A stretch of DNA of 64,000 bases from a phage, in the sequence record NC_135728.1, one strand, 5' to 3'. How positions within the stretch are numbered: the stretch's first letter is position 1; every line of letters begins with the position of its first letter. Positions 1 to 64,000 of the stretch are shown here, one piece after another. The translations under genes were made by a program, and so were the position numbers. Below the pieces are notes generated by a model. The model worked only from the letters and a program-made list of their open reading frames with translations, was not told the DNA's origin and did no database searches.

Positions 1-534
1 AACCTTGACGAGTGTAACGTTTGGCAACCCAAAAGGAAACTTGTTAGGGTCAAACTTGAAACTGGCACGTAGCCAACTGATCCCTCTACCTATCATGTCG
101 GGTGACCATGATGGGCAGTGTGTACCCATGAAAGGATCAGATGTTTTTCTGTCGTTATGTAGCTCCCACGATACCAGATCTCCATACGAGGAAATAGGAT
201 TACCGTCGATGAGTATGTCTTCTATACCTTCCAGAGGATGATTAGCAAGAACAATGGCACAATGGAGGGTTCTGTCTCTGTCCTGCTCCAAAAACGCAAG
301 CAGCCCAGACGTGCGTGTCTTCCCATACACTACAGAGCAGGGTGCAGCAGAAGATCTGAGAAGCTTTTGTCTATCTTGCTGACTTCTGTAAGATTTGTTG
401 CCCTCAAAAATCTTATCCAGAGTTCTGGTGGTAACAGTGTTCAGGCTGTCAGCCAGAGCTGCCTTGGATGCGTTCCAGTCATAACTTGAAGATCTTGCAG
501 AAGCAACGATGTTATCAATCATTGCAATTGGCAT
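1..534 (-). CDS. hypothetical structural protein, N-terminal ~177 codons only (gene runs off window start); possible tail-tip/host-specificity-like protein
   Basis: Minus-strand frame open from ATG at 534-532 to position 1; ATG overlaps the stop of the upstream gene (TAATG coupling); absent from the ORF track because no stop lies in the window. Confidence 0.45.
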   Translation of the reverse strand, partial: MPIAMIDNIVASARSSSYDWNASKAALADSLNTVTTRTLDKIFEGNKSYRSQQDRQKLLRSSAAPCSVVYGKTRTSGLLAFLEQDRDRTLHCAIVLANHPLEGIEDILIDGNPISSYGDLVSWELHNDRKTSDPFMGTHCPSWSPDMIGRGISWLRASFKFDPNKFPFGLPNVTLVKV

Positions 535-971
535 TAATACCTCCAGACATCAACAACGATAGAATCTTTCATGTCGAACATAAAGACCCCTTTATCACCT
601 TTCGCCCAAATCTGGTTGTTCCAGAACACACCAGCGGTGAGCCCGTTCAGACCTTCGAAAATGACAATATCTCCACGCTGAACCTGTTTAGGAGTATCCA
701 GCCGAGTCATAAAGAGATCAAAAATAGTAGGCAGGTGTGTGGTTTTGAAACGGAGCATGCACCATCTTTTGCTTTCCAACTCTGTTTTATACGTTCCTTC
801 GAAGTTAGAAAGAAAATCTGTTCCGTACTGGGCATCAACACACTTAGCTGCAAAGGTGCAACAATCGTGGAATCCCCATTCAAAAGGTATGGTGGCCTCT
901 TCGTCAAACACTTTCCACAATCTTTCTTGCCAATCCACTAAACGAGGGTGTGTGCTCATTAAACCTCCCAA
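534..971 (-). CDS. hypothetical protein (145 aa), possible cysteine-peptidase-like tail-associated protein
   Basis: ORF track; tight overlaps with neighbours indicate an operon; HDCC and GDIVIF motifs loosely resemble the NlpC/P60 fold. Confidence 0.45.
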   Translation of the reverse strand: MGGLMSTHPRLVDWQERLWKVFDEEATIPFEWGFHDCCTFAAKCVDAQYGTDFLSNFEGTYKTELESKRWCMLRFKTTHLPTIFDLFMTRLDTPKQVQRGDIVIFEGLNGLTAGVFWNNQIWAKGDKGVFMFDMKDSIVVDVWRY

Positions 972-1525
972 ATGATCGGGCGGCTCGCCACCTGATCCAC
1001 ATATTTAAAAAATCTGTCATTATCGTTTCTTGAGCTGTGGCTTTCCTCCGTGTACCTATAAGGAAAACCTCTTAACCAACTGTTGAAGATGGAAGAGATG
1101 GATATGGACAAAGCACTATTCTCACCTGTCTGAATAGCCATATCTGTTATAAGGCCGTCAAACAAGCCATTAGTTGTAACAGGCAGACCATTCTCCATAG
1201 CGGTAATGTACAACGTGGCACGACAACCAGAATACTCCGTCTTCAGCAGATCACCAACATACTTAGGATCAAACCCGTTCAATGTTGCTACCACAGATCC
1301 GAAGTTGGTGGCATCTTTCTCAGACACAGCAGTTAATGTTGCTGATCCACCTATCCCTATAAAATGTTGCCCCTCAATTACTACAACACCAGTGCCTGAG
1401 CACACCCTGACAGTTCCTGTCGGTAGCTCCAGCTTTGCAGCAATTAAGATCTCAACACCATCAAGCTCCAGCTTTTCAAGAAATAAATTATCTAATGGCG
1501 CTCTGATCATCTTAGAAATCCTCAA
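959..1525 (-). CDS. hypothetical protein (188 aa), tail-module associated
   Basis: ORF track; 13-nt overlap with downstream gene, same strand as tail genes. Confidence 0.45.
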   Translation of the reverse strand: MRISKMIRAPLDNLFLEKLELDGVEILIAAKLELPTGTVRVCSGTGVVVIEGQHFIGIGGSATLTAVSEKDATNFGSVVATLNGFDPKYVGDLLKTEYSGCRATLYITAMENGLPVTTNGLFDGLITDMAIQTGENSALSISISSIFNSWLRGFPYRYTEESHSSRNDNDRFFKYVDQVASRPIIWEV

Positions 1526-2102
1526 AGAAGTTGATAACTATATTATCACCTTTTTGCATAGCATCGACTTTTTGCTTAATTTTATAAATATCTCTGATAT
1601 GAAACCTACCCTTTGGGGATTGAGTTATTATCTTCATAGTATCCCCTGCGGCAATAGGTTTCCTAAGTCTTGGAGATATGCTTATAACAGCAGCCCCAAC
1701 ACCATCGCTGCGTACTGGAGCTGTTACTACTTTCAACTCATCGTTCACAGATATTTTATCACCAGCTCTGGCTATGTCTCTGTTTGGCTCCCACCCGACC
1801 GTCTTCAAAAAATCGTCGTTACCAGTAGGCCCAAGAGCGATTGGCTCATTAGCTGTTACCGAGTGACCGTAAGTTTTAATGAGAAATATGTTCCCATCTT
1901 TATATACCTGATCAACAAAGCTCTTAAGCTCTAACAACTGTGACTCGCTGATATTGGAAACCGTCAAAGTGCCTTTCCAGTTAGGTGTGGCATAGGTTAC
2001 TTTTTGCGTTTTACCTGTAAACGGACTTTTAAACGTAACAATATCTGCTAGCAGCTCCAATCTAATATCTGGAAGGTATCTAGGCCTTTCCCATAAAAAC
2101 AT
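1512..2102 (-). CDS. hypothetical protein (196 aa), tail-module associated
   Basis: ORF track; operon arrangement. Confidence 0.45.
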   Translation of the reverse strand: MFLWERPRYLPDIRLELLADIVTFKSPFTGKTQKVTYATPNWKGTLTVSNISESQLLELKSFVDQVYKDGNIFLIKTYGHSVTANEPIALGPTGNDDFLKTVGWEPNRDIARAGDKISVNDELKVVTAPVRSDGVGAAVISISPRLRKPIAAGDTMKIITQSPKGRFHIRDIYKIKQKVDAMQKGDNIVINFFEDF

Positions 2103-2164
2103 TGTGCCTCCAGGTTAAACAATCATGATAGTTATTTTACCAGATTTTAAGTTAATACGCAATA

Positions 2165-2194
2165 TAAACAAAAAGCCCCCGCCGAAGCGAGGGC
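2165..2194 (-). terminator. rho-independent terminator (GC hairpin with UUCG loop followed by U-run on minus strand)
   Basis: Plus-strand aaaaa-gcccccgccgaagcgagggc; on the minus strand a GC stem with TTCG tetraloop then T-run, just after the stop of the 2200-2532 gene. Confidence 0.6.
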
Positions 2195-2199
2195 AATAC

Positions 2200-2532
2200 T
2201 TAAAATACTTCCAAGGTAGACGCTGGAGGGTCGAACATGTTCAATTTCATCGACTCTACAACTTTTCCGCTTTTTGAGATAATGTTTTCTGCACCTTCGT
2301 CCAGAGTTAAAACATTAACATAAAACAATTCGCTTTTCTCACAAACAGGATAGACAACCATGTTGCCAAACTCATCTTCTGCCTCATAGGTATCTCCCGT
2401 CTCTGTGTAAACAAAGCCAGCAACCTCTACAAGAAGTGTGTTTTGCAACACCTCATTTTCGTAAAAGCCGATTTCATCCATGAAACCGTTGAAGTCCTCC
2501 CTGTCAGTGAACCCGAGGGTAAAGGTATTCAT
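2200..2532 (-). CDS. hypothetical protein (110 aa), possibly fibre assembly/tail accessory
   Basis: ORF track; start-stop overlap with upstream fibre gene at 2532. Confidence 0.45.
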   Translation of the reverse strand: MNTFTLGFTDREDFNGFMDEIGFYENEVLQNTLLVEVAGFVYTETGDTYEAEDEFGNMVVYPVCEKSELFYVNVLTLDEGAENIISKSGKVVESMKLNMFDPPASTLEVF

Positions 2533-5500
2533 TATTCAACACTCTCCATCATAAGTTGGGTATCTGTCAGCGCAGAGTTCCAAACTCTTATGTCCTTAAT
2601 ATGACCAAACAAATGTCTTTCTCCTGTTGCCGTTTGACCACCGATACGGATGAAAGCTCCTCCTGCCAGGAACTCCCAAGAAGACTGTGTTTCAGTGCTC
2701 ACCAGTCCGTTAGCAAAAGAGCAAGTTTTACCGTCTTCTTTTATCCTGAACCCCATCTTCAGTTTACGCGCTTTAGCCATCTCGTAGACACGTCTGTTTG
2801 ACCCTCCAATATCGCAGTATGGATACCCATCCTCTGCAATATTTGTTGCAGAACCAAACCCGAGAATAAAAGCTGCGCTCGTCTGGTGTCCTTCTGTGTC
2901 TATAACCCTAGGGGCTGCGTTAGGAGCTTTGCCCCAACCTCTCCAGTTAGCATCCACAGTAGCGGCGATAGTGAACGGTCTAGGTGCTAAGTTATCCGTC
3001 ATCGGGAATTTGCAAAGGTCTGCCGCTCTAGTTACAGGTGAAGATCCTGTGGGAATAAACGAGGACTCGCAAGAACCTAACTCAAATTGAGGTATTGCAA
3101 CATCAACCCAATCCCCTACAACATGCTGAGCACCTTCAGGTGGAGAAATCTGGAACTGGCACCCGATATTCTTGTCAGAGGCCACTGCCTCAAACGTAGC
3201 GGCAATCCTTACCCAAGCAGGTCCGGCTGTTTGCCATCTCTCAGCTTTTACTTTAATTCTCCCAGCTGCACCACCTGTTGTTTTAACTTCAAGTGTTGAC
3301 AGGTTAACATAAGCGTCACCTTGGAATACTGTGGTGGATCCGTCATACATGTCGAATCTTACACGTAATCTCTGGTTCGCTTTACCTCCCCTTGCAATAA
3401 TAGACCCAGTACAGAATTTCTCAGCACCTGTCACATCGGCACCTCTGGTGGCTGGAACTGTAGCAAGGTTTAACGCTGTTGTTTCCACACCGGATGCAGT
3501 GTTTACTGTAAATCTTGCACCTTTTGTGCCGTTGGTGTTTGTTACAGTACCACCAACAGTAATCTGTTGACTGGCTCCCCATTTACTAGGGTCTTCACTG
3601 TTAAGCATTAGGTTTGTCCTTTGCCCTTCAATAAGCAGACCATCTCTTTCAAACCGAGGATGATCGTTCTGAGCAGTAACCATCACACCGCGTTTAGAAA
3701 AGTATGTTGCTGTAGAAGGTCTGGAGAATACCATCTCTCCCTCACCAAGTGCAGGTTTTAAGTTGGAGGTCAAAGGTAACCAAAGATCAGGCATAACTGG
3801 GGCGGTTGTGCTTTCCGGGAAGCTTGTTCTCTTCCAAGGACTCCAAGCCATTCCACTACCAGTGTTATTATAATACCTTTCCCATGTTCCACCAAGGTAC
3901 ATCTTGTAGATCTGAATACAGCCCGTGCCCTCGTTAGCAGAGTTTCTAAGCACAATCAGCGTACCAGCCATCTGCTGTCCAGGCGGGTAATGTCTTTCAG
4001 CTGTAGCGTTAGCATTCGCCTCTTGATGGTAGATACCTTCACGATCTGCTTTATAATCGTTAAGGTCGCTATTCCCCAGTCCTTGACCACGGTGCTGAAT
4101 AACCTTGTTCCACGCTCTGTGATTTCCCTGCTCTATGGAACGGGTATATAGCTGATCTAATCGACCTGCTATCTGGAAAGCATAGTTCCCAGAGAATGCC
4201 ACAGACAACCCGCCAACAACCATCGAACCTTCAGGCCCGTTAACATTACCAGCCATTATTTTAGAAGGGTTGTTATTCCCGAACTGGTTGTTCCAGTCTG
4301 CACCTGTGTGGCATACAAAACCACCAGGAGCTGAGAAAGTGCCATCTTTGTTGAAGTTGTAGAATCTATGGGATGAACCAACAACATCTCTAACAATGAC
4401 CTGACCAGCCTCTGGGGTAGACCTGAACTCTGCCTGACCTTTGAGACCAGCACCATTACCGCATTTAGAGGTAAATGTACCGTTAGTTAAGTCCTCTGTC
4501 CCATCTGATGCACACTGGAATCCTGCATTAGAGAATAAAGCCTTTCTAGGGCTGCCGTAGCACAAATAGTCAAGACCGTCTGCCCATAGCTCGACTTTTG
4601 GCATATTCATTTTGCTCATCACAGCATAGCGTTCAGCAGTGCCTATATAGTGCCACTGTGTACCGCCGCCAGTGTAGAATCCAGAGGTACCTTTGAAGTC
4701 AACAATAGGTCTGGTGTTGGTATTGTTATCTCCAAGAACAGCAAGATTCAAATCTGCCGACTGGAGAGGTGCAACAAACTTAACCCCGTCCTGATTGTTT
4801 GTTACAGAACCAACCTGGTAGTCTTGTTCTTTGGTAAACACCTCTAAAACATTTCTACTTGCGTATATGCTGACAGGGAAAGCACGCGCCTCTGCATAGA
4901 AAGCAACATATTCTTGTTTACCCCTTGTTGGAGCAACCATCCCAAGAATTGCTTTTTCATTCTGGTAGAAATTTACTACTCCGTAGAAAGAGTCCCCTCT
5001 ATCTGTCCACCCACCAGTTCTATAATGACACTGTAAGGTAGCACAGTTCATGGGGTCACCACCAGATGACGACCTAGTAACTATGGTAATATCGGTGCCA
5101 GTAGCTGGAGCATAATACGGATCTGTTCTAACTATAATTGGGTAGTATTTCCCATCTTCCATCCCTGCGGTTCTTGGCAGCGTTAAGAAATCTTTTACGC
5201 CTGCAGCTATAGGAACTCTAAACAGATTCTGAGCCTCTGCCAAAGTTGTAGCCCCAGTACCACCTGCGGCTTGCGGTAAAGGTTCCCACTTGGCCTTCCG
5301 GTTGTTATAAACACCCCATTCCAGAGTGCCGTTACCGGATTCATCCATCCCGCCATCCCAGATGACCATCTTGGCGGCTTTCTTGGATCCCCAGAAGCCT
5401 CTTTCTGCTCCTGAACTACGGATCCACTCTCCGAGTCCCCAGTTTGTCAGCTGACCAGTAAGATCCCCAACCTGCATGTATTTAGGGCAGTCTAGCACGC

Positions 5501-6971
5501 CGTCTTCTCGGAAACCTAAATATCTATGGGTTTCAGATCCTTTTGCACCTTTGTGCAGGTGGATTGTCAACCAAGCCTTATTGTCGTTTCTTACCTCAGA
5601 ATAGATCCTATAACCATGCTCAAGAACACCATCAGTATTATATTTATCTCCATGGAGAATACCTGAGGCAGATTTAACATCTCCAGAGTATTGAGCTAAG
5701 TAAAGGTGCCCGAAGGCTGGTGAGTTGTTTTTACCAAGGCCGATATGAGATCTGAAGGTATCATCGTTACGAGGTCTGACCATCGGCTGCCATGCAGTCC
5801 ACTGATTTGTGTTGGCCTGATAGGTTCTCAAATACCAAACATCTACGTTAGAGAATGGATAGTATTCCTGACGACAACCTGCACCGCCGTTAGCATTGTT
5901 CTGCCAAACAATCAGGTGACCAGCACCAGAACCTGCTGGGTAACCATTTGCCTCGGTGGCATTGGCAGTCATGGGCTGGTAGTATACACCATCCTGATTG
6001 CCAGTCAAATTGTTAATATTGAAATTTGCCTCAAGGGCTGCACGTTGTTTATAAAAAGTTCCTAAATTAATACGTGCACCTGCGGCATCTCTGGCACCTG
6101 TACCACCTTGCTCTATAGCAAGAGGTTGCCATGAAGATGTCTGTTGGTTCCACATGCCCCAACGACCTGTTGCATCAAGCTGCAAGTACCCGGCTGTGTT
6201 TACATCATCACCAGCACGAATAACGGTTCTTGTTGGGTTGTTTGCCTCTAGGCGTTTAAATTCATCACGAAGTGCTATTCTTTTTGTTGTTGCTACACCG
6301 TTGGTTACTGCAATGGTGTACATAGCTCCGGAGGTAGCGCCACGGAAAATACCATCAACAGTTGTAGTATCACGACGAGATACCACACCGTTCAGGAATT
6401 TTTCACCAGCTGCTACGGAAGGGTAGTTAGTAGTTCTTCCCTCTTCAATAACTGCAGGGCCAACAAAATTGACAAGGTGAATAACATCGCCTACAGTGTG
6501 CACGGTACCAAAATCTACCCGCTGTGCAAGTGCTTTAGCATCGTTGGCGGTCTTAACTGTAACATCCATTACATCCTGGACAGACTGACCTTCAGCTGTC
6601 ATAATCATGGATGCGCCAATAGTTGATTCCAGCTCCTCTCTTAATGATGGATCTGTATATACCATCCATGCAGCATCAGTAATCCCACCATCGGAGTACG
6701 GTGAAGATAGTGCAGGAACGGTGTGCGGAAATTCGCCTTTCCAACGCAGGTAGAGGTCTTCCTCTTCGAAGTAGGCAAAATCCATTGGGCCGTTTAACTT
6801 ACCACCTTCCTTAAAGGAGATTACATGAGAAACAGTCCCATCCACATGGACAACATCGCCAATTTTTACACGACGAGTCAGGTCTGGTTGTTGAACAACC
6901 AGGTAATCATCCTCTGTCACTGCGGTAGTGGCAGGAAGAGATTCAATTCTGACAACTTTAATATCAGCCAT
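2532..6971 (-). CDS. long tail fibre protein (1479 aa)
   Basis: Very large ORF in tail module; internal duplicated segments (NNANGGAGCRQEYY / NSANEGTGCIQIYK); C-terminal lectin-like region; N-terminal motif shared with the 9606-10274 protein. Confidence 0.75.
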   Translation of the reverse strand: MADIKVVRIESLPATTAVTEDDYLVVQQPDLTRRVKIGDVVHVDGTVSHVISFKEGGKLNGPMDFAYFEEEDLYLRWKGEFPHTVPALSSPYSDGGITDAAWMVYTDPSLREELESTIGASMIMTAEGQSVQDVMDVTVKTANDAKALAQRVDFGTVHTVGDVIHLVNFVGPAVIEEGRTTNYPSVAAGEKFLNGVVSRRDTTTVDGIFRGATSGAMYTIAVTNGVATTKRIALRDEFKRLEANNPTRTVIRAGDDVNTAGYLQLDATGRWGMWNQQTSSWQPLAIEQGGTGARDAAGARINLGTFYKQRAALEANFNINNLTGNQDGVYYQPMTANATEANGYPAGSGAGHLIVWQNNANGGAGCRQEYYPFSNVDVWYLRTYQANTNQWTAWQPMVRPRNDDTFRSHIGLGKNNSPAFGHLYLAQYSGDVKSASGILHGDKYNTDGVLEHGYRIYSEVRNDNKAWLTIHLHKGAKGSETHRYLGFREDGVLDCPKYMQVGDLTGQLTNWGLGEWIRSSGAERGFWGSKKAAKMVIWDGGMDESGNGTLEWGVYNNRKAKWEPLPQAAGGTGATTLAEAQNLFRVPIAAGVKDFLTLPRTAGMEDGKYYPIIVRTDPYYAPATGTDITIVTRSSSGGDPMNCATLQCHYRTGGWTDRGDSFYGVVNFYQNEKAILGMVAPTRGKQEYVAFYAEARAFPVSIYASRNVLEVFTKEQDYQVGSVTNNQDGVKFVAPLQSADLNLAVLGDNNTNTRPIVDFKGTSGFYTGGGTQWHYIGTAERYAVMSKMNMPKVELWADGLDYLCYGSPRKALFSNAGFQCASDGTEDLTNGTFTSKCGNGAGLKGQAEFRSTPEAGQVIVRDVVGSSHRFYNFNKDGTFSAPGGFVCHTGADWNNQFGNNNPSKIMAGNVNGPEGSMVVGGLSVAFSGNYAFQIAGRLDQLYTRSIEQGNHRAWNKVIQHRGQGLGNSDLNDYKADREGIYHQEANANATAERHYPPGQQMAGTLIVLRNSANEGTGCIQIYKMYLGGTWERYYNNTGSGMAWSPWKRTSFPESTTAPVMPDLWLPLTSNLKPALGEGEMVFSRPSTATYFSKRGVMVTAQNDHPRFERDGLLIEGQRTNLMLNSEDPSKWGASQQITVGGTVTNTNGTKGARFTVNTASGVETTALNLATVPATRGADVTGAEKFCTGSIIARGGKANQRLRVRFDMYDGSTTVFQGDAYVNLSTLEVKTTGGAAGRIKVKAERWQTAGPAWVRIAATFEAVASDKNIGCQFQISPPEGAQHVVGDWVDVAIPQFELGSCESSFIPTGSSPVTRAADLCKFPMTDNLAPRPFTIAATVDANWRGWGKAPNAAPRVIDTEGHQTSAAFILGFGSATNIAEDGYPYCDIGGSNRRVYEMAKARKLKMGFRIKEDGKTCSFANGLVSTETQSSWEFLAGGAFIRIGGQTATGERHLFGHIKDIRVWNSALTDTQLMMESVE

Positions 6972-7006
6972 TCTTTCTCCTGAAAGGGGGCAAACAGCCC
7001 CCTATG

Positions 7007-9604
7007 TTAAAGGTACAATCCACGGTATTGAGCATAAAGGCCCAGACCGCGAAGGATTTCGCCAGAGTGATAGCCAACCGGATCAGAAACTGCCCAGCAG
7101 CCGTTTAAAACATTATCCCCATTAATGAAGTGGTGCTTTTGCAGTAGCTTCACACAGGCCTCTACAACAATATCTATTTGGGGTATTGTCTCTGAATACC
7201 CGCACAGACCTAGCCAGCAGCAACCTGCAAGCCATTCACCTACCACCCACATCCTGTCGCCTCTATCTTGATAAGAATATCCCCCAGAGGTGTTAAAGTC
7301 TGTAGGTAGGTTTCCTGAATGAGATGACTGGAATCTGTTGAGAAACCATGCCCATTTCTGGCAGAACAGGAATAATCTTTCATCAACAGGTTCTTTATGT
7401 TTCTTGAGCTCATAGATTGTGCGGCACGCAGCAACAAAAGATCTTGACTGGAGTTTAGAGTTATCTACCATCTCCCACCAACCAGTCAACCCTTCATTAC
7501 CTCTTTGCCATACATAACGTGAGGCAACTGGACCCTCTGTCTTAAATGTATTATTATACCAGACTTGAGCGTCATACAGAAAGCCTATTGTATTTGACAA
7601 TCTATGGCGATCTATGTTTTCTGCACCCATGCAGTATACTGCTGGGTATTGCATGCCAGGGTAGGGCCAATTTGGCTTTTCCTCTAAGAGATAGTTTTCC
7701 TTATCTATCACCTTTCCGGCAGGGAACACACCTGGTGTGTGCCTGTATGCACCTTGCTTGTAGTTTCTGACATAGCAATCACCAACCTTAGCGGTTGATT
7801 CTGTCTTGCTTGCCATCCATACGCTAAACCATATTAGATAAGCATCCCTATCTGCAATATAGAACTGCGGCAGCGTGTTTACGCAGTACAGATCAAACAA
7901 GCCATTGCCTATCTGCCTGTCGCTTAGGCTGAAATCTACAGAGGTGAGTCCCTTAGGATTAGCAAAGAAAGGTTTAATCTCTTCTTCGGTGTGATGAGGT
8001 TGTGTCGGATCTAGTTTGAAATCTCCTAGAGTAAGAGTTTCTGTTATCCATTGTCCATTAGTGGCATATAGATCAGCATACCATAACCACCTATCTTTGT
8101 CAAGAAATTTGACCCTTACCATCTCATCATCTGATCGATAAGTTACTGAGTTTAAAGAAATCTCTCTCCCAAAATTGAAAGTTACTTTACCTCTTGCTAT
8201 ATTACAACGGGTGAAGTTGTCAGAGTGGTTGTAAATGTCGGTATCATACTGCATACTAACACTAGCGCCACCGCTTACGACAATGTTTTCCTCTTTAGGT
8301 AAGAGATACGGATTACCGTCTTTACCAACTACCTCTACGAAATCAGTAACCTTGGCAACTATTTCTGTTACCTCTGCCCCTCCAAAAGGAACCCCTATCC
8401 TGTACTGTTTTTTGTTATTGTTGCCATCATTAAGGATGAAATGTGGCTGGAACAGAACCCCTTCTCCTCCGAAATTCATAACAATTTCAGCATCTCTGCC
8501 TATTTTGTATGTAGTCCCTTTTTGAATTATTTCGCAAGGCTGGCGTGCGTTCATTCTAAAATTGATATACCCGTCACTGTCCCTGCTCATGGCAGGAACT
8601 GTTCCTGCAACAAGGCAAGTACCATCTGTAAACGGTGCCTTAATCAACGTGGTCTTCCTAAACAGTTTGTCGTAGGCGTTTATATCACTGAAATTAAGCA
8701 ATTTGTTGTAAGACTGTTTAAACGCGGTGTAATACTTTTCCTCACCTGTCAAGGTGTAGAGTTGATAACAAGCGTCACACCACATTTCTTCCCCGTCCAA
8801 CTCTGGGGCCTGATTATCTGCAACCACGTTTATAGGATTTACAATTACAGGGGATCCTGCAGGTATCACCGATCCGCCCTGCTCTTGAGGTAATCTTACA
8901 CAATAGGTCACCTTGTGGCTGCCTGTAACACCCTTATCTTGTAATTGGATTGTGCCGAACTCTACAGACGTATGACCACTGTCGGCTATGCTACCGTTAG
9001 CCCAATAGCGGTTACCATCCCATGCTATGTACCACTCAACCCCCCAACTTAATCCGGATGTTGTCCAATCTGGGTTAGCATCTGTGCCACCGTAAACATC
9101 GGAGTCTACAGTATCTCTTCCTAACACACCGTTATACGCTTGGAATGCCTTGTCAAGGTATTCCCCCCATGTCGGAGATCCAGCTGGGATTTTTCCTCTA
9201 CCGTTGGTAAAAGACACCACCACATCTTTAAACCCACCATGTGATGGAACCCCATCTGTGGATAGAGGGTAGTGGGACAATCTTTGCATTTTACTTTCTA
9301 CTGCATATGCACCCAGAAGATGACTATTGTAAGCTTCCCAAGCATCTTTTGCCCTATCCAGATAGAAATCGCTTTTCGATGCCCTGTATGCTTCAATGTA
9401 TCCCAGAATCAACACAGCTTGGGACTCATGCATTGCCCAATCATTATTTATCTTATTACCTGCCCACCCTGCAGCTATAAGACCATCAGGGTTTACTAAC
9501 TTATTTTGAGTATGGGTGTTGGTAATACCTGTGTTGTTATCGAGGCACTTCCTGTGCCCCTCAATCATCTGAAATACGTTATCAATGTTGTGTTGAATAC
9601 GCAT
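7007..9604 (-). CDS. tail fibre/tailspike-like protein (865 aa), possible carbohydrate-active domain
   Basis: Large ORF between baseplate and fibre genes; composition suggests a glycoside-hydrolase-like fold (weak, by eye). Confidence 0.4.
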   Translation of the reverse strand: MRIQHNIDNVFQMIEGHRKCLDNNTGITNTHTQNKLVNPDGLIAAGWAGNKINNDWAMHESQAVLILGYIEAYRASKSDFYLDRAKDAWEAYNSHLLGAYAVESKMQRLSHYPLSTDGVPSHGGFKDVVVSFTNGRGKIPAGSPTWGEYLDKAFQAYNGVLGRDTVDSDVYGGTDANPDWTTSGLSWGVEWYIAWDGNRYWANGSIADSGHTSVEFGTIQLQDKGVTGSHKVTYCVRLPQEQGGSVIPAGSPVIVNPINVVADNQAPELDGEEMWCDACYQLYTLTGEEKYYTAFKQSYNKLLNFSDINAYDKLFRKTTLIKAPFTDGTCLVAGTVPAMSRDSDGYINFRMNARQPCEIIQKGTTYKIGRDAEIVMNFGGEGVLFQPHFILNDGNNNKKQYRIGVPFGGAEVTEIVAKVTDFVEVVGKDGNPYLLPKEENIVVSGGASVSMQYDTDIYNHSDNFTRCNIARGKVTFNFGREISLNSVTYRSDDEMVRVKFLDKDRWLWYADLYATNGQWITETLTLGDFKLDPTQPHHTEEEIKPFFANPKGLTSVDFSLSDRQIGNGLFDLYCVNTLPQFYIADRDAYLIWFSVWMASKTESTAKVGDCYVRNYKQGAYRHTPGVFPAGKVIDKENYLLEEKPNWPYPGMQYPAVYCMGAENIDRHRLSNTIGFLYDAQVWYNNTFKTEGPVASRYVWQRGNEGLTGWWEMVDNSKLQSRSFVAACRTIYELKKHKEPVDERLFLFCQKWAWFLNRFQSSHSGNLPTDFNTSGGYSYQDRGDRMWVVGEWLAGCCWLGLCGYSETIPQIDIVVEACVKLLQKHHFINGDNVLNGCWAVSDPVGYHSGEILRGLGLYAQYRGLYL

Positions 9605-9605
9605 C

Positions 9606-10274
9606 TTAGATAGCTCCTGCGATAATCAGTGCTCCGTACCAAGTTAACCCGTTGTCGTAGGTTTCCAACTTGAAAATGTCTGTTGCACCAGCTGTAAATG
9701 TTAGGATAGGATCTCTTCCGTAGGCCCATTTAACATTATCAGGCCAATAGACTTTGTTGCCGCCAGCGGTCTGAGTAATGCATACGGTTATAGTTCTCGC
9801 CACCCCTTCAAGACCTTCTGTTTGATTTTCAAAAGAGATTGTGGTATTTGAAGTTAGTCGAACTTTAAAGGTGTCTGCAACTTCAAGATCCATATCAAGC
9901 TGACCACCGATAGATCCGTAATCAACTATCCTGCCAGAAGAAGTTGCAGCAAGCTCACCAAAAACAGACCATGCTTTTGCAGACACACCCCCAGCACCCT
10001 CTACAGTGGAGTCTGGGAGGATTATTTTAGGATAATCCCCGTTCCACGTGTAGTAGCGCTTGGTCTCTGGATCATAGGCAAAGTCCTTCTTGCTCTTAAG
10101 ATAACCACCCTCTGTGAAATAGATTATTTTAGTAATGCTGAGATCGTTGACAACATCATCAATCTTAGCCTTTCTTGTCCCATCAGTCTGGTTGACAACC
10201 AAGAAGTCATCACTCAGGACTGTTTCTGCATCTTCAAGATCTGGAATTGGTATTGTAGGATAAGCTACAGCCAT
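9606..10274 (-). CDS. tail fibre-related protein (222 aa) sharing the N-terminal attachment motif of the long fibre
   Basis: N-terminus LSDDFLVVNQTDGTRKAKIDDVV parallels DDYLVVQQPDLTRRVKIGDVV of the 1479-aa protein. Confidence 0.5.
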   Translation of the reverse strand: MAVAYPTIPIPDLEDAETVLSDDFLVVNQTDGTRKAKIDDVVNDLSITKIIYFTEGGYLKSKKDFAYDPETKRYYTWNGDYPKIILPDSTVEGAGGVSAKAWSVFGELAATSSGRIVDYGSIGGQLDMDLEVADTFKVRLTSNTTISFENQTEGLEGVARTITVCITQTAGGNKVYWPDNVKWAYGRDPILTFTAGATDIFKLETYDNGLTWYGALIIAGAI

Positions 10275-10283
10275 GATTTCTCC

Positions 10284-11000
10284 TTAGTTAACATCAATAG
10301 CACGACCAGACTGGTTGGCAATAGCCTCATCATTGGAGGTAGCAATAACACCAGAGTATTCGCGCTCATCTGGAGCAAGCGTCCAGGTATTGCGGTTAAT
10401 GGTTTGTTCTGCCTCAGTCATCAGCAGATCTTTATCCTGAGTCAACAGAGAGCCTACAGGGATCGGGTTTTCCATCTCAGGACCAGCATACTGGTTCCAC
10501 CATGTGGCATCTCCGGTTCTAGGCAATCTGAAGTTAATCAGGTAGTACAGTTTATTAGCCCACTTAATCCAACCTTCATCATCACAGAGAGAGGTTGTCC
10601 CAGAATCAGGCTGTGGGTAGGTAAACTGATCAAGACCTACGAAAGCCAGCCTTACAATCTCGTTCTCTTTGGTAACAACCTCAAAGAACGCTTGGTATGT
10701 TCTCGATCTTCGATCCATAGTAGACTGGAAGTTTATGATGTTTAGCACATCCGGCTCTTGTCTTGCCACTTCCATGATCTTGTTATCAAGAACAGTCTTC
10801 ATGACCTTCTTACTGAGAAAGTCCATATAAGGGAAGCCAAACAACTCGTCAAAGTACCAGCTCCCCTTCCACGTATTAAACCTCATCCACAAGCGCTGGC
10901 GCAGACTTACCTGGTTTGAATCTATCAACTCAAGACCTTTGTCTATCGCCAAATCGCCTGTCTGTGGGTCCATCAATATATCACTATAAAGCGTAGCCAT
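10284..11000 (-). CDS. baseplate protein (238 aa), putative
   Basis: ORF track; position between central spike and fibre genes. Confidence 0.4.
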   Translation of the reverse strand: MATLYSDILMDPQTGDLAIDKGLELIDSNQVSLRQRLWMRFNTWKGSWYFDELFGFPYMDFLSKKVMKTVLDNKIMEVARQEPDVLNIINFQSTMDRRSRTYQAFFEVVTKENEIVRLAFVGLDQFTYPQPDSGTTSLCDDEGWIKWANKLYYLINFRLPRTGDATWWNQYAGPEMENPIPVGSLLTQDKDLLMTEAEQTINRNTWTLAPDEREYSGVIATSNDEAIANQSGRAIDVN

Positions 11001-11012
11001 GAAAGCCCTCTA

Positions 11013-11690
11013 TTAGTGCGGTCCACTTGTCTCGCCATCAGGGCAAGAGTGGGTATGACCTTTATATTCTGCATAGAATGAATCCAAATCCACACCAGCA
11101 GCAGTTATAATTCTACCAGATGGGTCTATTGTGGCACCATTCATTCTGATATTTCCATCCACAGCAGCTCGCAAATTGGCAGCACCGTTAGTGAAAGAGA
11201 ACTCCCCGCTGCTGTCGCACCGTAATGTCCCACCAGGTGTTTGAAGCTCAAAATCGCCAGAAGGTGTCAGTTTAAAATAAACCCTATCATTCCATAACTC
11301 TACGTTATCAGGATCGATCTGTAAAGCGTTCGAGTCTGAATGAACAGAGGTGATTGCCCACCCAGGAAACAGGCCGTGAGTTTGTTGATCATCGTTATTG
11401 TTTTCATTTCTCTCTGAAAACTGCAATCCTACAACATCTCCAGCCTTAATAGGAAGTGTTAACCTTGCCTTTCCGCTGTTTGCAGACATCACCTGAATTG
11501 GAACGTCATAGATAAGAGGGTATCTCTCTACATCCCCGTCATCAAACGTAGTTTCAGCTATTGGCTGCACGGCTGCAGAAGGTATACTGTAGTCTACACT
11601 GACAACCCTGGCCCTGATACTGGTGTGGTAGTCCCTCATTATTTTTTCTATAAAAGATCTTACAGCAGCATCTTTCCTATTTATTGCCAT
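11013..11690 (-). CDS. baseplate central spike protein (gpV/gp5-like) with C-terminal HxH apex
   Basis: 225 aa; N-terminal OB-fold-like region (GDVVGLQFSERN); C-terminal GHTHSCPDGETSGP resembles metal-binding spike tips of P2 gpV-type spikes. Confidence 0.6.
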   Translation of the reverse strand: MAINRKDAAVRSFIEKIMRDYHTSIRARVVSVDYSIPSAAVQPIAETTFDDGDVERYPLIYDVPIQVMSANSGKARLTLPIKAGDVVGLQFSERNENNNDDQQTHGLFPGWAITSVHSDSNALQIDPDNVELWNDRVYFKLTPSGDFELQTPGGTLRCDSSGEFSFTNGAANLRAAVDGNIRMNGATIDPSGRIITAAGVDLDSFYAEYKGHTHSCPDGETSGPH

Positions 11691-12694
11691 TATACCTCCT
11701 CAGTTTTGTCAACAACTCCACCCACTGTTTCCCCAAGGCCAAGCTCTGTAGTGTAATCACCACCTTCTATGGTGCCCTTATGATGCACCGTGATCACCTT
11801 ATAGAAGCCTGTATATTGCTTGCTTTTAAGATAAATAGTGGACTCTGGGAGGATAGCTCCGTTAAGGCATGTGGTTACAGTAAGGCCAACATCCTCTCTC
11901 GGGTTTTTCTTTTTCTTTTTAGATGTCGAACCACCTTTGGCAGCAGCTTTAGCTCTTCGTTTTTTAGCAGGTTCTGGGTTTTTAGGAGTAGGAGATCCGT
12001 GCATCCCAGACTCTGCACTTATTTCAAACACAGAGTCCTTGAACCTTTTTCCAACCTTGGTCCAATACAAAGCCCCATCCTGAACGCTAAATGTTGAGTT
12101 GGTCAGCCTTGCAAACCTGCGGAGGTTCTCTGCAGTGTTTCCAGAGAAAGCCATAGAGTATTGCAAAGTCTGGTTTCCAAAACCAACAACCCTACCCTTT
12201 GGCAAGTTCATATCCTTCAGTAGGTCATTAAGCACAGAGTTCAGAGGTGTGCCTTTCTGATAAGATCTTGTGCTTTGGCACTTAATGATGTTCTCAGTGC
12301 CATCCCCAAAGATGAACTTAGTTTTTCTGGTCGGACCTTCCCATCTGTCTTCAACAAACTCCACAGTTCCGGAGAATATCAACTGGTTCTCATTATCATA
12401 GCCAGCTTCAAACATAACTGCAAGGGCATCAGCCTGATGCATATCCAAATAGTTAACTGTATCGTCAGACAGGTTGTAAACTGTCACATAACCTTTGTTT
12501 GGCTCTTTGGTATTGTCCTTTTGTATGTCAAACTCTATATTGGCAGCACCAGTGTCCGAGCTAACTTCATAAACTCCGGAATCACTCTCCCCTTTCTTTT
12601 CAACAGATTTTGGGATATTGGTTTTTGATTTGCCGCCATGTTCTACAGGACGACCAAACAATAATCGCCATGTTCTACGTCTGTACTCTGCCAT
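11690..12694 (-). CDS. baseplate protein (334 aa), putative
   Basis: ORF track; start-stop overlaps both neighbours; contains a basic tract AKKRRAKAAAKGGSTSKKKKKN. Confidence 0.4.
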   Translation of the reverse strand: MAEYRRRTWRLLFGRPVEHGGKSKTNIPKSVEKKGESDSGVYEVSSDTGAANIEFDIQKDNTKEPNKGYVTVYNLSDDTVNYLDMHQADALAVMFEAGYDNENQLIFSGTVEFVEDRWEGPTRKTKFIFGDGTENIIKCQSTRSYQKGTPLNSVLNDLLKDMNLPKGRVVGFGNQTLQYSMAFSGNTAENLRRFARLTNSTFSVQDGALYWTKVGKRFKDSVFEISAESGMHGSPTPKNPEPAKKRRAKAAAKGGSTSKKKKKNPREDVGLTVTTCLNGAILPESTIYLKSKQYTGFYKVITVHHKGTIEGGDYTTELGLGETVGGVVDKTEEV

Positions 12695-13074
12695 TATTCT
12701 AACCCTTGCTGTTCCTTGTAAAGATCAACCGGGGTGCCGTATACAAGCTGTAGCTCAGATCTCGCCCCAAGGTTATATCTTCCAACCCTGCCCCAATATT
12801 GATCGTCTTTAAACGACAGCGCCATCAGTCTACCTTTCGGTAAATCATCTCTGTAATGCAGTCCGTCTAAAATATCTTGACAAGCTGTTACTTTTCTGGT
12901 TACTAAAGGGCTGTCACCTACTGGACCAAGAGATAACCACCAGGACTCATCCCTCTCATTCCATTGCATACGCATTTCATACGTTTCATTGTCTAAAACA
13001 ACACGCATGGTTTGATCAGGAAAGCCATCAATGTCCCACACAAAAGTGATTACACACCAATCTTTAAGCTCCAT
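12694..13074 (-). CDS. hypothetical baseplate/tail protein (126 aa)
   Basis: ORF track; operon position. Confidence 0.4.
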   Translation of the reverse strand: MELKDWCVITFVWDIDGFPDQTMRVVLDNETYEMRMQWNERDESWWLSLGPVGDSPLVTRKVTACQDILDGLHYRDDLPKGRLMALSFKDDQYWGRVGRYNLGARSELQLVYGTPVDLYKEQQGLE

Positions 13075-13085
13075 TGCTGTTCCCC

Positions 13086-13997
13086 TTATTTTCCGTTAAC
13101 TTTGTCGTAGTTTCCCTGCTCTGACGGAACTATAGTGGAAGGTCTTCCATATTCCTGATAGTACCAATCGGCAGCGGACTGGGTAACACCGTTTTCATCT
13201 GTCCACATCATAGACTTGTATGGCTGCCACTCTTCTGCAGCATTTGTGGATGCAGTGTCTGCAAATGCCCCTGTATCTCTCTTGTTACCTACATTACTAC
13301 CATTCTTACAATCGTTGACAGCACCTTTTTGCTGGGTCTTCCCAACTTTTTTAGGATTGCTGTACACTGTTGCATTAACAACTTTGTTCAAGTAAAATGT
13401 GCGGAATTCTGTAAGTTCTACATCAAACACCATTGCAGCTCCTTCACCAACAGACTTGTTGGCAGAAAGGCTGGTTATGATATAGTTCTCAAGGAGTCTC
13501 TCCTCGGTAACCAAGGAAACCAACTGTCGCTTATTGATAATCTCAGTCAAAGCCTCCAATGCAGCTCCTGGTCTCATAGATGCTGCAGGGTTTTTAGAGT
13601 CAGTATTCCTATCAATGTAGTTTTGCTCATAAATTATATGTGGGGATGTATTTACCCTGCCAGTAAAAGAAAATACACCATCTTTAATTACAGCGTGGTC
13701 TGACATGGTAGATTTATCTTCCACTGCAAAACCAGTTTTATCAACAGAATGTTTGAAAGAATAGTTCTCAACCTGGTCGAAGATAATGGCAAGATCGTTA
13801 GTAAAGTTTTTACCCTTCATCTCCGTATTGCGACCACCATAGTTAAGACCGCTGACAAACATAGTGTACTTTACATCACCTTCAGTTTGCTGCTCAGCCT
13901 TTTCAGCCTTTGGAGACTTAACCTCTTGAGGCTTGTACAGATCTTTTTCATCAACTATATTATTTGGCATAACCTCTCCAGGACACTCCGATACCAT
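13086..13997 (-). CDS. hypothetical tail protein (303 aa), immediately downstream of tape measure
   Basis: ORF track; synteny with tail modules. Confidence 0.4.
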   Translation of the reverse strand: MVSECPGEVMPNNIVDEKDLYKPQEVKSPKAEKAEQQTEGDVKYTMFVSGLNYGGRNTEMKGKNFTNDLAIIFDQVENYSFKHSVDKTGFAVEDKSTMSDHAVIKDGVFSFTGRVNTSPHIIYEQNYIDRNTDSKNPAASMRPGAALEALTEIINKRQLVSLVTEERLLENYIITSLSANKSVGEGAAMVFDVELTEFRTFYLNKVVNATVYSNPKKVGKTQQKGAVNDCKNGSNVGNKRDTGAFADTASTNAAEEWQPYKSMMWTDENGVTQSAADWYYQEYGRPSTIVPSEQGNYDKVNGK

Positions 13998-14048
13998 TTA
14001 GATATTGTATCATAAAATAGCTGTTTTTACAACACCGATAAAAATAAA

Positions 14049-14066
14049 GGGGGCCGGAGCCCCCCC
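14049..14066 (-). terminator. GC hairpin (gggggccggagccccc) flanked by A/T runs, possible bidirectional terminator/attenuator
   Basis: Perfect 5-6 bp G/C stem between the tape-measure stop and the next gene start. Confidence 0.45.
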
Positions 14067-14074
14067 GCAGTTTA

Positions 14075-16414
14075 TTACCAAAGATCTGTTGACATAAAGT
14101 TAATATCTTTGCTATTCTCCCACTCAAGTTTTGCATCAAGTATTTTGCTAAACTCACCTTCATCTATAGAAATGGTGATTTTACCATCGCTGATCTCCAA
14201 AGGTAACATTTCCATGGTTCTCAGTTGAGAGGCAAAACCAGGGCCACCAGGTAGCGGAAGGGTTCCACCAGGTAAAGTGTCTAGAGGATTAACAAACCCG
14301 TTGCCACCCGATACTATATCTTTGCGGATCATGTCACTAATAGTATCCAGCTGTTGATTTCTCTCACTGAAAGGGTTGAAACGATCATTAACCATAGCCC
14401 CAGCACTCAATAATGTCCCAAGTATCCCCAACTTACCTAACATACCGGTACCTTTGATGCCTGGTGCTTTTATTCCACCACCTTTTCCTGCTGCGCCACC
14501 TACAGAACCCCCTGTGGTGATGGCACCAGCGCCAGCAGCTCCAGCTGCACCTTTCAGGGTGCTAAGGAACTTAAAAGTTTTTACAAGCATGGATGCCATG
14601 ACAAACCCTTTTGTAAGAGCGTGCACTACCAGCATAATGGCAGCAGCATACCCTGCCCATTTGGCAGTGCTGAAGGTGTCATGCAGCTCTTCGGAATACT
14701 CCTTCGTCTTAGCTGTTATGAACCCCCATTTGATGCCCCACTCAAGGAAAAACAGGCGGATCTTAACTATAGTGTTGTTTAGCTCACCAACAACCCAGTT
14801 AAGGCCTCTAATAAATCCGCTAACAAAATCACCTGAGGCATCCCACACAAATTGCAGAGTCTCACCTGTGCGGATCAAGGTGTAGTAGAACTCTGTCAAT
14901 TCATCTGCCCAACGGGTGAACAGTTTCTGACGAGACAGTTCTATGAAGGTTTTCAGTCTGTTTTCTGCCAGTACGTTAGACTTCTGCATTCTTTCATAAC
15001 CAGCTGCAGATGCCTCGTTCATGTACTTAGCCACATACTTCATGATCTTAGCTGTTTTAACCTCACCTTTCTTCATCATATCCATGAACTGATCCATGGA
15101 GAGTTCAGAAAGACCAAAAGCCTCTTTGGTGGCCTTGATAAAAGGTTCGTATGCACCAGGTAATGCTTCAGCAAGTTGTTGCTTCAGTTCTTCGGACATT
15201 ACTTGTCCCTTGCCTAGCATCTGTTGGATTGCCATGATACCACGCTGGTATTTTACCTCATCGGCACCATAAGCAGCAGCATACTGGGAGTATGCAGAGA
15301 ACAGCTCATGAACCTCCTGATTTGTCATCTGGTTTTTGGCGTTTACCGCCATCTGGGCGTAACCTTGAAGACCAGATTTGAGATCAAAACCAAGACGCAT
15401 AGCCTCTTGCTGGACAAACGCAACCTCACTGTTGGCTTTGTTTGGATCTCCAGTAACAGCAGTAAGAGCAGCACTTGCACCCTCCATCATGTGACCGGAT
15501 CTGTTAACAGCAGTAAATCCAGAAAAAGCCGTATACGCAGCTGTTGCATTAATAACAGATCTACGTAAGTCTCTCATGGCATCGCCTAGTGTAAGCGTTT
15601 GGTTGGTGGCGCTTTTAAACCCAGACTGCAGCGCTGACAGGTGGGCGTTAAAGGTTGACTTCTTCATCTCCCCGCGAGCAAACCTGGACTCTAACTCTGA
15701 GTATCCTGGCAAGCTTCCACGGAATCCGGCCCCATACTTGGCAGAAAGTCTTATCGCGGAGTTGTAGAGGTGGGTTCTCCTTGCCTCACGATCCGACATA
15801 AGCTTATTATCCATACCAGCTTTACTGTCTCTTCTTAGCTGTCTATGATAACGATTCATAGCGGCTGTCTGAGCTTTCACAAGGTTAGGGTCGGAAGCCA
15901 CACCACCCATATTAGGGTTACCGGGGATATATTTGAAAGATTTGGCATTAGCCAAAACTCTTGCCTTAGGTGCCTTATAACCACCGTAAGACACTGGTGC
16001 AGATTTGGCAGCCTTTTTGGCCTCTTTAGCTTGCTGCTGGTAGAACTTACGCATCCTAGCCATTTCTGGATTTTTAGCGGTAAGATTACCTACAGCTTGT
16101 TTACGTCTCGCATTCTCCCTACGTTCTATTGCAGCCCTTACTGCAGCCTCTTTCTTGGCCTGTGCTACGCTCTCTCTGTGCAGTTTAGCATTTGCCTGAG
16201 ATTGCTGTCTGGCAACCCTCTGCATTGTCTGCTGGGTTTTAACAGCTACCGCCTGCCATCTACTCATGGGGTTGGCTGAGTTAAAATCCTCGCCCAGTTT
16301 CCTGAACTCCCTCCCAATACTGCGAATTTTCTCTACAGCTTTTTTGTAGGAGGAGTTCTCTATCTCAAAGCCAATCTTGTTGACTGTTGTGGCAACTATT
16401 TTGTTTGTAGCCAT
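14075..16414 (-). CDS. tail tape measure protein (779 aa)
   Basis: Long, Ala/Lys/Gln-rich helical protein with a Gly-rich hydrophobic C-terminal segment; follows tube and chaperone genes. Confidence 0.8.
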   Translation of the reverse strand: MATNKIVATTVNKIGFEIENSSYKKAVEKIRSIGREFRKLGEDFNSANPMSRWQAVAVKTQQTMQRVARQQSQANAKLHRESVAQAKKEAAVRAAIERRENARRKQAVGNLTAKNPEMARMRKFYQQQAKEAKKAAKSAPVSYGGYKAPKARVLANAKSFKYIPGNPNMGGVASDPNLVKAQTAAMNRYHRQLRRDSKAGMDNKLMSDREARRTHLYNSAIRLSAKYGAGFRGSLPGYSELESRFARGEMKKSTFNAHLSALQSGFKSATNQTLTLGDAMRDLRRSVINATAAYTAFSGFTAVNRSGHMMEGASAALTAVTGDPNKANSEVAFVQQEAMRLGFDLKSGLQGYAQMAVNAKNQMTNQEVHELFSAYSQYAAAYGADEVKYQRGIMAIQQMLGKGQVMSEELKQQLAEALPGAYEPFIKATKEAFGLSELSMDQFMDMMKKGEVKTAKIMKYVAKYMNEASAAGYERMQKSNVLAENRLKTFIELSRQKLFTRWADELTEFYYTLIRTGETLQFVWDASGDFVSGFIRGLNWVVGELNNTIVKIRLFFLEWGIKWGFITAKTKEYSEELHDTFSTAKWAGYAAAIMLVVHALTKGFVMASMLVKTFKFLSTLKGAAGAAGAGAITTGGSVGGAAGKGGGIKAPGIKGTGMLGKLGILGTLLSAGAMVNDRFNPFSERNQQLDTISDMIRKDIVSGGNGFVNPLDTLPGGTLPLPGGPGFASQLRTMEMLPLEISDGKITISIDEGEFSKILDAKLEWENSKDINFMSTDLW

Positions 16415-16427
16415 GGTTTCCTCATAA

Positions 16428-16464
16428 TAAAAAGGGCCAGATCCCAGAAAAGGAATCCGGCCCT
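16428..16464 (-). terminator. rho-independent terminator (imperfect GC hairpin plus U-run on minus strand)
   Basis: agggccagatcc...ggaatccggccct hairpin preceded on plus strand by an A-run. Confidence 0.5.
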
Positions 16465-16468
16465 TAGA

Positions 16469-16717
16469 TTATCCTCTCCTGCGCTTAGCTTTCGCAGCAG
16501 CTGCGGCAGCCTTCTGCTCCCGCTCCATTTCCCTGTTTTGGACGGTATCTAGGAATTCTTCGATATCAAGATACTCACAGAGCTTCAGGAAATACGCCAT
16601 ATCTGCAAGATTTAGCGATTCAAAATTTTCCCCTTTGAAATTCTTGAGCACTCTGCACCAAAGAAAGTCGAACCAGTTGAGTGAACTGTTCTTGGCTGCC
16701 CACTCACTGGCCCTCAC
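16469..16717 (-). CDS. tail assembly chaperone, downstream frame (possible -1 frameshift extension of the 16729-17202 product)
   Basis: 82-aa ORF in the -1 frame relative to the upstream chaperone ORF, 12 nt after its stop; classic position between tube and tape-measure genes. Confidence 0.45.
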   Translation of the reverse strand: MRASEWAAKNSSLNWFDFLWCRVLKNFKGENFESLNLADMAYFLKLCEYLDIEEFLDTVQNREMEREQKAAAAAAKAKRRRG

Positions 16718-16728
16718 AACAACCTTGC

Positions 16729-17202
16729 TTATTCCTGCTCTTCCGGAGTCTGATCCAGGTTGTTCACCTGCTGAATCATACCCATCTGCTGTAACATCTC
16801 CAGAAGGCTTCCTAAACCGTCTTGTGTGAAAAAACAGCCGTAGTTAACCTCCAGAACCTTACCTGCCAGCTTAATCATCTCCAGCAGATGCCCTGCAAAC
16901 ACAACATCTGGGTTAAGCTTATCCACACCATCTACGGTAATATCTTCGAACAAGATTTTAAATAACTCTTCAATAGAGCTATCATCAAGTTCTTGGAACA
17001 GGTAAGCCAGGGCAGTAGGAAGGACCTCTGCCATATTCTGACCGCCTGAGATAATAGATCCACCGATAGCACCTAGCGGAACAGCCACAATCTTACCGAT
17101 TTTAGGCATGTTTTTCATTGCTTTCATCGGTCCCCAGTGGGTGATCACAAAGTTGTGCCCTGCTAAATCAATCTCTGTTGTAGGTCTAAAGTTTATAGCC
17201 AT
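16729..17202 (-). CDS. tail assembly chaperone (157 aa)
   Basis: Position between tube and tape-measure genes; acidic C-terminus. Confidence 0.5.
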   Translation of the reverse strand: MAINFRPTTEIDLAGHNFVITHWGPMKAMKNMPKIGKIVAVPLGAIGGSIISGGQNMAEVLPTALAYLFQELDDSSIEELFKILFEDITVDGVDKLNPDVVFAGHLLEMIKLAGKVLEVNYGCFFTQDGLGSLLEMLQQMGMIQQVNNLDQTPEEQE

Positions 17203-17313
17203 TTTATAGCATCCTTATTAGTCATGTTGTGCACCATATTTGTGTATTTTACCATGATTATGGTGCATTGTCAATTTAACCTTTCAAGCAATTCAAGAAC
17301 GTGTGTCAAAACC

Positions 17314-17348
17314 ATAAAAAGCAAAAAGCCCCACCCTAAGGTGAGGCT
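17314..17348 (-). terminator. rho-independent terminator after the tail tube gene
   Basis: gccccaccctaaggtgaggc hairpin followed on the minus strand by TTTTTGCTTTTT. Confidence 0.6.
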
Positions 17349-17365
17349 TATGCTAAAGTGTGCCC

Positions 17366-17839
17366 TTAGATAATACCTGCAAGACCTGCGAGGCCAGTGA
17401 GAGCACCAGTAATGTTATCACGGTTGAGCCATGCATCCAGAATACCGATATCCCAGTCCAGTTGACCTACTTCGGTTCCGTAAGTCAGGTCTGGTTGTTT
17501 CTGGATCCAACCGATTGTGGAAATACCAGGGCCCTGGCTACCTTCCAGCAGAACCGGGAAGAATACCAGGCCAGTAATCGATGCCTGTTTCTGCCAGTCA
17601 GAGAGGTAAGCGTTCCATACTGAAGTGTTCTGCAAAGACACAGTCATGACACCAGATTGGTTACGGGACAGAGCCGCAGACATTTCACCATCCACACCGA
17701 CGTGAGGATAAATGTTGTCTTCGTTTCTTGAAACAACAATCTTGGTGTCAGCAGCGAAGCCAGTGACACGCTGCTGCATCAGATACAGTTTGACCTTTTT
17801 AGGGTCATACGCATAAGGAGTTAAAATTTGAGTTTCCAT
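17366..17839 (-). CDS. tail tube protein (157 aa)
   Basis: Small protein directly downstream of the putative sheath gene; synteny. Confidence 0.55.
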   Translation of the reverse strand: METQILTPYAYDPKKVKLYLMQQRVTGFAADTKIVVSRNEDNIYPHVGVDGEMSAALSRNQSGVMTVSLQNTSVWNAYLSDWQKQASITGLVFFPVLLEGSQGPGISTIGWIQKQPDLTYGTEVGQLDWDIGILDAWLNRDNITGALTGLAGLAGII

Positions 17840-17849
17840 CTAGGCTTCC

Positions 17850-19226
17850 TTATTCAGTCATTGCAACAGCATTGGTGGATTTAGAACCAACTTTGTCCAG
17901 AAGGACGTTGATCCGGATACGAACGAAGTGCAGGGCGTTATTATACACCAGTTCTACTTTCACACCTTCCAGAACACGAGCAGCCAACTGATTGGTTGGG
18001 ATTTCTGCACGTTTAGGAACTGTGATGATCGGGTCGTAGAATACATTATTGTCTTCGTCGAAACCTGTCAGGATCGCACCATTCTTAATGCCAGTGTTGA
18101 TTGGGTTGTTCATCAGGACAGACTTGATAACCGGAAGATCATCATCAGACATCTTCATGCTCAGACCCATATTAGATCGGCGATGCATGTATCCAAACAT
18201 AGACTCTTCGGATCTGAATTTAATCCAGTGGGCGAAGCGGATAGCATCTGCATACTGACCAGAAGCACATTTACCTTCCCAGAAAGCACCAACACCGTTG
18301 ATTGTTCTGTAGAAGTTAATGTTGTTCTCCCAAATCGCCATGCGCTGGGTCAAGGTCAGGGATGGTGCAAGAACACCAGGCATCTGTTTTAAGTGTAAGC
18401 TGTCGCCGTAGGACGGATCGTTGGATGCCATAGCACCGATAATACCGCCCTCTGGGAAGTCTTTGTCGGCGCGAGGGTCGTACATACCAATACTGTCATA
18501 TTTTGCAGCTTTCAGTTTAGTGGCAATGTTGCTGTCTTTGCCAGTCACATCTTCTGCAGTAGAGTAGACATGCAGTTTGTAGTTAGCCTGAGCCCACTTA
18601 GCACATGCTTCAATATCTGTGTGGTCTTCATGGCACAAGAAGTACCAATTATCCTGCTCAGCGTTGATCTTGTCGATCACGGTAGAAGGTTTTTCACTAT
18701 TGGCAATGTTTTTGATCGTATAATTACCAGTATGATAACCAACAGTACAATCACCAGTGATGGTGATAACACCTTCGTCTGCCTGCACGGTGATACCGTC
18801 TAAGCTATCATCAGCCTCAATTTTTTCCTTCATTGCCTCTGCGATCTGAGTTGCCCCTGTTCCACCAGAGATAGGGACTATCAAGGCAGTATTGTAGTCA
18901 CCTTTTGCAATAGTCATTACGACATCGGTATCAGCTGCGGCAGCAATACCTTTAAAATCTACAGTGGTCTTTTCTTTGGCCTGTCTGCCGATCATAACGT
19001 ATTGTGGAGGGAATACACCACCAAAAGCTTTTGCTGCAAACTCATACGCTGCAGAGCCTTGTGCGAAACCATCTTCCACCATCTGATCCAGCTCCGCATA
19101 TACGCGAGCTCGCTCAGTAAAGTTATTGTGGATAGCGATGAACAGGGGAGTTTCGAAACCTACAGTGTCAATAGGCTGGGTTCCGAGGTTAACTGTAACA
19201 TCTACCACTTTATCTAAATATGGCAT
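17850..19226 (-). CDS. tail sheath protein (458 aa), putative
   Basis: Sheath/tube/chaperone/tape-measure gene order typical of contractile tails; size appropriate. Confidence 0.55.
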   Translation of the reverse strand: MPYLDKVVDVTVNLGTQPIDTVGFETPLFIAIHNNFTERARVYAELDQMVEDGFAQGSAAYEFAAKAFGGVFPPQYVMIGRQAKEKTTVDFKGIAAAADTDVVMTIAKGDYNTALIVPISGGTGATQIAEAMKEKIEADDSLDGITVQADEGVITITGDCTVGYHTGNYTIKNIANSEKPSTVIDKINAEQDNWYFLCHEDHTDIEACAKWAQANYKLHVYSTAEDVTGKDSNIATKLKAAKYDSIGMYDPRADKDFPEGGIIGAMASNDPSYGDSLHLKQMPGVLAPSLTLTQRMAIWENNINFYRTINGVGAFWEGKCASGQYADAIRFAHWIKFRSEESMFGYMHRRSNMGLSMKMSDDDLPVIKSVLMNNPINTGIKNGAILTGFDEDNNVFYDPIITVPKRAEIPTNQLAARVLEGVKVELVYNNALHFVRIRINVLLDKVGSKSTNAVAMTE

Positions 19227-19298
19227 TTGTTTCCTCTTAATATCTGTGCACGGATATCAAACACGCAGTGTAATCATTACACTACACAATTATAACGA

Positions 19299-19850
19299 TT
19301 ACTGACCACTGTCTGTAACCGCTTTACCAGAATTGGGTGAAGGGAAGTGTGTGGTTATTTCAGCCTTAATTCCCTGAAGATCCTCAAAAGCCCCAATGTC
19401 TGTTTCAACAAACCTTACGTTAAATGTCAGCATCACAGTGGCTCTATTTTCATACGTCTGCTTATTCAACGGCACTCTTTGAGGTGAGATTGTTGAATTG
19501 TTAGAGTAGGCAAAGCACGATCCCAGAGGGAAATACTTGTCATAAAACATTGGAAGGTTTATTGCTTGCAATACTCTGCTAAGTGCAGCATATGCCCTGC
19601 CACGATAAGCTGTTAATAGATAAGTAACAGTGTAGCTGTGGGTGACGTAAGCATTACCCTCCGCATCTTGAAATTCATTATCTTCCCAAGTGGTGGGATT
19701 GATCGCTAAGGTTTGTAAAAGTACAAACTCACCTTCCGGCTTCGGTATGGTAGAGCTTTCTGCCAGAACTACAGTTCTTCCTGTGGCAACCTTGACGAGC
19801 TTAGCAATGGTTGTTTCAAGATCAGAAAAAACTTTTTCGAAAGCTTCCAT
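19299..19850 (-). CDS. hypothetical neck/tail completion protein (183 aa)
   Basis: ORF track; start-stop overlap with upstream gene. Confidence 0.4.
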   Translation of the reverse strand: MEAFEKVFSDLETTIAKLVKVATGRTVVLAESSTIPKPEGEFVLLQTLAINPTTWEDNEFQDAEGNAYVTHSYTVTYLLTAYRGRAYAALSRVLQAINLPMFYDKYFPLGSCFAYSNNSTISPQRVPLNKQTYENRATVMLTFNVRFVETDIGAFEDLQGIKAEITTHFPSPNSGKAVTDSGQ

Positions 19851-20275
19851 CAGTTCTCTCCTTCAGGCTCTTCTACCACAAAAAATCTATATCTCCCGCC
19901 GCCGGAGGTAACATATGCATCGCATTTTAAAACGGTAAACCATTTCAAGTCACCACGGATGTCAGGCAGCTGAATTTGGTCAGCCATTGCATATGTTCCT
20001 TCGTCCGGACTATACAACTTGGTTGAGGAGTAAACTGTAAAAGCCTCGTACTGTCTGTCACCTTCAGGGTTTATTTGAGAGGAGTAATCTTTAGCTGCCC
20101 TTCCTGTCAACGGCTGCACAACACACTCTAAGACATCAAACTCTTCATACTCAAGCTCTAACCCCTCGTTGACAAAAGGACCGCCAACTGTTTTGTTATA
20201 CACTCTGTGGCGACCTTTGAATGTTTTACGAGGTATTAGTCTGTTATTTCCTATCAGCTTATAACCTGCTGCCAC
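19850..20275 (-). CDS. hypothetical head-tail joining protein (141 aa)
   Basis: ORF track; synteny. Confidence 0.4.
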   Translation of the reverse strand: MAAGYKLIGNNRLIPRKTFKGRHRVYNKTVGGPFVNEGLELEYEEFDVLECVVQPLTGRAAKDYSSQINPEGDRQYEAFTVYSSTKLYSPDEGTYAMADQIQLPDIRGDLKWFTVLKCDAYVTSGGGRYRFFVVEEPEGEN

Positions 20276-20290
20276 TCAACCCCCTTATTT

Positions 20291-20761
20291 TTACTGTCCG
20301 ATTTTAAAGGTTGCAGATTCAAGCAGCACATCGTAATGCCGCATAGCCTCGTTGAAGCCCTTTTCTTGTGCCCACTGCTCACTAACAGTAGGATTACTAA
20401 ACTGACCAGCCTCAATAACAAACTGGATAGCTTTGGCCCCTGTGTCCCCCATCTGCTTAAGAATAGCCTCTGCACTTGATCCTCTAGCCATAGCTCTCAA
20501 CAATTTTTCTGTCAAGGTCTGTAGTTGAGTGCTGTGAAATGCAAAGGCTGTCTCCATGAAATTGCGAACAGGCAGCCCGTTCCAACCGAAGTTGTGAATG
20601 GCTGCCAATGTTGCCATATTTAAGCCTGACGGGTGAGGTTCGTCATAAAAGCCGTAGGTTATTGTTTTACTTTCAAGTCTCACAAGTTCTTTGTAGAAGC
20701 TATCTAAACGCTTTAGGTTGAACCTTGTTTGACATTTAACCTTTAGCATTATATCCCTCAC
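20291..20761 (-). CDS. hypothetical head-tail connector/completion protein (156 aa)
   Basis: ORF track; synteny. Confidence 0.4.
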   Translation of the reverse strand: MRDIMLKVKCQTRFNLKRLDSFYKELVRLESKTITYGFYDEPHPSGLNMATLAAIHNFGWNGLPVRNFMETAFAFHSTQLQTLTEKLLRAMARGSSAEAILKQMGDTGAKAIQFVIEAGQFSNPTVSEQWAQEKGFNEAMRHYDVLLESATFKIGQ

Positions 20762-20802
20762 TAATGTATTTTACCACAAAGATACATCAAAAGCAACAAT
20801 TT

Positions 20803-21480
20803 TTAAAAACTGCGTTTGCGTCTTGGGTGGCGAGGAGGTTGGTTATTTAGACCACTGATAGGTGTAATACCCTGGACATCGAACGGCCCGTTGCTGTTTT
20901 CATTAAATTTAACCCGAATTCCTTCATCTACACGAACACCACCAATGATAATCATTCTGCTGTAAGCATCTAGCTCAGAATCTACATAGTCTGGGTGTGC
21001 CAGCAGCCAATCAAGGAAATCTTTCCATTGGGCGTAGGAAGATCCACCACGAATCTCTATGGTCTCATCACCTATTTTTTCCAGACGGGAAGTTATACTT
21101 GCATTACCGCTGGAAACTTCCTGCATCATCAGCCATCGCACAAGCTGCACAAGCACATTGTACTTAAGCAGTGGTAGCTTATCAGGGTCTGCCGGATAAT
21201 TTAGTTTCAGCTTCTCCATATCAAGGAATGTTTTAATTACCTCATCAGGGAGTGTTTCCTCATCAACATTGCCAAGCAATAACCTCATAATATCAATAAG
21301 AGGTTGGTCTGGATCAGGTTCCGGAGGTACAGGATCTTCTTTTGGTGGCTCTTCTGGGGTATCGACTACACCATCATGGTTAGGCGGGGACGGGATAATA
21401 TCTTCATCTTCATACCATGCCATTTGAAAATACCTCGTAAAAATAAAGCCCCATTCCTGATTTGGAAGGGGCCTTAACAA
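20803..21480 (-). CDS. hypothetical structural protein (225 aa), Pro/Glu/Asp-rich N-terminus
   Basis: ORF track. Confidence 0.4.
   Translation of the reverse strand: MLRPLPNQEWGFIFTRYFQMAWYEDEDIIPSPPNHDGVVDTPEEPPKEDPVPPEPDPDQPLIDIMRLLLGNVDEETLPDEVIKTFLDMEKLKLNYPADPDKLPLLKYNVLVQLVRWLMMQEVSSGNASITSRLEKIGDETIEIRGGSSYAQWKDFLDWLLAHPDYVDSELDAYSRMIIIGGVRVDEGIRVKFNENSNGPFDVQGITPISGLNNQPPRHPRRKRSF
21439..21472 (-). terminator. rho-independent terminator
   Basis: gccccattcctgatttggaaggggc hairpin followed on the minus strand by TTTATTTTT. Confidence 0.5.
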
Positions 21481-21482
21481 AA

Positions 21483-22307
21483 TTATGCCAGTGCAGCCTC
21501 AAAATCTTTCATCATATTTTGGAAAGTTTTTGCCTTACTTAAGGTAACACCGTGCTCTTTAGCGAAGGTTTGGAGTGCATCTTTTGAACCACTTTTGTCA
21601 TCTTCGTTGTTAAGAGCTGCGGCCTGTTTAAGGATTTCATCCTTATTCTCAACAGCTGTAGATGCGAAAGAGGCTACAGCCACATCTTGTGGATCTGCTA
21701 CAGGACCTTCACCGTCACCCTCTCCAGGCGGCTCAGGCTCTGGTTCAGGCTCAGGTTCTGGTTCAGGTGCTACTGTAGAAGTCAAACCCAGATTTATAAC
21801 CTGAGAACGTTTCTTAGGCCACTCAATGGTGAAAGTTTGGGTATCTTCTTCATAAACAATGTTGCATTGCTCATCGTTTATGGTCACTTTTTTAGGCATT
21901 CCTGCAGGGTCCCATAGATGGCCCTCTGCCACGGAAACCTTGAAAGCAGCATCTACCTCTTTAAACACTGAAGGGGTAAGTGTAATGTTGACATCACCAC
22001 TTTGAAGTGTTAAAGTGCTTTCATCAAGGTTTTCTGTGAAGAACAGAAGAATAACACCCATACGGATAGTTGAAATACCAGTATCAATTGGCAGACCTGT
22101 ATGTTTTGCAATCTTCTCGAAGAAGTCTACAATCGTTCTACATGGATAGTGAACACTGCCAATAACGAATTCTGTTGGTGGCAGAAGGGCTGATAAACCA
22201 ACATTGATTTCTGGATTATATTGTGCTAAAAATTGATAAAAACTTAACTGATTGTTGAAAACTCTTAATAGAGGATCATACTCAACTGGATATACGGCTC
22301 TCTTCAC
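21483..22307 (-). CDS. hypothetical structural protein (274 aa) with (PE)n linker
   Basis: ORF track; contains APEPEPEPEPEPEPPGEGDGEGP low-complexity linker. Confidence 0.45.
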   Translation of the reverse strand: MKRAVYPVEYDPLLRVFNNQLSFYQFLAQYNPEINVGLSALLPPTEFVIGSVHYPCRTIVDFFEKIAKHTGLPIDTGISTIRMGVILLFFTENLDESTLTLQSGDVNITLTPSVFKEVDAAFKVSVAEGHLWDPAGMPKKVTINDEQCNIVYEEDTQTFTIEWPKKRSQVINLGLTSTVAPEPEPEPEPEPEPPGEGDGEGPVADPQDVAVASFASTAVENKDEILKQAAALNNEDDKSGSKDALQTFAKEHGVTLSKAKTFQNMMKDFEAALA

Positions 22308-22330
22308 GGGGCACTCCTGTTAAACCCTAA

Positions 22331-22364
22331 TAAATAAAAAGGGGAGGGGGAGAACCCCCTCCCC
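22331..22364. terminator. strong GC hairpin (ggggagggggagaaccccctcccc) flanked by A/T runs, bidirectional terminator
   Basis: Perfect G/C inverted repeat immediately downstream of the major capsid gene. Confidence 0.65.
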
Positions 22365-22391
22365 ATATGGGATGAATCACCTCAGTGATTA

Positions 22392-23399
22392 TTAATCACC
22401 TTTCAGAGTTGCTTTAACAACCAGCTCTGGACGGGTGTTAACTGCCAGCATAGAAGTTTCAGATTCAATCTTCTCTTCACGCAGGTATGCAGAGTGTTTA
22501 TACCACATATACAGTTCCTGTGCTGGGGTATTTGCTTCGTTAACATCATCTGCCGGAGCAAAGTGCAGCTGGAACATCTGATCAATACCCATCGGCAGAA
22601 TGCGAGCTTCTTTCTTAGGAATATTGCCAGAGATATCTTCGATAAAGGTGATACCTTTATGTTCGAACACACGATAAACGCTGTCCTGACCGCCAGCACC
22701 CAGACGACGACGCAGAGGTTCCTGAGCAGAGCCGTAGTAGGTGTATGCCAGCTCTACCAGCGGGTGGTGAGTGACTGCACTGAAGAACTCAGGAGAGCAC
22801 AGAGCCACGATACGGTAGCCAGCAGCGTTGTCACCAGCTTGCAGGGCGATATGCAGACGAGCGTCTTCCAGAACTTCCATCGGGTCCTGATCTGCTTTTG
22901 CAGGATCGATCTCAACAGATTTCTGAGACACACCCCACAGAGTGTAGTAATCATACTGGCAGGTAGCGTCACCAGGTGCATAGGATTTACCCAGAATAGC
23001 CTGGAACAGCGCTTTCTCACGCAGTGCTTCATGGGAAACACGGATACGGCGAACAACTCGGGTTACTACGTCCTGAACAGTTTTCGGAGCATCAGGGGTG
23101 AAGTAACGACGGAAGTTCTGAACATCTGCGGCGGTGATGCCTTTGTCCAGAGGGAAGAACGGGATGTTCAGGTTTTTAACCTGAGCACGTTCATTACCAA
23201 CGTAGTTACGCTCACCACCACGACGGCGTGCCGGAATGTCGGTTACAACTTCATCAACACGCTCGATCTGAGCAATCGTTGAGGTGCCGAGACGGGTTTC
23301 GAACAGATCCATACCAGTAATCAGTCGGAATTGGCGCGGAACAAGGTCCAGAGTAGCACCTAAATCAACAATGCCAAATTCATCTTTACGAGTAATCAT
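22392..23399 (-). CDS. major capsid protein (335 aa)
   Basis: Size and position after scaffold and small head protein; followed by a strong terminator, typical of highly expressed capsid genes. Confidence 0.75.
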   Translation of the reverse strand: MITRKDEFGIVDLGATLDLVPRQFRLITGMDLFETRLGTSTIAQIERVDEVVTDIPARRRGGERNYVGNERAQVKNLNIPFFPLDKGITAADVQNFRRYFTPDAPKTVQDVVTRVVRRIRVSHEALREKALFQAILGKSYAPGDATCQYDYYTLWGVSQKSVEIDPAKADQDPMEVLEDARLHIALQAGDNAAGYRIVALCSPEFFSAVTHHPLVELAYTYYGSAQEPLRRRLGAGGQDSVYRVFEHKGITFIEDISGNIPKKEARILPMGIDQMFQLHFAPADDVNEANTPAQELYMWYKHSAYLREEKIESETSMLAVNTRPELVVKATLKGD

Positions 23400-23447
23400 T
23401 TATTTCTCCAAAGTAAAACTTAAATATTTTCCCGAACAATTTAGGGC

Positions 23448-23837
23448 TTACTCATCACCAAGAGTCTGGACGTGAACTTTGTTACCTAAAGCTTCCAACT
23501 TATCCAGAATTCTTTGGTCTGCTTTAGTTCCACCTGCACCTAACAGCATGTCTTTTGCAAAGGTAACACCATGGACGGCAACAACCAGGTTATAGGCTTG
23601 ACCTACTTCTAAAGGTTTTGCAAGATGAACCGTACCAGCATCTTTGACAAGAGCACGGTCAACAAGAACGCCGTACACATCAGAACCGTCTGCGTTAGCG
23701 ATGGTACCTGTTTTTGTTACAACAGTGCCAGCGTGGTGATGCTCTGTCAGTGTTACCTTAATCTCTTTAAAATTGTAGCCAGCATCGCTAGAATCAACTT
23801 TGCCGAGCACGATATCAGAATATTGAGCGGTAATCAT
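23448..23837 (-). CDS. small head protein (129 aa), possible decoration/accessory capsid protein
   Basis: Position between scaffold and major capsid genes. Confidence 0.35.
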   Translation of the reverse strand: MITAQYSDIVLGKVDSSDAGYNFKEIKVTLTEHHHAGTVVTKTGTIANADGSDVYGVLVDRALVKDAGTVHLAKPLEVGQAYNLVVAVHGVTFAKDMLLGAGGTKADQRILDKLEALGNKVHVQTLGDE

Positions 23838-23857
23838 TTATTTCCCCCGTTAATGTC

Positions 23858-24835
23858 TTATTTGGCAGATTCTGCACGTGCACGAGCAAGTGCTTTTGCA
23901 ACGTTTTCAGCAAGAATTTCTTCTGCGGATTTTGCAATATCATCCACAACAGGTTCGCCATCATTACCATGTTCAGTGGTGGCAAACTCTTCTTTGGTTT
24001 TATGCACCTCTGCTTCCAGCTCTTTAATTTTGGCTTGAGCTTTCTCCAGCATAGCTACGATAGGTTCGTTAGCTTTTTCCAGCATGAAGTCAACCAGGGT
24101 TGCATGATCTTCTTCACCAACAAAGCTTAAAGCTTGAGCCTTGGTCAGCATTTTAGCTTTTTCAACTTCAACCTGGGCCTTAATAATTTCTTCAGCTTTA
24201 CTCTGGGTCGCTTTCAGCTCTTCTACTTGCTTCAGCAGGTCCAGGTACTCTTTGGTTTTGGTTACGTCCACCGGATTCTCCTCGGTATTTGCGGATTTTT
24301 CAATATCATCCACCTTGGTAGTTTTATCCACCTCAGCAGGTTCCTGTACCGCCTTAATCAGGTTCCCTTCTTTATCGAAGAGATCAGCGGTTACTTGTTC
24401 AAAAATCTGTTGTGTTTTTAACAGACTGTATTGATCTACCACACTAAGCTGCTTGCCTTCTTTTGCAGCTTTATGAATGGTCACGTTATCACAACGCTCT
24501 TCCAGCCATGCAATACAAGACTCTGCGTCAGCTTGCGCCCATTCCCAATCAGGATGCTCTTTAGCCCAAGCCTCTTCTTCAATCTCAAAGCCAAGCATGT
24601 GTGCAAGTGCTTTAGCATCATCATACCACATATCGAAGAAACGACGCAGGTATTCTTCAAAACTAAGCTCCACAGTAACTTGACGAAGTGCCTTAACAAT
24701 ATCGTCTGTTAACTGCTCAGGCTTAAGATCACTCTTCATCAAAAGAGATACAGGTCTGTTGTTAGCGCTATAGCCTTGCGCCTTGTGGCACAGGGCAATC
24801 CCCTTCTCTTTAATAGTAATCGTTTTTTCAGACAT
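23858..24835 (-). CDS. head scaffolding protein (325 aa), putative
   Basis: Highly charged Glu/Lys/Ala-rich helical sequence; position between portal/protease and capsid genes. Confidence 0.5.
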   Translation of the reverse strand: MSEKTITIKEKGIALCHKAQGYSANNRPVSLLMKSDLKPEQLTDDIVKALRQVTVELSFEEYLRRFFDMWYDDAKALAHMLGFEIEEEAWAKEHPDWEWAQADAESCIAWLEERCDNVTIHKAAKEGKQLSVVDQYSLLKTQQIFEQVTADLFDKEGNLIKAVQEPAEVDKTTKVDDIEKSANTEENPVDVTKTKEYLDLLKQVEELKATQSKAEEIIKAQVEVEKAKMLTKAQALSFVGEEDHATLVDFMLEKANEPIVAMLEKAQAKIKELEAEVHKTKEEFATTEHGNDGEPVVDDIAKSAEEILAENVAKALARARAESAK

Positions 24836-25269
24836 TATTCATTGCCCTCTTCTACAACACTGATCCCGAAGTTTACGTTGGTAATTTCACCAGTTTCTTC
24901 ATCAACATTACCTGTTGCCTGAATGCTTAGGCCACCAACAATGCCAGCCTTCTTAGCTTCCCATAATTCAGGATTATTGTATTTAACTTTAGCAACCCAA
25001 GAGCCAGCCTTGATGACCTGCTCAGTGCCAATCACTACAACATCAAACTCTTCTTGAATCCACGTCTTTTCAATGGTGAAAGCATCTGTAGAGGTCAAGT
25101 GAAAAAGGTTTTCAGAAACTAGTCCTGCGGCGTATGCTGCGTCCCAGTTATCTTTAGCCTTTTTGATGGTGTCTTTACTCATCCACTCACCGTGAGCATC
25201 TTTAGTGTCAGGCTCGTAGATGATTTCGTAGGAAATCATTTCTTCCTGTGGCATCTTATTCCCCATGTG
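24835..25269 (-). CDS. head morphogenesis protein, possible prohead protease (start uncertain)
   Basis: ORF track gives 24835-25410 but that overlaps the portal 3' end; internal Met at about 25269 proposed. Confidence 0.35.
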   Translation of the reverse strand, partial: HMGNKMPQEEMISYEIIYEPDTKDAHGEWMSKDTIKKAKDNWDAAYAAGLVSENLFHLTSTDAFTIEKTWIQEEFDVVVIGTEQVIKAGSWVAKVKYNNPELWEAKKAGIVGGLSIQATGNVDEETGEITNVNFGISVVEEGNE

Positions 25270-25321
25270 GATTATTTTATCACGCCAAAGGAGGTTTTGC
25301 AACCCCCTGTGTTGATAATTT

Positions 25322-26878
25322 TTAATTTTCCATGTTGGATATGGAATTATCTCTGGTTGATGACATCTTAGAAGTGCCGTTACCCGTGGATCCTGCAGCC
25401 ATTCCATCACCAGCTCTACTGATGTCCTGGCCCAAGAGCTTCATCAGCTCTTCCTGATCCATGTCCTCGTCAAATCTTTCATCAAACCCACCTACTTCAA
25501 GAATCTTATTAATTACTGCAGGAGTTTTTGGCAAGTAACCTACAGCACCGATCCTCTGGACAAACTTGGAGAAGCTCTCCATGTCCACCTCTTCAATCAG
25601 ACCAGGTTTCAGTTTAGGCATATCATCATCTTCAAGGATGATACCATTCAATGCCAAAAGCTGTGGAATAAGATCTTTATTGAAGGCTTCAGTGATAATA
25701 TCTATATCACGCTGAACAAAATGACCATGGATAGACTGTTTTGACTCAGACAGAGAGAAGGATCCAACGTTATCGTTACCGAGGTTAATAAAGCCAGCAC
25801 CGAAACGGTCAAGAATCGCCTTCTTACGGGCATCAATCAAATCTTTAGTGGAATACTGCTTACCCATACCGTCAACCCCCTTCAGGGTCATGGAGTAAAG
25901 CTCTTTACCAGACTTATCTCTATCAGACGGAAGTATAAAGAAACTTTGCTCACCACTATGGGCGTTTGCTGCGTCAAGCATAAGATCTGCAACCATTCTC
26001 CCTTCCATTGAATTCGGGTCAATGCTGGCCTTGTTCAAAATATTGGAAGGAATTTTCAGCTCAAGTACACCACCAAGGTCTTTGGAACAGCCAACAACCT
26101 CAAGGTTTTCAATCAGAACTTTCTCACGGAAAGATCTGTAGCAACCTATCATAGGTGACACACCTGCAGGGTTAGATTCTGTTCCTGACAGGGTCATGAG
26201 CATAAGTTTTTTAGCAGGGATGAAAATTTCAGGCTCATTAAAGCCTTTTGAAGGCATTGCAGCAAGAGGTCCAGCCCAGCGTGCATTCTGAGTGTTTAGA
26301 AATGCATTAGGTGACTGATAAATACCTGTCAGTGTTCTACTGTTCTTGTCAAAGACAAACGGCTCTGATCTAGACAGACTGGCCTGAGGTCGGAATGCAA
26401 TTTTATCAATAAGAAGCATCCCGGCATATTTACCTTCTTTCTCTCTGCGGTATACTTTCTCAAACAGTGAAAAACCATACTCGTTAAAGGTAGCTGCGCT
26501 TCTTGCAATATCCCGAAGGGTTTGTTGGTTTGCCAAATTACGCAAAGAATACTCTATAAGCTCTGCAGCTTTCTTAGAGTCTTCACTTTTAACATTATAA
26601 AGGATCTTAAAATCATTAAATGCTTTCGTGATGAAAACGTATTTTGTATCTAAGGCAGTAGCAACTGTGGAATCACATTTCATAGTCTCCACTGTGGCAA
26701 TCAGCTGAGGCCAACGCAATTCCTCAACCATCATAGATTGCGATTCTGCCATAATTTGGGAAAGTGCGCCAGAACCGATCTCACTCATACGAACATTATG
26801 AGTTGGTGCGCCTGCGTTCCCAGATTTATTCACAGTTTTGGCTGTGGCGTTGTGTTTCCTGCGGTTCTTTTTGGACAC
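25322..26878 (-). CDS. portal protein (518 aa)
   Basis: Size and position directly downstream of the large terminase. Confidence 0.65.
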   Translation of the reverse strand: MSKKNRRKHNATAKTVNKSGNAGAPTHNVRMSEIGSGALSQIMAESQSMMVEELRWPQLIATVETMKCDSTVATALDTKYVFITKAFNDFKILYNVKSEDSKKAAELIEYSLRNLANQQTLRDIARSAATFNEYGFSLFEKVYRREKEGKYAGMLLIDKIAFRPQASLSRSEPFVFDKNSRTLTGIYQSPNAFLNTQNARWAGPLAAMPSKGFNEPEIFIPAKKLMLMTLSGTESNPAGVSPMIGCYRSFREKVLIENLEVVGCSKDLGGVLELKIPSNILNKASIDPNSMEGRMVADLMLDAANAHSGEQSFFILPSDRDKSGKELYSMTLKGVDGMGKQYSTKDLIDARKKAILDRFGAGFINLGNDNVGSFSLSESKQSIHGHFVQRDIDIITEAFNKDLIPQLLALNGIILEDDDMPKLKPGLIEEVDMESFSKFVQRIGAVGYLPKTPAVINKILEVGGFDERFDEDMDQEELMKLLGQDISRAGDGMAAGSTGNGTSKMSSTRDNSISNMEN

Positions 26879-26892
26879 AAGCTTTACCCCTC

Positions 26893-26931
26893 AAAACAGT
26901 ATAACAAAATAGCCCTCGTGTTAGAGGGCTA
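26893..26931 (-). terminator. hairpin (tagccctcgtgttagagggcta) with U-rich tail on minus strand; attenuator/terminator between terminase and portal
   Basis: 8-bp stem followed on the minus strand by T-rich sequence. Confidence 0.45.
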
Positions 26932-26980
26932 GTATCTCCGATTAATCTATTCTACCACATCTAATTAAGATTGGCAACAC

Positions 26981-28102
26981 TTAGATAAAACGCTTGAACA
27001 TAGAAGGTGATGAGATTGATGGAATCACACAAGGAAGTGCTACCTCCTCTTTCTCCAGGAAATTAATTGCAGAAGCTACACAGTCAGCCCAGTCGTCTTT
27101 TCTGTTAAATGTTGATCTTTCCCCGTTGAATTTTTCAAGTTCGGTCAGAAATGCTTCCAGAGTATCAGGATGGAAACTGGATTTTACAATCCTCACCATC
27201 CCTTGTTGGGCAAGATTGGCAAAAGGTGAGAACCTTGTCAGTTTAGACTTGTTGGAAGGCATTGGGTCTTCTTCAACCCTGAACCCTTCTGCGAGCAAGG
27301 ATCTGGATGAGGTTAAGAACTCACTCTTACCTGCCTGACCAGGGTCCACAGAGAATACGATTATGCAATCATCACCATCAAACTGCGCCTGTTTCCTGAT
27401 GATCACATCTCGTTCACCAGCCTTTTTACAGAACTTGCCTTCCAGACCTGTGGAATACCTCCCGTCATCCACGTTTTCAGGACAATAATCCCCTGACAGG
27501 TAATAAAAGCCGTCGCTATCTTTACTTACCTTAATACTGGCAGTAAAGTCAGGAAATTTATTGCCAGAAGTTCTCTCGGTTCCTGCCTTATCCCATGCCC
27601 TGCAAGATACTGATCCAAGGGGTACTCTATCGGCATCACGAAGGAAAGATCTTTGAAAATAGTTTGCACCCTCAGGCTTTGCAAACCAGTTACCATGGAG
27701 AAGCTGAGCTTTTTCCAGCTCTGGTAGACCTTCGAGGAAAGCAAGGTATTCTGGGTTGTCTCTCAAACAGACAGGATTATCAAATATTGTTGCGCCTATG
27801 AACGAGAATGACAACGGTCTTGGCTTGATCTCTACACCCAGTCCGTTAACCGTGGTGTATTTCTCTATCAACTCTTCCTTAGAGTCTCCCCAAATAAATT
27901 CACCGTCGCGTCGGATAAAATATCTTTTCTTACCACATTTCTCCGGATCTGGATACCCTTCATCGTCCAACCACCATCTAACCAGTTTGGCAAGCATGTG
28001 TTCTGAATCAGGGTTACAGCTGATAACCATCCTTGATGGATACTTTGACTGAGATCGCAGACGAGACATCAGATAGTCTATCTGCTCCCATTCAAATTGT
28101 GT
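26981..28102 (-). CDS. terminase large subunit, exon 2 (nuclease half); 5' boundary approximate
   Basis: Frame continues upstream of the annotated Met (TQFEWEQIDYL-MSRLRS...); contains MVISCNPD motif; different frame from exon 1, reconciled by removing the intron. Confidence 0.75.
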   Translation of the reverse strand, partial: TQFEWEQIDYLMSRLRSQSKYPSRMVISCNPDSEHMLAKLVRWWLDDEGYPDPEKCGKKRYFIRRDGEFIWGDSKEELIEKYTTVNGLGVEIKPRPLSFSFIGATIFDNPVCLRDNPEYLAFLEGLPELEKAQLLHGNWFAKPEGANYFQRSFLRDADRVPLGSVSCRAWDKAGTERTSGNKFPDFTASIKVSKDSDGFYYLSGDYCPENVDDGRYSTGLEGKFCKKAGERDVIIRKQAQFDGDDCIIVFSVDPGQAGKSEFLTSSRSLLAEGFRVEEDPMPSNKSKLTRFSPFANLAQQGMVRIVKSSFHPDTLEAFLTELEKFNGERSTFNRKDDWADCVASAINFLEKEEVALPCVIPSISSPSMFKRFI

Positions 28103-28421
28103 CGTTTATGTTCGGGCAAGGTCGCTAGTCTTGCCCCGCCATTTTCAGGCAGCTGCATGTCTCCATGCAGACCAGACTATATCTTATAAGCGACAACAAC
28201 CGCTTACCCTCCCGTTTCGAATCGCTTGATTCTACGTCTCTCGACTAGTCGTTGAACGTTCATCCTCTCGGATGCTTCGCTGCGGATTATCTAAATTAAC
28301 ACACTGTTACCCTACCTTCGATCTCTCTTCGAAGCCTCTATCATGTTACCATGACAGGTTGGTGGTGTCAATAATAAAGATTTCCCCGCAATTAGGGAGG
28401 TTTTACGAGAGCTGCAAATTA
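28103..28421 (-). ncRNA. group I self-splicing intron (ORF-less, about 319 nt) interrupting the large terminase gene
   Basis: Minus-strand sense contains the four conserved group I core elements: P AATTGCGGGGAAA (plus 28381-28400 region), Q AATCCGCAGC (28279-28288), R GTTCAACGACTAGTC (28243-28257), S AAGATATAGTCTGG (28172-28185); in-frame stop right after the 5' splice site; intron ends in G. Confidence 0.8.
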
Positions 28422-28847
28422 ACCCTCATCGAAGCAAACCATGGTGTACTCAAGCCCCTGATGGTTAAGCTTATCTTGTACATACTCCATGTGGCAGTAT
28501 TTTACAACAGCTCCCTTTTTGCTTCTATCCCACTTACCAGTGTTCGGATCAAACCGTGGAAAAATGAACTTATGATCCTTCTCTCTGAACTTTGGCTTAA
28601 TGTTTTCAGGCAGATCACTATAAATAGCTACTGCTTTAGGCCATAGTCCACCCTCACCTTCCAACTGTGGGGTTGTTCTTCGGAACATAACCACAGAGCT
28701 GTGGGGGTCATCAATAATTTTAAGTGGCATCAACTGCAAGAGGAACGACTTGCCAGACCCTGCGGCACCTCCGATTACCAAAATATCTGCATCGTTTTCT
28801 AGGATCATCTTCTGCTTTTCAGAACACGGTCCGTAAATCTTAGACAT
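28422..28847 (-). CDS. terminase large subunit, exon 1 (ATPase half)
   Basis: Walker A GGAAGSGKS and Walker B VCFDE; ends at ...VCFDEG followed by an intron-borne stop. Confidence 0.8.
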
Positions 28848-29134
28848 TAACCTCTCTCCTTTGGAAACAGTGTTCTAATATAGTCTTGCAAAATGATCAA
28901 TTTAGCTCTATCATTACTACAAGACAGATTATTATCCCTCATAATGCCAGAATTCACCGCATCTGGCGCACCTTTCTTCAAAGGCATAGCTCTAGCAGGT
29001 GGTTTCATGGCACCTTCTGGGGGTTTAACAATCAACCTTCCTACATCTGGAGTGTCAATCCTATATTCTCTCTCAACGCTGGTTGCACACCCACATAATA
29101 ACAAGCACACAATAAACAGTGTAGCAACTCTCAT
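28847..29134 (-). CDS. o-spanin-like outer-membrane lipoprotein (Rz1-like)
   Basis: Signal peptide with lipobox LLCGC, proline-rich mature region (KPPEGAMKPPARAMP); follows and overlaps by 4 nt the i-spanin-like gene. Confidence 0.6.
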   Translation of the reverse strand: MRVATLFIVCLLLCGCATSVEREYRIDTPDVGRLIVKPPEGAMKPPARAMPLKKGAPDAVNSGIMRDNNLSCSNDRAKLIILQDYIRTLFPKERG

Positions 29135-29529
29135 CGATCCTCCTGATTGATACTCTCATTATAAATATCTATAAGCTGATCAGGGAGTGTTGACTTCTTA
29201 CCTTCAGGTGATTGGAGGTAGATAGTCTGCTTTTCTCTACCTGCCCTCTCAGCTATATTTAATTTATCCTGCAGATCAGAAAGAGATTTTTCAAGGTTTT
29301 TAACCTCCTCTGCGTGGCCCATTTTAATTTTGTCGGCCTGCTTTTGTTGCTGATCAAGGATCCGTTCCCACTTTAACTCTGTTGCTGACACACCCTCTTG
29401 GTAGGCATCATTAAGCTTAGAGTTAAACCAATACACGGCCCCAAGATAAGCTGTACCTATAGCCGCTGCAAAAACTAAACCTTTTATGATCCCTCTATAC
29501 CTACTAAGCCATGTTAAACCTGAAATCAT
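29131..29529 (-). CDS. i-spanin-like protein (Rz-like)
   Basis: N-terminal transmembrane segment followed by a charged coiled-coil-like periplasmic domain; paired with a downstream lipoprotein. Confidence 0.6.
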   Translation of the reverse strand: MISGLTWLSRYRGIIKGLVFAAAIGTAYLGAVYWFNSKLNDAYQEGVSATELKWERILDQQQKQADKIKMGHAEEVKNLEKSLSDLQDKLNIAERAGREKQTIYLQSPEGKKSTLPDQLIDIYNESINQEDR

Positions 29530-29544
29530 TTTAAGGCTCCAGAA

Positions 29545-29580
29545 ACGAAAAAACCCCGCAGCTATACAGCTAACGGGGCG
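29545..29580 (-). terminator. rho-independent terminator
   Basis: ccccgcagctatacagctaacgggg hairpin followed on the minus strand by TTTTTTCGTTT. Confidence 0.55.
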
Positions 29581-29634
29581 GGTTAAAATTGAGTAACCTA
29601 AATAGATCGAAACTAACTAAAAGGAGACTAATAC

Positions 29635-29904
29635 TTATCGAGGCACTCGGTGGATGATTCTAACAGTAACTGCATTTTCATTCATCAAGTATGCATCTAC
29701 ATCTCTGTAAATATAAAACTTCTGCTCACTATCAACAACACAAGCTACCGCCCCTTCAGAGTTGTCTTCAAAAAAGACCACCACTGCATCGCAGCTGAGT
29801 TCATGATATGACTCTCGAAGATTTACAGCCAGAGGATTGAAATCGTCACGAAAATCTACAGTATTGGTTGGATTTACACGCTCTACAATTTTAAGTGTAT
29901 ACAT
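29635..29904 (-). CDS. hypothetical protein (89 aa)
   Basis: ORF track. Confidence 0.45.
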   Translation of the reverse strand: MYTLKIVERVNPTNTVDFRDDFNPLAVNLRESYHELSCDAVVVFFEDNSEGAVACVVDSEQKFYIYRDVDAYLMNENAVTVRIIHRVPR

Positions 29905-29950
29905 TTTAAAGGTTCCTTTCGTTTGTATATGTTTAAAGTATAACTAAAGG

Positions 29951-30027
29951 TGGTCTCCACGGAGTGATTCGAACACTCGACCTCCTGATCCCAAATCAGG
30001 CGCTCTACCAAGCTGAGCTACGCGGAG
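29951..30027 (-). tRNA. tRNA-Pro (anticodon UGG)
   Basis: Manual fold: acceptor CTCCGCG/CGTGGAG, D-arm GCTCAGCTTGGTAGAGC, anticodon loop TTTGGGA, T-loop TTCGAAT, encoded CCA. Confidence 0.8.
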
Positions 30028-30038
30028 TATTTATAATT

Positions 30039-30113
30039 TGGTGGCCCTGGGTGGAATTGAACCACCATCTGGCGATTATGAGTCGCTTGCTTGAACCTTC
30101 CAGCTACAGGGCC
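30039..30113 (-). tRNA. tRNA-Met (anticodon CAU; could alternatively be a lysidine-modified Ile2-type)
   Basis: Manual fold: acceptor GGCCCTG/CAGGGCC, anticodon loop CTCATAA, T-arm GGTGGTTCAATTCCACC, encoded CCA. Confidence 0.75.
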
Positions 30114-30114
30114 A

Positions 30115-30190
30115 TGGTGCTGATGGCAGGACTTGAACCTGCAACCTATTGATTACAAATCAATTGCACTGCCAATTGTGCTACATCAGC
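30115..30190 (-). tRNA. tRNA-Thr (anticodon UGU)
   Basis: Manual fold: acceptor GCTGATG/CATCAGC, anticodon stem ATTGA/TCAAT with loop TTTGTAA, T-arm GCAGGTTCAAGTCCTGC, encoded CCA. Confidence 0.85.
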
Positions 30191-30196
30191 AAAAAG

Positions 30197-30294
30197 GTGC
30201 TAGGCGGTGGAATCGAACCACCTATGTATTCAACGACTACCTCGTCTATTTTCAGGATTAAAAATCCTCGCCCTTGCCAAAGGGCTTACCTAGC
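30197..30294 (-). tRNA. atypical tRNA-like gene (about 98 nt; canonical acceptor and T-arm, aberrant anticodon/variable region, CCA not fully encoded)
   Basis: Acceptor GCTAGGT/GCCTAGC and T-arm GGTGG-TTCGATT-CCACC are canonical; only a 4-bp AGGA/TCCT stem with loop TTTTTAA and a ~30-nt region before the T-arm; positions 8-9 are AA. Confidence 0.4.
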
Positions 30295-30392
30295 TCAGTA
30301 TGTTGACCATGTTGCTAGTCGGCGATGACGACTGTAACATTTGATAATCCGGTTCTGCTTCCGGCTTTCGCTTAATTACAAGGTCAACAATG

Positions 30393-30483
30393 TGGCGGAG
30401 AGTAATGGAATCGAACCATCATCGAGTCATCCTCAATGGGACGGTTTTCAAGACCGCTTGAGCACCATTGCTCCCTACCCTCC
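30393..30483 (-). tRNA. tRNA-Ser (anticodon UGA), class II with long variable arm
   Basis: Manual fold: acceptor GGAGGGT/ACTCTCC, anticodon stem GCGGT/ACCGT with loop CTTGAAA, long variable arm, T-loop TTCGATT, encoded CCA. Confidence 0.75.
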
Positions 30484-30598
30484 TTTATAAATTATACTGA
30501 TAATGACACTGATTTTCGAGCAGTTAGTGACTAGTATAAACGACGATAAATATCAATGCCATTATCTGTATTATTTACGCATCTAAAAAATATAAATT

Positions 30599-30685
30599 TG
30601 GTGGGGAGTGGTGGAGTCGAACCACCCGAGTCGCAATGACAATAGATTTACAGTCTACACCGCTACCTCTACGGGATAACTCCCC
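30599..30685 (-). tRNA. tRNA-Tyr (anticodon GUA), class II
   Basis: Manual fold: acceptor GGGGAGT/ACTCCCC, anticodon stem GTAGA/TCTAT with loop CTGTAAA, T-arm GGTGGTTCGACTCCACC, encoded CCA. Confidence 0.8.
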
Positions 30686-30689
30686 AATT

Positions 30690-30764
30690 TGGCACCCCGT
30701 ACTGGACTCGAACCAGTGTCAACGGCTTAGAAGGCCGCTGCTTTATCCACTAAGCTAACAGGGC
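30690..30764 (-). tRNA. tRNA-Arg (anticodon UCU)
   Basis: Manual fold: D-arm GCTTAGTGGATAAAGC, anticodon stem GCGGC/GCCGT with loop CTTCTAA, T-arm ACTGGTTCGAGTCCAGT, encoded CCA. Confidence 0.8.
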
Positions 30765-30822
30765 ACTGGGTGGCTTTCTTTTACACCTTAGCCGCCAGAA
30801 AAGGTGGGAGACCATGTTTACA

Positions 30823-30852
30823 ATATTACACTGTTAAGCAAAGTTTGTCAAG
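30823..30852 (-). promoter_or_regulatory. sigma70-like promoter upstream of the tRNA cluster
   Basis: Minus-strand TTGACA (plus 30847-30852), 17-18 bp spacer, TAATAT (plus 30823-30828). Confidence 0.5.
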
Positions 30853-30860
30853 AAAATATT

Positions 30861-31199
30861 TTAGCTATTGCTAACAGGCTGTATTTCTGTAGTAAATGGC
30901 ATAAAAGGTGCTGGTTTTTCAGCCTCTTCTACTACCACCTCTTCCTCTTCACCAAACATCTCATCATATTCTTCCTGCATTCGGTCTGCCTTATCAAGAA
31001 CATACTCTGCAATGCTTTGACGAATATTTTGTTTGGTTTTCGGGTCCAACATCAGCTCTCTTAAAACTTTGTGAGCTTCTGGAACCATCGCTATGAAAGA
31101 TTCCTTCATATCAAGGATGTTCTTCTCTAGCTGAATGGCGTTGGACTCCTCTTTCAGAGGTCTGCCTCTACGGCGACGCTTTTTAGTTGTATCCGCCAT
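30861..31199 (-). CDS. small AT-hook-like DNA-binding protein with acidic C-terminal tail (112 aa)
   Basis: Start chosen at internal Met (MADTTKKRRRRGRPLK) with GGAGG RBS 6 nt upstream and its own promoter; RGRP AT-hook motif; C-terminus EEYDEMFGEEEEVVVEEAE. Confidence 0.55.
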   Translation of the reverse strand: MADTTKKRRRRGRPLKEESNAIQLEKNILDMKESFIAMVPEAHKVLRELMLDPKTKQNIRQSIAEYVLDKADRMQEEYDEMFGEEEEVVVEEAEKPAPFMPFTTEIQPVSNS

Positions 31200-31227
31200 G
31201 TTTCCTCCATTATCACGTGATAGGTGG

Positions 31228-31256
31228 ATTTTATCATAGCAAATACTGATTGTCAA
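31228..31256 (-). promoter_or_regulatory. sigma70-like promoter for the AT-hook protein gene
   Basis: Minus-strand TTGACA, 17-bp spacer, TAAAAT, followed by GGAGG and ATG. Confidence 0.55.
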
Positions 31257-31545
31257 GTTCGCCGCAGGGTGGTATTCCCTGCGACTTGTCCAGCGTCCTG
31301 GACCAGCAAGACCCAACAAGTGGGTTACCAGAGGCCTATTACCCGCGCTTCGGCCCGACCTTGTTACAGGTTGGCTGGGGTCACATCGTCATGTGCTGGC
31401 TGCCCCTACCATTTTAAGTGTGGTGCACTATCAAGCCCTCTGAGGGGAACTCAGCTTTCTCCGAACCCTGTTTCAAAGCATCCGGAGATAAAGCCATCAA
31501 ATTCATCTTTAAATTGGATATTCATCATGATACACGAAAACAACC

Positions 31546-31788
31546 TCATTGTAAAGCACAAATAAATAAAACATACTTAATTTGTTTGTTATCAGGCTCA
31601 GGGTAGAAGTAGAAGATCTTGCTATCACCGATCTGAACACCACCATCCCAACAGCATAGCCCATAACCTGTATTCATACAAGCTAAGTCGTTGGCAAAAT
31701 CTATTGCATCATCCAGTGCACGAAATTCACCTTCATCTTCTAAATAATCCTCATTCATGGAACGAAAAACGAGCTTAACCTTAAACAT
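31546..31788 (-). CDS. hypothetical protein (80 aa)
   Basis: ORF track. Confidence 0.4.
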   Translation of the reverse strand: MFKVKLVFRSMNEDYLEDEGEFRALDDAIDFANDLACMNTGYGLCCWDGGVQIGDSKIFYFYPEPDNKQIKYVLFICALQ

Positions 31789-31864
31789 AGCATTACCTGT
31801 AGACCTCGTAAGTTAAAATTGCATCACATCATATTGCAGATCTTATCAGGTAACACTATTTTTG

Positions 31865-32074
31865 TCAACAGATTCCGGCCTTATCCTTCCTGTCTGCGTA
31901 TTCTTTAATCGCAACCTCATCTGCATTAGTGACCAGGTCTTCAAAGTAACTCTCAAGCTCCTCATCAATGTCAGGAGACCAGCTCTTTTTCCTGTCAGTG
32001 TGAATTGCAGACTTGTTGAACTTATTACAGTTCTTTGCTACCGGGTTGTTCATTAAGCGCTCCTCAGCGTTCAT
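31865..32074 (-). CDS. hypothetical protein (69 aa)
   Basis: ORF track; overlaps the start of the downstream gene. Confidence 0.35.
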   Translation of the reverse strand: MNAEERLMNNPVAKNCNKFNKSAIHTDRKKSWSPDIDEELESYFEDLVTNADEVAIKEYADRKDKAGIC

Positions 32075-32642
32075 AGTAAATCTTATTTAACATTACCTCA
32101 TCTTTTGCAGAAAGAATACCGAAATATGCATCACCGAATCTACCTGCAACAACCTCTGCATGATACATCACTTCGTTAATATCGTCAAGAGTGATAACTG
32201 GATGACCGTATCTCTCTGAGTATTGTCTCAGAGTGCGATGTAGAGAGTCATCATCATAGGCAGACTTTTTAATATCGCAAACACGACGAATAGCCTTGAT
32301 GTCGAAAAACCCTGTACGATACCAACCAAGAAAAAGGTTTCGTGCAGTGTCAACATCTACATCAATACCATCAAGAACCTTATCTACAAGATAGCTGTCA
32401 TCCTTTGGACCTGCTTCCTTAGTGCGAATGTAGTTGCCATCTTTTCCAGGTGACAGCTCCTTCTCATCACCAACCTGCATGCCATCATTTGGCGGTGTTA
32501 ACCACTTATCCGGATGCTTACGATCACGAGCGTTAGAATGATTACGCTGGAAACCTGGCTTCCACTTGAAAGTTTTCTCCATCTGTTCTTCATTCTGATA
32601 ACGTTTTGCAATCTTTTCACGGTCATCTTTGCGTGGACTCAT
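32064..32642 (-). CDS. hypothetical protein (192 aa)
   Basis: ORF track; GGAGG RBS upstream of ATG. Confidence 0.5.
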   Translation of the reverse strand: MSPRKDDREKIAKRYQNEEQMEKTFKWKPGFQRNHSNARDRKHPDKWLTPPNDGMQVGDEKELSPGKDGNYIRTKEAGPKDDSYLVDKVLDGIDVDVDTARNLFLGWYRTGFFDIKAIRRVCDIKKSAYDDDSLHRTLRQYSERYGHPVITLDDINEVMYHAEVVAGRFGDAYFGILSAKDEVMLNKIYYER

Positions 32643-33145
32643 AGCTGCCTCCTCTTCAAGTTATAGAAAAACTCACTGTATCGCTTTGTAACGAGCTTTT
32701 CTATCAAACTGGTGCGATTGCCTTACTTGGTATAGTTTATATGGCTGTGGAGCGATTTAGGGGCCTCATTGTCCGTTTCCACACATAAACTTTATCCAAA
32801 CTCGCGCGGGAATCTCTCAACCGACTCCTTACGGCGCTGGCAAGCTTTCGTCGGTGGTCCACATTAGTGCTCGGCCTTTGGCCTGCGCTATCGCTTCGCT
32901 CCCACACATGTTAACAGACCTGCATGTATGCACTTCTGTTATTGTGTGCACTATGGAGGCCCGGCATCTCGCCCCTCGTAGGCGAGTGCCAATGAAGGGC
33001 CGACACTACCTATAGAAAGTAATAAATTTAAAACATGGTACTTAGGATCTAGTATATTCTACATAAGTTAAGTATATGTACTTAGTACCATAAGTACTAG
33101 ATCTTTTATTTTTTATTATTTAGTTATTTTAGTTATATTCTTTAT

Positions 33146-33228
33146 GTGTCCGTATCACGGACAGTTAGTGTCCGTATCACGGACAGATGTGTCCGCGTGA
33201 CGGACAGTAGTGTCCGTATCACGGACAG
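33146..33228. repeat. array of four ~19-bp palindromic repeats (GTGTCCGTATCACGGACAG) at 21-22 bp spacing
   Basis: Copies at 33146-33164, 33168-33186, 33189-33207 (centre variant GCGTG) and 33210-33228; half-sites TGTCCG/CGGACA are perfect inverted repeats. Confidence 0.85.
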
Positions 33229-33302
33229 TTAATAGTTTCTGTTCCATGGTGAACATAAAACATACAAATCCTTATAGTACAGATATTTAAGTTTTTACTG
33301 GT

Positions 33303-33653
33303 CTAACCAGTTGTTGACATTCGAATAACTTCTTCTGGTGGCAAAACTTTGGAAAATGTGCATCTTTTACCTCTCCCTTGTGTGGATGTTTCAACAACTC
33401 CTGCACATTCTAAAGTTTTAACGCACGCTGCTGCTTTTGTTTTCTTTATCCCAACATCTGCTGCAATTTTCCTTGTGCTTGGTGTGAAGTGTGAATTTCC
33501 TCCAAGCTTATACCAGTTGTGCAGGTAGCAGTATACAATCTTGTCATACAAGTCAAGAACAACAACCTCCCCAGTTGTGTCATTCAAAACTTTTGACATA
33601 GATAGTATTTCAAGGGGGACTTTAAGATATAGCAGCTTATCCCCATCTTTCAT
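33303..33653 (-). CDS. putative DNA-binding protein (116 aa)
   Basis: ORF track; helix-turn-helix-like segment (TPSTRKIAADVGIKKTKAAACVKTLECAGVV); 75 bp from the palindromic repeat array. Confidence 0.4.
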   Translation of the reverse strand: MKDGDKLLYLKVPLEILSMSKVLNDTTGEVVVLDLYDKIVYCYLHNWYKLGGNSHFTPSTRKIAADVGIKKTKAAACVKTLECAGVVETSTQGRGKRCTFSKVLPPEEVIRMSTTG

Positions 33654-33700
33654 ATCTCCTGATTCTCCTTGTGTGGCAATTTTCTTTAAAATAGCAGGGA

Positions 33701-34255
33701 TTACTCCCTGCTGTCAATATCAAAACTCATTGCAATACGGTATGCCTCTTCTAATGGTAAGAGTCTCCCCCACACATCCCAACCGACATCAAACTGTCTA
33801 CCAAACAACTGTTGTGTGGTTCCGTGAGCATGACCGAACAGTTGGACTGATCCGTGATGCTTTCTGTTCCACGTTGCAAACTGGTAATGGCTCATACAGA
33901 TCAAATTCTTGTTGTGGCGAAGCTCGTAATAATCTACAACCTCATGACCGAACTCTTTCATAATTCTGACAGTCGTCCTTGTGTCATGGTTGCCACGAAC
34001 AAGAATAATATGTCCGTTCAACATATTTAGAATATCTGGAAGTAAGTTGTTGATATTCTTATCATTAGTGCACGCAATATCTCCCAGGTGGAACACAGTG
34101 TCTGCAGGTGACACAACTGAGTTCCACTCGGTGATGATTCCCGCATTCATACTGTCAAGATTGTGATCATATTGAGATCTGTGTTTTTGACATGAATCAA
34201 ACTCCATGACCCGCTGGTGGAGAAAGTGCGTATCGCTTGTTACAAAGTATTTCAT
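33701..34255 (-). CDS. calcineurin-like metallophosphoesterase (putative RNA 2',3'-phosphatase of an RNA-repair set)
   Basis: Motifs DTHF, GDIA, GNHD, GHAH; start set at internal Met with GAGGAA RBS just after the kinase stop. Confidence 0.65.
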   Translation of the reverse strand: MKYFVTSDTHFLHQRVMEFDSCQKHRSQYDHNLDSMNAGIITEWNSVVSPADTVFHLGDIACTNDKNINNLLPDILNMLNGHIILVRGNHDTRTTVRIMKEFGHEVVDYYELRHNKNLICMSHYQFATWNRKHHGSVQLFGHAHGTTQQLFGRQFDVGWDVWGRLLPLEEAYRIAMSFDIDSRE

Positions 34256-34262
34256 ACATTCC

Positions 34263-34673
34263 TCATTTAAGTTTAATGCAGTTTTTAAGCTGGCGTTCCA
34301 TACGATCCACAACCTTGTCTGGAACATCATGAATGCTTTTATTACCGTGGCGGTTTTCAACCACGATTACGGTATAACTATACCCATGACTGATTGCCAT
34401 GTCAACATATTCCTGCACATGTTTTTCTTTTGTAAACGTATTACTTACCACGATACGGTCGTATCCCATACACATCATATCTTCTACGTTATCTTTGCAC
34501 CATTTTGCTGCGAGTGTTACTTTACTTGCATCCCAGTTGTAATTGCCGTCATCGTCATACCAAAACATGTCATTCTCAAAATGTGGATACAGACCTTCTA
34601 AAGATAGCGCATTTGCCAGTGTTGATTTGCCAGACCCTGGCAGACCACGCACGATATATAGCATTTTAGACAT
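34263..34673 (-). CDS. P-loop polynucleotide kinase-like protein
   Basis: Walker A GLPGSGKST near the N-terminus; start at Met of MSKMLYIVRG with GGAGG RBS 7 nt upstream; ORF-track N-terminal extension judged spurious. Confidence 0.6.
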   Translation of the reverse strand: MSKMLYIVRGLPGSGKSTLANALSLEGLYPHFENDMFWYDDDGNYNWDASKVTLAAKWCKDNVEDMMCMGYDRIVVSNTFTKEKHVQEYVDMAISHGYSYTVIVVENRHGNKSIHDVPDKVVDRMERQLKNCIKLK

Positions 34674-34773
34674 AGCAATCCTCCGTTTTAATTTTAATGA
34701 TAGTATACCTAACTGTTTTGTTAATTTCAAGTGTTGACACCAGGTTGTTTGTGTGGCAGGATAGACTGACAAA

Positions 34774-35709
34774 ATGACAAATGAGGAACGTATGATGAAG
34801 TATTTTAATGCAGATGACCTAGTAGACAAAGGTCTTGTAACCAGTCGGTATTATCCAGATCTTGGATTAAAGATCTATAAATATGCCAGAAAAGTATTCT
34901 ACAACAATCTGTGGCATTTGTCTCCGCGTTTACTGGAGTGCCGAGGTATTGTTGTTGGCAATGAGGGGAATGTTGTGGCATGGCCTTTCACAAAAGTATT
35001 CAACTTAGGAGAAAACTCCACCAACCTACCGGACAGTAAACTTGTTACTGCGGTAGAGAAAAAGAACGGATTCCTCGGTGTGGTATCATCTCATAAAGGT
35101 GAACTATTGTTCTCAACAACCGGGTCTCTTGATTCCCCATATTGTAACCTCGCAAAAGAAACCATCAGGGAGCAATGTGGTAATTTAGATCTTATCAAGA
35201 AGGTTATGGGCAATGAAAACATGACATTCATGTTTGAAATTTGCCACCCTTCAGATCCGCATATTGTTCAGGAAGATCATGGCGCATATTTGATAGGTTG
35301 CAGATATAATGATTCTGGAATAATGCTACCAGAAGCAGCTTTAGATGGGATTGCCAAATACCTTGGTGCAAAACGTCCTCACACTGTGCGTGAAATTCCG
35401 TTCAGCTATGCAAAAGAATTAGCTGCAGAAACAAGAGGTGAAGGGTATATGATTCGTAAGCCTTACTACCCTTATGATCTGCAGCTGAAGATCAAGTCTC
35501 CATACTATCTGGCACGGAAGGCAGTAATGAGGGGTAAAGCTTGGAAGATTTGGGATGATGATATCTTTAAACGTGTTGACGAAGAGTTTTACGGTATGGT
35601 AAAATTTATTCGTAGCAACTATACAGAAGATGTGTGGAATTGCTTATTAGAGCAGGAGCGTCGTGAGATACTGGACTACTATTTCCACAACGAGGACTAT
35701 ATGCAATGA
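34774..35709 (+). CDS. RNA ligase, T4 Rnl1-like
   Basis: Stretches resembling T4 RNA ligase 1 as recalled: LECRGI, KVFNLGEN, nucleotidyl-transferase motif I KKNGFL, LFSTTGS. Confidence 0.65.
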   Translation: MTNEERMMKYFNADDLVDKGLVTSRYYPDLGLKIYKYARKVFYNNLWHLSPRLLECRGIVVGNEGNVVAWPFTKVFNLGENSTNLPDSKLVTAVEKKNGFLGVVSSHKGELLFSTTGSLDSPYCNLAKETIREQCGNLDLIKKVMGNENMTFMFEICHPSDPHIVQEDHGAYLIGCRYNDSGIMLPEAALDGIAKYLGAKRPHTVREIPFSYAKELAAETRGEGYMIRKPYYPYDLQLKIKSPYYLARKAVMRGKAWKIWDDDIFKRVDEEFYGMVKFIRSNYTEDVWNCLLEQERREILDYYFHNEDYMQ

Positions 35710-36056
35710 AGAAGTGGATTGTGTGGCTTGATGATTTTAGAGATCCGTCAGATTATGGACTCCCAGACGCTCTGTGGCTAAAGAATTCTTCTGAGTTTAT
35801 GGATTTTCTTAATGATAAGAGAAAGCTCTACAGACGCGTATCTGAGTGGTATTTTGACAATGATCTAGGTGAAGTGCTTGAAGGGTACGACTGCTTCTCT
35901 GCGCTAGAGGAGAAATTTGTATTCGGAAAGCCACCACTTATTGACAACGTGATTATTTTCGTGCATACTTCTAATCCATCGGCAGCTCGTAAATTTATGC
36001 TTGCTGCTGACTCATTCAAGAAGTTTGGAATAGAGATCAAACAAAACATCTACTAA
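35706..36056 (+). CDS. hypothetical protein (116 aa) within the ligase/Sir2 operon
   Basis: ORF track; start overlaps the ligase stop. Confidence 0.5.
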   Translation: MKKWIVWLDDFRDPSDYGLPDALWLKNSSEFMDFLNDKRKLYRRVSEWYFDNDLGEVLEGYDCFSALEEKFVFGKPPLIDNVIIFVHTSNPSAARKFMLAADSFKKFGIEIKQNIY

Positions 36057-36064
36057 GGACATTT

Positions 36065-36826
36065 ATGCGACGACTGATTATTATCTCCGGTGCTGGTTTG
36101 AGCGCTGAATCTGGTATTCCAACTTTCCGATCTGGTAGCACTGCAATGTGGGAGAATTTCAGCATCGATGAGGTGTGCAACATCCACACCTTTGCCAAGA
36201 ACTACTATAAGGTGCATGACTTTTACAATGCACGTCGTGTAGCTCTGGGCAGTGTTGATCCTAACCTTGCACATCTTCGGATCGCTGAGTGGTATTCCCG
36301 CTGGCCTGGTCGTGTGATCAACCTTACCACCAATGTAGATGATTTGCTGGAGCGTGCTGGTGTAAAACATGAAGATATTTTACATGTCCACGGGTATTTG
36401 CCTGAAATCACCTACGAAGATGCTGAAGGTAACGATGTAATTAAAAATATCGGATACACGGAGGTAGATACAGGCAAGTATACCTGGGTTAAGCCTAATG
36501 TAGTGTTCTTCGGTGAGGTTGCTCCTAAGTATACAGACATGTATGACCTGTTGACATCTCTCACAAGCAATGATATGGTGATCCTGGTAGGTTGTTCTAA
36601 CACAGTTATTAATTTTAACTGGGAATTGTTTCCTGCTACTTGTAAAGGCACAAAACTGCTGATTGTAAACAAGTATGACTCGCAGAGTGCAGATGGAAGT
36701 GGCATTTCACGTAGCGACCTTTATCAATATGAGGATCGCGGGATCCCTGTATGGTTTAACGGTGCTGTTGACGCTTTCTCTGATAAAGCATTTATTGAAA
36801 CTGTAGAAAACTTTATGGAACTTTAA
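36065..36826 (+). CDS. Sir2-family (sirtuin-like) NAD-dependent protein lacking the zinc ribbon
   Basis: Sirtuin signatures GAGLSAESGIPTFR, TNVDDLLERAG, HVHG, VVFFGE, ILVGCS; no CxxC pairs between the HG and FFGE motifs. Confidence 0.7.
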   Translation: MRRLIIISGAGLSAESGIPTFRSGSTAMWENFSIDEVCNIHTFAKNYYKVHDFYNARRVALGSVDPNLAHLRIAEWYSRWPGRVINLTTNVDDLLERAGVKHEDILHVHGYLPEITYEDAEGNDVIKNIGYTEVDTGKYTWVKPNVVFFGEVAPKYTDMYDLLTSLTSNDMVILVGCSNTVINFNWELFPATCKGTKLLIVNKYDSQSADGSGISRSDLYQYEDRGIPVWFNGAVDAFSDKAFIETVENFMEL

Positions 36827-36839
36827 AAGGAGACCTTTA

Positions 36840-37553
36840 ATGCTGAATACTAAACTGATCGACAACCTGGAAAAACTGTCTCAGCCTGAAAACTACCTTT
36901 GGTCTGCCAACTGGGTGGAAAACTGGAACCGTGTGGCAGCTAAAGTGAAAAAATCATACACACCATTCGAATTACAGCTTAGCTTCATTGAGGAAGAGTT
37001 CAATGAGGTTTTGGAAGAGCTGGAGAAAGGTGATGGTGGAGATCACCTGCTAAAAGAGGCCTGCGATCTTCACGTTGTCACAAGTTATGCCGCTTATCTT
37101 GTTAATGACAATCACGAAAAGTGGTCAAACCTGTTTGATAATCCACGAGGTCTTAAGTTCAAGATCGGTGAGTTCTATGATACACTGATCGCTGCGAAAA
37201 ACACATCCAAGCAAAGAGCGTCAGCTTACCGCTTAGCGGAGTTGTCAACAGCTTTGCTGTTCCAGCTTCGCGGAGATGTGTGTGGGATGATGCGGAAGGT
37301 TCTCAAATCTAATGACAGTAAGTTTGCACGGATCAACCATCTACGGCATTCACACGGTGCCAGTGCAGATATGCCTGCTGAACAACTCATCGAGTTGGAG
37401 ATTAAAGATCTTGAGCGTCGTTTTGGTGGTCGCTACGAAGGTTTCGTTGCTAAAGAGGAGTTCTACAACGGCAATAAAGTTATTATATTCCTTGACAGTA
37501 AAGGTAAGATTATGAAGCCTTCGAGCTTCAAGGATGTAACAGAGTATATTTAA
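36840..37553 (+). CDS. MazG-like nucleoside triphosphate pyrophosphohydrolase, putative
   Basis: EExxE-type motif FIEEEFNEVLEELEKG followed by KEACDLHVV, resembling all-alpha NTP pyrophosphatases. Confidence 0.4.
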   Translation: MLNTKLIDNLEKLSQPENYLWSANWVENWNRVAAKVKKSYTPFELQLSFIEEEFNEVLEELEKGDGGDHLLKEACDLHVVTSYAAYLVNDNHEKWSNLFDNPRGLKFKIGEFYDTLIAAKNTSKQRASAYRLAELSTALLFQLRGDVCGMMRKVLKSNDSKFARINHLRHSHGASADMPAEQLIELEIKDLERRFGGRYEGFVAKEEFYNGNKVIIFLDSKGKIMKPSSFKDVTEYI

Positions 37554-37557
37554 CAAC

Positions 37558-37584
37558 ATAGCCGGGATTACCCGGCTTTACTTA
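37558..37584 (+). terminator. rho-independent terminator
   Basis: gccgggattacccggc hairpin followed by TTTACTT. Confidence 0.6.
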
Positions 37585-37615
37585 TTATGGAAAGTATGCA
37601 GTGAGGTAGTCAGTT

Positions 37616-37924
37616 ATGTACAAGCATTCCAGAGATCTTGAAAAAGATGCTGTGTTTGGCGACCAGATGAAGGAGCTGATCAAACTTATTGGTAGAATGG
37701 AAGATAAGTTTGACACTAAAATCTACATCGATAGCAAGATCTTCAACCACAAAATATGGACAAATGTGTGTGTTGGGCTACATGGTGATAAAGATATTGT
37801 AAATTTGGTTGTAATAAAGTTCATAGTGTGGCAGAATAGGACTATACGTTATTCCGATCCACACTTACTTGTTTATCCTATAAAAGACCTACTACAGAAG
37901 GAGGACTGCAATGCCGTTATTTAA
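37616..37924 (+). CDS. hypothetical protein (102 aa)
   Basis: ORF track. Confidence 0.45.
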   Translation: MYKHSRDLEKDAVFGDQMKELIKLIGRMEDKFDTKIYIDSKIFNHKIWTNVCVGLHGDKDIVNLVVIKFIVWQNRTIRYSDPHLLVYPIKDLLQKEDCNAVI

Positions 37925-38180
37925 TCTTGCTAAACCTGTAGAAGCACACCAGTTTGACGGAAGCTCTTCATCAGTATCTGATCTGCAACGGTGGATTGAT
38001 ACTGGTGTGTTTACATCGTCGCCTGTTCGGACCAGAGATATTCGTCGCATGTGTGAGCTTATCGAGCCGTTTGGTAACCTTGTCTTGTACCAGGGAGATT
38101 GGCTAGTTGACTTTATGGGAGACTGGTTGGTAATGAGTAAAGAAGAGATGTTTAAAATTTTTAAGGAAGAGGCCGAGTAA
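37911..38180 (+). CDS. hypothetical protein (89 aa)
   Basis: ORF track; start-stop overlaps. Confidence 0.45.
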   Translation: MPLFNLAKPVEAHQFDGSSSSVSDLQRWIDTGVFTSSPVRTRDIRRMCELIEPFGNLVLYQGDWLVDFMGDWLVMSKEEMFKIFKEEAE

Positions 38181-39463
38181 TGCATCAAATCAAAACAACA
38201 CTGTACGCACTGAACAAAGATGGCAGCTACCAACAGTGGAAAGTATTCACTGATGGCGAAAAGGTTATCGTAGAGTTTGGCAAGCTTGACGGTAAATTGC
38301 AGTACAAAGAGACGGTATGCACACCTAAGAACGTAGGTCGTGCCAACGAGACTACAGCTGAGCAACAGGCCGAGCTTGAGGCTATCAGCAAGTGGGAAAA
38401 ACAAGTCCGCCTGGGGTATGTTGAAAACATGGAAGATTGCGAGCAGGGTGTTGATCTTTTACCCATGCTGGTGCATGACTACCTGAAGCGTGGCAAGGCA
38501 CTTAAATTACCTTGCTGGATCTTGCGTAAGTTAGATGGTCTTCGTCTGCTTGTTGTTTTCCAAAATGGTGAGCCTAAATTTATTTCCCGTGGTAATAAGT
38601 CCTACCCTATTCAAGGAAAGCTTTTAGAGCAACTTCGTTCTTTCCATTCTACCACTAGGATTAAACAACTTGATGGGGAACTATACATTCATGGTCTTCC
38701 TTTGCAGAAAATAGTGTCTCTTGCTAAACGGTGGCGCACACAGGAAGAGATTCAGGCCGAGATCGATAAAGACTATGAGGCAGATAAAAAACGCCGTCAT
38801 GCAGCAATTAAGGCAGGCTTATCAACATACAAAAACTTCAACAAGGTAGATATTCCTGTCGATGTTGAGCCTGTTCGTGATGATTTGCGTTACGGCGGGT
38901 ACTGTAGCTACGATCTGGAGTATCACATTTTTGATATTCCTAGCGACAAGGTGTGGTGGGATCCAGAAACAGAGTCTGGGCGCTGCAAGGATCTTATGGA
39001 TGCAGAGGATACCGTTACCACTCTGATGCTTGATCATATCAAGGTTGTTGACGCAGAGCTTGCGTACACAGTTGATCATTGCGAAGAATCTGTTGGTATA
39101 TTCATGTCCGAAGGATATGAAGGTACTATCATGCGTAATTTCTGCGGTAAATATGAGTATGGTCAGCGAACATCTGAAGCATTGAAATGGAAAAAGTTCA
39201 ACGACGCAGAGGTGAAAGTTATTGACGTTGAGAAAGATAAGAATGATGAAGGTGTTCTTATCTGTGTTGACAAGGAAGGTGTTGTTGTTAAAATGAAGAT
39301 GAAAGGCACGCACGAGGAGCGTAGCTATGACAGGATGCAGGAAATGATCGGCAAGTTTGTCACCTTCAAATACCAAGCAAGGACAGAAGACAACAACTAC
39401 CAATTCCCTGTCGGTATCTGCGTCCGAAATGTTAACCCAGACACTTGGGAGGTGCTTGAATGA
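38180..39463 (+). CDS. ATP-dependent DNA ligase
   Basis: Nucleotidyl-transferase motifs I (RKLDGLR), III (LDGELYIHG), IV (EGYEGTIMR), V (LKWKKF). Confidence 0.7.
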   Translation: MHQIKTTLYALNKDGSYQQWKVFTDGEKVIVEFGKLDGKLQYKETVCTPKNVGRANETTAEQQAELEAISKWEKQVRLGYVENMEDCEQGVDLLPMLVHDYLKRGKALKLPCWILRKLDGLRLLVVFQNGEPKFISRGNKSYPIQGKLLEQLRSFHSTTRIKQLDGELYIHGLPLQKIVSLAKRWRTQEEIQAEIDKDYEADKKRRHAAIKAGLSTYKNFNKVDIPVDVEPVRDDLRYGGYCSYDLEYHIFDIPSDKVWWDPETESGRCKDLMDAEDTVTTLMLDHIKVVDAELAYTVDHCEESVGIFMSEGYEGTIMRNFCGKYEYGQRTSEALKWKKFNDAEVKVIDVEKDKNDEGVLICVDKEGVVVKMKMKGTHEERSYDRMQEMIGKFVTFKYQARTEDNNYQFPVGICVRNVNPDTWEVLE

Positions 39464-39586
39464 TGTAGGAAGGTTCAGCAGGTAACGGTAGCCAATTGAA
39501 TGATGGTTTTCAATCGGCACCTACATAACCACACTGTGTAGTGTTGTTGATTGTGTTAGTTATGAGTAAACTGGAGAGTATGAAAA

Positions 39587-40057
39587 ATGAAACTTGATAA
39601 AAATGTTCAACGAAAAGCTTTCTTGGATATGATCGCATATTCGGAAGGCACAGATAATGGTAGGCAACCCACTAAGGATCGGGGATACGATGTCATAGTT
39701 GGTGGCAAGCTGTTTAGCGATTACAGCAAGCATCCAGGTGTGTACGTTAAGCTAAATGCTAAACTTACCTCCTCCGCTGCTGGTCGTTACCAGGTTTTGG
39801 AGAAGTTTGCTAAACACTACATGGAACAGTTAGGATTGCCAGATTTTGGCCCTGCCAGTCAGGACAAGATTGCGTTGCAACTGATCCGTGAGTGCAAGGC
39901 TCTCGCCGACATTGACGAAGGGCGTATCCACGAGGCTATCCATAAATGCCGTTCCCGCTGGGCTTCGTTACCTGGTGCTGGATATGGTCAGCATGAACAG
40001 AAGATCGAGAAGTTGATCGAGGTGTTTAAAAAGGCAGGCGGTGTTGTCCTTGATTGA
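39587..40057 (+). CDS. endolysin, lambda R-type lytic transglycosylase
   Basis: Near-colinear similarity to phage lambda R as recalled (QRKAFLDM..SEGTDNGRQ..GYDVIVGG..AGRYQ..WASLPGAGYGQ). Confidence 0.9.
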   Translation: MKLDKNVQRKAFLDMIAYSEGTDNGRQPTKDRGYDVIVGGKLFSDYSKHPGVYVKLNAKLTSSAAGRYQVLEKFAKHYMEQLGLPDFGPASQDKIALQLIRECKALADIDEGRIHEAIHKCRSRWASLPGAGYGQHEQKIEKLIEVFKKAGGVVLD

Positions 40058-40060
40058 TCA

Positions 40061-40089
40061 TTGACATAACCACAAGGACGTGGTATTGT
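40061..40089 (+). promoter_or_regulatory. sigma70-like promoter with palindromic spacer (CCACAAGGACGTGG)
   Basis: TTGACA, 17-bp spacer, TATTGT; spacer palindrome recurs at 55792-55822. Confidence 0.5.
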
Positions 40090-40120
40090 TACCTCATAAA
40101 ATGTTTAGGAGGGCTTAACC

Positions 40121-40327
40121 ATGAAAGATTTTCTGTTGGCAATTTTGTTCATGGCAGCATGTCTGGCCTGTGGTGTCGTGTTTGCAGGTGAAACAGCGTA
40201 TCTTGTCGATGTATATCGGGACAATGGTAAACGTATTTGCCTTTATGAGACAAGTCAAGGTGAGCTCTACGAGCTTGTGAAACAAGGCGAGGCTGGATCT
40301 TGTCCTCGCACCCATTTCTTTGAATGA
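40121..40327 (+). CDS. small lipoprotein (68 aa)
   Basis: Signal peptide with lipobox-like LACG; RBS GGAGGG upstream. Confidence 0.5.
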   Translation: MKDFLLAILFMAACLACGVVFAGETAYLVDVYRDNGKRICLYETSQGELYELVKQGEAGSCPRTHFFE

Positions 40328-40336
40328 GGAGAATAC

Positions 40337-40801
40337 GTGGAAGACGGACGTTTAATGAAGTCTGAACGCAGGCTTATTGTGCAACTGATCCCAGAAACAG
40401 CTTGGTATAATAACCTCCGAAACGCTGTGAAGAAGAGTGAGTGGGATAAGATCCGTAAGAAGTGCTACAGAGAAGCCAACTACACTTGCGAGGTGTGCGG
40501 AGGTAAAGGCAGCAAACATCCAGTGGAGTGTCATGAACTTTACACTTTCGAAGAAGGAGTGATCCGTCTTGTCGGACTGATAGCGTTGTGCCCAGACTGT
40601 CACACATCGGTGCATCCTGGGTTAGCAAATATCCGTGGAAAGTATGCTCAGGCAGTTAATCAGTTGGCTAAGGTGAATAAGATCACCAAGGGTATGGCAG
40701 AGGCGTATTACCGAGACTGCTTTGCAGAGTGGCGTGAGCTTAGTAAAGTTCCAGAATGGAAGACTGACTTTTCGTGGATAGAGGGTTACCTTGATGGCTA
40801 A
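40337..40801 (+). CDS. zinc-binding HNH-like protein (154 aa), possible endonuclease
   Basis: CEVCGG ... HPVECHE ... CPDCH arrangement of Cys/His pairs. Confidence 0.4.
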   Translation: MEDGRLMKSERRLIVQLIPETAWYNNLRNAVKKSEWDKIRKKCYREANYTCEVCGGKGSKHPVECHELYTFEEGVIRLVGLIALCPDCHTSVHPGLANIRGKYAQAVNQLAKVNKITKGMAEAYYRDCFAEWRELSKVPEWKTDFSWIEGYLDG

Positions 40802-41084
40802 GAAACCTGTAAAAGAGAAATTTGATAAGACAGCTTTTGTATTCGATACACCTTTGGACGATATCATCAGAGGTATGCAAGCCTTGTATCGGAAGTCTGA
40901 ATCTGAGCAGCTGTCGGAATCAGAGCTTTACTGGTTGGGTTGGTGGGAGCTTAATCTACCTAAAGCTGAAAGCTCTGATCTAAAAACCGTTAAAACGTGT
41001 GCCCAAGAAAATGCTGCACTTGGAATTTACCACAAAAGAAAAAGATCAACAAAAAGCTCTCCAAGAAAGACTAAAAAGTCTTGA
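40791..41084 (+). CDS. hypothetical protein (97 aa), basic C-terminus
   Basis: ORF track. Confidence 0.4.
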   Translation: MMAKKPVKEKFDKTAFVFDTPLDDIIRGMQALYRKSESEQLSESELYWLGWWELNLPKAESSDLKTVKTCAQENAALGIYHKRKRSTKSSPRKTKKS

Positions 41085-41111
41085 CAAATGAGTCTCTGAT
41101 CTGATATTATC
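41081..41111 (+). promoter_or_regulatory. sigma70-like promoter
   Basis: TTGACA (41081-41086), 17-19 bp spacer, ATATTA/TATTAT; followed by RBS AGGAGA and ATG at 41144. Confidence 0.5.
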
Positions 41112-41143
41112 AGTTAACTATTTATTAACTAGGAGAACTAGGT

Positions 41144-41452
41144 ATGCTTAAAATTTTTATTGTTGAAGATAAAGATATCGTCCAGTTGTATGCAAACGAG
41201 AATCACAAAGGTATGATTCTGAAGAAGGCAAAAAACCTTCATGAAAACACAATTCAACCGGGTGATGTAATTAAGATCTGTGGTTATATGATACCAGACT
41301 CCTTGATGAAAATAACCCACCACTGGGGGTCTAATCCGTTCCTTTTTGAAAAGTATTGGGATGTTGAGTCACTTATTGCAGAGAGTGATGATGCATTTCA
41401 TTACAGCATCCAACCATCTTGCAGAATAACTAACAGGAGGGGCTTTGAGTAG
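41144..41452 (+). CDS. hypothetical protein (102 aa)
   Basis: ORF track with RBS. Confidence 0.5.
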   Translation: MLKIFIVEDKDIVQLYANENHKGMILKKAKNLHENTIQPGDVIKICGYMIPDSLMKITHHWGSNPFLFEKYWDVESLIAESDDAFHYSIQPSCRITNRRGFE

Positions 41453-42584
41453 AGAATATCCACTTATTGAATCTGTAGATTGTCTTGCTGATCTTCTCGA
41501 ACCTGACGCTATAGTTTATTATGACTTCGACCAGGTTGCATATCAAGCTGCGGCAAGTTGTGAAAAAAGGACAATTGAGGTAACACACAAAGCCTCCGGA
41601 CGTAAGAAGATGTTTAAAACACGAACAGAGTTCTGGGGGCGGCAGAAAAACACCGTTGGTGGTTGGTTAAAAGCTGAGAATACCAACCGTGAAGCCGCAT
41701 GTAAAAAGGCTGGAAAGGAGTTTATTCCGTGGACACGCGAAGATTTCGATGTCTTGGATATCCAAACCCCTGATCCTGTAGAGAACTGCTTACACACAAT
41801 TAAGTGTAAAGCTAATGCAGTTCTTAACTATCTTGGTATTCCGGAAGAGCGATGTGTCGGGGTGTTGGGAGGCACAGGTAACTTCAGACTAGATCTTCCA
41901 ATGCCGGAAAGATACAAAGCCAACCGTAACAATACTCTTCGACCACTGCTGCTTGGAGATGCAAGACAGTATCTCCAAAAGCAGTATAATGCTCAAGTGA
42001 TCAACGGTATCGAGGCTGACGACTGGTTAGCTATCCAGCAATTTGAAGGTTGGAACCACTACCAAAAAACAGGTAAGTTCAACAAGTTTATTATCTCTAT
42101 TGATAAGGACCAAAGAACACTACCTGGACTTGTGTTCGATCCCATGCGAAACGATAAGGGAGATTTTGTAAGGGAAACCCCTATGCTGATCGATAACGGC
42201 ATGGGAAACATCTTCATGAAGCCTAATGGAGAGGTTGGTGGTTACGGAATGCTGTTCTTCGGATACCAAATGCTGTGTGGTGACTCTGCTGACAACATCA
42301 AGCCGTATCAAGGACTTATCGGTAAGGGTAAGTTCGGGGATGCCTCAGCATTCTACCTGCTGTCTCAGTGCAGCACTCCAAAGGAGATGTGGGTGGCTAT
42401 TATTGATCAGTACAAGAAGTGGTTCCCGAAAGGTGTTGTTAAGTATACTGACTTCAATGGCATTGATCGTAGAATTTCCGTAGGTCAATGGATGAGTATA
42501 ATTTTTGACTGTTTGTATATGAAGCGAACATTCAATGATCAAACAAAACTTGTTAACGTTCTTAGAAATGTTGGAGCAATTTGA
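41445..42584 (+). CDS. 5'-3' exonuclease / flap endonuclease (FEN family)
   Basis: Motifs IEADDWLA and GDSADNIKP typical of 5' nuclease family. Confidence 0.65.
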   Translation: MSREYPLIESVDCLADLLEPDAIVYYDFDQVAYQAAASCEKRTIEVTHKASGRKKMFKTRTEFWGRQKNTVGGWLKAENTNREAACKKAGKEFIPWTREDFDVLDIQTPDPVENCLHTIKCKANAVLNYLGIPEERCVGVLGGTGNFRLDLPMPERYKANRNNTLRPLLLGDARQYLQKQYNAQVINGIEADDWLAIQQFEGWNHYQKTGKFNKFIISIDKDQRTLPGLVFDPMRNDKGDFVRETPMLIDNGMGNIFMKPNGEVGGYGMLFFGYQMLCGDSADNIKPYQGLIGKGKFGDASAFYLLSQCSTPKEMWVAIIDQYKKWFPKGVVKYTDFNGIDRRISVGQWMSIIFDCLYMKRTFNDQTKLVNVLRNVGAI

Positions 42585-42916
42585 TGACTAAAAATGCTGT
42601 AGATAATGCAATTATGGAAGCTGTTTTTGAGGATGATCATACAACAGGGACACTTAAAACAAAAAACACATTTATTGTTGCCACAGGTATGTGGCGGTTG
42701 TACGAAGATGACACTATTGCATACATCTTGTATACTGATGATTACGCAGATGACCGTGTATGGTCTGCTGTTTTAAAAGAGGATTGTGAGCTGATTGAGG
42801 GCGAGCGGTTATGCATGTTCACCAGTGTGGAAACAGATGTTAAGCTTTGCTCTCTCGTCTTGTTCAAAGATAAGGCTTATGCTCCTGATGAAGGAGAGGA
42901 GGATGAGAGAGCATGA
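42581..42916 (+). CDS. hypothetical protein (111 aa)
   Basis: ORF track. Confidence 0.45.
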   Translation: MMTKNAVDNAIMEAVFEDDHTTGTLKTKNTFIVATGMWRLYEDDTIAYILYTDDYADDRVWSAVLKEDCELIEGERLCMFTSVETDVKLCSLVLFKDKAYAPDEGEEDERA

Positions 42917-43542
42917 GAGAGCGTCTATTATCCATAGACCAGTCGTTGACACACACAGCTTGCGTTGTATGGGACGATGGAAAGCCTGTTCATAAGGTTG
43001 TGTTACGAACTCAAAGCTCATCTGCAAAAGAGAAGAAACCAGGGACGGTTTCTTTTGCAACAGCTGCTGAGCGCATTGACTGGATCTGCAAACAGGTCAG
43101 ATATTATATCCACACGCACGGAGTTGACACCGTGGTTATGGAAGGGCTTTCCTTTGGATCACGCGGTGATGCCACACGTGAGCTGGCTGGGCTGTTTTAC
43201 GGTCTTGAAATTATGCTTTGGGATGCCTTAGCTGATTGTGAAAATGACGGCCTGTTTAAGGTCCACACAGTGACACCAACAACTGCCAAAAAGTTTGCTC
43301 GTAGTCATCTTCCTGAAGAACTTGCTTTTGAGGAGAAGAAAAAGCTTGACAAAAAGACAGGTAAAGAGCATACTGTGAAGAAACCTGTTACAATGGATAA
43401 AAAGTTGATGGTTAAGGCCTGCGAAGTATCTGAACCTGGGTTCCTAGATGGGATCAATTTGGTACAAGGTAAGGCCGATCTCGCAGATGCTTATTGGATA
43501 GGCAGGGCTCATCTGGAGGGATTATCGCAAAGCGTAAAATAA
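42913..43542 (+). CDS. RuvC-like Holliday junction resolvase, putative
   Basis: RNase-H-like start LSIDQSLTHTACVV, acidic residue in VVMEGLSFG, C-terminal DAYWIGRAHL. Confidence 0.5.
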   Translation: MRERLLSIDQSLTHTACVVWDDGKPVHKVVLRTQSSSAKEKKPGTVSFATAAERIDWICKQVRYYIHTHGVDTVVMEGLSFGSRGDATRELAGLFYGLEIMLWDALADCENDGLFKVHTVTPTTAKKFARSHLPEELAFEEKKKLDKKTGKEHTVKKPVTMDKKLMVKACEVSEPGFLDGINLVQGKADLADAYWIGRAHLEGLSQSVK

Positions 43543-44099
43543 GAAAGAAAGCTGTCAAAGCCCCAGTTCATAACGGGTGGTTAAAAGATTCTAAGGACAT
43601 AGCCAACTTTCGAAAAGAATTGTCAGAGGAGCAGGATGGTCTTGATCCGATCTTGTGCGAGCCACTTCGTAAGCCTTGTTTAGATCATGATCATCTGACT
43701 GGTCGTTGCAGGGGTGTTTTGTCTCAATGCACTAATACCTTTGAGGGATATGTGCTTAAATACTGGATGAAATACTGTAACGAGTATACAGATTGCAGTT
43801 TATCAGAGGCGTTGCGCCGGATGGCTGACTATTTGGAGAAAGACTACAGCGACTTCCCGCTCCACAAAAACTACAGAGATGATATGACAAAGTTCTTGAG
43901 GAGATGCTCTAAAGCTACGATTATTGCACGAGCAGAATCAGATCTAAATCTTGTCATTAATCCGGAGTGCACCAAGCATGAGGCTATTGAGTTCTACATG
44001 CAGGAGTTTATAAAGAAAACTGAGGAGAGAGATTTCTATGGGGATGAAAAAGGTATTCAATCCTTGCGACTCAGTCCTGATCAGGATGAAATACCGTAA
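43494..44099 (+). CDS. endonuclease VII-like recombination endonuclease (start uncertain)
   Basis: CLDHDHLTGRCRGVLSQCTNTFEG matches the Endonuclease VII zinc/HNH-like signature; ORF start overlaps the upstream gene by 49 nt. Confidence 0.6.
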   Translation: MDRQGSSGGIIAKRKIRKKAVKAPVHNGWLKDSKDIANFRKELSEEQDGLDPILCEPLRKPCLDHDHLTGRCRGVLSQCTNTFEGYVLKYWMKYCNEYTDCSLSEALRRMADYLEKDYSDFPLHKNYRDDMTKFLRRCSKATIIARAESDLNLVINPECTKHEAIEFYMQEFIKKTEERDFYGDEKGIQSLRLSPDQDEIP

Positions 44100-44259
44100 C
44101 TGGAAAGGTGTTGTTGCAGATCGCTGCGTTACTGAGCCTAATTTATGGTTTGGATCTACAGAGTATCATAAAGAAGAGCAGTGGTTGATGCGTGCCTTCG
44201 ATGTAGACAAGGGCGAATATCGTGACTTCGCTTTAAAAGACATTCTTCAGTTTTACTAA
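44038..44259 (+). CDS. hypothetical protein (73 aa or shorter)
   Basis: ORF track; overlaps 3' end of EndoVII-like gene. Confidence 0.3.
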   Translation: MGMKKVFNPCDSVLIRMKYRNWKGVVADRCVTEPNLWFGSTEYHKEEQWLMRAFDVDKGEYRDFALKDILQFY

Positions 44260-44271
44260 GGAATCTTAACG

Positions 44272-45255
44272 ATGATGACAAAGTTAACTCTTGAGCAAAT
44301 TTTAACACTAAAGCAACAGGGATACACTAATAGACAAATTGCTCGTGAATTTTTAGGCCGTGAGTCACGTGAGAGCTGGATCCGACTACAGCTTAAACGT
44401 GCACAAGAGAATATGTCAGAGATTGTAGGAGAAGCAACGGAGCGCTTCCTTGAAGAACACAAAGGTGCTAAAGTTTGGGTGTATGATACAGAGACATCCC
44501 CAACAAACGGCTGGTTCTTTGGGCACTATAAGACCAACATTCAAACCTGTGGTATTGAAGTTATGCCCTATATGCTAACTTTCGCAGGTAAGTGGTTAGA
44601 CAGCCCTAGTGTGGTTGACTGCGCTCTTCCAGATTACAAAATGTGGGATGAAGATATTCACAATGATCTCGAATTGATTCAGGATTTGTGGTATTATCTG
44701 GATAAATGCGATGTCGCAGTAGCCCACAATTCAGGTTTTGACTGCGGGTGGGCCAACCAACGATTTGCATTTCACGGGTTGCCTCCAACAAGCCCCTACA
44801 AAGAGGTTGACACCCTTAAAATGATCAAGAAGGCATTCCGTTTGAATGCAAACACTTTGGAGTATGCATGCAAATACTTCCAACTGGCCAGACAGAAACT
44901 GATTGATCACACATTTGAAATGTGGATCAAGTGTGTCCATGGCGATCTTGAGGCATTTAAACAGATGCGGGAGTATAATGTTGGTGATATCCTGTCTCTG
45001 GAAGGACTGTATTTGCTGGCTCGCCCGTTTGCTAAGCAGCACCCAAACATGTCATTGTACTACCAGGACGAGGAGCCAAAGGTTCGTTGCCCACGCTGTG
45101 GTGGAGAACACTTTCACGAGGAAGAAGCTTTGGCATATACTCAGCTGAGTGCATTTAAAACATACCGCTGCGAAGGTTGTGGATCTGTTGTTCGTGACCG
45201 TAACAACATCCGTACCAGAGAAGAAATGAAAAACACCCTGATTCAGATAATCTAA
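44272..45255 (+). CDS. DnaQ-like 3'-5' exonuclease with N-terminal HTH and C-terminal zinc finger
   Basis: DEDD motifs VWVYDTETS, VAHNSGFDCGW, YNVGDI; C-terminal CPRCGG...CEGCG. Confidence 0.6.
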   Translation: MMTKLTLEQILTLKQQGYTNRQIAREFLGRESRESWIRLQLKRAQENMSEIVGEATERFLEEHKGAKVWVYDTETSPTNGWFFGHYKTNIQTCGIEVMPYMLTFAGKWLDSPSVVDCALPDYKMWDEDIHNDLELIQDLWYYLDKCDVAVAHNSGFDCGWANQRFAFHGLPPTSPYKEVDTLKMIKKAFRLNANTLEYACKYFQLARQKLIDHTFEMWIKCVHGDLEAFKQMREYNVGDILSLEGLYLLARPFAKQHPNMSLYYQDEEPKVRCPRCGGEHFHEEEALAYTQLSAFKTYRCEGCGSVVRDRNNIRTREEMKNTLIQII

Positions 45256-45263
45256 CAATTATA

Positions 45264-45291
45264 GGGAGGCTTGCGCCTCCCTTTTCCTTTT
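45264..45291 (+). terminator. rho-independent terminator
   Basis: gggaggcttgcgcctccc hairpin followed by TTTTCCTTTT. Confidence 0.6.
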
Positions 45292-45300
45292 GGAGGCACT

Positions 45301-46119
45301 TTGAGCAAGAAAGAGTCCAACGACAAATATTACACAAACCCTGAGTATGCAGAATATCTTGTTGGTAAAGTAAAAGACAAGTATGGGAATTGTGCATACG
45401 TTGAGCCTTCTGCTGGAAGGGGTTCTTTTTCAAAACTATTTTCAAAGATACTGTCGTACGATCTAGTACCAGATCCTGAATTTGAAGGACCAACACAGTG
45501 CATTCAGGCAAACTTCTTGGAGGTGCATCCTAAGGCAGATGTCTTCATAGGTAACCCACCATTTGGCAAGAATTCATCTTTAGCTTGCAAATTCTTTAAC
45601 CATTGTGCATCATTGCTAGAGCTTGGCGGGGCTATAGCCTTCATCTTGCCACGGACATTTGAAAAAATATTTTTTGCAAACAAACTGGACATGTCTATGC
45701 ACCTTGTCTACAGCGAAAGGTGCCCTAAGAACTCGTTTTTACTTAATGGCAAACCTTACGACGTGCCATGTGTTTTCCAAATTTGGGAGAAAAAGGCGTG
45801 CAATAGGGATCCTGTAGAGATTGGAGAGAATAAGTTATTTTCTTTTAGCACTCCGGATGACTACGACTTCTGTGTAAGACGTGTTGGGTATAATGCTGGA
45901 AAAGTATTGGGGGATGATGACCCAAAATCTGAAGAATCGACATATTTCATAAAATCTTTAGTTGACGGTGTTGACAGAGTGTTTGCCGAATGCTATTCTT
46001 CTTTTCAAGAAGAAGCAGGTAAGACTGCTGGAATGAAGAGTATAGGCAAGAAAGAACTACAATACATTTTGGAGACCCGGTATGATCAAAAGCATAGACT
46101 TGACCAAAGAACTTACTGA
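45301..46119 (+). CDS. DNA N6-adenine (amino) methyltransferase; start uncertain (TTG at 45301 proposed; ORF-track ATG at 45271 lies inside the terminator hairpin)
   Basis: Motif I YVEPSAGRGSF and motif IV IGNPPFG. Confidence 0.65.
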   Translation: MSKKESNDKYYTNPEYAEYLVGKVKDKYGNCAYVEPSAGRGSFSKLFSKILSYDLVPDPEFEGPTQCIQANFLEVHPKADVFIGNPPFGKNSSLACKFFNHCASLLELGGAIAFILPRTFEKIFFANKLDMSMHLVYSERCPKNSFLLNGKPYDVPCVFQIWEKKACNRDPVEIGENKLFSFSTPDDYDFCVRRVGYNAGKVLGDDDPKSEESTYFIKSLVDGVDRVFAECYSSFQEEAGKTAGMKSIGKKELQYILETRYDQKHRLDQRTY

Positions 46120-46540
46120 TGCAAAAGCTTTTGGTGAGACAGCGGTACAAAGAGGCCAGGCGATGGGACTGGCACTACCTTTCGTCTTAAAAGAGCACTT
46201 TACAGATTTTCAACTTATCAAAGGTGATAAGGGAATGCTTATCCTGGAGCATAAGTTGAGTAAGAAACGCTACAAAGTTGTTTTTAATTCTAAAGCCCCA
46301 ACAAAACTTGGATTCAGAACTTACAATCTCAACCCATCCTATACTAAGGGTGTTGGAAGGGTAGAACAACAGCATTTCAGTGCTAGAGCTTCTTTAGCCC
46401 CTTTGATGCTAAATTTCTCAGGAGTGGCTTTAGGATACCTTGATAAGAAAAGAGTTCTTCATGTCCGTTTCACAGACTTTGTAACGCTTTTAGCTAACAA
46501 CGAAGTTGATGAAAAGGGACGTGTAAAAACAAACTTCTAA
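46082..46540 (+). CDS. hypothetical protein (152 aa)
   Basis: ORF track. Confidence 0.45.
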   Translation: MIKSIDLTKELTDAKAFGETAVQRGQAMGLALPFVLKEHFTDFQLIKGDKGMLILEHKLSKKRYKVVFNSKAPTKLGFRTYNLNPSYTKGVGRVEQQHFSARASLAPLMLNFSGVALGYLDKKRVLHVRFTDFVTLLANNEVDEKGRVKTNF

Positions 46541-46555
46541 TAACGCATAGTATGA

Positions 46556-46759
46556 TTGGAGACCGCAATGACACTAAAGTTAACAATTCCAGACAGCTTT
46601 TCAGAAAACTTTATCCCAGAAATGATGGGTAAGATGCGATCATTGCTTGATCAGATTGAGGAAGCTGTTTGGGAAGACGATGCTGTAGTGGCTAACGAGC
46701 TAGTAGATAAGTGTAAAAGTATTATTGATGCAGTTGAAGAATACTACGGAGGTTTTTGA
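46556..46759 (+). CDS. hypothetical protein (67 aa)
   Basis: ORF track; RBS GGAGA. Confidence 0.45.
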   Translation: METAMTLKLTIPDSFSENFIPEMMGKMRSLLDQIEEAVWEDDAVVANELVDKCKSIIDAVEEYYGGF

Positions 46760-47373
46760 TGGATATTATTGTTCTTAACGCCCCACCCAGCAGCGGTAAG
46801 GATCACATTGCAGATCTCTTGTTGGAAGCTATTCCTAACTCACACCATCGTGAGGTTAAGGAGATGCTCTTCAGCGTGGCAATTAAGGCAGCTGGTGTAA
46901 CTCCTCAACTCTGGAATGCACTTTATGACCGCCACTACAAAGAAGAGCCTTGCCCTTTCTTAATGATAGACGGCAAGCATGTTTCTCCGCGAGAGTGGAT
47001 GATCCATTGTAGTGAAAATCTGATTAAACCTATCTTTGGTGAAGATGCTTTCGGTAAGGCCGCAGTCACATCCTTGAAGAAAGATTTCCCTAAAGGTAAA
47101 GGGGTTGTTGTTTACTCCGATGGTGGATTTAAAGAGGAGCTGGCGTGCCTTAGTGAGTACGCATACAGCACAGGTGGAGATCTGTTGTTGTTCCGTATTC
47201 ACCGTGTCGGATATGACTGGGGAAATGATTCCAGAACCTATCTAAGTCTGGAAAAGAACGGAATAAAAGGGATTGAGTTCGATGTTGTAAATCCTGAAGG
47301 TGCACCTTGGGAATGTGCATCGGAGATTGTGTGCAAGTATATTGATGCTAAAGAGGCCCAAGAAGAATGTTAA
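46756..47373 (+). CDS. deoxynucleoside monophosphate kinase-like P-loop protein
   Basis: N-terminal LNAPPSSGKDHIAD resembles phage dNMP kinase P-loop (SGKDT). Confidence 0.45.
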   Translation: MMDIIVLNAPPSSGKDHIADLLLEAIPNSHHREVKEMLFSVAIKAAGVTPQLWNALYDRHYKEEPCPFLMIDGKHVSPREWMIHCSENLIKPIFGEDAFGKAAVTSLKKDFPKGKGVVVYSDGGFKEELACLSEYAYSTGGDLLLFRIHRVGYDWGNDSRTYLSLEKNGIKGIEFDVVNPEGAPWECASEIVCKYIDAKEAQEEC

Positions 47374-47960
47374 TCGGAATTGATGTAGATTTGACACTGG
47401 TAGATTCAGGAACAGCATGGTGGGAGTGGTTGGAGCGTTTGTATGGTCCAGCCAGTAAGACAGTCGTTAAACCTTCTAATGGGCTGATGTATTACGATCT
47501 GTCAAAGTATTGGCCTGATCGCCCCAAAGAAAACATCATAGGACCTTTTGATTTCTGGAGTGATCCGTTCCTCTACGACTTCCTTAAGCCTGAAGAGGGG
47601 GCTATTGAGGTTATGAAAGATTTGGTGGCTCGCGGTCACAAGCTCGCATTTATCTCGGTATGCAAGAAAGGTCACCTTGCATCTAAATCAAGGTTCTTAA
47701 AGCGTTGGACCAGTGATTTTATGGATCTGGATGATCACACCCAGGGTCACGGCTTCTACGCCACACATTTCAAAGGTAATGTGGCTGTAGATGTTATAAT
47801 TGACGACAGGCATGAATACCTGAACCAATTCGCTTCACGACCTGAAGTTATTAAAATCCTAAAAGACACACCTTATGAGCAATTCGAGGAGTTAAAGGTC
47901 AGTGTTGACTATACCACTAATAGCTGGTATAAAATAGGAAAGTTTTTAGAAGGTATTTGA
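47367..47960 (+). CDS. HAD-superfamily hydrolase (possible 5'-deoxynucleotidase)
   Basis: Motif I IGIDVDLTL (DxDxT) and downstream IIDDR. Confidence 0.5.
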   Translation: MLIGIDVDLTLVDSGTAWWEWLERLYGPASKTVVKPSNGLMYYDLSKYWPDRPKENIIGPFDFWSDPFLYDFLKPEEGAIEVMKDLVARGHKLAFISVCKKGHLASKSRFLKRWTSDFMDLDDHTQGHGFYATHFKGNVAVDVIIDDRHEYLNQFASRPEVIKILKDTPYEQFEELKVSVDYTTNSWYKIGKFLEGI

Positions 47961-47961
47961 A

Positions 47962-48162
47962 ATGGGCAGATGTTCTAAAGGTGGCGATCCTGTAGTCAGA
48001 TACGGTGACTGGCTGGAGGTATATGATCTGGGGGGCAAGCTAGTGTATGCCTCCAGGATCACCCAAGACATGTGCTCTGATATGTTTAACAGATACCTTG
48101 CATTTAAGGCTAACATAAGCCCAGACGAAATTTCCAAAATTAAAACAAGGAGAGCTAAATAA
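47962..48162 (+). CDS. hypothetical protein (66 aa)
   Basis: ORF track. Confidence 0.4.
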   Translation: MGRCSKGGDPVVRYGDWLEVYDLGGKLVYASRITQDMCSDMFNRYLAFKANISPDEISKIKTRRAK

Positions 48163-49145
48163 TGCTAAAACTGTGCACTGCAAAGATTATTGCTGACAGC
48201 ATTTCCGAGAAAGGTAAGCGTATCACCACTTTTGAGCTAGAGTATCCTCGAATTATTCACTCAGAGCTTATGACGCACCGAGTGTTCAGCCGAAACGCCA
48301 TGTCTTCCCGTGCAGTACCTGTCGGCAAGATGCTGCAACAGATTGTGGAGAACCCTGCAATGCCAGTACGCTTCGGTGTAAATAAGCGGGGGATGGAAGA
48401 TGGTGGAGAACACGATCAAAAGATCCGTGTAGAGTACACTGACATGGAGTTAACTCCTGAAGAGTTTTGGAAAGAAGCTGCAAAAAACGCAGCTTGGCAT
48501 GCAGAGAAGTTCGCCCTTGCTGGTTACCATAAGCAAGTATGTAACCGCTTAGTGGAGCCGTTTCAGCGCATGAAAACAGTTGTAACAAGCACAGAGTGGA
48601 ATAATTTCTTCCATCTCCGTTGCTGGCACGATGCGGACCCTACTATTCAGATGTTGGCTAATTGCATGTGGGAGGCTCTTATGAATAGCACTCCTGAAAT
48701 CCTTAAACCTGGTCAATGGCACACACCATATGTAGAGCACGTTTATTTGGACGGCGAGTTTAACTATGCTGTACGTGACACAGAAGGAAAGCTTTGCATT
48801 CTCGATACTGGAGAAGCTCTGTCTATTAGTGCTAGTTGCTGTGCACAAGTATCTTATCGAAATATTGACAGCACGTTTGAAAAGGCAGACAGTGTGGCTA
48901 AAAAATTGATTGGTGGGGATCGTATTCATGCAAGCCCTTACGAGCACCAAGCAACACCTATGGATCACGATAACGCAATGGAACGTTTAAACTACTATCT
49001 ATCTTCATGTGAAATCACACAAGACAGCTGTGTTTGGCAGGAAGGTGTAACCCATCAAGACCGTGATGGTAAATTCTGGTCTGCCAACTTTTGTGGGTGG
49101 GTTCAGCACAGACAACTGCTTAATAACCACTTCGTGAAAGGTTAA
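48162..49145 (+). CDS. thyX: flavin-dependent thymidylate synthase ThyX
   Basis: ThyX signature LMTHRVFSRNAMSSRA (RHR-x7-S type) near the N-terminus. Confidence 0.75.
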   Translation: MLKLCTAKIIADSISEKGKRITTFELEYPRIIHSELMTHRVFSRNAMSSRAVPVGKMLQQIVENPAMPVRFGVNKRGMEDGGEHDQKIRVEYTDMELTPEEFWKEAAKNAAWHAEKFALAGYHKQVCNRLVEPFQRMKTVVTSTEWNNFFHLRCWHDADPTIQMLANCMWEALMNSTPEILKPGQWHTPYVEHVYLDGEFNYAVRDTEGKLCILDTGEALSISASCCAQVSYRNIDSTFEKADSVAKKLIGGDRIHASPYEHQATPMDHDNAMERLNYYLSSCEITQDSCVWQEGVTHQDRDGKFWSANFCGWVQHRQLLNNHFVKG

Positions 49146-49174
49146 TCCTATCACAGCGATAGGTAACTTTTGTG

Positions 49175-49203
49175 TTGACTAATATTATCAGATAATCTAT
49201 AAT
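49175..49203 (+). promoter_or_regulatory. sigma70-like promoter (near consensus)
   Basis: TTGACT (49175-49180), 17-bp spacer, TATAAT (49198-49203). Confidence 0.6.
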
Positions 49204-49204
49204 A

Positions 49205-49705
49205 ATGGCTCACTTTGTTGGTGAGCCAGAAATGGAGACAGATATGAGTAATGTTATGATTCCTAAAAAGACATTTATTTCAGTTACTTTAGATTTCCTA
49301 TCTACCGTACCTGGGTTTAACGTTCGCACACGAAACGGTCTCCGAGCTGCACTCTTCGCCGTAGGCTTTGATTTAAAAAATATTGATGTTCTCCGTGGAA
49401 AAAACGTTCGATGCAAAAATAAGCCAACCCATTATCGAAAGGCAGATGTGTTTGCTGGTGTCATGCGTGCAGACTTTAGATACCCACAAATGTATAACGG
49501 TGTAGATATTTTAGATGTAGATAAAGCACCTGGTGAGGCAATGCTTGTTCAAGATCTTCCGTATGATATCCCAGTAGAAGATCGTGTTAATGTAAGAAAG
49601 TATACAAAACAATCTGAAAAGGCTGAAGATATTCATATTGTTGATGAACCTTTCAATTTTGAAGATCTGCATCGCCTAGAAAAATTATTCGGTATTGAAA
49701 GCTAA
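49205..49705 (+). CDS. hypothetical protein (166 aa)
   Basis: ORF track. Confidence 0.45.
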   Translation: MAHFVGEPEMETDMSNVMIPKKTFISVTLDFLSTVPGFNVRTRNGLRAALFAVGFDLKNIDVLRGKNVRCKNKPTHYRKADVFAGVMRADFRYPQMYNGVDILDVDKAPGEAMLVQDLPYDIPVEDRVNVRKYTKQSEKAEDIHIVDEPFNFEDLHRLEKLFGIES

Positions 49706-49946
49706 GGTGGTGAAGATGAGTCATAGCTCCAAGTGGAAGGATCTTGGTTTTGCAAGTCGGGCAGAGTATGTTGGTTGGCTTTGGTTCAACGGTCTGACAA
49801 ACGATATTAAAATGTATGATGATGTTTATTATGACGAGTATACAGGTAAAATTATAAATATCTCTGTAGAAGAGGATACCTTTATCCAGCAAGATACTGA
49901 TACCTGCCTTGATAAATACGTTAATGAAGTGGAGGAAGCAAATTGA
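49695..49946 (+). CDS. hypothetical protein (83 aa)
   Basis: ORF track. Confidence 0.4.
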   Translation: MKAKVVKMSHSSKWKDLGFASRAEYVGWLWFNGLTNDIKMYDDVYYDEYTGKIINISVEEDTFIQQDTDTCLDKYVNEVEEAN

Positions 49947-52258
49947 TCACCAAGGTAATTAAAAGCAACGGATGTGAAGTGGCATTCGATCCAGAACGTT
50001 TAAATAAGGCAGCTATTTTCGGTGACGACGGTAACGGCAATTGGTCACACATTGCACTGGATGCATACAAACGACTGTATGATGGATGTACGACCAAAGA
50101 AGTTAACCAAGCTATCATAGACTCCTGTGTTAGCCGTAAAGACGAAGCACATTCCCGTATGGCTGGTCGTGTTCTTATTGGTCAGATTTATAAAGAGGCT
50201 TTTGGAGGGTTTACAAAGATCCCTTCATTACCATCATTTTACAATACCATGGTTGAGAAAGGGTATTGGGAGGATATGGGTTATAGCTTTACCGAGCTAA
50301 ATACTTTAGGCGCTGTTATTGACCACAGTAAAGATCTCGGTTACGGCTATGCAGTCCTTAAACAGTTTCGCGACAAATACGGGATCAAGGATACTCTTAA
50401 AGACACCCTGTTTGAATCTCCCCAGATGATGTTTATGGGGATAGCAATGGCTGTCATGAAGAATATGCCGAAAGAACGTCGTATCAACGATGTTGTAAAA
50501 TTATACACTTATCTGTCCGACTTAAAGATCAATGCCCCGACACCGTACTTAAACGGGCTGCGCACAGGTAAGACAGGGTATGCATCTTGTTGTGTAATAA
50601 AAGCTGACGATACAGCAAAATCTATTGGTGTGGCACGTGAAGTTGCGTACACTATGACGGTTAACCAAGCAGGTATCGGCTACTATTTATCATCAAGATC
50701 TGCAGGCGATGGTGTTCGTGGTAACACTATTAAACACATGGGTAAGATTCCATATTATCGAGGTATTGATGCTGGGGTTAAGGAGAACAGACAACAATCA
50801 CGTGGCGGTTCTGCAACAGTATCATTCCTTGCACTGGATCCGCAGATTGATGAGCTAATCCGTTTGAGAAACCCTATGACTGTTGCTTCAAAAAGAATCA
50901 ACACCATGGACTACTCTATAGGTATTAACAGGTCGTTTATCAACCGTGTGGCTAAGAATTTAGATTGGATGCTTGTTTCTTATAAGCACGCGCCTCAACT
51001 GCATGAGGGTATCTTCACCATGTCTATGGAGGAGTTTGATGCAGAGGTTGATCGTATCGCTAAAGATGACAGTATTCCTAAAACATGGATCCGAGCTAGA
51101 GATCTTGCTGTTGAGCTGATCACGCAGCGTACTGAGGTGGGAAGACTGTACGTATACTGGACAGATGAGATGAATAGACATACACCTTTTAAAGATGTGA
51201 TCTATTCAAGTAACCTGTGTGCAGAAATAGCCCTCCCGACAAAAGGCTATTCAGATATGCGTAATATCTTCAAGTACGATGCTGATGATGGCGAGGTTGC
51301 ATTGTGCTTCCTGTCATCTCTTGTAGCTGGAAGGGTTACCCCAGAGGAGTATGAGGATGTTGCATATTACACGGTGCTTATGATTGACAATGTTATGGAA
51401 ATCATGACATATCCGTATGAAAATATGGAGAGCACTGTTAAAAAACGCAGATCCATCGGGGTTGGCCTTACCAACGTTGCACATTTTATTGCCAGCCATA
51501 AGGTTACTTACGGATCTCCTGAAAGTAAACAGCTTGTTCACGATCTTGCAGAACTTCACAGCTACAGCTTGCATAAGGCAAGTTTACGGTTGGCAAAAGA
51601 GCGTGGTGTCTGCGAGTGGATGCATAAAACAAAATATCCAGAAGGTTGGTTACCAATCGACACCTATAACAAAGAGGTCGATAGCGTGGTGAAAGATCCT
51701 TCTCTTAAACAGGATTGGGAAGGGTTACGTAAAGAAATCATTGAAAATGGTGGGCTACGTAATAGCGTTCTTGAAGCATATATGCCTAATGAAAGCTCTT
51801 CGCTGGCAACAAACACCACTAACGGGGTTTATCCTGTCCGTGAGCACATTATCTTTAAAAAATCGCCACAAGGGCAGGTGCTGTTTATCGTTCCTGAATA
51901 CGATGAGCTGAAAGAGTATTACACTTCGGCTTGGGACGTTGATACTAACGACATGATCGATATGTATGCTGTGATTCAAAAATTCACAGGCCAGGCAATC
52001 AGCGCGGATTTATACATAGACTACACCAAGTTGAAAGATGGTAAAATTTCAATGAAGGAGCAGCTAGGGTACCTTATCCGTGCCACTAAATTCGGGATGA
52101 AGACATGGTATTATTTAAACTCCAGGGTTGGTGCTGGTGACTCCTTGGCAGAGGAACTTCATGCCAAGAAACAAGCTGAAGATGAAACCAGAAAGAACTA
52201 TCCTTTGATTGCAGATAGTTCAGTTGAAGATCCGTATTGCGAAAGCTGTGCATTGTAA
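49943..52258 (+). CDS. nrdA: ribonucleotide reductase class Ia alpha subunit
   Basis: N-terminal ATP-cone (VIKSNGCEVAFDPERL), active-site NLCAEIALPT, C-terminal CESCAL cysteine pair. Confidence 0.9.
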   Translation: MITKVIKSNGCEVAFDPERLNKAAIFGDDGNGNWSHIALDAYKRLYDGCTTKEVNQAIIDSCVSRKDEAHSRMAGRVLIGQIYKEAFGGFTKIPSLPSFYNTMVEKGYWEDMGYSFTELNTLGAVIDHSKDLGYGYAVLKQFRDKYGIKDTLKDTLFESPQMMFMGIAMAVMKNMPKERRINDVVKLYTYLSDLKINAPTPYLNGLRTGKTGYASCCVIKADDTAKSIGVAREVAYTMTVNQAGIGYYLSSRSAGDGVRGNTIKHMGKIPYYRGIDAGVKENRQQSRGGSATVSFLALDPQIDELIRLRNPMTVASKRINTMDYSIGINRSFINRVAKNLDWMLVSYKHAPQLHEGIFTMSMEEFDAEVDRIAKDDSIPKTWIRARDLAVELITQRTEVGRLYVYWTDEMNRHTPFKDVIYSSNLCAEIALPTKGYSDMRNIFKYDADDGEVALCFLSSLVAGRVTPEEYEDVAYYTVLMIDNVMEIMTYPYENMESTVKKRRSIGVGLTNVAHFIASHKVTYGSPESKQLVHDLAELHSYSLHKASLRLAKERGVCEWMHKTKYPEGWLPIDTYNKEVDSVVKDPSLKQDWEGLRKEIIENGGLRNSVLEAYMPNESSSLATNTTNGVYPVREHIIFKKSPQGQVLFIVPEYDELKEYYTSAWDVDTNDMIDMYAVIQKFTGQAISADLYIDYTKLKDGKISMKEQLGYLIRATKFGMKTWYYLNSRVGAGDSLAEELHAKKQAEDETRKNYPLIADSSVEDPYCESCAL

Positions 52259-52264
52259 TTTTAA

Positions 52265-52280
52265 AGGGGCTTCGGCCCCT
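52265..52280 (+). terminator. GC hairpin with UUCG loop after nrdA (attenuator/terminator)
   Basis: aggggcttcggcccct followed by GTCTT. Confidence 0.35.
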
Positions 52281-52297
52281 GTCTTAGAGGTAGAATA

Positions 52298-53386
52298 ATG
52301 GCTGTATTTAATGCTGAGAACACTGCTCATAAAACTGGTGACTATCCGCTGTTTTTAGGACAGCAAATGGGTATGTACGACTCTATTAACAAAAAATATC
52401 CACAACTGTTCGAACTGTACAAAAAACAAAAAGAACAAGACTGGGCAGAGGATGAAGTGGATTTGTCGCAATCTATTTCAGATTTTGTAACATGCTCCAA
52501 GTCAACTTATGACGTGATGGTGCAGACCTTGATGTGGCAATGGGAGGCTGATAGCGTTGCGGCAAGATCGATCATCTGCCTCTTTTCACCATTCATCACT
52601 AATAGTGAGCTTTTCACTCTATTGATGAAACAGTCAGAGATTGAAGTTCTTCACGCACTAACCTACTCAGAGATTGTTAGACAATGCCTTCCTAATGCTC
52701 GGGAGATTATAGAAGAGATTCAGGAAAACCAGAACGTACTGAGCAGATCTGGAGTTATTGTCAAATACATGCAAGAGCTTGAGGTTATTGGTGCAAAATA
52801 TCGACTGGATCCTTTTAGTGTTGAAGAAGATACTGTGCGGAAATGCATTCTTAGAGCGCTTTTTGCACTTTTAGCTCTAGAAAGTATTGAGTTTATTGCA
52901 AGTTTTGCATGCACTTTCGCAGTAGCTGAACAGGGTATTTTTGTTCAGGTGGCACAGCTTGTTCAAAAAATCATGCTTGACGAAATGCTACATTCGAAAG
53001 GTGATTTTGCCATCATTGATATCCTGCTTAATGATCCAGCATGGGAGAAAAGCTTCCTTGAGATAAAGGGAGAGTTAAAAGAGATTCTTGATGAAGTACG
53101 GACCAAGGAGTACGGTTGGAGTGACTATATTTTCAGCGAAGGAAGAGCGATTATAGGTCTTAACTCACCGTTGCTTAAAGAATGGGTTGACTATAACTGC
53201 TCACCGATTTATGATTACTACGACATCGACAAAGACTTTGTGCCGCCAACAAAGGACCCGCTACCGTTTATGCAGGTGTGGATGAAACCTTCATTGCAAC
53301 AGACGGCTAACCAGGAAATGTCGAACACCGACTACCGAGTCAACACAACTGTTAACGACGCTGAAGAAGAAATTTGGGAGTTTTAA
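52298..53386 (+). CDS. nrdB: ribonucleotide reductase class Ia beta subunit
   Basis: Size, position after nrdA, ferritin-like helical composition and acidic C-terminus. Confidence 0.85.
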   Translation: MAVFNAENTAHKTGDYPLFLGQQMGMYDSINKKYPQLFELYKKQKEQDWAEDEVDLSQSISDFVTCSKSTYDVMVQTLMWQWEADSVAARSIICLFSPFITNSELFTLLMKQSEIEVLHALTYSEIVRQCLPNAREIIEEIQENQNVLSRSGVIVKYMQELEVIGAKYRLDPFSVEEDTVRKCILRALFALLALESIEFIASFACTFAVAEQGIFVQVAQLVQKIMLDEMLHSKGDFAIIDILLNDPAWEKSFLEIKGELKEILDEVRTKEYGWSDYIFSEGRAIIGLNSPLLKEWVDYNCSPIYDYYDIDKDFVPPTKDPLPFMQVWMKPSLQQTANQEMSNTDYRVNTTVNDAEEEIWEF

Positions 53387-53389
53387 TAT

Positions 53390-53668
53390 ATGAGCTGTGA
53401 AAAATCTTTTTTCTTTATTATTTACGGTAAAGATAACTGCCCACATTGTGTAAGAGCAAAAGAATTTGCAGTCAGTAAAGGTCTGCCTTTTGTATATAAG
53501 ACACTTGGAGAGGGATACACAAAAGAAGAGCTTATTGAGAAGTGTAGTCCAATCGTCCCAAGAACGTTACCGCAGATCTTCTTAGAAAGCGATCTTGATA
53601 GTGTCCATGTAGGTGGTGCCGACGATTTCATCTCTTTTGTTAAGAATGATTTTGGAGAGAAAAAGTGA
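53390..53668 (+). CDS. glutaredoxin/NrdH-like redoxin
   Basis: Redox-active CPHC motif near the N-terminus; placed between nrdB and nrdD. Confidence 0.75.
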   Translation: MSCEKSFFFIIYGKDNCPHCVRAKEFAVSKGLPFVYKTLGEGYTKEELIEKCSPIVPRTLPQIFLESDLDSVHVGGADDFISFVKNDFGEKK

Positions 53669-55788
53669 AAGTTGTAAAACGGGACGGTAGAGAAGAGGTC
53701 TATAACGGAATTAAGGTGATCAAGGCGGCAGAGTCCGCCTTACTTGAGTCTGGACATACTGAAGAAGAAGCTTACCGGATCGCCTGCGCGGTTAATGAAG
53801 TTGTTGCTAACAATCTACCAACCGACCAGTGCACGATCTCTGTAAAAAATATCCATATCCTTGTTGAAGACGCTCTTATGGATATGGGTTTAAAATGTGC
53901 AGCCAGAGAATACATCCAGTATAGGCAGACAAGAGATAATAACAGAGAGGCAGGTGGAAAACTGCTTGCAGATATTAGTGGCTTCTTGGATCGCACTTGT
54001 GATGAATTTACAAAAGAAAACGCAAATAAGCCTACCAACCATGTACACACTCATCGTGACCTGCTTGCAGGCATCCTTAGCAAACACCTTGCATCAACAC
54101 AGATCCTGCCAGACCGTGTCTCCGAAGAGCACAATAAAGGCTTCATCCATGTGCATGATCTTGATTATTTGATCAGTCCGTTAACAAACTGTTGTTTGGT
54201 AAATTATCCAGATATGCTGGAAAACGGATTCAACATTGGTAACGCCCATGTCAGTAAGCCGAAGTCAATAGGGGTTGCAACAACAATCCTTAGCCAAATC
54301 TCTAGTGCGGTAGCTAGTGCTCAATATGGCGGTCAGACTATGAGCCATATTGATCATTATCTGGCACAGTATGCTGAAGCAACCTATGAGAAGAACCTTA
54401 AATTTTGCCAGGAACATTGGTTGCCAGATGCTGAGACTGTTGCAATGCAAATGACAGATAAAGACGTATTTGACAGCATGCAGACTTTGCTCTATCAAAT
54501 CAATACGTTAACTTCTGTCAACGGGCAAACTCCATTCATTACATTAAGTTTGGGTCTGGACACCTCAGTATTTGGTAGAATGATTACCAAAAACTACTTG
54601 AAAGTCCACAAAATGGGTCTTGGTGAAGAACGTATCACACCTGTGTTCCCTAAAGTGCTGTTCTTCCTAGAAGAGGGTGTCAACATGAACCCTGGAGATC
54701 CTAACTATGATTTGAAACGATTAGCTCTGGAATGCTCTGCAGAGCGGATTTATCCTGACTTTGTTTCTGTTCCACTAAATCGTAAAGTGACAGGCTCGAC
54801 AGATGGCAAAGTAACGAGCATGGGTTGCCGGAGTTTTCTTAGCAAATACAATGACTTGGAAACAGGTGAGGAGAAATACCTCGGCAGATTCAATTTGGGT
54901 GTTGTTAGTCTTAACCTACCAATGATTGCGGCAAAAGCTAAGACGGAAGGTGTTGATTTCTTTGCCGTTCTTGACGAATACCTGGATCTTGCATACGAGG
55001 CTCACCTTGTAAGGGTTAACCGTCTAAAAGGAACAAAGGCAGGGCAGAACCCTATCATGTGGTGTGAAGGTGCTCTTGCTCGCCTGGATCCTGAAGAGAG
55101 TATTGATAAACTCTTCTATGACGGGTACGCTTCCATCAGTATTGGGTATATTGGTGTGTATGAAACCTGTCAGATTTTGGGCAGGGAGGGTGACAAGGCT
55201 TTAGCTCTTGGAATACTTCAGCACATGAGAGATGCTTGCGAGCGATACAAGAAGGAAAGTAGACTAGCGTTTAGCTTGTACGGCACCCCTTCTGAGAGTC
55301 TATGCTATAAAGCTGCAACCTGTCTGGATCGTGAATATCCTGAAGTGTTGAAGCACGAGCATGAATATCTCACCAACAGTTTCCATCAGCCAGTGTGGAT
55401 CAATAGCTCTCCTTTTGATAAGTGGGAATATGAGGAAGGTTTTGCTATGATCTCCTCTGGTGGCAACATCGGGTACGTAGAGACACCAAATCTGAAAAAC
55501 AACTTAGATGCTTTAGAGGCTCTTGTTGACTTCGGGTATAAACACATTATGTATTTTGGTATTAACCAACCTGTGGATAAATGTCTCAAGTGTGGTTTCT
55601 CTGGTGAGTTCAGTGCAACAGCTAAAGGCTTTGTATGCCCAGAGTGTGGAAACCATGAAGAGGGAACGATCAGTGTGATCAGACGTGTATCCGGGTACCT
55701 GTCTAGTCCAAACTCCCGTCCTTACAATAAAGGTAAGCAAGCGGAAGTTATCGAGCGGGTTAAGCACTATGGAAGTTGTAGTTGCTGA
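53665..55788 (+). CDS. nrdD: anaerobic ribonucleotide reductase (class III)
   Basis: N-terminal ATP-cone, C-terminal glycyl-radical motif RRVSGYL, zinc site CPECG. Confidence 0.9.
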   Translation: MKVVKRDGREEVYNGIKVIKAAESALLESGHTEEEAYRIACAVNEVVANNLPTDQCTISVKNIHILVEDALMDMGLKCAAREYIQYRQTRDNNREAGGKLLADISGFLDRTCDEFTKENANKPTNHVHTHRDLLAGILSKHLASTQILPDRVSEEHNKGFIHVHDLDYLISPLTNCCLVNYPDMLENGFNIGNAHVSKPKSIGVATTILSQISSAVASAQYGGQTMSHIDHYLAQYAEATYEKNLKFCQEHWLPDAETVAMQMTDKDVFDSMQTLLYQINTLTSVNGQTPFITLSLGLDTSVFGRMITKNYLKVHKMGLGEERITPVFPKVLFFLEEGVNMNPGDPNYDLKRLALECSAERIYPDFVSVPLNRKVTGSTDGKVTSMGCRSFLSKYNDLETGEEKYLGRFNLGVVSLNLPMIAAKAKTEGVDFFAVLDEYLDLAYEAHLVRVNRLKGTKAGQNPIMWCEGALARLDPEESIDKLFYDGYASISIGYIGVYETCQILGREGDKALALGILQHMRDACERYKKESRLAFSLYGTPSESLCYKAATCLDREYPEVLKHEHEYLTNSFHQPVWINSSPFDKWEYEEGFAMISSGGNIGYVETPNLKNNLDALEALVDFGYKHIMYFGINQPVDKCLKCGFSGEFSATAKGFVCPECGNHEEGTISVIRRVSGYLSSPNSRPYNKGKQAEVIERVKHYGSCSC

Positions 55789-55791
55789 TAC

Positions 55792-55822
55792 TTGACAAAA
55801 GCCACAAGGATGTGGCATATTA
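55792..55822 (+). promoter_or_regulatory. sigma70-like promoter with palindromic spacer (CCACAAGGATGTGG)
   Basis: TTGACA (55792-55797), spacer palindrome, CATATT/ATATTA; followed by RBS GGAGG and ATG at 55852. Confidence 0.5.
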
Positions 55823-55851
55823 TTGACACACAGTGAGCTAGGAGGTACAGT

Positions 55852-55968
55852 ATGTCTAAAGGTATTTATAAAATTTGCAAGTGTGGTTGTCGTTGCAATC
55901 TTCGTTGGTGCAAGGCACTTGATGATTTTATTTGGCATTGCCCTGAATGCGATGCGGAGTACTTATAA
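55852..55968 (+). CDS. small cysteine-rich protein (38 aa), possible zinc ribbon
   Basis: Not in ORF track (short); ATG with strong RBS (GGAGGT, 7 nt); encodes MSKGIYKICKCGCRCNLRWCKALDDFIWHCPECDAEYL. Confidence 0.5.
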   Translation: MSKGIYKICKCGCRCNLRWCKALDDFIWHCPECDAEYL

Positions 55969-56119
55969 GCATAAGGGGTCGAAATGCGGAAATCTATCAA
56001 GAAAATCAAGATAAGATTGTTGGTACTGAAGCGTAAGTATAAAAAGTTATACGGCTTCATTAAATGGACTTTTATAGGTTTATCTTGAATAGAAGCACAC
56101 CACAGAAGAGAGGTTCCTT

Positions 56120-56356
56120 ATGATAGGTGTCTGTGTAAAAGCTAACAGATGGTTTACATTCGGTAAGGATTACGAAATTATCTTTCATTCGGACAGAGCC
56201 ACAACAGTAGAAAGCGATGATGGGTGCTACTGGTTCGTTAGTTACCATGGTGATGGGTATTATAGATCTACTGATTCCAGAGGGGAAGAAGCTGTTTTCT
56301 TAGATAGAGCTTATTGTGGGCCTGAATATCCCTACCTCAAAGAGGATAAGGAATGA
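56120..56356 (+). CDS. hypothetical protein (78 aa)
   Basis: ORF track; start-stop overlaps nrdG. Confidence 0.45.
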   Translation: MIGVCVKANRWFTFGKDYEIIFHSDRATTVESDDGCYWFVSYHGDGYYRSTDSRGEEAVFLDRAYCGPEYPYLKEDKE

Positions 56357-56826
56357 ATGTTGTTAATATTATAGAGTGTAGCATGGTTGACGGCCCAGGC
56401 ATTAGGACAACGGTGTTCTGTTCTGGTTGCCCACATCACTGTGTCGGTTGCCAAAACAAAAGTGTTTGGTCACCAGCTAAAGGTGAACCGTTAACAAATG
56501 ACACTATTGAGAGTATACTTCACTCTATAGAGCCGAAACATATTACTGGCGTTACATTATGCGGTGGCGAACCTTTAGCGCCTTACAATATCGATGGTAT
56601 GTACTCGATCATTCGCGCTATCCGTGAACGCTTCGGCAACACAAAAACTATCTGGGTGTACACAGGGTATTTGTTTGAAGAGGTTCCCGATCACATTAAA
56701 GATAGTGTCGATTACATTATGGATGGTAAGTACGAAAAAGATAACCCTACCAAAAAAACCTTCAGAGGTAGTGATAACCAAAGAATGTTTAAAAAGGTAG
56801 CAGGCGGTTGGGTTCAGGTTGACTAA
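56353..56826 (+). CDS. nrdG: anaerobic ribonucleotide reductase activating protein (radical SAM)
   Basis: N-terminal CSGCPHHCVGC cysteine cluster; follows nrdD. Confidence 0.85.
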   Translation: MNVVNIIECSMVDGPGIRTTVFCSGCPHHCVGCQNKSVWSPAKGEPLTNDTIESILHSIEPKHITGVTLCGGEPLAPYNIDGMYSIIRAIRERFGNTKTIWVYTGYLFEEVPDHIKDSVDYIMDGKYEKDNPTKKTFRGSDNQRMFKKVAGGWVQVD

Positions 56827-56829
56827 TTG

Positions 56830-56859
56830 TTGACAAAGCTTTGTTAAGTTGGTTATAAT
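56830..56859 (+). promoter_or_regulatory. sigma70-like promoter
   Basis: TTGACA (56830-56835), 17-18 bp spacer, TTATAAT; followed by RBS GAGGAGG and ATG at 56883. Confidence 0.6.
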
Positions 56860-56882
56860 TAGGAAAGCAGAGGAGGTGCCAA

Positions 56883-56996
56883 ATGGCTAAAAAAGCCTTG
56901 AAGAAGGCGTACAAAAAAGAAATTGCGCTTGAGCTTAAGAAAAAACACAAGCGTGAAAAGAAACATCATGAGGATGAAGAGGGGGTGCAACAGTGA
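56883..56996 (+). CDS. small highly basic protein (37 aa)
   Basis: Not in ORF track (short); strong promoter and RBS upstream; MAKKALKKAYKKEIALELKKKHKREKKHHEDEEGVQQ. Confidence 0.45.
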   Translation: MAKKALKKAYKKEIALELKKKHKREKKHHEDEEGVQQ

Positions 56997-57343
56997 CACA
57001 AGAACGTATCGATTTGGCTAATAAGTTTGTAGATCTCATTTTGCCACGGTTAGTTACTCAACATGCAGACGCTATTTCTACTAATCTTGATGGCTTACGC
57101 CTAATGCTGAATCGCACAGATGACCCTCGTATTCGGGCTGATTTAGAAGCCTCTGCCAACAAACTGGAAAAGTTCTTGCAAGTAGACACGCAAGAAGCCT
57201 TACACAAGATTATGGTGGAAGGTTTCTCTAAAGAATTTACCATTAAAGAGCTTAAGGAGCTGATCCACCAAGAAGAGATGAATATCCGAGTTCAGGCTGT
57301 TGCAAGCAGCATGGAAGCGGCTATTGAAAAACTGTTGCAGTAA
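56993..57343 (+). CDS. hypothetical protein (116 aa)
   Basis: ORF track (GTG start overlapping upstream stop). Confidence 0.45.
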   Translation: MTQERIDLANKFVDLILPRLVTQHADAISTNLDGLRLMLNRTDDPRIRADLEASANKLEKFLQVDTQEALHKIMVEGFSKEFTIKELKELIHQEEMNIRVQAVASSMEAAIEKLLQ

Positions 57344-57381
57344 AAGTACTTGACACATCTCAATCTGAAAGGAGTCCCAAC

Positions 57382-58170
57382 ATGGGTCGAGCTAAAGAAA
57401 CAAAACGCATGCGTGATGAAGCTAGAGAGGCTCGCAAATCTGATCGCCTGCGTAAGGCTGCTGAGAAATTTGCTGACGAACGAGAGCACACAGCTCCAGC
57501 TCTCCGACCAATGAATAAAAAGCAGCAAAAGTATCTTGATTATCTAGGGTCACGTAAGATTATTATTGTAAACGGTGTGTTTGGATCCGGTAAGACATTC
57601 ATGGCATCTGCATATGCAGGTGATCTTCTGCGTAAGAACGAGATTGATAAGATCATTGTTGCACGTCCTTACGTTCAGACAGGAAAGACTTCAGGATTTA
57701 AACCTGGAAATGCAATGCAGAAACTGTGGCCCTATCTTAGAAGCATGATGGACACGATTTGTCGTCGTGTTGGCAAAGGTGCTTTTGCCGCAATGCTGGG
57801 AGACGGTCAGAACAGCCGTATCGAGATTTGTGAGGTTGAAAGCATTCGTGGTCGTAGTTTCGATGAGCGATGCTTTGTCCTGATTGACGAGGCACAGCAA
57901 ACTAACCCTGAAGAAATGTTGTCAATTATCACAAGGATCTCTGATCAGGCCACTCTTGTAATTATGGGAGATAATAGTCAACGTGACATCCCTGGTAAAT
58001 CTGGCCTTGCATGGGTGACAGATTTCTTTACTCGTCATCCAGATCCTGAGGTTGGAATGATCAGCTTTGATAGTCCAGACGATGTCGTTCGTTCCGGGTT
58101 GGGTCGTCAGATTGCACTCAATCTTATTGAGGATCGTGCAAATCATATTTGGACCCCTGTTTCCGAGTAA
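57382..58170 (+). CDS. phoH: PhoH-like ATPase
   Basis: Walker A GVFGSGKTF and Walker B-like FVLIDEAQ in PhoH arrangement. Confidence 0.8.
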   Translation: MGRAKETKRMRDEAREARKSDRLRKAAEKFADEREHTAPALRPMNKKQQKYLDYLGSRKIIIVNGVFGSGKTFMASAYAGDLLRKNEIDKIIVARPYVQTGKTSGFKPGNAMQKLWPYLRSMMDTICRRVGKGAFAAMLGDGQNSRIEICEVESIRGRSFDERCFVLIDEAQQTNPEEMLSIITRISDQATLVIMGDNSQRDIPGKSGLAWVTDFFTRHPDPEVGMISFDSPDDVVRSGLGRQIALNLIEDRANHIWTPVSE

Positions 58171-58214
58171 CACAGAAGGGTGGTTATTCCACCCTTAGAT
58201 ATCTAAAACAGTTG

Positions 58215-58243
58215 TTGACAAATAGGTAAGCTTTAGATATTAT
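58215..58243 (+). promoter_or_regulatory. sigma70-like promoter
   Basis: TTGACA (58215-58220), 17-bp spacer, TATTAT (58238-58243); RBS AGGAGAAGGAG before ATG 58269. Confidence 0.6.
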
Positions 58244-58268
58244 TATCGGACAAGGAGAAGGAGATAGT

Positions 58269-58580
58269 ATGGCTACAGTACAAGAGAAACTGAATAAAAT
58301 ATACTGCCTGTTTGTCTATAACGGCGAGACAATTCTGGCATATAAAGGATCCAAGAATGTATGGATCAAGGACAGTGGTGGTAATATAATCAACTTAGCG
58401 TTGCTACGTGAGCGCCGACACAGATTCTTTATCGAGTCTCGGATTATTGAAAGCAGCACCTGCTACAGAACAGGCGATAAAGTAATTGTTGACAATGATA
58501 CGTGGTATGTGGTAGACTGGCAATCATTGAGCTGTGATGCTTCTGACAATCGTAAGTATTCTATAGTGATTGCTAAATAA
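58269..58580 (+). CDS. hypothetical protein (103 aa)
   Basis: ORF track with promoter and RBS. Confidence 0.5.
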   Translation: MATVQEKLNKIYCLFVYNGETILAYKGSKNVWIKDSGGNIINLALLRERRHRFFIESRIIESSTCYRTGDKVIVDNDTWYVVDWQSLSCDASDNRKYSIVIAK

Positions 58581-58639
58581 AGGTAAATGTGAATCAGGTT
58601 TAATAAATAGCTTTCAACTTCCAATATTAAGGATTTCTC

Positions 58640-59689
58640 ATGAATTTAACACCTCGCAGCACCATGGTACACGGCATGAAAGAAAAACAGAACGGTTTCG
58701 AACCTATGAGTAATAAAATGTTTGGTATGCCAGGTGGTATTATGGAAACATACAGCTACCCAACACCAGTTGTTGACCACGTTCTTTATATCGACGATTT
58801 GGAAGACTTACAAGATCATATGTCTCGTCTACAGACGATCCGTATGGCTCAGCCGGAAGAAAGCATTCGGGTGATCATCAATAGCCCTGGGGGTTGCGTG
58901 CACATTGCAATGGCTTATCTGCAGGCATTCCGTGAGTCTCAGGCAAGCGTTGTTGCACATGCTGAAGGGATGTGCTGCTCTGCGGGAACAATCTTATGGC
59001 TGGGTTGCAAAGAGCGCACTGTTGCTCCGGACACAGAGTTTATGTTCCACTACTACCAAGGTGGCACCTATGGTAACGGTGTGAACATGAATACCCAGAT
59101 CAACTACTGGAAGAAACGTTTTGAACGCCTGATCGAAAAATACTACGGTGGGGTGTTAACAGAAGATGAGATCGCATCCATCACAGCTGGCGGTGAAGTG
59201 TGGTTAGATGGAGAAGAGCTGGCATCTAGAACTGGTGCTATCATTCTGGACGATGAAAACATTCAGCGCATTCAGAATGGACAGAAACCGAAAAAGCTTT
59301 TGGCAAAAAGTGATGAAGAAGGTGTGCTAGGCGAAGCAGGCCTGCCAGAGATTCACCAATGCACATCTCTGGACGAGCTGGTTCATGCTGTTGAGTCTGC
59401 AAAAGCAAATGGTATGAAAGATGATGTTCACACTGTGTTCCTGAATCTGCAGATGGAAAGTGGCGAGACAGTCAGGATCGCCCTGGGTGAAATTACTTCA
59501 GAAGATCTGCAGCGATTCTCTGTCGTCGAACTTCAGGATATTCTGTCTCAATTGAAGACTACTCTGAACGGCGGTGAAGAGGTTAAGGTGAAAGACAAGA
59601 CCCGCAAGCGTCTGATGGACAATATCATTAAAACAGCAAAAGAGCTCAATGAAAAAATCCTGGGTTCAGGAATTGTCGAAGAAGCTTAA
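58640..59689 (+). CDS. ClpP-like serine peptidase with acidic C-terminal extension
   Basis: ClpP-type motifs INSPGG and GMCCSAGT (Ser nucleophile context). Confidence 0.55.
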   Translation: MNLTPRSTMVHGMKEKQNGFEPMSNKMFGMPGGIMETYSYPTPVVDHVLYIDDLEDLQDHMSRLQTIRMAQPEESIRVIINSPGGCVHIAMAYLQAFRESQASVVAHAEGMCCSAGTILWLGCKERTVAPDTEFMFHYYQGGTYGNGVNMNTQINYWKKRFERLIEKYYGGVLTEDEIASITAGGEVWLDGEELASRTGAIILDDENIQRIQNGQKPKKLLAKSDEEGVLGEAGLPEIHQCTSLDELVHAVESAKANGMKDDVHTVFLNLQMESGETVRIALGEITSEDLQRFSVVELQDILSQLKTTLNGGEEVKVKDKTRKRLMDNIIKTAKELNEKILGSGIVEEA

Positions 59690-59700
59690 ACATTAATTCT

Positions 59701-59727
59701 AAAGCCCTCTTCGGAGGGCTTTTATGA
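59701..59727 (+). terminator. rho-independent terminator
   Basis: aaagccctcttcggagggcttt hairpin with UUCG loop followed by T-run. Confidence 0.6.
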
Positions 59728-59740
59728 TCTGGAGATTTGC

Positions 59741-60274
59741 ATGACTTGTGCTAGAAAACCTGATGAACAACGTAACGCATACGATGAGTATGTGACACCG
59801 GAGTGGTGTGCAGAAGGGCTGTATGACCTTATTCCGTTCCCAGAGGACTGGACCTACTTAGAGCCTTGCAGGAATAGTGCCTCAGGTGTGTTCTACTCCC
59901 GTATGCCGTTAGGATCTGCATGGGGAGAAATCCAAGAAGGTGTTGACTATCTGAATACAGAATACAACCATGTTGACTGTATTATCACCAACCCACCATA
60001 CAGTCTGGCCCGTGAGTTTGTAGACAAGGCGTTGAAAGATGCTGACGTAGTTATTATGCTTTTGCGTCTTAATTTTCTGGAAAGCAAAGCCAGATTTGAA
60101 TGGTGGCTTGATAATGCACCTACCACTGTGATCACAATATCTAAGCGTCCATCATTTCAATCAAATGGTAGAACTGACGGGCAAGCATATGCATATTTTG
60201 TGTGGGATAAGAAAAACCGTTTAGACTTGCCGCCATTTATGTGGTTGGCACCCCCAGAGGTAGACCTGAAATGA
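59741..60274 (+). CDS. DNA methyltransferase (amino-methyltransferase, NPPY motif)
   Basis: IITNPPYS catalytic motif; second methyltransferase in the window. Confidence 0.55.
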   Translation: MTCARKPDEQRNAYDEYVTPEWCAEGLYDLIPFPEDWTYLEPCRNSASGVFYSRMPLGSAWGEIQEGVDYLNTEYNHVDCIITNPPYSLAREFVDKALKDADVVIMLLRLNFLESKARFEWWLDNAPTTVITISKRPSFQSNGRTDGQAYAYFVWDKKNRLDLPPFMWLAPPEVDLK

Positions 60275-60555
60275 AAATGAGTGCTAAGGACAAATTACAC
60301 CAACTGGCGCTAAAACGTCCTGTAACGCTTCCTGACGAGCTTAACTCTATTTATGATGCGATTGTAGGGGAGATACAAAATAAAGCGTTAGCAGGCTTTC
60401 TGGGATGCGGATTTTCGATAAATCTACCCTCGCATCTCTCAGATTACTTCCCGCATATTGTTGGGGATTTGAGGGCAGGAGGTCTGCAGGTAGATGTTGT
60501 TGGCATCTCTCCAGAGAAAAATAACACGGTTGCCTACTTGACAGTAACTTGGTAG
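60271..60555 (+). CDS. hypothetical protein (start adjusted to ATGA overlap with upstream stop)
   Basis: ORF track 60241-60555; internal Met at 60271 overlaps the methyltransferase stop. Confidence 0.4.
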   Translation: MKMSAKDKLHQLALKRPVTLPDELNSIYDAIVGEIQNKALAGFLGCGFSINLPSHLSDYFPHIVGDLRAGGLQVDVVGISPEKNNTVAYLTVTW

Positions 60556-60566
60556 TTGTGTATTGT
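60538..60566 (+). promoter_or_regulatory. sigma70-like promoter
   Basis: TTGACA (60538-60543), 17-bp spacer, TATTGT. Confidence 0.45.
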
Positions 60567-60829
60567 TGTTATCAACAAGGGGGTCATTTATGTACAAGTC
60601 ATTTTCAATTTACTCAAGACAGGCGAAACATTACACAGAGATTCTAATCACTCAGAAAAAATCTGTAGAAGGTGAGTGGGAATATCATCATAAAATGTTG
60701 CGTCCAGACTGGGTTTTTGATAGGCTTATTGCTATGATCCCTCTTGGAGAAGTATACCCTCTGACAGGTCATAGGGATGCTTGGGATTTAATTGATTACA
60801 TAGATTCATTTAAGGAGCCTAGTGTATGA
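60563..60829 (+). CDS. hypothetical protein (88 aa)
   Basis: ORF track. Confidence 0.4.
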   Translation: MLLSTRGSFMYKSFSIYSRQAKHYTEILITQKKSVEGEWEYHHKMLRPDWVFDRLIAMIPLGEVYPLTGHRDAWDLIDYIDSFKEPSV

Positions 60830-61224
60830 AGATTGAGATCACTAAAGAAGGTAAGAAAGTGTCTGGCGATTATGCAACAGTAATTCGGGATGTAATGTTC
60901 GAAGTAACCCAGACTGGTACGTCTAAGGTTGGTCAAACGGTAAGTGTGCAAGGTAATATTGCCGCAGGTGAAAAGATAATCATCGTGATCAAAGGACAAG
61001 ACCCTGTGGAAGGAACAGTGGGCCGAGGAGGCTACCTGTGTATTTCTGAAGAACCTCGTATGCTGGTTGCTGATAACTCCACAGGTAAAAAGCGGGTATG
61101 TAACACGGACGAGGTGATGATTATCTATCCAGTCAACCCAGATGATCCGGCAACATGGATTGTGGGAAATGAAATCTTCTCTTTAGAAGAGTTATCCTTC
61201 CCAGCTCCGCGCTCTGTTCAGTAA
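60826..61224 (+). CDS. hypothetical protein (132 aa)
   Basis: ORF track; start-stop overlap. Confidence 0.45.
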   Translation: MKIEITKEGKKVSGDYATVIRDVMFEVTQTGTSKVGQTVSVQGNIAAGEKIIIVIKGQDPVEGTVGRGGYLCISEEPRMLVADNSTGKKRVCNTDEVMIIYPVNPDDPATWIVGNEIFSLEELSFPAPRSVQ

Positions 61225-61263
61225 TAATTTATCTTACCAGGGACGGTAGAAGTAGGAGGTAGC

Positions 61264-61497
61264 ATGAAAGTTAAATTTCTTACAGATTTAGGGTACCCTT
61301 CCTTGGTTGACTGTGTTGGTAAAATTGTGGAAGCAAAACGGCTATCTGCAAACGAGAATGTTGTCATGGTTAAGGGAAAAGATTTATTAGCTGCAGGTGC
61401 AGAGTCTGGCAGGGTCTCTCCTGACTATACGTATTACCTGTCTTTAAGTAATCTACCAGAACGAGGCGGCAAAGGCCTTGAAGTTGTGGAGGAGTGA
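61264..61497 (+). CDS. hypothetical protein (77 aa)
   Basis: ORF track; RBS AGGAGG. Confidence 0.45.
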   Translation: MKVKFLTDLGYPSLVDCVGKIVEAKRLSANENVVMVKGKDLLAAGAESGRVSPDYTYYLSLSNLPERGGKGLEVVEE

Positions 61498-62027
61498 CAG
61501 GTATGCTTCTGATTAACTGGGAAGACCTCTATGGGGACAAAGACCCTGTTGCGTTTGTTGATCGTAGATGGAGATATACTGAAGAACAACTGGCTGCAAA
61601 AAATTTAACTGCAAAACGCAGAAAGATCATCCAGTGCAAGTATAAATACGCACAGTTTGCTGCAAAAGTGTCTCCCCAAATCGAGAGCTTTGTGCTTAAA
61701 TTGTATGACGAGTACCTCAAATTCAAACTGGATTTTGTACAGGTATACCGTGCACAGATACGCCCAGATACCAGCATTTGTAGATGGAAGGTTGTTTGTG
61801 ACGGTAAAGATTTGCCACTCAGCTTGACAATTGAGCAGCGTTGGGGGTATCATGAGTGCGGTCTGTATGAGACTTGGGATGTCATTGTAGATCCTGCTAA
61901 GTACCTGAACACAGAGGAGCTGGAATATATCAATAAGGTTATTCTCGATATGTTTTTCAGATACACCTGTGAAAACTCTGAGAAAGAACGGGATAATTTT
62001 CTTGACACCATCAGCAACCATCTGTAG
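61494..62027 (+). CDS. hypothetical protein (177 aa)
   Basis: ORF track. Confidence 0.45.
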   Translation: MTGMLLINWEDLYGDKDPVAFVDRRWRYTEEQLAAKNLTAKRRKIIQCKYKYAQFAAKVSPQIESFVLKLYDEYLKFKLDFVQVYRAQIRPDTSICRWKVVCDGKDLPLSLTIEQRWGYHECGLYETWDVIVDPAKYLNTEELEYINKVILDMFFRYTCENSEKERDNFLDTISNHL

Positions 62028-62057
62028 TATACAATTTAACCTACAAAGGGAGGGCTA

Positions 62058-62294
62058 ATGAGTATAAATGTTGTGCTAATAGGTTACCTGGTAATAGCAG
62101 TTATAACAGCGGTATTCTTGACAGGTATATGCATCGTGTCTAGACGAAGGGTGAAGTTTGATGATTTTATCACCATCATCACTGCTGCACCTTTTTGGCC
62201 TATTGTTATCTTCATCGTAATAATGTGCCTAGTTGATTACTACAAGAATATCCGTAAGGAGAAAAAGGAGAGTAGGGATGGAGACCGCGCCTAA
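62058..62294 (+). CDS. small membrane protein with two predicted transmembrane segments (holin candidate)
   Basis: Two hydrophobic stretches (VVLIGYLVIAVITAVFLTGICIV and ITIITAAPFWPIVIFIVIMCLV) and charged C-terminus. Confidence 0.4.
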   Translation: MSINVVLIGYLVIAVITAVFLTGICIVSRRRVKFDDFITIITAAPFWPIVIFIVIMCLVDYYKNIRKEKKESRDGDRA

Positions 62295-62430
62295 AACTGT
62301 TTATACTGTTCTTAAAGAGATTGCGTTCTACGCAGATCTTAGCCAGGCACCTTTATGGGAAAAGAGCATGTATTTAAAATGGTGCGTTAATTTATGGAGA
62401 CCTTCCAGTGTTTCAAGCCATGTTTATTGA
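62278..62430 (+). CDS. hypothetical small protein (50 aa)
   Basis: Internal Met of ORF 62233-62430 preceded by strong RBS (AAGGAGAGTAGGG). Confidence 0.3.
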   Translation: METAPKTVYTVLKEIAFYADLSQAPLWEKSMYLKWCVNLWRPSSVSSHVY

Positions 62431-62513
62431 GATGCTATCTGGGGTATTGTTACTGGTAGCCATCTTAGGTGGTGCAGTTCTGATGTATAACTATCTTGAA
62501 AAAGGAGACAGCA

Positions 62514-62699
62514 ATGGCAAAAAATAAATCTTTAGAGCAGGCTGAAAACCTTCTCCACGAGCTAGTAAAGGAGTGGAAAGTTGAATACTCAGATTTTAAT
62601 GCACGAGAGGGTGAAGATTATTGGCCTACGGAGCGCTCAGAGGGCGAATGGTATCAAGATTTTATAGAGTGGTTATATCAGACGTGTGATGAGGGGTGA
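62514..62699 (+). CDS. hypothetical protein (61 aa; start at second Met with RBS)
   Basis: ORF track 62496-62699; AAGGAGA RBS precedes the ATG at 62514. Confidence 0.4.
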   Translation: MAKNKSLEQAENLLHELVKEWKVEYSDFNAREGEDYWPTERSEGEWYQDFIEWLYQTCDEG

Positions 62700-63157
62700 C
62701 GATGTTTGTTAAATATGTAAAAACGTGCCTCAACAGTCTTGGCAGAGAGCATTGGTACACCTTACTTGAAAAAGGAGAAATTTTAACAAAATCTGGAAAG
62801 ATAACTTTGATACCCTTGGACGATAAAGACCCGTCACTCCTTGTCATAGATGATTACGTTACAGGTGTGTCGTACGAGGTCTCTGTGGAGAGGTTAATAC
62901 GCAGATCTGGAGGTCCTTATGACCGAAGAGAGTATGTTTTCGATTCTGTTACAGAGAAGGAAGATCCGTCTCTAATGTTCAGGATGGTAATCAGAGATAT
63001 GAGGTCATCTATAGACAGGATCGTAAAGGACATTAAGGAGCCTTTTAGGGTAAAAGTTAAGAAGTTTTTTGATTCTAAGATTAACATACTTGCCGTTGTG
63101 CTAGGCGTAATTCAACTTCTGTTAATTTTGCACTATCTTGAACTGTTGTTTAAGTAG
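62696..63157 (+). CDS. hypothetical protein (153 aa), C-terminal hydrophobic segment
   Basis: ORF track. Confidence 0.45.
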   Translation: MTMFVKYVKTCLNSLGREHWYTLLEKGEILTKSGKITLIPLDDKDPSLLVIDDYVTGVSYEVSVERLIRRSGGPYDRREYVFDSVTEKEDPSLMFRMVIRDMRSSIDRIVKDIKEPFRVKVKKFFDSKINILAVVLGVIQLLLILHYLELLFK

Positions 63158-63217
63158 TGTGCAATAAGGCACAAAGGATGTGCCATAACTAAATAAACTA
63201 AGAAAGAGGTAGAGAGA

Positions 63218-63565
63218 ATGCCAAAGATTAAATCGATATTAATGTGGGTAGCTGTTGTGGCTTTTGTAGGATACTGGACTTGGGAAACTGAATTAAAAGA
63301 TATCGGATATACCAGTCTTGAGAACAAGGCGTGCATTGGCATAACCGATGCATTCAGGCAAAATGCTATGGATCACGAATGTGTCGATGCAGACATAGAT
63401 GAGAAACTGTCTAAGGACAAAGACTTCTACCACGGGTATGCTTTGCTTGATAGTGGAGACACTGTAGAGTTCTGGTCGTGGTTCCGTAAAGATGGAACAA
63501 TAAAAACAGCAGTAAAGATCTCTAACAAAGAGTTAATGCTGTTGCAGCAGAAGGAGGCTCAATGA
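63218..63565 (+). CDS. hypothetical protein (115 aa) with N-terminal transmembrane/signal-anchor segment
   Basis: ORF track; hydrophobic N-terminus ILMWVAVVAFVGYW. Confidence 0.45.
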   Translation: MPKIKSILMWVAVVAFVGYWTWETELKDIGYTSLENKACIGITDAFRQNAMDHECVDADIDEKLSKDKDFYHGYALLDSGDTVEFWSWFRKDGTIKTAVKISNKELMLLQQKEAQ

Positions 63566-63849
63566 TCTGGATATCCTATGCTGATGGCACCATGCTGTAT
63601 ACTGCAGGTACCAGATATGAGGTTCAGGAGAACGATAAAAAATTTATCGTAAGAACATTTGACAAGGACGACAACCTTTTGCTAGAATTAACTTACAAGG
63701 TTGGGGATGTATCTAGCATCCAGTTGGATTGCGGTCATAAAGATAACCCACTCAAGAAACCTGGGGTAGGTAAAGCTTCAGAAAAACGCCTGTCTCGTAT
63801 TGCAGAAAGCGTTTCTGCACAAAAATCTAAGAAGGGGACTAGAAAATGA
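63562..63849 (+). CDS. hypothetical protein (95 aa)
   Basis: ORF track. Confidence 0.4.
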   Translation: MIWISYADGTMLYTAGTRYEVQENDKKFIVRTFDKDDNLLLELTYKVGDVSSIQLDCGHKDNPLKKPGVGKASEKRLSRIAESVSAQKSKKGTRK

Positions 63850-64000
63850 AAAACTTACGTTTTAACACTTATTACTACAACACATTGAATGATTTGTATT
63901 ATATTGTTCGAAGTAAAAGTCCTGAAACAGTCCTATTCTGCCGCGAACCTTTCAAAGGGGAGGAAGTAGAGTCTGAGATGAATGTTAGCCATATTACCTC
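63846..64000 (+). CDS. hypothetical protein, 5' part only (runs off window end)
   Basis: ATG at 63846 overlapping the upstream stop; open frame to the window end. Confidence 0.3.
   Translation, partial: MKNLRFNTYYYNTLNDLYYIVRSKSPETVLFCREPFKGEEVESEMNVSHIT

Follow-up and report, generated by a model that had tools for sequence, protein, structure and literature searches.

The GC-rich island A of the phage studied here (about 31257-31520) is, judging from comparative sequence analysis, a conserved multi-hairpin structured RNA of the minus, gene-sense strand, and its core is, on the same grounds, a member of a family common to unrelated virulent phages of Gammaproteobacteria. That the island is a functional structured RNA of this three-way-junction family can be held with high confidence. 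The best explanation as a whole, in which such a family RNA would be matured together with tRNAs and would act in trans, is given about an even chance. The window, which is the whole 64,000-nucleotide stretch of record NC_135728.1 that was analysed, is by sequence identity an rV5-like Vequintavirus, and more than 100 rV5-like coliphages of this genus show 97-99% identity to the 2.5 kb around island A.

All genes and tRNAs surrounding island A are carried by the minus strand. In the direction of that strand the iterons (33146-33229) come first, followed by a small initiator gene, island B (about 32700-33010), three small ORFs (the ORF77-, ORF76- and ORF75-like genes), island A, the promoter P74, the AT-hook ORF (30861-31199), another promoter and seven tRNA genes, which ARAGORN places at 29951-30764 (minus). 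The tRNA cluster lies 430 nt downstream of the island A RNA in the same direction, and the distance from the core motif (31331-31378) to the start of the cluster, downstream on the same minus strand, is about 570 nt. An earlier note on this DNA had described a GC-rich island between AT-rich flanks, and the description holds, with GC at about 53-55% across 31200-31499 (0.53-0.545) and about 36-44% on either side. Its proposal of a candidate structured RNA is strongly supported, by covariation, strand-specific G.U pairs, helix swaps and a core common to unrelated phage families. The folding energy of the minus strand is better than that of shuffled sequences (z -2.36; 0 of 200 shuffles as good); for the plus strand z is -1.30, with 23 of 200 shuffles as good.

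Comparative alignment with covariation analysis, which the earlier note had suggested as a check, was carried out on 12 Vequintavirus sequences, including an IMG/VR relative with 83% protein identity (L014) and the most divergent GenBank records, and the structure was scored over ten helices (H1, H2, S1, S2, Pc, Pa, Pb, S5, S6 and S7) comprising 56 pairs. The alignment contains compensatory changes, and in the minus sense 99.7% of cells are paired. Double compensatory changes occur at five pairs, with a score reached by 0 of 500 column shuffles, among sequences that are closely related and with most of the double changes tracing to the L014 lineage. One-sided changes in the minus sense all yield G.U or restore A-U, and sliding the partners by 1-3 columns lowers pairing to 34-47%. 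The plus-strand mirror structure is 91.2% paired, and there the one-sided changes are breaks without exception. Such a wobble asymmetry between the strands is what RNA predicts and DNA does not, and thus settles the strand and marks the element as a minus-sense RNA rather than a DNA hairpin. Both of the stem-loops quoted in the earlier note are recovered, cgcagggtggtattccctgcg as helix S7 (31261-31285) and gaccttgttacaggttgg as helix Pa (31356-31369), and on the pairing evidence these are conserved helices that function on the opposite (minus) strand; they had been quoted from the plus strand, with no strand named for the RNA. The local Pb hairpin was preferred to a long-range pairing given by RNAalifold (GGGCUUG/CGAGCC), which was rejected since in L014 a C to G change is offset by a G to C change inside Pb but disrupts the long-range pair.

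An element acting at the level of DNA and spread horizontally, whether an origin-linked single-strand initiation or primosome site, a packaging signal or a mobile promoter-hairpin cassette, would fit poorly with wobble tolerated in the minus sense only, which is unexpected for DNA hairpins, with a motif whose orientation is always that of the tRNAs and genes and which is not near iterons in other phages, and with helices whose sequences are replaced and whose pairing is retained. It is judged very improbable, even though the iterons and initiator gene lie 1.7 kb from island A, S7 together with P74 resembles a hairpin-promoter cassette, and T4 and the rV5-like phage Aya have 41 identical nucleotides in common, which could mean recent exchange.

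The statement that the island contains no ORF needs qualification. A 30-aa ORF on the minus strand (31414-31506), which some relatives have annotated, and ORFs of 55 and 113 aa on the plus strand cross it, but neither their lengths nor their frames are kept in relatives; these shifting frames and lengths, together with tolerated indels of 1, 2, 3 and 14 nt, indicate that island A is non-coding. A protein-coding role for the 30-aa ORF or for the 113-aa plus-strand ORF, which would draw on the presence of these frames in the window and on a 99-nt CDS annotated in phages nom and V18, is therefore given next to no weight: the plus-strand ORF is split differently in each relative, the 30-aa ORF is lost in three divergent contigs (L028, L043 and L050), and substitutions track base pairing and not codon positions. 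Among the relatives compared, the noncoding identity of island A equals that of the adjoining coding genes.

In the window phage, a possible start of the island A transcript is a promoter-like site predicted by consensus scan on the minus strand (TTTACA-17-TATCAT, 31527..31555), which lies upstream of H1, overlaps the end of the ORF75-like gene and has, in relatives, a -10 element that varies only at position 4 (TATCAT/TATGAT/TATTAT). The first hairpin, H1 (UCUCCGGAUGC...GGGUUCGGAGA, 31458..31488, minus), has 11 pairs with 100% of cells paired, and each of its four one-sided changes leads to G.U or U-A, all of them being broken on the plus strand. From the comparison with L028-type relatives, in which a promoter stands in its place, H1 is a lineage-specific 5' extension. 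Hairpin H2 (CUGAG-UUCCC-CUCAG, 31440..31454, minus) maintains a G-C/G.U alternation, and an alternative CCC..GGG hairpin could compete with it. The box CUUGAUAGUGCACCACACUUAAAAUGGUA that follows (31407..31435, minus) is invariant and apparently unpaired: it is identical in 12 of 12 aligned Vequintavirus sequences and nearly identical in further metagenomic relatives, two of which differ by 1-2 bases, and the 70%-identical L028, L043 and L050 retain it in slightly altered form. Stem S1 (GGGG/CCCC), with the internal loop CAGCCAG, is then formed around hairpin S2 (CACAU-GACG-AUGUG; together 31377..31406, minus).

The core three-way junction (31331..31378, minus), which is the part described by covariance model R1, consists of helix Pc, Pa, Pb and the joiner GG(G)UAAU(A/G); in the window Pa is ACCU-GUAACA-AGGU and Pb is GCC-GAA-G(C)GC. 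On its 3' side, hairpin S5 (ACCCA-CUUGU-UGGGU, 31311..31325, minus) shows an A-U to U-A swap in L014, but a deletion in phiWec189 removes it almost precisely (14 of 15 nt, CCCACUUGUUGGGU) and the relative L059 has lost part of it, and on this pattern of loss it is dispensable. Hairpin S6 (GUCCAG-GACG-CUGGAC, 31288..31303, minus) has two double compensatory swaps in L014 (GCUCAG/CUGAGC) and a U-A to U.G change in three relatives. The last hairpin, S7 (GUCGCAGGG-AAUACCA-CCCUGCGGC, 31261..31285, minus), has an invariant 9-bp stem and a loop variable at four positions; it has no U-tract, the terminator scan called no terminator there, and it is not a canonical intrinsic terminator. The RNA is abutted by a sigma70 promoter (TTGACA-17-TAAAAT, 31228..31256, minus, reading 31256..31228), which scores 11/12 in the consensus scan, is named P74 in the rV5 record and serves the ORF74-like AT-hook gene, so that a sigma70-like promoter of this gene does adjoin the island as the earlier note had claimed. 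The window scan found no intrinsic terminator between the RNA and P74/ORF74, and lacking a terminator before P74 the island A RNA could be a section of a longer mRNA.

Further evidence for the structure comes from more distant relatives in which the helices are kept and their sequences are not. Four contigs make up a set whose flanking genes are about 70% identical (L028, to which L049 is identical, together with L043 and L050), and in L028, L043 and L050 the gene order is unchanged and the island is at the same position. S1 is GGGG/CCCC in the window and GGAAC/GUUCC in the L028 type; S2 is CACAU-GACG-AUGUG in the window and CUACG-GACG-CGUAG in the L028 type, with the tetraloop kept; and S6 changes from GUCCAG-GACG-CUGGAC to GCUGG-GGACGGA-CCAGC in the same place. 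H1 and H2, present in the window, give way in the L028 type to a strong promoter (TTGACA-17-TATACT), whose predicted start coincides with the first conserved nucleotides of the RNA, and a second TTGACA promoter lies directly 3' of the RNA. A TTGACA promoter also follows the RNA immediately in the Kagunavirus fEg-Eco19. In T4-likes, an equivalent hairpin is found upstream of the junction, and its outer stem covaries (GGGAA/UUCCC and GGGAG/CUCCC). A search for syntenic homologues in other Vequintavirinae genera by means of the ORF77-like protein found this protein confined to Vequintavirus.

The core was aligned in 35 distinct versions, gapless except for one inserted G. In Pc, the first pair is C-G in 26 versions, U-A in 7 and G-C in 1, the second is C-G in 29 and G-C in 5, and the third is a mixture of G.U, A-U, G-C and C-G. 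Pa is a 4-bp hairpin (ACCU, a GUARNA loop and AGGU), and Pb is a 3-bp hairpin whose middle pair is C-G in 30, U-A in 3 and G-C in 1. The joiner GGUAAUG is invariant save for the inserted G and one G/A position. The observed covariation score is attained by 0 of 500 shuffles of the 35 distinct sequences, with the proviso that the search pattern itself dictated Pa and most of Pb, and these helices therefore provide no independent covariation. In fEg-Eco19, which was found by BLAST and hence independently of the pattern, a U-A pair of Pa is changed to U.G, and G-C replaces A.C at the base of Pa. Covariance model R1 matches the window once, on the minus strand at 31331-31378 (59 bits, E 8e-18), and this copy has the closing helix, Pa, Pb and GGUAAUG joiner that define the family. 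Other members score 51-72 bits, with exactly one copy in each source searched, and R1 has no match to island B or to the satellite-like plasmids discussed below.

A hairpin immediately precedes the junction in all lineages, and a few nucleotides of its loop or internal loop are complementary to those of the tail next to Pc, through sequences that are specific to each lineage: CGGA/UCCG (loop/tail) in the group of 46-70-kb genomes, CCGG/CCGG in the contig L037 and fEg-Eco19, GCCAG/CUGGU in the rV5 type, GUGAGGG/CCCUUAC in the L028 type and UUCU(GUG)/(UAC)AGAA in several T4-likes. This complementarity leads to the hypothesis of a loop-tail pseudoknot, the helices of which would be short and, in most single sequences, not above shuffled controls.

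The family extends well beyond Vequintavirus. Sensitive blastn of island A matched about 40 nt in T4-like phages and in one Pseudomonas phage, a search with a degenerate pattern derived from these sequences retrieved 18 IMG/VR loci and 26 metagenome loci, and blastn with one new member returned about 580 phage records. The matching records include Straboviridae (T4), Vequintavirus, the N4-like Klebsiella phage KpCHEMY26 (Schitoviridae), the Kagunavirus fEg-Eco19, phiE142 and PsgM04F, and the motif is also carried by a jumbo-phage contig (L023). Most of the approximately 580 records have no annotation beneath the match, and the others have only hypothetical ORFs there. A pattern scan of 596 Gb of bacterial and archaeal genomes gave one match only, a chance match inside a CDS. 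The earlier note had named a recently acquired host fragment as an alternative, but blastn of the island against 5,426 E. coli genomes yields no match at E<=0.1, and together with the lone chance match in 596 Gb this excludes an origin as a host fragment.

The T4 copy is in the denV-vs.8 spacer, outside the tRNA cluster. The Vs.8 PHROG profile begins about 21 residues past the first possible AUG, and in a T5-sized relative the start of vs.8 is out of frame with that AUG, which places the T4 motif in a 5' untranslated region. In T4-likes and phiE142-likes, 25-35 nt separate the motif from the start codon of the vs.8-type gene downstream of it. One T4-like contig encodes a Vs.8 with only 38% identity to that of T4, yet its motif is nearly unchanged and its upstream stem is compensated, which indicates selection on the RNA itself. 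A Vs.8-type protein was considered as a universal partner of the RNA and rejected, its homologues occurring only in T4-like and phiE142-like loci; Vs.8 itself belongs to no informative family.

At non-T4 loci that have tRNA genes, the motif is always on the tRNA strand and 50-700 nt away. It follows a tRNA directly, within a few tens of nucleotides, in L023 and L065, and in PsgM04F it occupies a 500-nt gap within the tRNA cluster; no tRNAs are found near it in fEg-Eco19. In the 46-70-kb group, which includes KpCHEMY26, and in PsgM04F, the motif is part of a module of about 115 nt, closed by an inner stem (GUUGUGAC/GUCACAAC) and then by an outer 12-bp stem of conserved flanks (AGUGCUCUUAUC / GGUAAGAGCAUU). 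Neighbouring modules, one of them with a canonical T-arm, are framed by these flanks as well, and in the 46-70-kb group 20-bp processing-type stems bracket the RNA in arrays with tRNAs and tRNA-like RNAs. Modules with bracketing stems are the usual organisation of separately matured stable RNAs.

The RNA was also compared with known RNAs. An Rfam search, as the earlier note had proposed, gave no support for a described family, since Rfam 15 has no match in the island either at gathering thresholds or at E<=10; nor does Rfam match over the motif in 10 related loci, or at permissive thresholds in the contigs L029 and L066. ARAGORN finds nothing in island A, and tRNA and tmRNA models have no match in 31150-33100. 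In this same interval there are no tandem repeats beyond the iterons, and within island A there are no direct repeats. Mimicry of the 23S rRNA GTPase centre (H44-H45, 1089-1131) was considered and rejected: R1 has no match on rrnH with filters off. The GUAAUA loop is the same as the 23S H44 loop and is followed by GGUCGAG..GCGCGG..UAAC in the same order, but this is not above shuffled controls, and the best Smith-Waterman score of the T4 version does fall on 23S 1089-1131, but is equalled or exceeded by 190 of 300 shuffles. No paper on the island A RNA or its motif was found in the literature, and the island A RNA may be among the 10,006 unnamed viral RNA candidates of a bulk catalogue (PMC10690425).

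The earlier note had further proposed that island A shares short motifs with island B and that the two are a duplicated element, and neither proposal survives. The only repeat between the two is 16 nt at 81%, which is chance-sized: six further two-copy families of this size arise by chance in these 1.8 kb, local BLAST gives the match E=13, and close relatives do not preserve the GTGCACTAT box in their island B. The pairwise alignment of A against B by MAFFT is rich in gaps, with scattered short matches and no conserved block, and local BLAST, repeat search and covariance model likewise fail to link them. Island B is, on these comparisons, a separate structured element unrelated to island A. 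It is conserved and rich in hairpins, and an 18-nt deletion in rV5 itself preserves the hairpin CACACAUG...CAUGUGUG. Parts of it are also present in noncoding DNA of 13-kb circular E. coli satellite-like 'plasmids', which encode capsid, tape-measure and baseplate proteins, and the stems covary between the two (CCGAC/GUCGG and CUGCC/GGCAG; CUCGCC/GGCGAG and CUCUCC/GGAGAG). The common region adjoins iterons in the plasmids too.

With these observations, the following explanation is proposed. The locus would produce a non-coding, structured RNA that measures about 190-260 nt between its predicted ends, from the minus strand and in the same sense as the early genes and the tRNA cluster. Its conserved heart is the S1/S2 hairpin with the internal loop followed by the 45-nt junction, around which H1, H2 and S5-S7 are arranged as lineage-specific accessories. 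Production would be early, either from an own promoter, which is clear in L028 and weaker in the window, or by read-through from ORF75. The RNA would be made as, or cut into, a discrete stable small RNA along with the tRNAs, and would act in trans via its invariant unpaired nucleotides. Candidate partners include a conserved host or phage factor of translation or tRNA processing, or a tRNA-directed host defence. That the RNA is trans-acting and stable, rather than a cis-acting leader, is a tentative preference from sequence evidence, held at somewhat below even chances.

A cis-acting leader is the main rival to a trans-acting RNA. In that role the element would affect nothing but its own transcript, as leader or insulator for vs.8 in T4 and for ORF74 and the tRNAs in rV5, for example through the translation or stability of the gene that follows, or else as a polymerase-modifying RNA like HK022 put or rrn boxA that lets the untranslated tRNA array be read through, and such a role is considered unlikely, though to be taken seriously. 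In two phage groups the motif does belong to the 5' UTR of a vs.8-type gene, and the missing terminator before P74 in the window is matched in L028, where the RNA begins at the promoter and no terminator precedes the next gene. However, the downstream gene varies by lineage (vs.8, the AT-hook gene, tRNAs or nothing). A promoter follows the RNA in three lineages, as would suit a leader or insulator, yet in rV5-type phages the downstream gene is separated from the RNA by this second promoter, which makes a leader role for that gene redundant. As to read-through, the RNA of L028 lies just downstream of a promoter, the position expected of an antiterminator RNA of the HK022 put type, and the bracketing stems of the 46-70-kb group start with UGCUCUUA, resembling the rrn boxA UGCUCUUUA; no boxA-like sequence was found in island A with up to 3 mismatches, and the processing-type stems that surround the RNA in the 46-70-kb group give it the look of a gene of its own.

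If the proposed explanation is true, rV5-likes and T4, the best studied of all phages, carry an unannotated structured RNA that is common to N4-like, Kagunavirus, Pseudomonas and jumbo phages. An RNA that travels with phage tRNA genes bears on roles of tRNA regions beyond codon supply, for example in countering tRNA-cleaving defences, in translation takeover or in the maturation of stable RNAs. Both T4 and rV5 are genetically tractable, which would make testing easy, and covariance model R1 enables annotation of the family.

Among known systems, T4 rnaC and rnaD (species 1 and 2) are small stable RNAs of the T4 tRNA cluster to which no function has been assigned. Like the island A RNA they are small, tRNA-gene-linked phage RNAs, presumably matured by tRNA-processing enzymes; the T4 copy of the motif, however, is outside the tRNA cluster, and the likeness is one of context with no homology claimed. 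The PeSL cassettes of T4-type phages, which Arbiol, Comeau and Krisch reportedly described in 2010, consist of a hairpin and an early sigma70 promoter. S7 and P74 are similar in that a GC-rich hairpin is followed at once by an early sigma70 promoter, but a PeSL cassette would cover only the last 55 nt and leaves the 190-nt multi-helix RNA and its cross-family junction unexplained.

Larger RNAs with a comparable setting are GOLLD and ROOL, structured RNAs of 500-800 nt that are often found in phages or prophages beside tRNA genes (Rfam; PMC12286853). These have their own Rfam models and that greater length, whereas the present core measures about 45-110 nt and is carried by virulent coliphages and related phages. 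Nearer in size are the HDV-like theta ribozymes, self-cleaving RNAs which lie within 5 nt of a phage tRNA and fold into a nested double pseudoknot whose J4/2 has a catalytic C (PMC10879173). They resemble the motif as compact RNAs in phage tRNA regions and offer a precedent for elements in tRNA-array maturation (PMC10879173). By analogy, the motif might be a self-cleaving or catalytic RNA that helps to cut a stable-RNA array, a possibility to which its compact junction, its many invariant unpaired nucleotides, its possible pseudoknot and its association with tRNA arrays would all lend themselves. It is nevertheless improbable, as the motif is 50-700 nt from the tRNA and never within 5 nt of a tRNA end, its covariation-supported topology of hairpin, three-way junction and tail does not fit the HDV-like nested double pseudoknot, neither an HDV-family model nor any Rfam ribozyme model matches it even at E<=10, and the T4 copy is outside the tRNA array.

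For an anti-defence reading of the RNA, the pseudo-ToxI ncRNA of PhiTE, an rV5-like phage of the same subfamily, may serve as a precedent, being an RNA decoy against host defence (PMC3475682). Pseudo-ToxI is a tandem array of 36-nt repeats, in contrast to island A, which is without such arrays. A new RNA class with members in many unrelated virulent phages including T4, acting as a ribozyme or as a decoy, sponge or cofactor on a universal host target of translation or tRNA metabolism or on a tRNA-directed defence, is rather doubtful as a reading, but the near-invariance of the unpaired nucleotides, while neighbouring proteins fall to 38% identity, would follow from such a conserved-target role. 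Overall, the nearest analogues of the island A RNA (rnaC/rnaD, GOLLD/ROOL, theta ribozymes and pseudo-ToxI) are alike in context, not in sequence.

Island B (window 32700-33010) is a conserved, hairpin-rich element that is separate from island A. Portions of it recur, with compensatory changes in the stems, in a stretch of noncoding DNA carried by circular E. coli 'plasmids' of 13 kb (NZ_CP020521, CP148565, NZ_CP035869, NZ_CP043822 and NZ_CP178698; loci compared, L008 4000-4300, L009, L011, L012 and L013). In phage and 'plasmids' alike, the island lies between the iterons and the first genes. Its modules are shuffled from one plasmid to another, and many of the stems end with CCCACACA (plus strand). 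In the minus sense, island B also contains CAUGUGUGGGAGCGAAG (window 32894-32910), which resembles the rrn leader boxC CUGUGUGGGCACUCGAAG (L068, the rrn comparison locus, 155-172), and its invariant 3' block includes AAGCUCGUUACAAAGCG (window 32682-32698), loosely similar to boxA. Both resemblances may be due to chance.

The iterons of the phage are four 21-bp repeats (GTGTCCGTATCACGGACAGTA, window 33146-33229) adjoining an AT-rich stretch and a gene on the minus strand (window 33303-33653) for a winged-helix-type initiator of 116 aa. This iteron region, 1.7 kb from island A, is likely the replication origin. Iterons are also present in the 13-kb 'plasmids', together with a promoter resembling rV5 P74, the sigma70 promoter that abuts island A. 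The genes of the 'plasmids' (the whole NZ_CP020521 record is 13,689 bp) include those for a major capsid protein, a baseplate protein and a tape-measure protein, as well as for HTH/MarR-type regulators. The capsid protein bears only a remote likeness (~22-25% identity) to capsid proteins of 140-150-kb phages. In appearance the 'plasmids' are candidates for phage satellites or mini phage-plasmids with a link to rV5-like phages.

A full-length group I intron (window 28153-28457, minus strand; Rfam RF00028, 79.4 bits, E 1.6e-18) is located upstream of the region that holds the spanin and the tRNAs. ARAGORN also calls a 99-nt tRNA-like gene with a four-base anticodon (atcc) at window 30196-30294 on the minus strand, annotated as tRNA-OTHER or tRNA-Lys in other records and missing from the rV5 annotation. 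Three adjacent genes (window 33701-35709), at 2-4 kb from the tRNA cluster and both islands, code for a metallophosphoesterase, a P-loop kinase-like protein and an RNA ligase. Together they resemble a repair cassette for RNA or tRNA, and this may bear on what the nearby RNAs do.

In T4, the spacer between denV and vs.8 is filled by the motif and the conserved hairpin preceding it (L003 2497-2543, corresponding to 63771-63817 of OZ209023; also locus L021 1201-1243). Annotation of this stretch varies among T4 records: it is either left blank or taken as the N-terminal part of a vs.8 ORF that has been over-extended.

Motif-carrying stable-RNA arrays of N4-like and 46-kb phages contain reading frames that resemble tmRNA tags (ANDDVVLMAA* and ANEEMYLAVA*). 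The regions concerned (3001-3088 in L066, from Klebsiella phage KpCHEMY26, and 1780-1844 in array locus L029) have sub-threshold Rfam matches to tmRNA_permuted (33.7 bits, E 6e-5) and tmRNA, and tRNA-like modules with a T-arm, uncalled by ARAGORN, are found near the frames. These regions are possibly unannotated phage tmRNAs.

Conserved flanks in inverted orientation, AGUGCUCUUAUCGUUGUG ... CACAACAGGUAAGAGCAUU, enclose RNA modules in the arrays and form ~20 bp of stem (L029 1999-2019 and 2108-2136; L066 2504-2524 and 2618-2645; also locus L005). The 5' flank starts with UGCUCUUA, which can be likened to the rrn boxA UGCUCUUUAACAA (L068 128-140). These features suggest that phage stable-RNA arrays undergo either antitermination in the style of rRNA operons or processing by RNase III.

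Follow-up and report, generated by a model that had tools for sequence, protein, structure and literature searches.

A stretch of about 300 nt between two genes of an rV5-like coliphage is under selection to fold as a single strand – either RNA or ssDNA – and is found beside a palindromic iteron array in each of four contexts. The element (island B) occupies positions 32705..33012 of the window, by which we mean the whole 64,000-nucleotide stretch of DNA analysed (record NC_135728.1); covariation and G-U pairs identify the minus strand as the functional (sense) strand. The reading we favour, tentatively and with considerable doubt, is that the element forms the fixed, structured accessory arm of a lambda-like origin module whose other components can be swapped, and that it would act there as a single-stranded priming or loading signal or as a transcript of the origin.

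A GC-rich island without coding signal

Blastn of positions 32600-33320 returned 118 phage records at 90-99% identity – all of them rV5-like coliphages, the closest being phiWec193 (99%) – and places the window in Vequintavirus. (Eighteen of the 118 records carry the label 'Campylobacter phage'.) Genes left of ~34.8 kb are on the minus strand; in order of transcription they encode a PNK-like ATPase, a phosphoesterase and a 116-aa HTH protein (33303-33653), followed by the iterons, the AT-rich palindromes and island B. Beyond island B come a 192-aa gene (32064-32642), a DUF7230 protein, an 80-aa protein and island A (31230-31500), and beyond that ORF74, seven tRNA genes, spanins and the intron-split large terminase gene, which lies ~4 kb downstream of island B and has the same direction of transcription.

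An earlier note, made from the letters of this DNA, had described a GC- and CpG-rich, structured, non-coding island within a 660-bp intergenic gap, and in most respects the description holds. The gap runs from the start of the 192-aa gene (32642) to the stop of the HTH gene (33303). GC content at 32761-33010 is 0.556, compared to a mean of 0.433 (sd 0.035) for 250-bp windows across the 64 kb, and this segment and island A are among the three GC-richest of those windows; the observed/expected ratio for CpG is 0.92, compared to 0.64 for the whole window. The AT-rich palindromic region and the four-repeat array said to flank the island are both present. The statement that the island is without ORFs needs qualification: three mechanical ORFs (40-56 aa) overlap it, one of which (32737-32907, minus strand, 56 aa, GTG start) is annotated as ORF78 in rV5 (NC_011041) and in NHEP1. 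In substance the statement stands, since ORF78 shows no coding signal: substitutions at the three codon positions number 13/16/18, as against 36/21/90 in the neighbouring gene (13 genomes), and thus lack codon periodicity; two relatives (L003 and L010) have an interrupted frame; and neither PHROG nor Pfam holds a matching family. On these three grounds ORF78 was rejected as a gene, and island B is non-coding. The term 'structured' is likewise borne out, by the covarying stems and conserved loops described below. An origin of the GC-rich DNA in the host was rejected: when 5,426 E. coli genomes were searched by blastn, no chromosome matched and the only matches were to plasmids.

Two further statements concerned the relationships of the island. 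Kinship with island A, proposed from shared motifs, is not upheld: the best local alignment between the two scores 19, compared to 17.8 +/- 2.3 for shuffled sequences (86 of 300 shuffles equal it), so that similarity is at chance level, an outcome that the note itself had listed as a refutation. The common motif, the 9-mer GTGCACTAT, is present twice; when the window is shuffled, two or more copies arise in 16 of 100 cases. Island A is a separate conserved element: contig L132 (see below) contains a homologue of it, elsewhere than the island-B element of that contig. By contrast, the statement that island B lacks group I core elements was confirmed, RF00028 finding nothing in 32400-33400 at E up to 10. 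The RF00028 match in the window (28153-28457, 79 bits) is the terminase intron, a real group I intron 4.5 kb from island B. Beyond this, island B has no Rfam 15 match at gathering thresholds, and on 1 kb around it no real family match at E up to 10; the single nearby match, to rli43, is spurious (27 bits against a threshold of 100, mostly over the iterons). The plasmid homologue of the element has no Rfam match either.

The minus strand as a folded single strand

Only the minus strand accommodates the covariation and the G-U pairs: on the plus strand the U-G states would read A.C. At a long-range pair (columns 28/175 of alignment A2), for example, U-A, U-G and C-G are all found among phages, and RNAalifold, applied to 12 phage sequences, predicts 93 pairs, many of them invariant G-U pairs on the minus strand. 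Folding energies summed over seven homologues point the same way (-922 kcal/mol for the sense strand vs -859 for the antisense, ~7% more stable). Single-sequence folding z-scores are modest: -1.95 for the minus and -2.45 for the plus strand.

Read along the minus strand, the element opens with the 5' arm of a long-range stem (33002-33008) and hairpin H1 (32958..33004; GGCCC...GGCACUCGCC-loop-GGCGAGAUGCC...GGGCC). All 16 pairs of H1 are kept in seven sequences (100%), a level that 7 of 500 shuffles reach, and two double changes, both G-C to U-A, separate the phage from plasmid NZ_CP020521.1. Then comes a variable hairpin, AACAGA...UCUGUU (32905..32948, minus strand; inverted repeat I5), which is dispensable in part: its region carries an 18-bp deletion in rV5 and Pr121LW, and it is here that the plasmids have other hairpin modules (see below).

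The most conserved part is the core (32800..32870, minus strand), composed of AUGUGGACC, a 6-bp stem (arms 32850-32855 and 32820-32825), a loop of 24 nt, and then GAGAG..UCCCGCGCG. While the loop (32826-32849, GAAAGCUUGCCAGCGCCGKAAGGA) is invariant in phages and plasmids, the stem beneath it is rewritten: ACCGAC/GUCGGU in phages becomes GCUGCC/GGCAGC in plasmids and GACGGC/GCCGUC in contig L132, with 100% pairing in 13 sequences and double changes at four of the six pairs. The covariation score of the core (0.413, compared to 0.179 +/- 0.031 for shuffled alignments) was reached by none of 500 shuffles. Across the core 99% of cells are paired and five pairs show double changes; slid controls are 15-56% paired. 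With the covariance model R1, the phage, the plasmids and the metagenome contigs score 94-99 bits; the core of the distant L132 scores 18.5 bits (E 6e-4 in 1 kb). An inner stem proposed by RNAalifold within the loop, CUUGC/GKAAG, was rejected, as it would contain G.G in most lineages; a 3-bp hairpin, GCU-UGCC-AGC, suits L132 better.

The 3' domain (32711..32799, minus strand) consists of a helix, GUGUGG/CUAUAC, around the conserved GCCCCUAAAU, together with a hairpin, GCU-CCAC-AGC. The helix reads GGUGCG/UGCACU in the relative from IMG/VR and CACUCACA/UGUGAGUG in plasmids; one of its positions is found as U-A, U-G and C-G, and Aya has a C.A mismatch there. An alternative helix, UGUGGA/UCCACA, was dropped because changes in Aya break it, and GUGUGG/CUAUAC is preferred. 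A further hairpin of 12 bp, rich in A/U (32663..32704, minus strand), separates the element from the ribosome-binding site that serves the 192-aa gene. It corresponds to inverted repeat I10, whose arms are 92% complementary on the plus strand; on the minus strand all positions pair, one of them as G-U. The hairpin is invariant, being the least variable stretch of the region. Direct reading of the plasmid sequences reveals an analogous hairpin.

Together these data show that the fold is real, while loop chemistry favours neither RNA nor single-stranded DNA: the 59 predicted hairpins (stems of at least 3 bp) include 15 triloops and no GNRA or UNCG loop. The lineages that are independent for covariation number essentially three or four, so that the support for any one covarying pair comes from one to three events; the long-range helices are best treated as provisional. 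The element is a clean candidate for a new family of RNA or DNA structures.

Four contexts, one constant element

Conservation, the absence of which the earlier note had listed as a refutation, was found. Island B is 88-99% conserved across Vequintavirus and one relative from IMG/VR; within the genus it varies about as much as the surrounding coding DNA, and the most divergent relative among the phages conserves it to the same degree as the neighbouring gene. This relative, an IMG/VR contig whose 192-aa protein is 83% identical, is the more telling case. Its island B (32801-33005) is 88% identical and its neighbouring gene 84.6%, whereas its AT-rich stretch, iterons and HTH gene cannot be aligned to the window (52-61%). 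In their place is a cassette of GATACATATTTGYATCAGAT repeats and a 143-aa HTH protein unrelated to the 116-aa one. An island at 88% next to a cassette that is unalignable shows that the island is under selection of its own, and that the cassette is exchangeable.

The four contexts are as follows: the window itself, with four copies of GTGTCCGTATCACGGACAG and the 116-aa HTH protein; the IMG/VR relative, with GATACATATTTGYATCAGAT and the 143-aa HTH protein; Logan contig L132, with five copies of AAGGGCCAAATAATGGCCC in a different gene neighbourhood; and plasmids, with six copies of CGGAAATATTTACCG and a Rep-like protein (303 aa) whose match to the PHROG annotation 'replication initiation O-like' is weak (E ~3e-4). 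L132 was located through a homologue of the 192-aa protein that is 50% identical, and has a gene-free gap of 990 nt containing, in order, the five repeats, an AT-rich stretch, the diverged core and a near-consensus promoter. The iteron sequences are unrelated and the DNA-binding proteins different in each of the four. What all four have in common – and nothing else is common to them – is a palindromic iteron array with an AT-rich flank, and the element immediately downstream in the same orientation.

The 192-aa gene (rV5 ORF77; 32064..32642, minus strand), which lies downstream of the element, is probably a neighbour and not a partner. In L132 its homologue is 5 kb from the element, amid DNA-metabolism genes, and has an upstream gap of only 60 nt. 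The protein belongs to PHROG 12226, a family of unknown function, matches no Pfam family, and its predicted model has only a weak winged-helix domain at the C terminus. A role as small terminase or RNA partner was rejected, given the lack of a Pfam match and a distant homologue that does not adjoin the element.

Homologues were found only in Vequintavirus, in the two divergent relatives and in circular E. coli plasmids of 13-15 kb; in the phage collection it is restricted to Vequintavirus. Other genera of Vequintavirinae (4MG, K54_rec1, EspYZU14, Hena1 and ESCO5, reached through the neighbouring RNA ligase) have neither gap, iterons nor R1 match, and the element is thus not essential to replication in the subfamily. 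Three patterns searched on IMG/VR gave one true relative, and a scan of metagenomes gave six true and four chance loci. An exact 18-mer from the core has 95 matches in 185,579 species genomes, judged to be chance as the titles are mostly those of GC-rich, non-enterobacterial genomes; the sequence was examined for a single enterobacterial match (L066). Both this and an 18-mer match from IMG/VR (L020) are coding and were rejected: R1 finds nothing on the former and a 15-bit partial match (E 0.8) on the latter.

Iterons, AT-rich spacer and promoters

Upstream of the element on the sense strand is an AT-rich palindromic spacer (33017..33140, no strand assigned), recognised by composition and by inverted repeats I13 and I16. 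GC content falls to 0.19-0.28 at 33000-33150, and the AT-rich stretch adjoins the iterons; palindrome arms are at 33035-33045 and 33081-33091, and the spacer is not conserved in the IMG/VR relative. The four palindromic iterons (33146..33231, no strand assigned) are 19-mers spaced 21-22 bp apart. A scan of the 64 kb gave eight strong matches – the four sites on both strands – all at 33147-33227, and a ninth at 46462 with three mismatches, where 0.08 matches are expected by chance. Copy number varies: O157 typing phage 14 has six and V18 three. Comparable arrays are present in L003, L132 and the plasmids. Two features of lambda-like origin modules are therefore present, namely at least three helically spaced palindromic repeats and an adjacent AT-rich stretch. 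The 116-aa HTH protein (33303..33653, minus strand; Pfam DUF6945 and HTH_36) matches PHROG 12838, 'replication initiation protein', and weakly two other initiator PHROGs; from these matches it is presumed to be the iteron binder or initiator.

The iterons lie ~1.6 kb from the minimum of GC skew, which coincides with the point of divergent transcription; skew here is confounded by transcription direction. A change in skew at the corresponding place is reported for rV5 (PMC3606486). The phage genome has one more large region free of genes, beyond the window (~115-117 kb in phiWec193), and this too is a candidate origin.

Promoters and terminators were sought on both sides of the element. A scan for sigma70-like promoters, with phage-specific promoters outside its scope, found none upstream of the element in the window or in L132; L003 has a promoter-like site there, with a match of only 9/12. 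No intrinsic terminator was found downstream on the sense strand, and no promoter between the element and the 192-aa gene in the window. In plasmids and L132 a strong near-consensus promoter separates the element from the next gene, which places the element outside the next operon in those contexts. A search of the literature on Vequintavirus ncRNA, replication origins or satellites found nothing relevant.

Capsid-encoding plasmids

The blastn search of 5,426 complete E. coli genomes placed the element in unannotated DNA of small circular plasmids in four genomes, and a blastn search of PLSDB (72,556 plasmids) matched only five satellite-like plasmids, one of them additional to the E. coli set. 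Two metagenome contigs (13.9 and 15.5 kb) are of the same kind. E. coli strains 190 and RM10740 are carriers of such plasmids. Their structural genes specify a major capsid protein, a Neck1 or tail-completion protein, a protein resembling baseplate or fibre components and a tape-measure protein; some of these are 38-55% identical to proteins of the window, and no terminase was found among the 10/15 plasmid proteins tested. In the plasmids the element contains three to five hairpin modules that each begin with (U)GUGUGGG, compared to two to three in the phage. Outside genes, the element is the main non-coding stretch common to the plasmids and a complete Vequintavirus genome. Judged on gene content alone, these 13-15 kb plasmids look like hitherto unrecognised satellites of rV5-like phages.

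Discussion

The linkage of the element to iteron arrays in four contexts is the basis for regarding it as the constant arm of an origin module. In such a module the small HTH initiator would bind the four palindromic iterons, and the adjacent AT-rich palindromic stretch would then open. The minus strand of island B – exposed either as the unwound lagging-strand template of a leftward fork or as a transcript leaving the origin – would fold into a multi-hairpin structure with invariant loops, and this structure would be the loading or priming signal for DNA synthesis. Iterons and initiator would form an interchangeable cassette while the folded element stays constant, and plasmids with phage-like structural genes would keep the same element beside iterons of their own. 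That the iterons mark an origin, and that the element acts in replication, are steps we infer: the lambda-like geometry of the repeats, the initiator-type annotation and the single location of the repeats in the window all fit. The earlier note had left the function open between sRNA, origin and pac-like site; of these, an origin-linked role has the best contextual support, given the position of the element after iteron arrays in all four contexts.

Known systems offer partial parallels. The origin of lambda has four dyad-symmetric O-binding iterons spaced at roughly two turns of the helix, followed by AT-rich DNA and a palindrome; the window has four 19-bp palindromic repeats at about the same spacing, adjoining AT-rich DNA that contains palindromes, and, close by, a gene whose product is a small winged-helix/HTH protein annotated as an initiator. 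The resemblance ends there: the window repeats do not lie within the initiator gene, the presumed initiator is short (116 aa) and shows no helicase-recruiting domain, and lambda has no counterpart of the 300-nt structured element. For the element itself the closest likeness is with single-strand initiation (ssi) signals, both G4-type primase sites (the G4 complementary-strand origin and the G site of R1) and sites of PriA primosome assembly (ColE1 pas and pAMbeta1 ssiA), which are also GC-rich, multi-hairpin and one-stranded, lie a few hundred bases from a duplex opened by an initiator and are portable between replicons. The geometry suggests that the functional strand here would similarly be the lagging-strand template of a fork moving leftward from the iterons. 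Unlike ssi signals (~60-140 nt), the element is ~300 nt long, is built of two to five hairpin units headed by GUGUGGG and has an invariant loop of 24 nt; nor is it similar in sequence to the G4 oric or to plasmids outside the satellite-like family. Compared to the G4 origin, the window scores within shuffles (60/200) and L132 marginally (9/200). The restriction of matches to five satellite-like plasmids among 72,556, none of them known to bear an ssi signal, indicates that the element is no sequence-level relative of known plasmid priming signals.

The main rival account, possible if somewhat unlikely, makes island B a leftward gene for a structured ncRNA of ~300 nt, with the HTH protein and repeats as regulator and operators; in phage and plasmid alike the RNA would act in trans, prime an origin or form an R-loop. 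Such a cassette would also explain the linkage to palindromic repeats, and it is one counter-argument to an origin that the HTH protein may equally regulate transcription, with the iterons serving as operators. Functional RNAs are typically marked by covarying stems, loops that stay invariant and hairpins inserted as modules. The sense strand also runs in the same direction as all neighbouring genes, and G-U pairs are frequent: a possible 10-bp helix read from the sequence, UGUGUGGGAG/CUCCCGCGCG, would contain three, which DNA tolerates poorly. If this were an ordinary RNA gene, however, the lack of an Rfam 15 family even at E up to 10, of GNRA or UNCG tetraloops, and of a bracketing sigma70-like promoter or terminator (phage-specific promoters being outside the scan) would be surprising, and the single-sequence z-scores are modest. 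Like ColE1 RNA II and the R-loops of phage T4 oriF/oriG, a transcript of the element would be a long, highly structured RNA whose folding matters, and its G-rich segments (GUGUGGG) might pair with template DNA rich in C. The structured RNAs of those systems precede the start site and are made from a defined promoter; here no promoter was found, and the AT-rich stretch precedes the element. Transcription of the region is probable in any case, and roles as RNA and as DNA are inseparable by sequence alone.

The plasmids raise another, more doubtful prospect: the element may be a portable signal, 'replicate or package me', to which the machinery of rV5-like phages responds, the plasmids being a hitherto unrecognised family of satellites of large lytic myoviruses that are amplified or mobilised when the helper infects. 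There is precedent for satellites copying helper signals (P2 cos in P4; pac or cos in phage-inducible chromosomal islands), where again a short non-coding element is shared, and the plasmids likewise carry some homologues of phage structural genes and apparently no terminase. The precedents differ in that their signals are duplex protein-binding sites without covarying stems, and here satellite status is itself presumptive. Should the plasmids prove to be satellites they would represent a novel type – extrachromosomal elements that depend on a myovirus as helper yet carry their own tail genes – and the shared element would be a handle for studying the interaction between phage and plasmid.

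Narrower, and improbable, is the proposal that island B is the pac site, or a signal that lets helper machinery act on the plasmids, which would have copied it for packaging. Vequintaviruses are reported to be headful (pac) packagers with permuted genomes, the location of pac not being given (PMC13211470, PMC8407724). Several observations above would suit the proposal: the element is the main non-coding DNA common to plasmids and phage, the plasmids carry capsid and tail parts with no terminase among the proteins tested, the large terminase gene is ~4 kb downstream in the same direction, and the repeated GUGUGGG could be binding sites for the small terminase. Compensatory changes within one strand, however, are not expected of a duplex site read by terminase. 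In addition, the L132 element faces away from the terminase-ward cluster and heads a DNA-metabolism operon; the 192-aa neighbour lacks small-terminase features, and no small terminase was identified near the element.

Less probable again is a cis-acting 5' leader in the mRNA of the 192-aa gene and those downstream, governing translation, stability or read-through into island A and the stretch of seven tRNAs. In its favour, 20 nt separate the invariant A/U hairpin from the ribosome-binding site, the window showed no promoter between element and gene, and the long untranslated stretches downstream would presumably be exposed to Rho. Against it, the downstream gene differs in each context, a near-consensus promoter intervenes in plasmids and L132, and the L132 homologue of the 192-aa gene has its gap of only 60 nt. 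Finally, a small protein gene (rV5 ORF78), a diverged copy of island A or a remnant of a group I intron can, as far as sequence analysis reaches, be set aside: against the annotation in NC_011041 and NHEP1, the shared 9-mer and the real intron 4.5 kb away stand the lack of codon periodicity, the frames broken in L003 and L010, the want of a PHROG or Pfam family, A-B similarity at chance and no intron match at E = 10.

Vequintavirus is widely used in phage-therapy cocktails and, to our knowledge, no replication origin, pac site or ncRNA has been defined for it; the element and its iteron block are a concrete candidate for one of these. Under the origin-module reading, a swapped iteron/initiator cassette beside an unchanged fold suggests an origin in two parts, one variable and conferring specificity, the other constant and mechanical. 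The element further connects lytic phages with small capsid-encoding plasmids found in four of 5,426 complete E. coli genomes.

Some short motifs may be related to known sites: GUGUGGG may resemble rrn boxC, GCUCGUUACAA boxA, and TGTGGAAAC a DnaA box. A further cluster of GUGUGGG is found in phiWec193, in 2.4 kb of DNA without genes that lies beyond the window.

A plasmid family carrying the island B element

The island B element, a structured non-coding stretch on the minus strand (window 32705..33012), is also carried by circular, non-mobilizable E. coli 'plasmids' of 13-15 kb that form one family, found in 4 of 5,426 complete E. coli genomes and in two metagenome contigs (records L016, which is the whole of NZ_CP020521.1, L015, L017, L018, L019, L116 and L121). 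One record of the family, 39.6 kb in length, holds three copies of the element. These plasmids have genes for a major capsid protein, a Neck1 or tail-completion protein, a baseplate or fibre-like protein, a tape-measure protein and an O-like Rep, and some of the proteins are 38-55% identical to those encoded in the window at 13284-13841, 20321-20662 and 15119-15328. Of 15 plasmid proteins, 10 were tested, and none of these proved to be a terminase. From their gene content, the family members appear to be satellites or mini-phages of rV5-like phages that have not been described before.

Variation within and beside the element

In phages rV5 and Pr121LW, 18 bp of the variable hairpin of island B are missing (window 32925-32942), and a further 3 bp are absent from Pr121LW at about 32889-32891, so deletions are tolerated in this part of the element. 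Nothing in the 4-kb region varies less than an invariant A/U-rich hairpin beside the element (32663-32704; 12-bp stem, 18-nt loop), which sits a short distance 5' of the 192-aa gene's ribosome-binding site; an analogous hairpin follows the element in the plasmids.

On the other side of island B, the HTH gene, the iterons and an AT-rich stretch make up a cassette that the IMG/VR relative has exchanged in its entirety (window 33141-33653 compared to 1319-1900 of that contig); the swap reaches from the 5' edge of island B up to the phosphoesterase gene. Within the genus the number of iteron copies varies: there are three in V18, four in most phages and six in O157 typing phage 14.

Island A and a distant relative

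Island A (window 31230-31500) is a very well conserved non-coding element, distinct from island B, with 90.7% identity in the IMG/VR relative. It is flanked by promoter-like sites (31555-31527 and 31256-31228), and its 5' part is overlapped by a 32-codon ORF that is annotated in some genomes. In phage Gotham one of its hairpins carries a double change, from C-G to U-A.

Island A also occupies the syntenic place (1480-1720; 76% identity over 119 nt) on the 24.5 kb Logan contig DRR174583_581, an undescribed relative of Vequintavirinae that has homologues of the DUF7230 cluster and of the 192-aa protein (50% identity) as well. On this contig the module of iterons and island B is inverted and heads a DNA-metabolism operon (pRha, DNA ligase).

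A gene-free region in phiWec193

Outside the window, phage phiWec193 has a gene-free region of approximately 2.4 kb (about 114.1-117.3 kb; 9100-12300 of L135) that is another candidate origin or regulatory region. Here ACATGAGTTACTGTTTACACA occurs three times and one 20-mer twice, CCCACACA and TGTGTGGG motifs are clustered, and a stretch of 51-57 nt, present twice, matches part of the rep gene of the plasmids at 82-84% identity.

Other features of the window

The large terminase gene contains a group I intron on the minus strand (28153-28457; RF00028, 79 bits); an intron in this gene has already been reported for rV5 (PMC3606486). Within the cluster of seven tRNAs, a 99-nt tRNA-like gene (30196-30294) is called 'tRNA-???' by ARAGORN, with a 4-base anticodon, and is labelled tRNA-OTHER or tRNA-Lys in public records. 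Eighteen GenBank records carry the name 'Campylobacter phage' (MG0656xx); with 92-99% identity to 32600-33320 of this E. coli Vequintavirus, they are probably mislabelled or derived from contaminating coliphages.

Follow-up and report, generated by a model that had tools for sequence, protein, structure and literature searches.

In the annotated record of phage lambda, four 18-bp iterons (TCCCTC-N5-GAGGGA) start at codon 117 of gene O, with start-to-start distances of 20, 24 and 23 bp and a total span of 85 bp. The 76 % AT tract that directly follows them is the least stable in the locus, and the least stable 40 bp begins right past iteron 4. A second described system is that of PLE, a satellite of a Vibrio cholerae phage, whose replication requires both the RepA protein and a semi-palindromic repeat (PMC7145576). 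RepA binds this repeat of the PLE origin in electrophoretic mobility shift assays, and its N-terminal domain (PDB 4RO3) is a dimer in the crystal that is RepA_N-like by structure only; dependence on the SF1B helicase of the phage and remodelling of the origin have been proposed for it (PMC7145576). The RepA_N initiators of Gram-positive plasmids such as pSK41 and pTZ2162 bind dyad-containing direct-repeat iterons as dimers (PMC7145576).

The DNA analysed here, a 64,000-nt stretch of record NC_135728.1 (hereafter the window), comes from an rV5-like phage of Escherichia coli (Vequintavirus) and, over the 3-kb region round the repeats described below, is 98.6 % identical to phiWec193 and 97 % identical to rV5. 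The phage is a 137-kb lytic myovirus with its own polymerase and helicase-primase, and the rV5 genome encodes both a DnaB/gp4-like helicase-primase and a PIF1-like SF1B helicase (PMC3606486). The rV5 origin was sought by skew analysis, in which every change point was ascribed to a switch in the direction of transcription, and the origin was not located (PMC3606486). In the window, all genes leftward from about 34.7 kb lie on the minus strand. Read in that direction, an AAA_33 kinase-like gene and a metallophosphoesterase gene are followed by a sigma-70-like promoter, a winged-helix gene, 74 nt of spacer, an array of four dyads, an AT-rich tract, about 300 bp of non-coding DNA and a 192-aa gene to which no function was assigned. 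The features of this module are as follows, with the dyad units called iterons after the role proposed for them.

33020..33145, no strand: AT-rich tract, candidate DNA-unwinding element, about 81 % AT over 100-120 bp
33146..33164, no strand: iteron 1, G-TGTCCG-TATCA-CGGACA-G, the copy closest to the AT-rich tract
33168..33186, no strand: iteron 2, here of the same sequence as iteron 1
33189..33207, no strand: iteron 3, with a variant centre, G-TGTCCG-CGTGA-CGGACA-G
33210..33228, no strand: iteron 4, the copy closest to the winged-helix gene
33303..33653, minus strand: winged-helix gene, 116 aa, orthologue of rV5 gp075, DNA-binding domain only
33688..33717, minus strand: sigma-70-like promoter, TTGACA-18-TG-TATTTT, 10/12 match with an extended -10, upstream of the winged-helix gene

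This layout closely resembles that of ori-lambda. Both comprise four direct repeats that are 6+5+6 dyads at roughly two-turn spacing, spanning 83-85 bp, and in both the least stable AT-rich tract comes directly after the array (PMC3349717). In both, the array lies about 117-145 codon-equivalents from the start of a winged-helix gene and transcription reads through it, which on the rV5-like side is predicted from the position of the promoter. There are also differences. The iteron is based on TGTCCG here and on TCCCTC in lambda, and there is no detectable protein homology to lambda O, against which the profile of the 116-aa protein family gives an hhalign probability of 0.05 %. Whereas the lambda iterons are inside gene O, those of the rV5-like phage are non-coding and lie past a stop codon, and the 116-aa protein has neither a C-terminal domain that recruits a helicase loader nor a P-like helicase loader encoded next door. 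No relic of such a C-terminal domain was detected downstream of the winged-helix gene. By analogy, the rV5-like module may work like ori-lambda, but it is not a member of the O family.

Four dyads beside the least stable DNA of the genome

An earlier note, made from the letters of the window alone, had described four 19-bp palindromic repeats with half-sites TGTCCG/CGGACA at 21-22 bp spacing, and both reading of the sequence and a repeat finder bear this out. The array at 33146-33228 consists of four units of the form G-TGTCCG-N5-CGGACA-G and spans 83 bp; the units at 33146, 33168 and 33210 read GTGTCCGTATCACGGACAG, the unit at 33189 is the variant GTGTCCGCGTGACGGACAG, and their starts are 22, 21 and 21 bp apart. 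Every unit is a dyad in which the arms TGTCCG and CGGACA enclose a 5-bp centre (6+5+6), and three of the four extend to 7+3+7. In rV5 and most relatives, iteron 2 has the centre TATTA and a degenerate right arm, CGGGCA. The genome-wide search for further copies of TGTCCG-N5-CGGACA that had been suggested was run with up to one mismatch and returned four matches in 64 kb, all within the array, where 0.03 were expected; none of 100 dinucleotide shuffles reached four matches. The closest relative, whose complete genome has 138,673 bp, likewise carries the dyad in this array only, and the bare hexamer is no commoner there than chance predicts (21 observed against 26 expected).

The array is non-coding, with no ORF of at least 50 aa over it on either strand, and it starts about 75 bp past the stop codon of the winged-helix gene. 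It is therefore downstream of the small gene and not in its promoter, a point that the note had overlooked. Some GenBank records list the array as a repeat_region found by Tandem Repeats Finder, without an assigned function, and our literature search found the motif nowhere mentioned. Record MG065672 is broken exactly at the array edge, which is probably an assembly artefact of the repeats.

The AT-rich, palindrome-rich stretch said to neighbour the array is real, and it is extreme, at 81 % AT over 100-120 bp. It adjoins iteron 1 directly, carries the inverted repeats 33035-33045/33081-33091, and has the highest AT content and the lowest stability at segment lengths of 60, 100 and 120 bp, both in the 64-kb window and in the complete 138.7-kb relative. 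At a length of 100 bp, its free energy is -102.2 kcal/mol, whereas segments of this size average -133.1 (sd 5.8) and the second-least-stable one comes to -112.2 (window) or -111.1 (complete relative). The tract contains two GATC sites (33046 and 33100), which do not exceed the genome density, and clustering of Dam sites was rejected as a feature of the locus. A host DnaA-dependent origin was likewise rejected, there being no enrichment of DnaA-like boxes.

The promoter at 33688..33717 corresponds to P76 in the rV5 record, and from its sequence and position, transcripts starting there would cross the winged-helix gene and then the iterons and AT-rich tract. A scan of 32500-34900 found no terminator-like sites, and a consensus scan of the minus strand from the array to the next gene detected nothing sigma-70-like that scored 9/12 or better. 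No sigma-70-like promoter overlaps the array on either strand, in a scan whose coverage did not extend to phage-specific promoter types. The nearest sigma-70-like site is a 9/12 match on the plus strand (33250-33278) that starts about 22 bp from the array. An Rfam search of 32500-33400, both at the gathering threshold and up to E = 10, gave far-sub-threshold chance matches only.

From the AT-rich tract to the next gene, the window contains about 300 bp of GC-richer non-coding DNA (32700-33000) that is kept in the genus. It folds somewhat better than shuffled sequences on both strands (z = -2.0 and -2.5) and has neither an Rfam match nor a homologue outside the genus. Here rV5 has a 17-bp deletion (32925-32942), and its record calls a doubtful 56-aa ORF78. 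This segment was considered as a conserved partner element and rejected for want of homology beyond the genus; it was also considered as a relic of an O-like C-terminal domain and rejected, as tblastn gave no signal except from the array itself. ORF77, considered as a partner or as a relic of the same kind, proved likewise unrelated.

Within the genus, the array was compared across 12 genomes, which have three, four or six copies; iteron 3, or iterons 2 and 3 together, have been lost or duplicated in the relatives with three or six. Over the 46 units of these genomes, the arms deviate at symmetric position 3 only (TG[T/C]CCG), with one such change in a left arm and ten in right arms, while six different centres occur and the flanking G..G is invariant. 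Arms that are fixed save for one symmetric position, round centres that vary, are characteristic of half-sites that a protein reads. L008, the most divergent genome, differs from the window at 3/20 centre bases and 1/48 arm bases. Of the 660 bp of non-coding DNA, the AT-rich tract and iteron 1 vary least, which is weak evidence of selection because the genus is very uniform. In the six-copy variant of O157 typing phage 14 (L005, 1357-1500), a 47-aa CDS is annotated over the array and is almost certainly an artefact of the repeats.

A winged-helix protein related to the PLE initiator

The small gene with a helix-turn-helix-like segment that had been noticed near the array at 33303-33653 is a real gene; it is encoded on the minus strand, its product is a winged helix, and the gap to the array is 74 nt. 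Pfam places DUF6945 slightly over the threshold and HTH_36 slightly under it; Phage_rep_O (PF04492) is absent from the Pfam matches, and RepA_N (PF06970) gives no match up to E = 1. The PHROG families that the protein matches are labelled 'replication initiation protein', and sequence records variously call the gene a transcriptional regulator, a DNA-binding protein or a replication initiation protein; in the literature searched, it is nowhere tied to an origin. Outside the genus there are about eight weak matches among 1.84 billion representatives. By direct search the protein is almost an orphan, and its relatives had to be reached through profiles and synteny anchors. The resulting family profile splits these relatives into two groups, one of domain-only proteins (105-122 aa) and one with C-terminal extensions (182-217 aa).

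A structure model built on an alignment of 22 sequences reached a pLDDT of 83, while a prediction from the single sequence could not be used (pLDDT 45). Among characterised proteins, the nearest relative is the PLE RepA N-terminal domain (4RO3), with a profile E-value of 6.6e-14, and this domain is also the top fold match. Foldseek additionally aligned the model to the RepA_N plasmid initiators 4pql, 4pt7 and 5kbj over about 100 columns (E = 1.5e-3 to 6e-3, TM 0.55-0.57), and regulators of the MarR, CodY, GntR and Crp types also resemble the protein in sequence and fold. By profile and fold, the 116-aa protein thus belongs with the PLE RepA N-terminal domain (DUF6945) and only loosely with plasmid RepA_N.

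The common ground with PLE RepA is the fold of the N-terminal DNA-binding domain and, as in RepA_N systems generally, semi-palindromic direct-repeat iterons near or within the gene (PMC7145576). PLE RepA, however, continues into a C-terminal domain with no counterpart in the 116-aa protein, the two iteron sequences show no relationship, and PLE is a satellite that borrows the replisome of its helper phage, whereas here the module belongs to the phage itself. With the RepA_N plasmid initiators, the protein shares a winged-helix N-domain with an N-terminal extension; their lineage-specific C-terminal domain is absent from it, although the 182-217-aa relatives have C-terminal extensions.

Among these longer relatives, P0008, P0011, P0014, P0016 and P0022 end in an acidic ...D-x-P-F tip (DEAPF, DTPF, DAPF, GEPF and EEPF), which we take to resemble the C-terminal tip of bacterial SSB. 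If this likeness holds, the proteins that bear it could dock on SSB-interacting replication proteins, and such a tip would suit a replication protein. The protein of the window has no such tip.

Related modules and the same dyad in unrelated viruses

Comparable loci were found by using the neighbouring phosphoesterase as a synteny anchor and by inspecting the surroundings of remote members of the family. In other phages, too, small and mid-sized members have neighbouring repeats, phased at 22-26 bp, whose sequence differs from lineage to lineage: CTCAAATTGA-type repeats in Seunavirus-like genomes, TATTCC-N6-GGAATA in a Klebsiella phage, ..GGGAC..AGGTACA in L020/L021, and three AAGGGTCA-N3-TTG dyads in contig L023, a number reached by none of 200 shuffles. 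The least stable segment adjoins the repeats in all six such loci, which mostly have two copies and in which the DNA searched was intergenic and hence AT-rich anyway.

The dyad of the rV5-like phage was also found far outside the genus. A scan of public collections for two adjacent copies of TGTCCG-N5-CGGACA returned eight viral and 18 bacterial contigs (L026-L051), against a roughly estimated chance expectation of about 0.02 matches in the larger collection. None of these contigs is related to rV5; their GC content ranges from 40 to 73 %, and they have up to seven copies at 20-25 bp. In seven of the viral contigs (L027-L033) and in a Treponema locus (L038), the array lies within an ORF of 284-419 aa and begins 30-50 codons past the winged helix. 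Six of these ORFs match HTH_36 or PHROG families for 'replication initiation protein' or 'replication initiation O-like' (families 270, 391, 345, 678, 428, 8102 and 186); the scan gave no family match for the ORF of L029, nor for that of L026, and L031, which duplicates L030, was left out of it. The 60 bp after the array is well above the locus average in AT content in seven of the eight loci, the exception being L028. Pfam searches of the genes downstream of the array-bearing O-like genes, considered as helicase loaders, gave no matches.

These O-like or HTH_36 initiators therefore share with the rV5-like module the dyad itself, the 20-25-bp phasing, 2-7 copies and the AT-richer tract that follows. 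Several PHROG families are common to the array-bearing ORFs and the small proteins of rV5, Seunavirus and the Klebsiella phage, with families 270, 428, 8102 and 186 matched by both the O-like initiators and the 116-aa protein. In addition, the N-domain of the Treponema protein aligns to the family of the window's protein with an hhalign probability of 92 % (E = 7e-7). They differ in their length of 284-419 aa, in that the array is coding sequence within the gene, and in their hosts, which are mostly high-GC bacteria. The initiators of the uncultured viral contigs and of Treponema are known from sequence alone.

The bacterial arrays occur in Sorangium, Byssovorax and other Myxococcales, Treponema, Planctomycetota, Trueperaceae, Hymenobacter and Xanthobacter, L038 being the bacterial locus whose gene context was analysed. 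The viral contig L026 (70 % GC) has the centres CGTGG and TATTG in common with the rV5 group.

A probable origin and the alternatives to it

The earlier note had offered an operator, an iteron array, an origin or a partition-like site as possible roles. Of these, the iteron-origin option has gained: because the same dyad occurs in O-like initiator genes elsewhere, the neighbouring protein is kin to the N-terminal domain of PLE RepA, the geometry is that of ori-lambda and the least stable DNA of the genome adjoins the array, we favour the view that the four dyads serve as the iterons of a replication origin and that its initiator has been pared down to the DNA-binding domain, and we regard it as fairly probable. 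The partition option finds no support, as no ParA, ParM or TubZ gene lies nearby, and the operator remains the main rival. Binding of the iterons by the 116-aa protein is predicted from their adjacency and from homologous N-domains whose genes hold the same dyad, and we infer that origin opening, helicase loading and origin activity would take place at the array.

In the mechanism that we propose, dimers of the 116-aa protein would occupy the four iterons, with one monomer for each TGTCCG half-site. Given the 21-22 bp spacing, the iterons are on one face of the helix, where the dimers could pack into a single compact nucleoprotein complex, as lambda O does at ori-lambda. This complex would strain the adjoining AT-rich tract until it melts. 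Transcription through the origin assists lambda replication, and read-through from the winged-helix gene's own promoter might similarly assist opening here. The DnaB/gp4-like helicase-primase and the PIF1-like SF1B helicase of the phage would then load at the opened tract. Since the protein has no domain beyond its DNA-binding fold, recruitment would be architectural or would pass through another factor, as has been proposed for PLE RepA.

The chief competing explanation is that the dyads form a transcriptional operator at which the winged-helix protein, or some other regulator, binds cooperatively and turns a promoter close by on or off, with no part in replication; its target could be leftward transcription that continues past the array into the following genes, or else the weak promoter-like site that points rightward at 33250-33278. 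The resemblance of the protein to MarR, CodY, GntR and Crp-type regulators speaks for this, as do the many records that name a 'putative transcriptional regulator', the Seunavirus-like loci in which the repeats stand just upstream of the small gene's start, and L020/L021, in which a strong sigma-70-like promoter follows them at a distance of about 60-100 bp. In the window, however, the array is downstream of a stop codon and over no sigma-70-like promoter on either strand, and no minus-strand site of at least 9/12 follows as far as the next gene. An operator also leaves unexplained why the array adjoins the least stable DNA of the genome and why the same dyad occupies the ori-lambda position in the initiator ORFs of other viruses, and the closest characterised relative of the protein is an origin binder. 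We consider a purely regulatory array unlikely. Iteron-binding initiators often autoregulate too, so the roles of operator and origin are not exclusive. It is a good deal less probable that the array is the decaying relic of an O-like initiator gene with an internal origin, truncated after capture, in which functionless repeats persist by descent and slippage. The layout does resemble an O-like gene stopped just ahead of its iterons, copy number drifts from three to six in the genus, and its members are so closely related that conservation is no proof of selection. Set against this are the confinement of arm changes in the 46 units to one symmetric position while the centres vary, the same bias in L008, and the low variability of the AT-rich tract and iteron 1; moreover, domain-only homologues next to repeats recur in other genera, and no remnant of a C-terminal domain is detectable downstream.

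Two further explanations have very little in their favour. The array might be a pac site bound by the small terminase subunit or a partition centromere bound by a centromere-binding protein. The circularly permuted genome reported for rV5 implies headful packaging from some pac site (PMC3606486), and record MG065672 breaks at the array edge. Among the flanking genes, however, there is no ParA, ParM, TubZ or small-terminase family, only the metallophosphoesterase, the AAA_33 kinase-like protein and proteins without assigned function; over 4 kb separate the array from the large terminase gene, and a break in an assembly is the expected effect of repeats on an assembler. Centromeres such as parC, sopC and tubC typically contain tandem phased repeats, and the array is centromere-like in this respect, yet a strictly lytic phage has no plasmid stage and the relatives of the neighbouring protein are initiators, so we hold a pac or partition site to be very improbable. 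The last explanation, that the units act in RNA as four stem-loops that terminate transcripts, direct their processing or are bound by an RNA-binding protein, appears more improbable still. Every unit has the potential for a stem of 6-7 bp capped by a loop of 3-5 nt, and conservation of the stems combined with variation in the loops would agree with this, but no unit is followed by a T-run and Rfam gives no match. The earlier note had named a common genome-wide terminator hairpin as a finding that would count against its reading; this check was negative, the motif being unique in 138.7 kb with no terminator-like site in 32500-34900, and a terminator or dispersed REP-like hairpin was rejected on these grounds. 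Furthermore, because single-arm changes fall on either arm, G-U pairing is not consistently kept on either strand, and compensatory double changes are absent.

If the array is indeed an origin, its DNA-binding-domain-only initiator would be a simple system in which to study how RepA_N-like proteins open origins, which the PLE work states as unknown. The rV5-like phages are among the most frequently isolated E. coli phages and have uses in typing, biocontrol and therapy; a concrete origin of about 640 bp (gene, iterons and AT-rich tract) would serve replication studies, phage-dependent replicons and reporter constructs, and would help to read the copy-number variation of the array. One iteron sequence in initiator genes of several phyla also offers a search pattern for origins in uncultured viruses. 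More speculatively, Vequintavirus and related large lytic myoviruses may in general use a bare iteron-binding initiator that, unable to recruit a helicase alone, would act solely by reshaping the origin and passing it to the phage SF1B or gp4-like helicases, a handover so far hypothesised for PLE RepA. The dyad TGTCCG-N5-CGGACA would then be an 'iteron dialect' common to initiators of unrelated viruses across bacterial phyla, which raises the prospect that phages, satellites and prophages recognise one another's origins; this extension is tentative, and we would not yet expect it to hold.

Several other features of these genomes were observed. In the window, the large terminase gene is split by a group I intron (Rfam RF00028, 79.4 bits) at 28153-28457 on the minus strand, its ORF pieces being 26981-28069 and 28419-28847. 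A minus-strand cluster of tRNA genes (Pro, Met, Thr, Ser, Tyr and Arg) occupies 29951-30764, within which ARAGORN makes an additional odd call of a 99-nt tRNA with a four-base anticodon (30196-30294) that neither Rfam nor the rV5 annotation reports. Across the complete phiWec193 genome (L013-L015), GATC is found above the base-composition prediction (718 seen, 523 expected). Finally, 18 'Campylobacter phage' records (MG0656xx, host Campylobacter jejuni) are 95-98 % identical to the E. coli rV5-like phages in this region, and their naming looks like a host or labelling problem.

Follow-up and report, generated by a model that had tools for sequence, protein, structure and literature searches.

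A phage locus encoding separate kinase, metallophosphoesterase and RNA ligase proteins as a probable RNA heal-and-seal pathway

To our knowledge, experimental support for a phage repair system is essentially confined to the Pnkp and Rnl1 proteins of phage T4, which counter PrrC. The T4 phosphatase is a HAD domain (DxDxT) in one polypeptide with the kinase (PMC3592404). The bacterial Pnkp/Hen1 system of C. thermocellum also has a fused kinase-phosphatase(-ligase), accompanied by the 2'-O-methyltransferase Hen1, and split bacterial versions (Pnkp1-Rnl-Hen1) are known. In fungi and plants, ligase, kinase and CPD domains are joined in Trl1, with Tpt1 as a separate partner. The closest description to the locus considered here is that of Iyer, Burroughs, Anantharaman & Aravind (2022, Viruses 14:1977; PMC9503650, section 3.7.3), who defined a sirtuin-centred 'NAD-utilising RNA-repair' neighbourhood of type 2, with Escherichia phage V5 and Proteus phage Mydo as its prototypes. 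In this neighbourhood a calcineurin-like phosphoesterase is optional beside Sir2, a T4-like ligase, cREC, a nucleotide kinase and MazG; the whole was proposed to convert a cyclic phosphate to a 2'-phosphate, which is then removed in an NAD-dependent reaction in the manner of KptA/Tpt1 (PMC9503650). In their 2021 paper on jumbo phages, the same authors describe the replacement of HAD phosphatases by calcineurin-like phosphatases.

The window analysed here is a 64,000-nucleotide stretch of phage DNA from sequence record NC_135728.1. Bases 33000-37000 match more than 100 sequenced Vequintavirus phages over their full length with 97-98.6% identity, near-identical phages including naswa, magaca, EmilHeitz/Bas49, Murica and rV5, and the locus region shares 97.8% nucleotide identity with phage V5; from this similarity, the source phage is a Vequintavirus, an rV5-like coliphage. 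Between positions 33701 and 35709 the ORF table places a binuclear metallophosphoesterase (MPE) and a P-loop kinase on the minus strand, with an Rnl1-family ATP-dependent RNA ligase divergent from them, and every motif, strand and coordinate given for these three genes in the original prediction is present. The MPE (33701-34255, minus strand; 184 residues) begins MKYFVTSDTHF and carries the motifs SDTHF, LGDIA, RGNHD and GHAHG; the kinase (34263-34673, minus strand; 136 residues) begins MSKMLYIVRGLPGSGKST; and the ligase (34774-35709, plus strand) has 311 residues. All three gene models match those in GenBank/RefSeq (rv5_gp076/077/078 and bas49_0217/0216/0215), and both the ORF table and these annotated relatives have three separate genes, so that the phosphatase is, as predicted, encoded apart from the kinase, unlike that of T4 Pnk. 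The names 'polynucleotide kinase', '3'-phosphatase, 5'-polynucleotide kinase', 'phosphoesterase' and 'RNA ligase' are already in use in GenBank. HMM profile searches, the check suggested with the original prediction, gave significant Pfam and PHROGs matches for all three proteins, far beyond chance (PHROGs E = 1e-51, 4e-57 and 1e-65, the last being phrog_562 for the ligase).

The original prediction described a cassette of kinase, MPE and ligase; these three are indeed present, but the cassette is larger, with the ligase co-operonic with genes for cREC, Sir2-family and MazG-like proteins. The ligase stop and the cREC start overlap by 4 nt (ATGA), the Sir2 gene begins 8 nt past cREC, and the MazG-like gene follows after a further 13 nt. 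Directly after the MazG-like stop is a GC-rich hairpin, AGCCGGG-ATTA-CCCGGCT (37560-37577), with a T-rich tail, which is terminator-like on both strands in a consensus scan only and is likely to mark the end of the ligase operon. The overlap, the short gaps and the terminal hairpin thus point to a unit of two divergent operons, kinase-MPE and ligase-cREC-Sir2-MazG. In the former the kinase lies upstream, 7 nt from the MPE. Between the two operons, from the kinase start to the ligase start, lies a divergent intergenic region of 100 bp (34674-34773); upstream of the kinase start it holds a minus-strand sigma70-like site, TTGAAA-17-TATACT (34730-34702), and a GGAGG Shine-Dalgarno sequence precedes the kinase ATG, both as consensus matches only.

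The three additional proteins differ in how clearly they can be classified. The cREC protein (35706-36056, plus strand; 116 residues) matches PF20274, cREC_REC or 'cyclic-phosphate processing receiver domain' (E = 2.3e-13), and phrog_1479 (E = 8e-33). The Sir2-family protein (36065-36826, plus strand; 253 residues) matches PF02146 (E = 1e-27) and phrog_2162 (E = 9e-109), scores under every NCBIfam CobB cutoff and, when its sequence is read directly, has no CxxC zinc module. The MazG-like protein (36840-37553, plus strand; 237 residues) is a candidate nucleotide pyrophosphohydrolase from its phrog_671 match (E = 1.5e-21) and its RefSeq name; Pfam and NCBIfam scans returned no match for it. Pfam scans of the flanks (26-50 kb) gave no more RNA-repair genes. 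All six genes of the published neighbourhood therefore lie within 33701-37553, with annotated counterparts rv5_gp076-081 and bas49_0212-0217. This is the same locus as the type 2 neighbourhood of Iyer et al., and it is a re-discovery of a published prediction, not a new system; both accounts are computational. What the present analysis adds is that the kinase falls structurally in the PNK clade, that its DxxR arginine is missing, that the MPE falls in the aq_1665 clade and not the Pnkp clade, and that, by census, MPE and kinase form a conserved core.

We consider it probable that these genes encode a phage pathway for RNA healing and sealing, made up of small proteins that are separate from one another, which would counter host defences that cleave tRNA or other RNA. 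The reading is well supported by genomic context, not by biochemistry, and a literature search turned up no experiments on the phage proteins concerned. In the substrates, order of steps and division of labour that we infer from the genes, folds, catalytic residues and conserved linkage shown here, the aq_1665-type MPE, as a 2',3'-cyclic phosphodiesterase / 3'-phosphatase, would open and/or remove the 3'-terminal (2',3'-cyclic or 3') phosphate. The kinase, as an RNA 5'-OH kinase, would then move an NTP phosphate onto the 5'-OH, using K16/S17 of its P-loop and Asp35 as general base, and the ligase, adenylylated on K96, would seal the 3'-OH and 5'-phosphate ends. In rV5-like phages the ligase operon adds cREC, Sir2 and the MazG-like enzyme. 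As a fourth step, these probably deal with cyclic or 2'-phosphate ends by another route, linked to NAD and resembling that of Trl1-CPD plus Tpt1, or else clean up by-products. The T4-like MPE-kinase-ligase scheme is sufficient for the many loci that have neither cREC nor Sir2. The original interpretation is partly supported: context, folds and catalytic residues favour the three predicted RNA-repair activities, the missing DxxR arginine and the uncharacterised clade of the MPE count against them, and the connection to host anticodon nucleases is hypothetical.

Comparison with the described systems brings out these differences. In T4 the HAD phosphatase is fused to the kinase, in place of the separate binuclear MPE found here; the present kinase is without R38 and has N78 for D85, and the ligase is shorter by about 60 residues at its C-terminus. 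The fused enzyme and methyltransferase that define bacterial Pnkp/Hen1 are likewise absent, the genes here being three and separate, with no methyltransferase found by Pfam among 17 neighbouring proteins. The domains that are fused in Trl1 are unfused here, and the MPE has no counterpart in Trl1. In fold, the cREC and Sir2 proteins have no relation to 2H-CPD and Tpt1/KptA, and the activities of both are putative.

Might the cluster instead be an RNA-end kit for the phage's own RNA metabolism, used in the maturation or quality control of adjacent phage tRNAs or in repairing collateral damage from phage nucleases, rather than in counter-defence? ARAGORN identifies seven tRNA genes at 29951-30764 on the minus strand, and the 2.9 kb from the end of this tRNA cluster to the MPE stop agrees with the distance of about 3 kb originally given. 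The proximity is in keeping with such a role, as is the presence in the cluster of an unusual tRNA-Lys(UUU)-like gene that has an extra arm of 26 nt; moreover, the enzymes parallel those of eukaryal tRNA splicing, Trl1 plus Tpt1 (PMC10946426). The fold of this arm, however, is that of a variable-arm hairpin, and it does not occupy an intron-like position in the anticodon loop, and Pfam scans identified no endonuclease partner near the gene cluster, so that we regard a purely domestic function as unlikely. The 99-nt tRNA-like gene was also considered as a spliced tRNA and rejected, its insertion being in the variable region and not in the anticodon loop.

For the MPE, the Pfam Metallophos score is 25.0 bits against a cutoff of 21.5. 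Residues D8-T-H10, G58-D59, G88-N89-H90-D91, H123 and G141-H142-A-H144 are invariant in 34 homologues and make up the complete five-motif set of calcineurin-like metal ligands (DxH / GD / GNH[DE] / H / GHxH). The enzyme belongs to the aq_1665 clade and not to the lambda-phosphatase/Pnkp clade; it does not have the GDxxDRG-type motif II of the lambda-Pase/CthPnkp phosphatases. Its likeness to the 'Pnkp-type architecture' of the original prediction therefore extends only to the calcineurin-like superfamily. The eponymous member, Aquifex aeolicus aq_1665 (PDB 1xm7), is a structural-genomics MPE that gives fold and clade only and has no function to transfer; no member of the clade has been characterised. 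With 26,075 representatives at E<=1e-3 the family is very large, and in a profile search of 1.84 billion proteins the best 150 matches were nearly all stand-alone proteins of 170-250 residues; the few longer proteins among these 150 had no second informative Pfam domain, one of them carrying DUF7695. A protein-phosphatase reading was considered and is unlikely, lambda-Pase and PP5 being distant structural matches and motif II being without DRG.

The structural neighbours of the MPE clade include pyrophosphatases, generic phosphodiesterases and a DNA nuclease. A reading somewhat less likely again than the domestic one is that the cluster acts on nucleotide or NAD/ADP-ribose-derived small molecules, not on RNA ends. 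Its function would then be either NAD recycling or the breakdown or modification of second messengers of immunity (cyclic nucleotides, cADPR-like signals); the MPE would serve as a phosphodiesterase or pyrophosphatase, and a small-molecule hydroxyl would be the target of the kinase. The fold of the kinase, by structural comparison, is nearest to those of T4 Pnk, CthPnk and Pnkp1, and NMP/dNMP kinases score well below; a dNMP/NMP kinase, an identity that had been named among the grounds for refuting the original prediction, is thus not what the fold indicates. This fold supports the heal-and-seal pathway that we favour.

The assignment of the kinase to the PNK structural clade does not extend to every residue of the acceptor site. 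Pfam identifies the protein as AAA_33 (E = 1.7e-9), and both the P-loop, GLPGSGKST (GxxxxGK[ST]), and the core PNK phosphotransferase fold are present. In the family profile, the invariant Asp35 aligns with D35 of T4 Pnk, the general base, and the invariant Thr79 with T86, the co-anchor of the first phosphodiester in T4; N78 occupies the site of T4 D85. According to Das et al. (2014; PMC3902929), RNA-repair Pnks 'all share' an Asp-x-x-Arg motif, both residues of which are essential, as in 35-DDYR-38 of T4 and 38-DFCR-41 of the Cth enzyme. Here the aspartate is kept and the arginine is missing: position 38 is Trp38, and in 31 aligned family members it is F, W, H, Y or M, never Arg. The invariant R9, and R108 in an ENRHG loop, are candidates for gripping the acceptor strand in its place. 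The best 120 kinase homologues are all stand-alone proteins.

The ligase aligns with PF09511 (RNA_lig_T4_1) along the whole model (positions 1-227 of 227; E = 9e-15, 55.5 bits against a cutoff of 28.3). A profile of 23 homologues matches T4 Rnl1 (2c5u; E = 9e-32), followed by Trl1-type tRNA ligases and Rnl3, and residues R57, K96, E155, E223, G224, K239 and K241, invariant in these homologues, align with R54, K99, E159, E227, G228, K240 and K242 of the T4 enzyme. Family profiles were needed for these comparisons: for both kinase and ligase, single-sequence searches of solved structures gave chance-level matches only, and for the ligase did not recover 2c5u. At the same time, the ligase scores 37.6 bits against a cutoff of 242 for the T4 RnlA equivalog TIGR02308, and its 311 residues compare with 375 for the 2c5u chain. 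The rV5-type subclade (305-320 residues) is shorter by about 50-60 residues at the C-terminus than T4 Rnl1 or the other homologues, which have 351-379 residues. The ligase is a member of the Rnl1 family with every Rnl1 catalytic residue, yet of a distant subfamily. The full C-terminal helical domain of T4 RnlA has been linked to tRNA specificity. Given the short C-terminus and the low equivalog score, the tRNA specificity of T4 cannot be assumed for this ligase. We reject a role in tail-fibre attachment, suggested by the GenBank name 'RNA ligase 1 and tail attachment protein', as only a name transfer from T4 gp63.

The strongest evidence that these proteins work together comes from their linkage in other phages. 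We surveyed 80 IMG/VR loci with kinase homologues of 42-51% identity, taking as much as 10 kb of sequence to either side, searching six-frame ORFs with HMMs built from the phage's proteins and clustering the neighbours de novo; dereplication of the kinases at 80% identity left 44 viral lineages. The same MPE family occurs in 60 of the 80 loci, always on the kinase strand, and in about 20 of the 80 the matched regions of MPE and kinase are 24-31 nt apart. An Rnl1-like ligase, again always on the same strand, is found in 28/80, a second RNA ligase family (PF09414 with a PHA02142 OB domain; phrog_968) in 17/80, and both together in a single locus. It is very improbable that the kinase and MPE instead heal DNA ends (5'-OH / 3'-P) for the nearby ATP-dependent DNA ligase, or that the MPE is a DNA nuclease, since an RNA ligase of either type accompanies the kinase in 44/80 loci and an ATP-dependent DNA ligase in 8/80, the MPE scores 20 bits against PdeM (cutoff 150), and the DNA ligase here sits beyond the terminator-like hairpin and two small ORFs.

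Among the 44 lineages, 34 have the MPE, 28 an RNA ligase of any kind, 10 a Nudix protein, 9 cREC, 4 MazG and 3 Sir2. Iyer et al., by contrast, built their account around Sir2 and regarded the MPE as an occasional member. Seen from the kinase, no partner is more constant than the MPE; MPE and kinase form a conserved core to which interchangeable ligases are added, and Sir2 and cREC are lineage-specific additions. That two unrelated RNA ligase families are swapped beside the kinase-MPE pair would otherwise be hard to explain, and argues for an RNA end-healing module. The association is a feature of the phage homologues, the MPE being found in 4 and an RNA ligase in 3 of 80 cellular kinase-homologue loci. 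The genes are collinear in Proteus phage Mydo (MPE-x-x-ligase-cREC-kinase-x-Sir2-DNA ligase) and in Pseudomonas phiMK (MPE-xxx-ligase-kinase), whereas the ligase is inverted relative to the pair in NC_135728.1; the linkage has thus outlived rearrangement. Three contig look-ups centred on the MPE gave an isolated three-gene operon MPE-Rnl1-kinase with opposite-strand genes on both sides, in metagenomic phage contigs, a kinase-x-Rnl1 arrangement about 3 kb upstream of two tandem MPEs, and one locus (L170) with neither kinase nor ligase nearby. This last is one of the more distant MPE homologues, as are those of Staphylococcus Kayvirus, which likewise have neither kinase nor ligase nearby. In a phage profile of 737 positions, phrog_8238, the N-terminus corresponds to the kinase and the C-terminus to the ligase, suggesting that some phages have the two fused.

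A more far-reaching joint reading, which we offer tentatively and with some doubt, is that the MPE-kinase pair is a widespread, phage-specific end-healing module with chemistry new to RNA repair. The aq_1665 clade, with more than 26,000 representatives, could be an RNA 2',3'-cyclic phosphodiesterase / 3'-phosphatase, its first functional assignment; the kinase could be of PNK fold yet recognise its acceptor without the canonical DxxR arginine; and the module could plug interchangeably into Rnl1-type or PF09414/OB-type ligases. The rV5-like phages could, in addition, run an NAD-consuming route with the zinc-less sirtuin as 2'-phosphotransferase and cREC as cyclic phosphodiesterase.

Defences that cleave tRNA are now known to be common in bacteria, and a 2026 preprint includes among them PARIS, retron-Septu, OLD, Cas13, HepS and others. 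Hundreds of sequenced phages carry the kinase-MPE-ligase trio, their hosts being Escherichia, Pseudomonas, Vibrio, Klebsiella and Acinetobacter. Within each host genus, a search of 50,697 phage records gives nearly equal counts for kinase, ligase and MPE: 197/199/208 for Escherichia, 173/177/181 for Pseudomonas, 36/39/39 for Klebsiella and 24/26/26 for Acinetobacter. If active, the trio would often determine which of the tRNase-based defences a phage can escape, and a function would be assigned to a very large uncharacterised MPE clade. With so many tRNA-cleaving defences described, the value of the locus is mainly as a tractable experimental target, its carriers including amenable coliphages of the BASEL collection and Pakpunaviruses of the type used in therapy.

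Finally, phage homologues of the kinase have been named 'NEDD4-binding protein 2' by GenBank annotators, and a PNK domain has been ascribed to the eukaryotic protein of that name, N4BP2 (PMC6598757). This naming makes the PNK-like kinase domain of N4BP2 a lead only. The eukaryotic domain possibly also has D-x-x-aromatic in place of DxxR.

Among the 80 IMG/VR viral loci fetched by homology to the kinase, the ligase that accompanies the kinase and metallophosphoesterase (MPE) genes is not always of the Rnl1 family. A second type of RNA ligase, comprising a PF09414 domain and a PHA02142 OB domain (phrog_968), adjoins kinase/MPE in 17 of these loci, as at L061:10644-11777, and the two types are almost mutually exclusive, occurring together in just one locus. 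Four further families recur beside the kinase-MPE pair: proteins of ~103 residues in 31 viral loci (for example L045:5354-5662), ~430 residues in 21 (L056:11028-12317), ~149 residues in 20 (L038:3375-3821) and ~340 residues in 10 (L055:2615-3634). None of the four has a match to Pfam or to a functional PHROG, and they may represent unrecognised partners of the kinase-MPE module. In some phage contigs, metallophosphoesterase genes also come in pairs, arranged in tandem or a short distance apart, with one member of the aq_1665-like family and the other more divergent; such pairs are found at L168:4397-5558 and L170:5001-6910, two loci reached from MPE homologues.

Bacterial and archaeal genome contigs (L083-L162) encode stand-alone homologues of the kinase with 35-49% identity, which are common in groups that include Bacteroidota, Leptospira and Vibrio. 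Across these cellular loci no conserved MPE or ligase neighbour was found, nor any other obvious conserved context.

In the window itself, a 116-residue DUF6945/HTH_36 protein is encoded directly downstream of the MPE gene, on the minus strand (33303-33653) and after a gap of 47 nt, and its gene may be co-transcribed with the kinase-MPE pair. Its annotations vary, from 'replication initiation protein' to 'DNA-binding protein' and 'transcriptional regulator'. On the plus strand, the Sir2 protein (36065-36826) retains both the NAD-binding motif GAGxSxxSGIPxFR and the HG catalytic motif. The CxxC...CxxC zinc module is absent from between these motifs, there being just three scattered cysteines, and the protein scores far below every cutoff of the CobB equivalog models. 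In Proteus phage Mydo (L165:1-2101), genes for two NAD-salvage enzymes, nicotinamide phosphoribosyltransferase and ribose-phosphate pyrophosphokinase, adjoin the MPE-ligase-cREC-kinase-Sir2 cluster in divergent orientation, an arrangement that is consistent with an NAD-consuming step. Neither salvage gene is present among the neighbours scanned in the window.

The phage tRNA cluster (29951-30764, minus strand) comprises Pro-UGG, Met/Ile-CAU, Thr-UGU, Lys-UUU-like, Ser-UGA, Tyr-GUA and Arg-UCU genes. Both PrrC and PARIS target tRNA-Lys(UUU). The Lys-like gene (anticodon UUU; 30198-30294, minus strand) has the anticodon loop UUUUUAA, and its variable region carries a 26-nt insertion that folds as an extra hairpin, giving a class-II-like form that is unusual for tRNA-Lys. 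The gene has a minimum free energy of -37 kcal/mol (z -3.8) and scores 31 bits against the Rfam tRNA model; it is called tRNA-??? by ARAGORN and tRNA-Lys in the BASEL coliphage collection, and is absent from the RefSeq annotation of rV5. [quoted passage not shown]

Finally, the 'Campylobacter phage' records that appeared among the hits (GenBank MG0656xx; H9-H11, H30 and H93; n=18-23), which are without annotation, have 95.7-98% identity, at the nucleotide or protein level, to rV5-like coliphages over the cluster region, and their assignment to a Campylobacter host looks doubtful.
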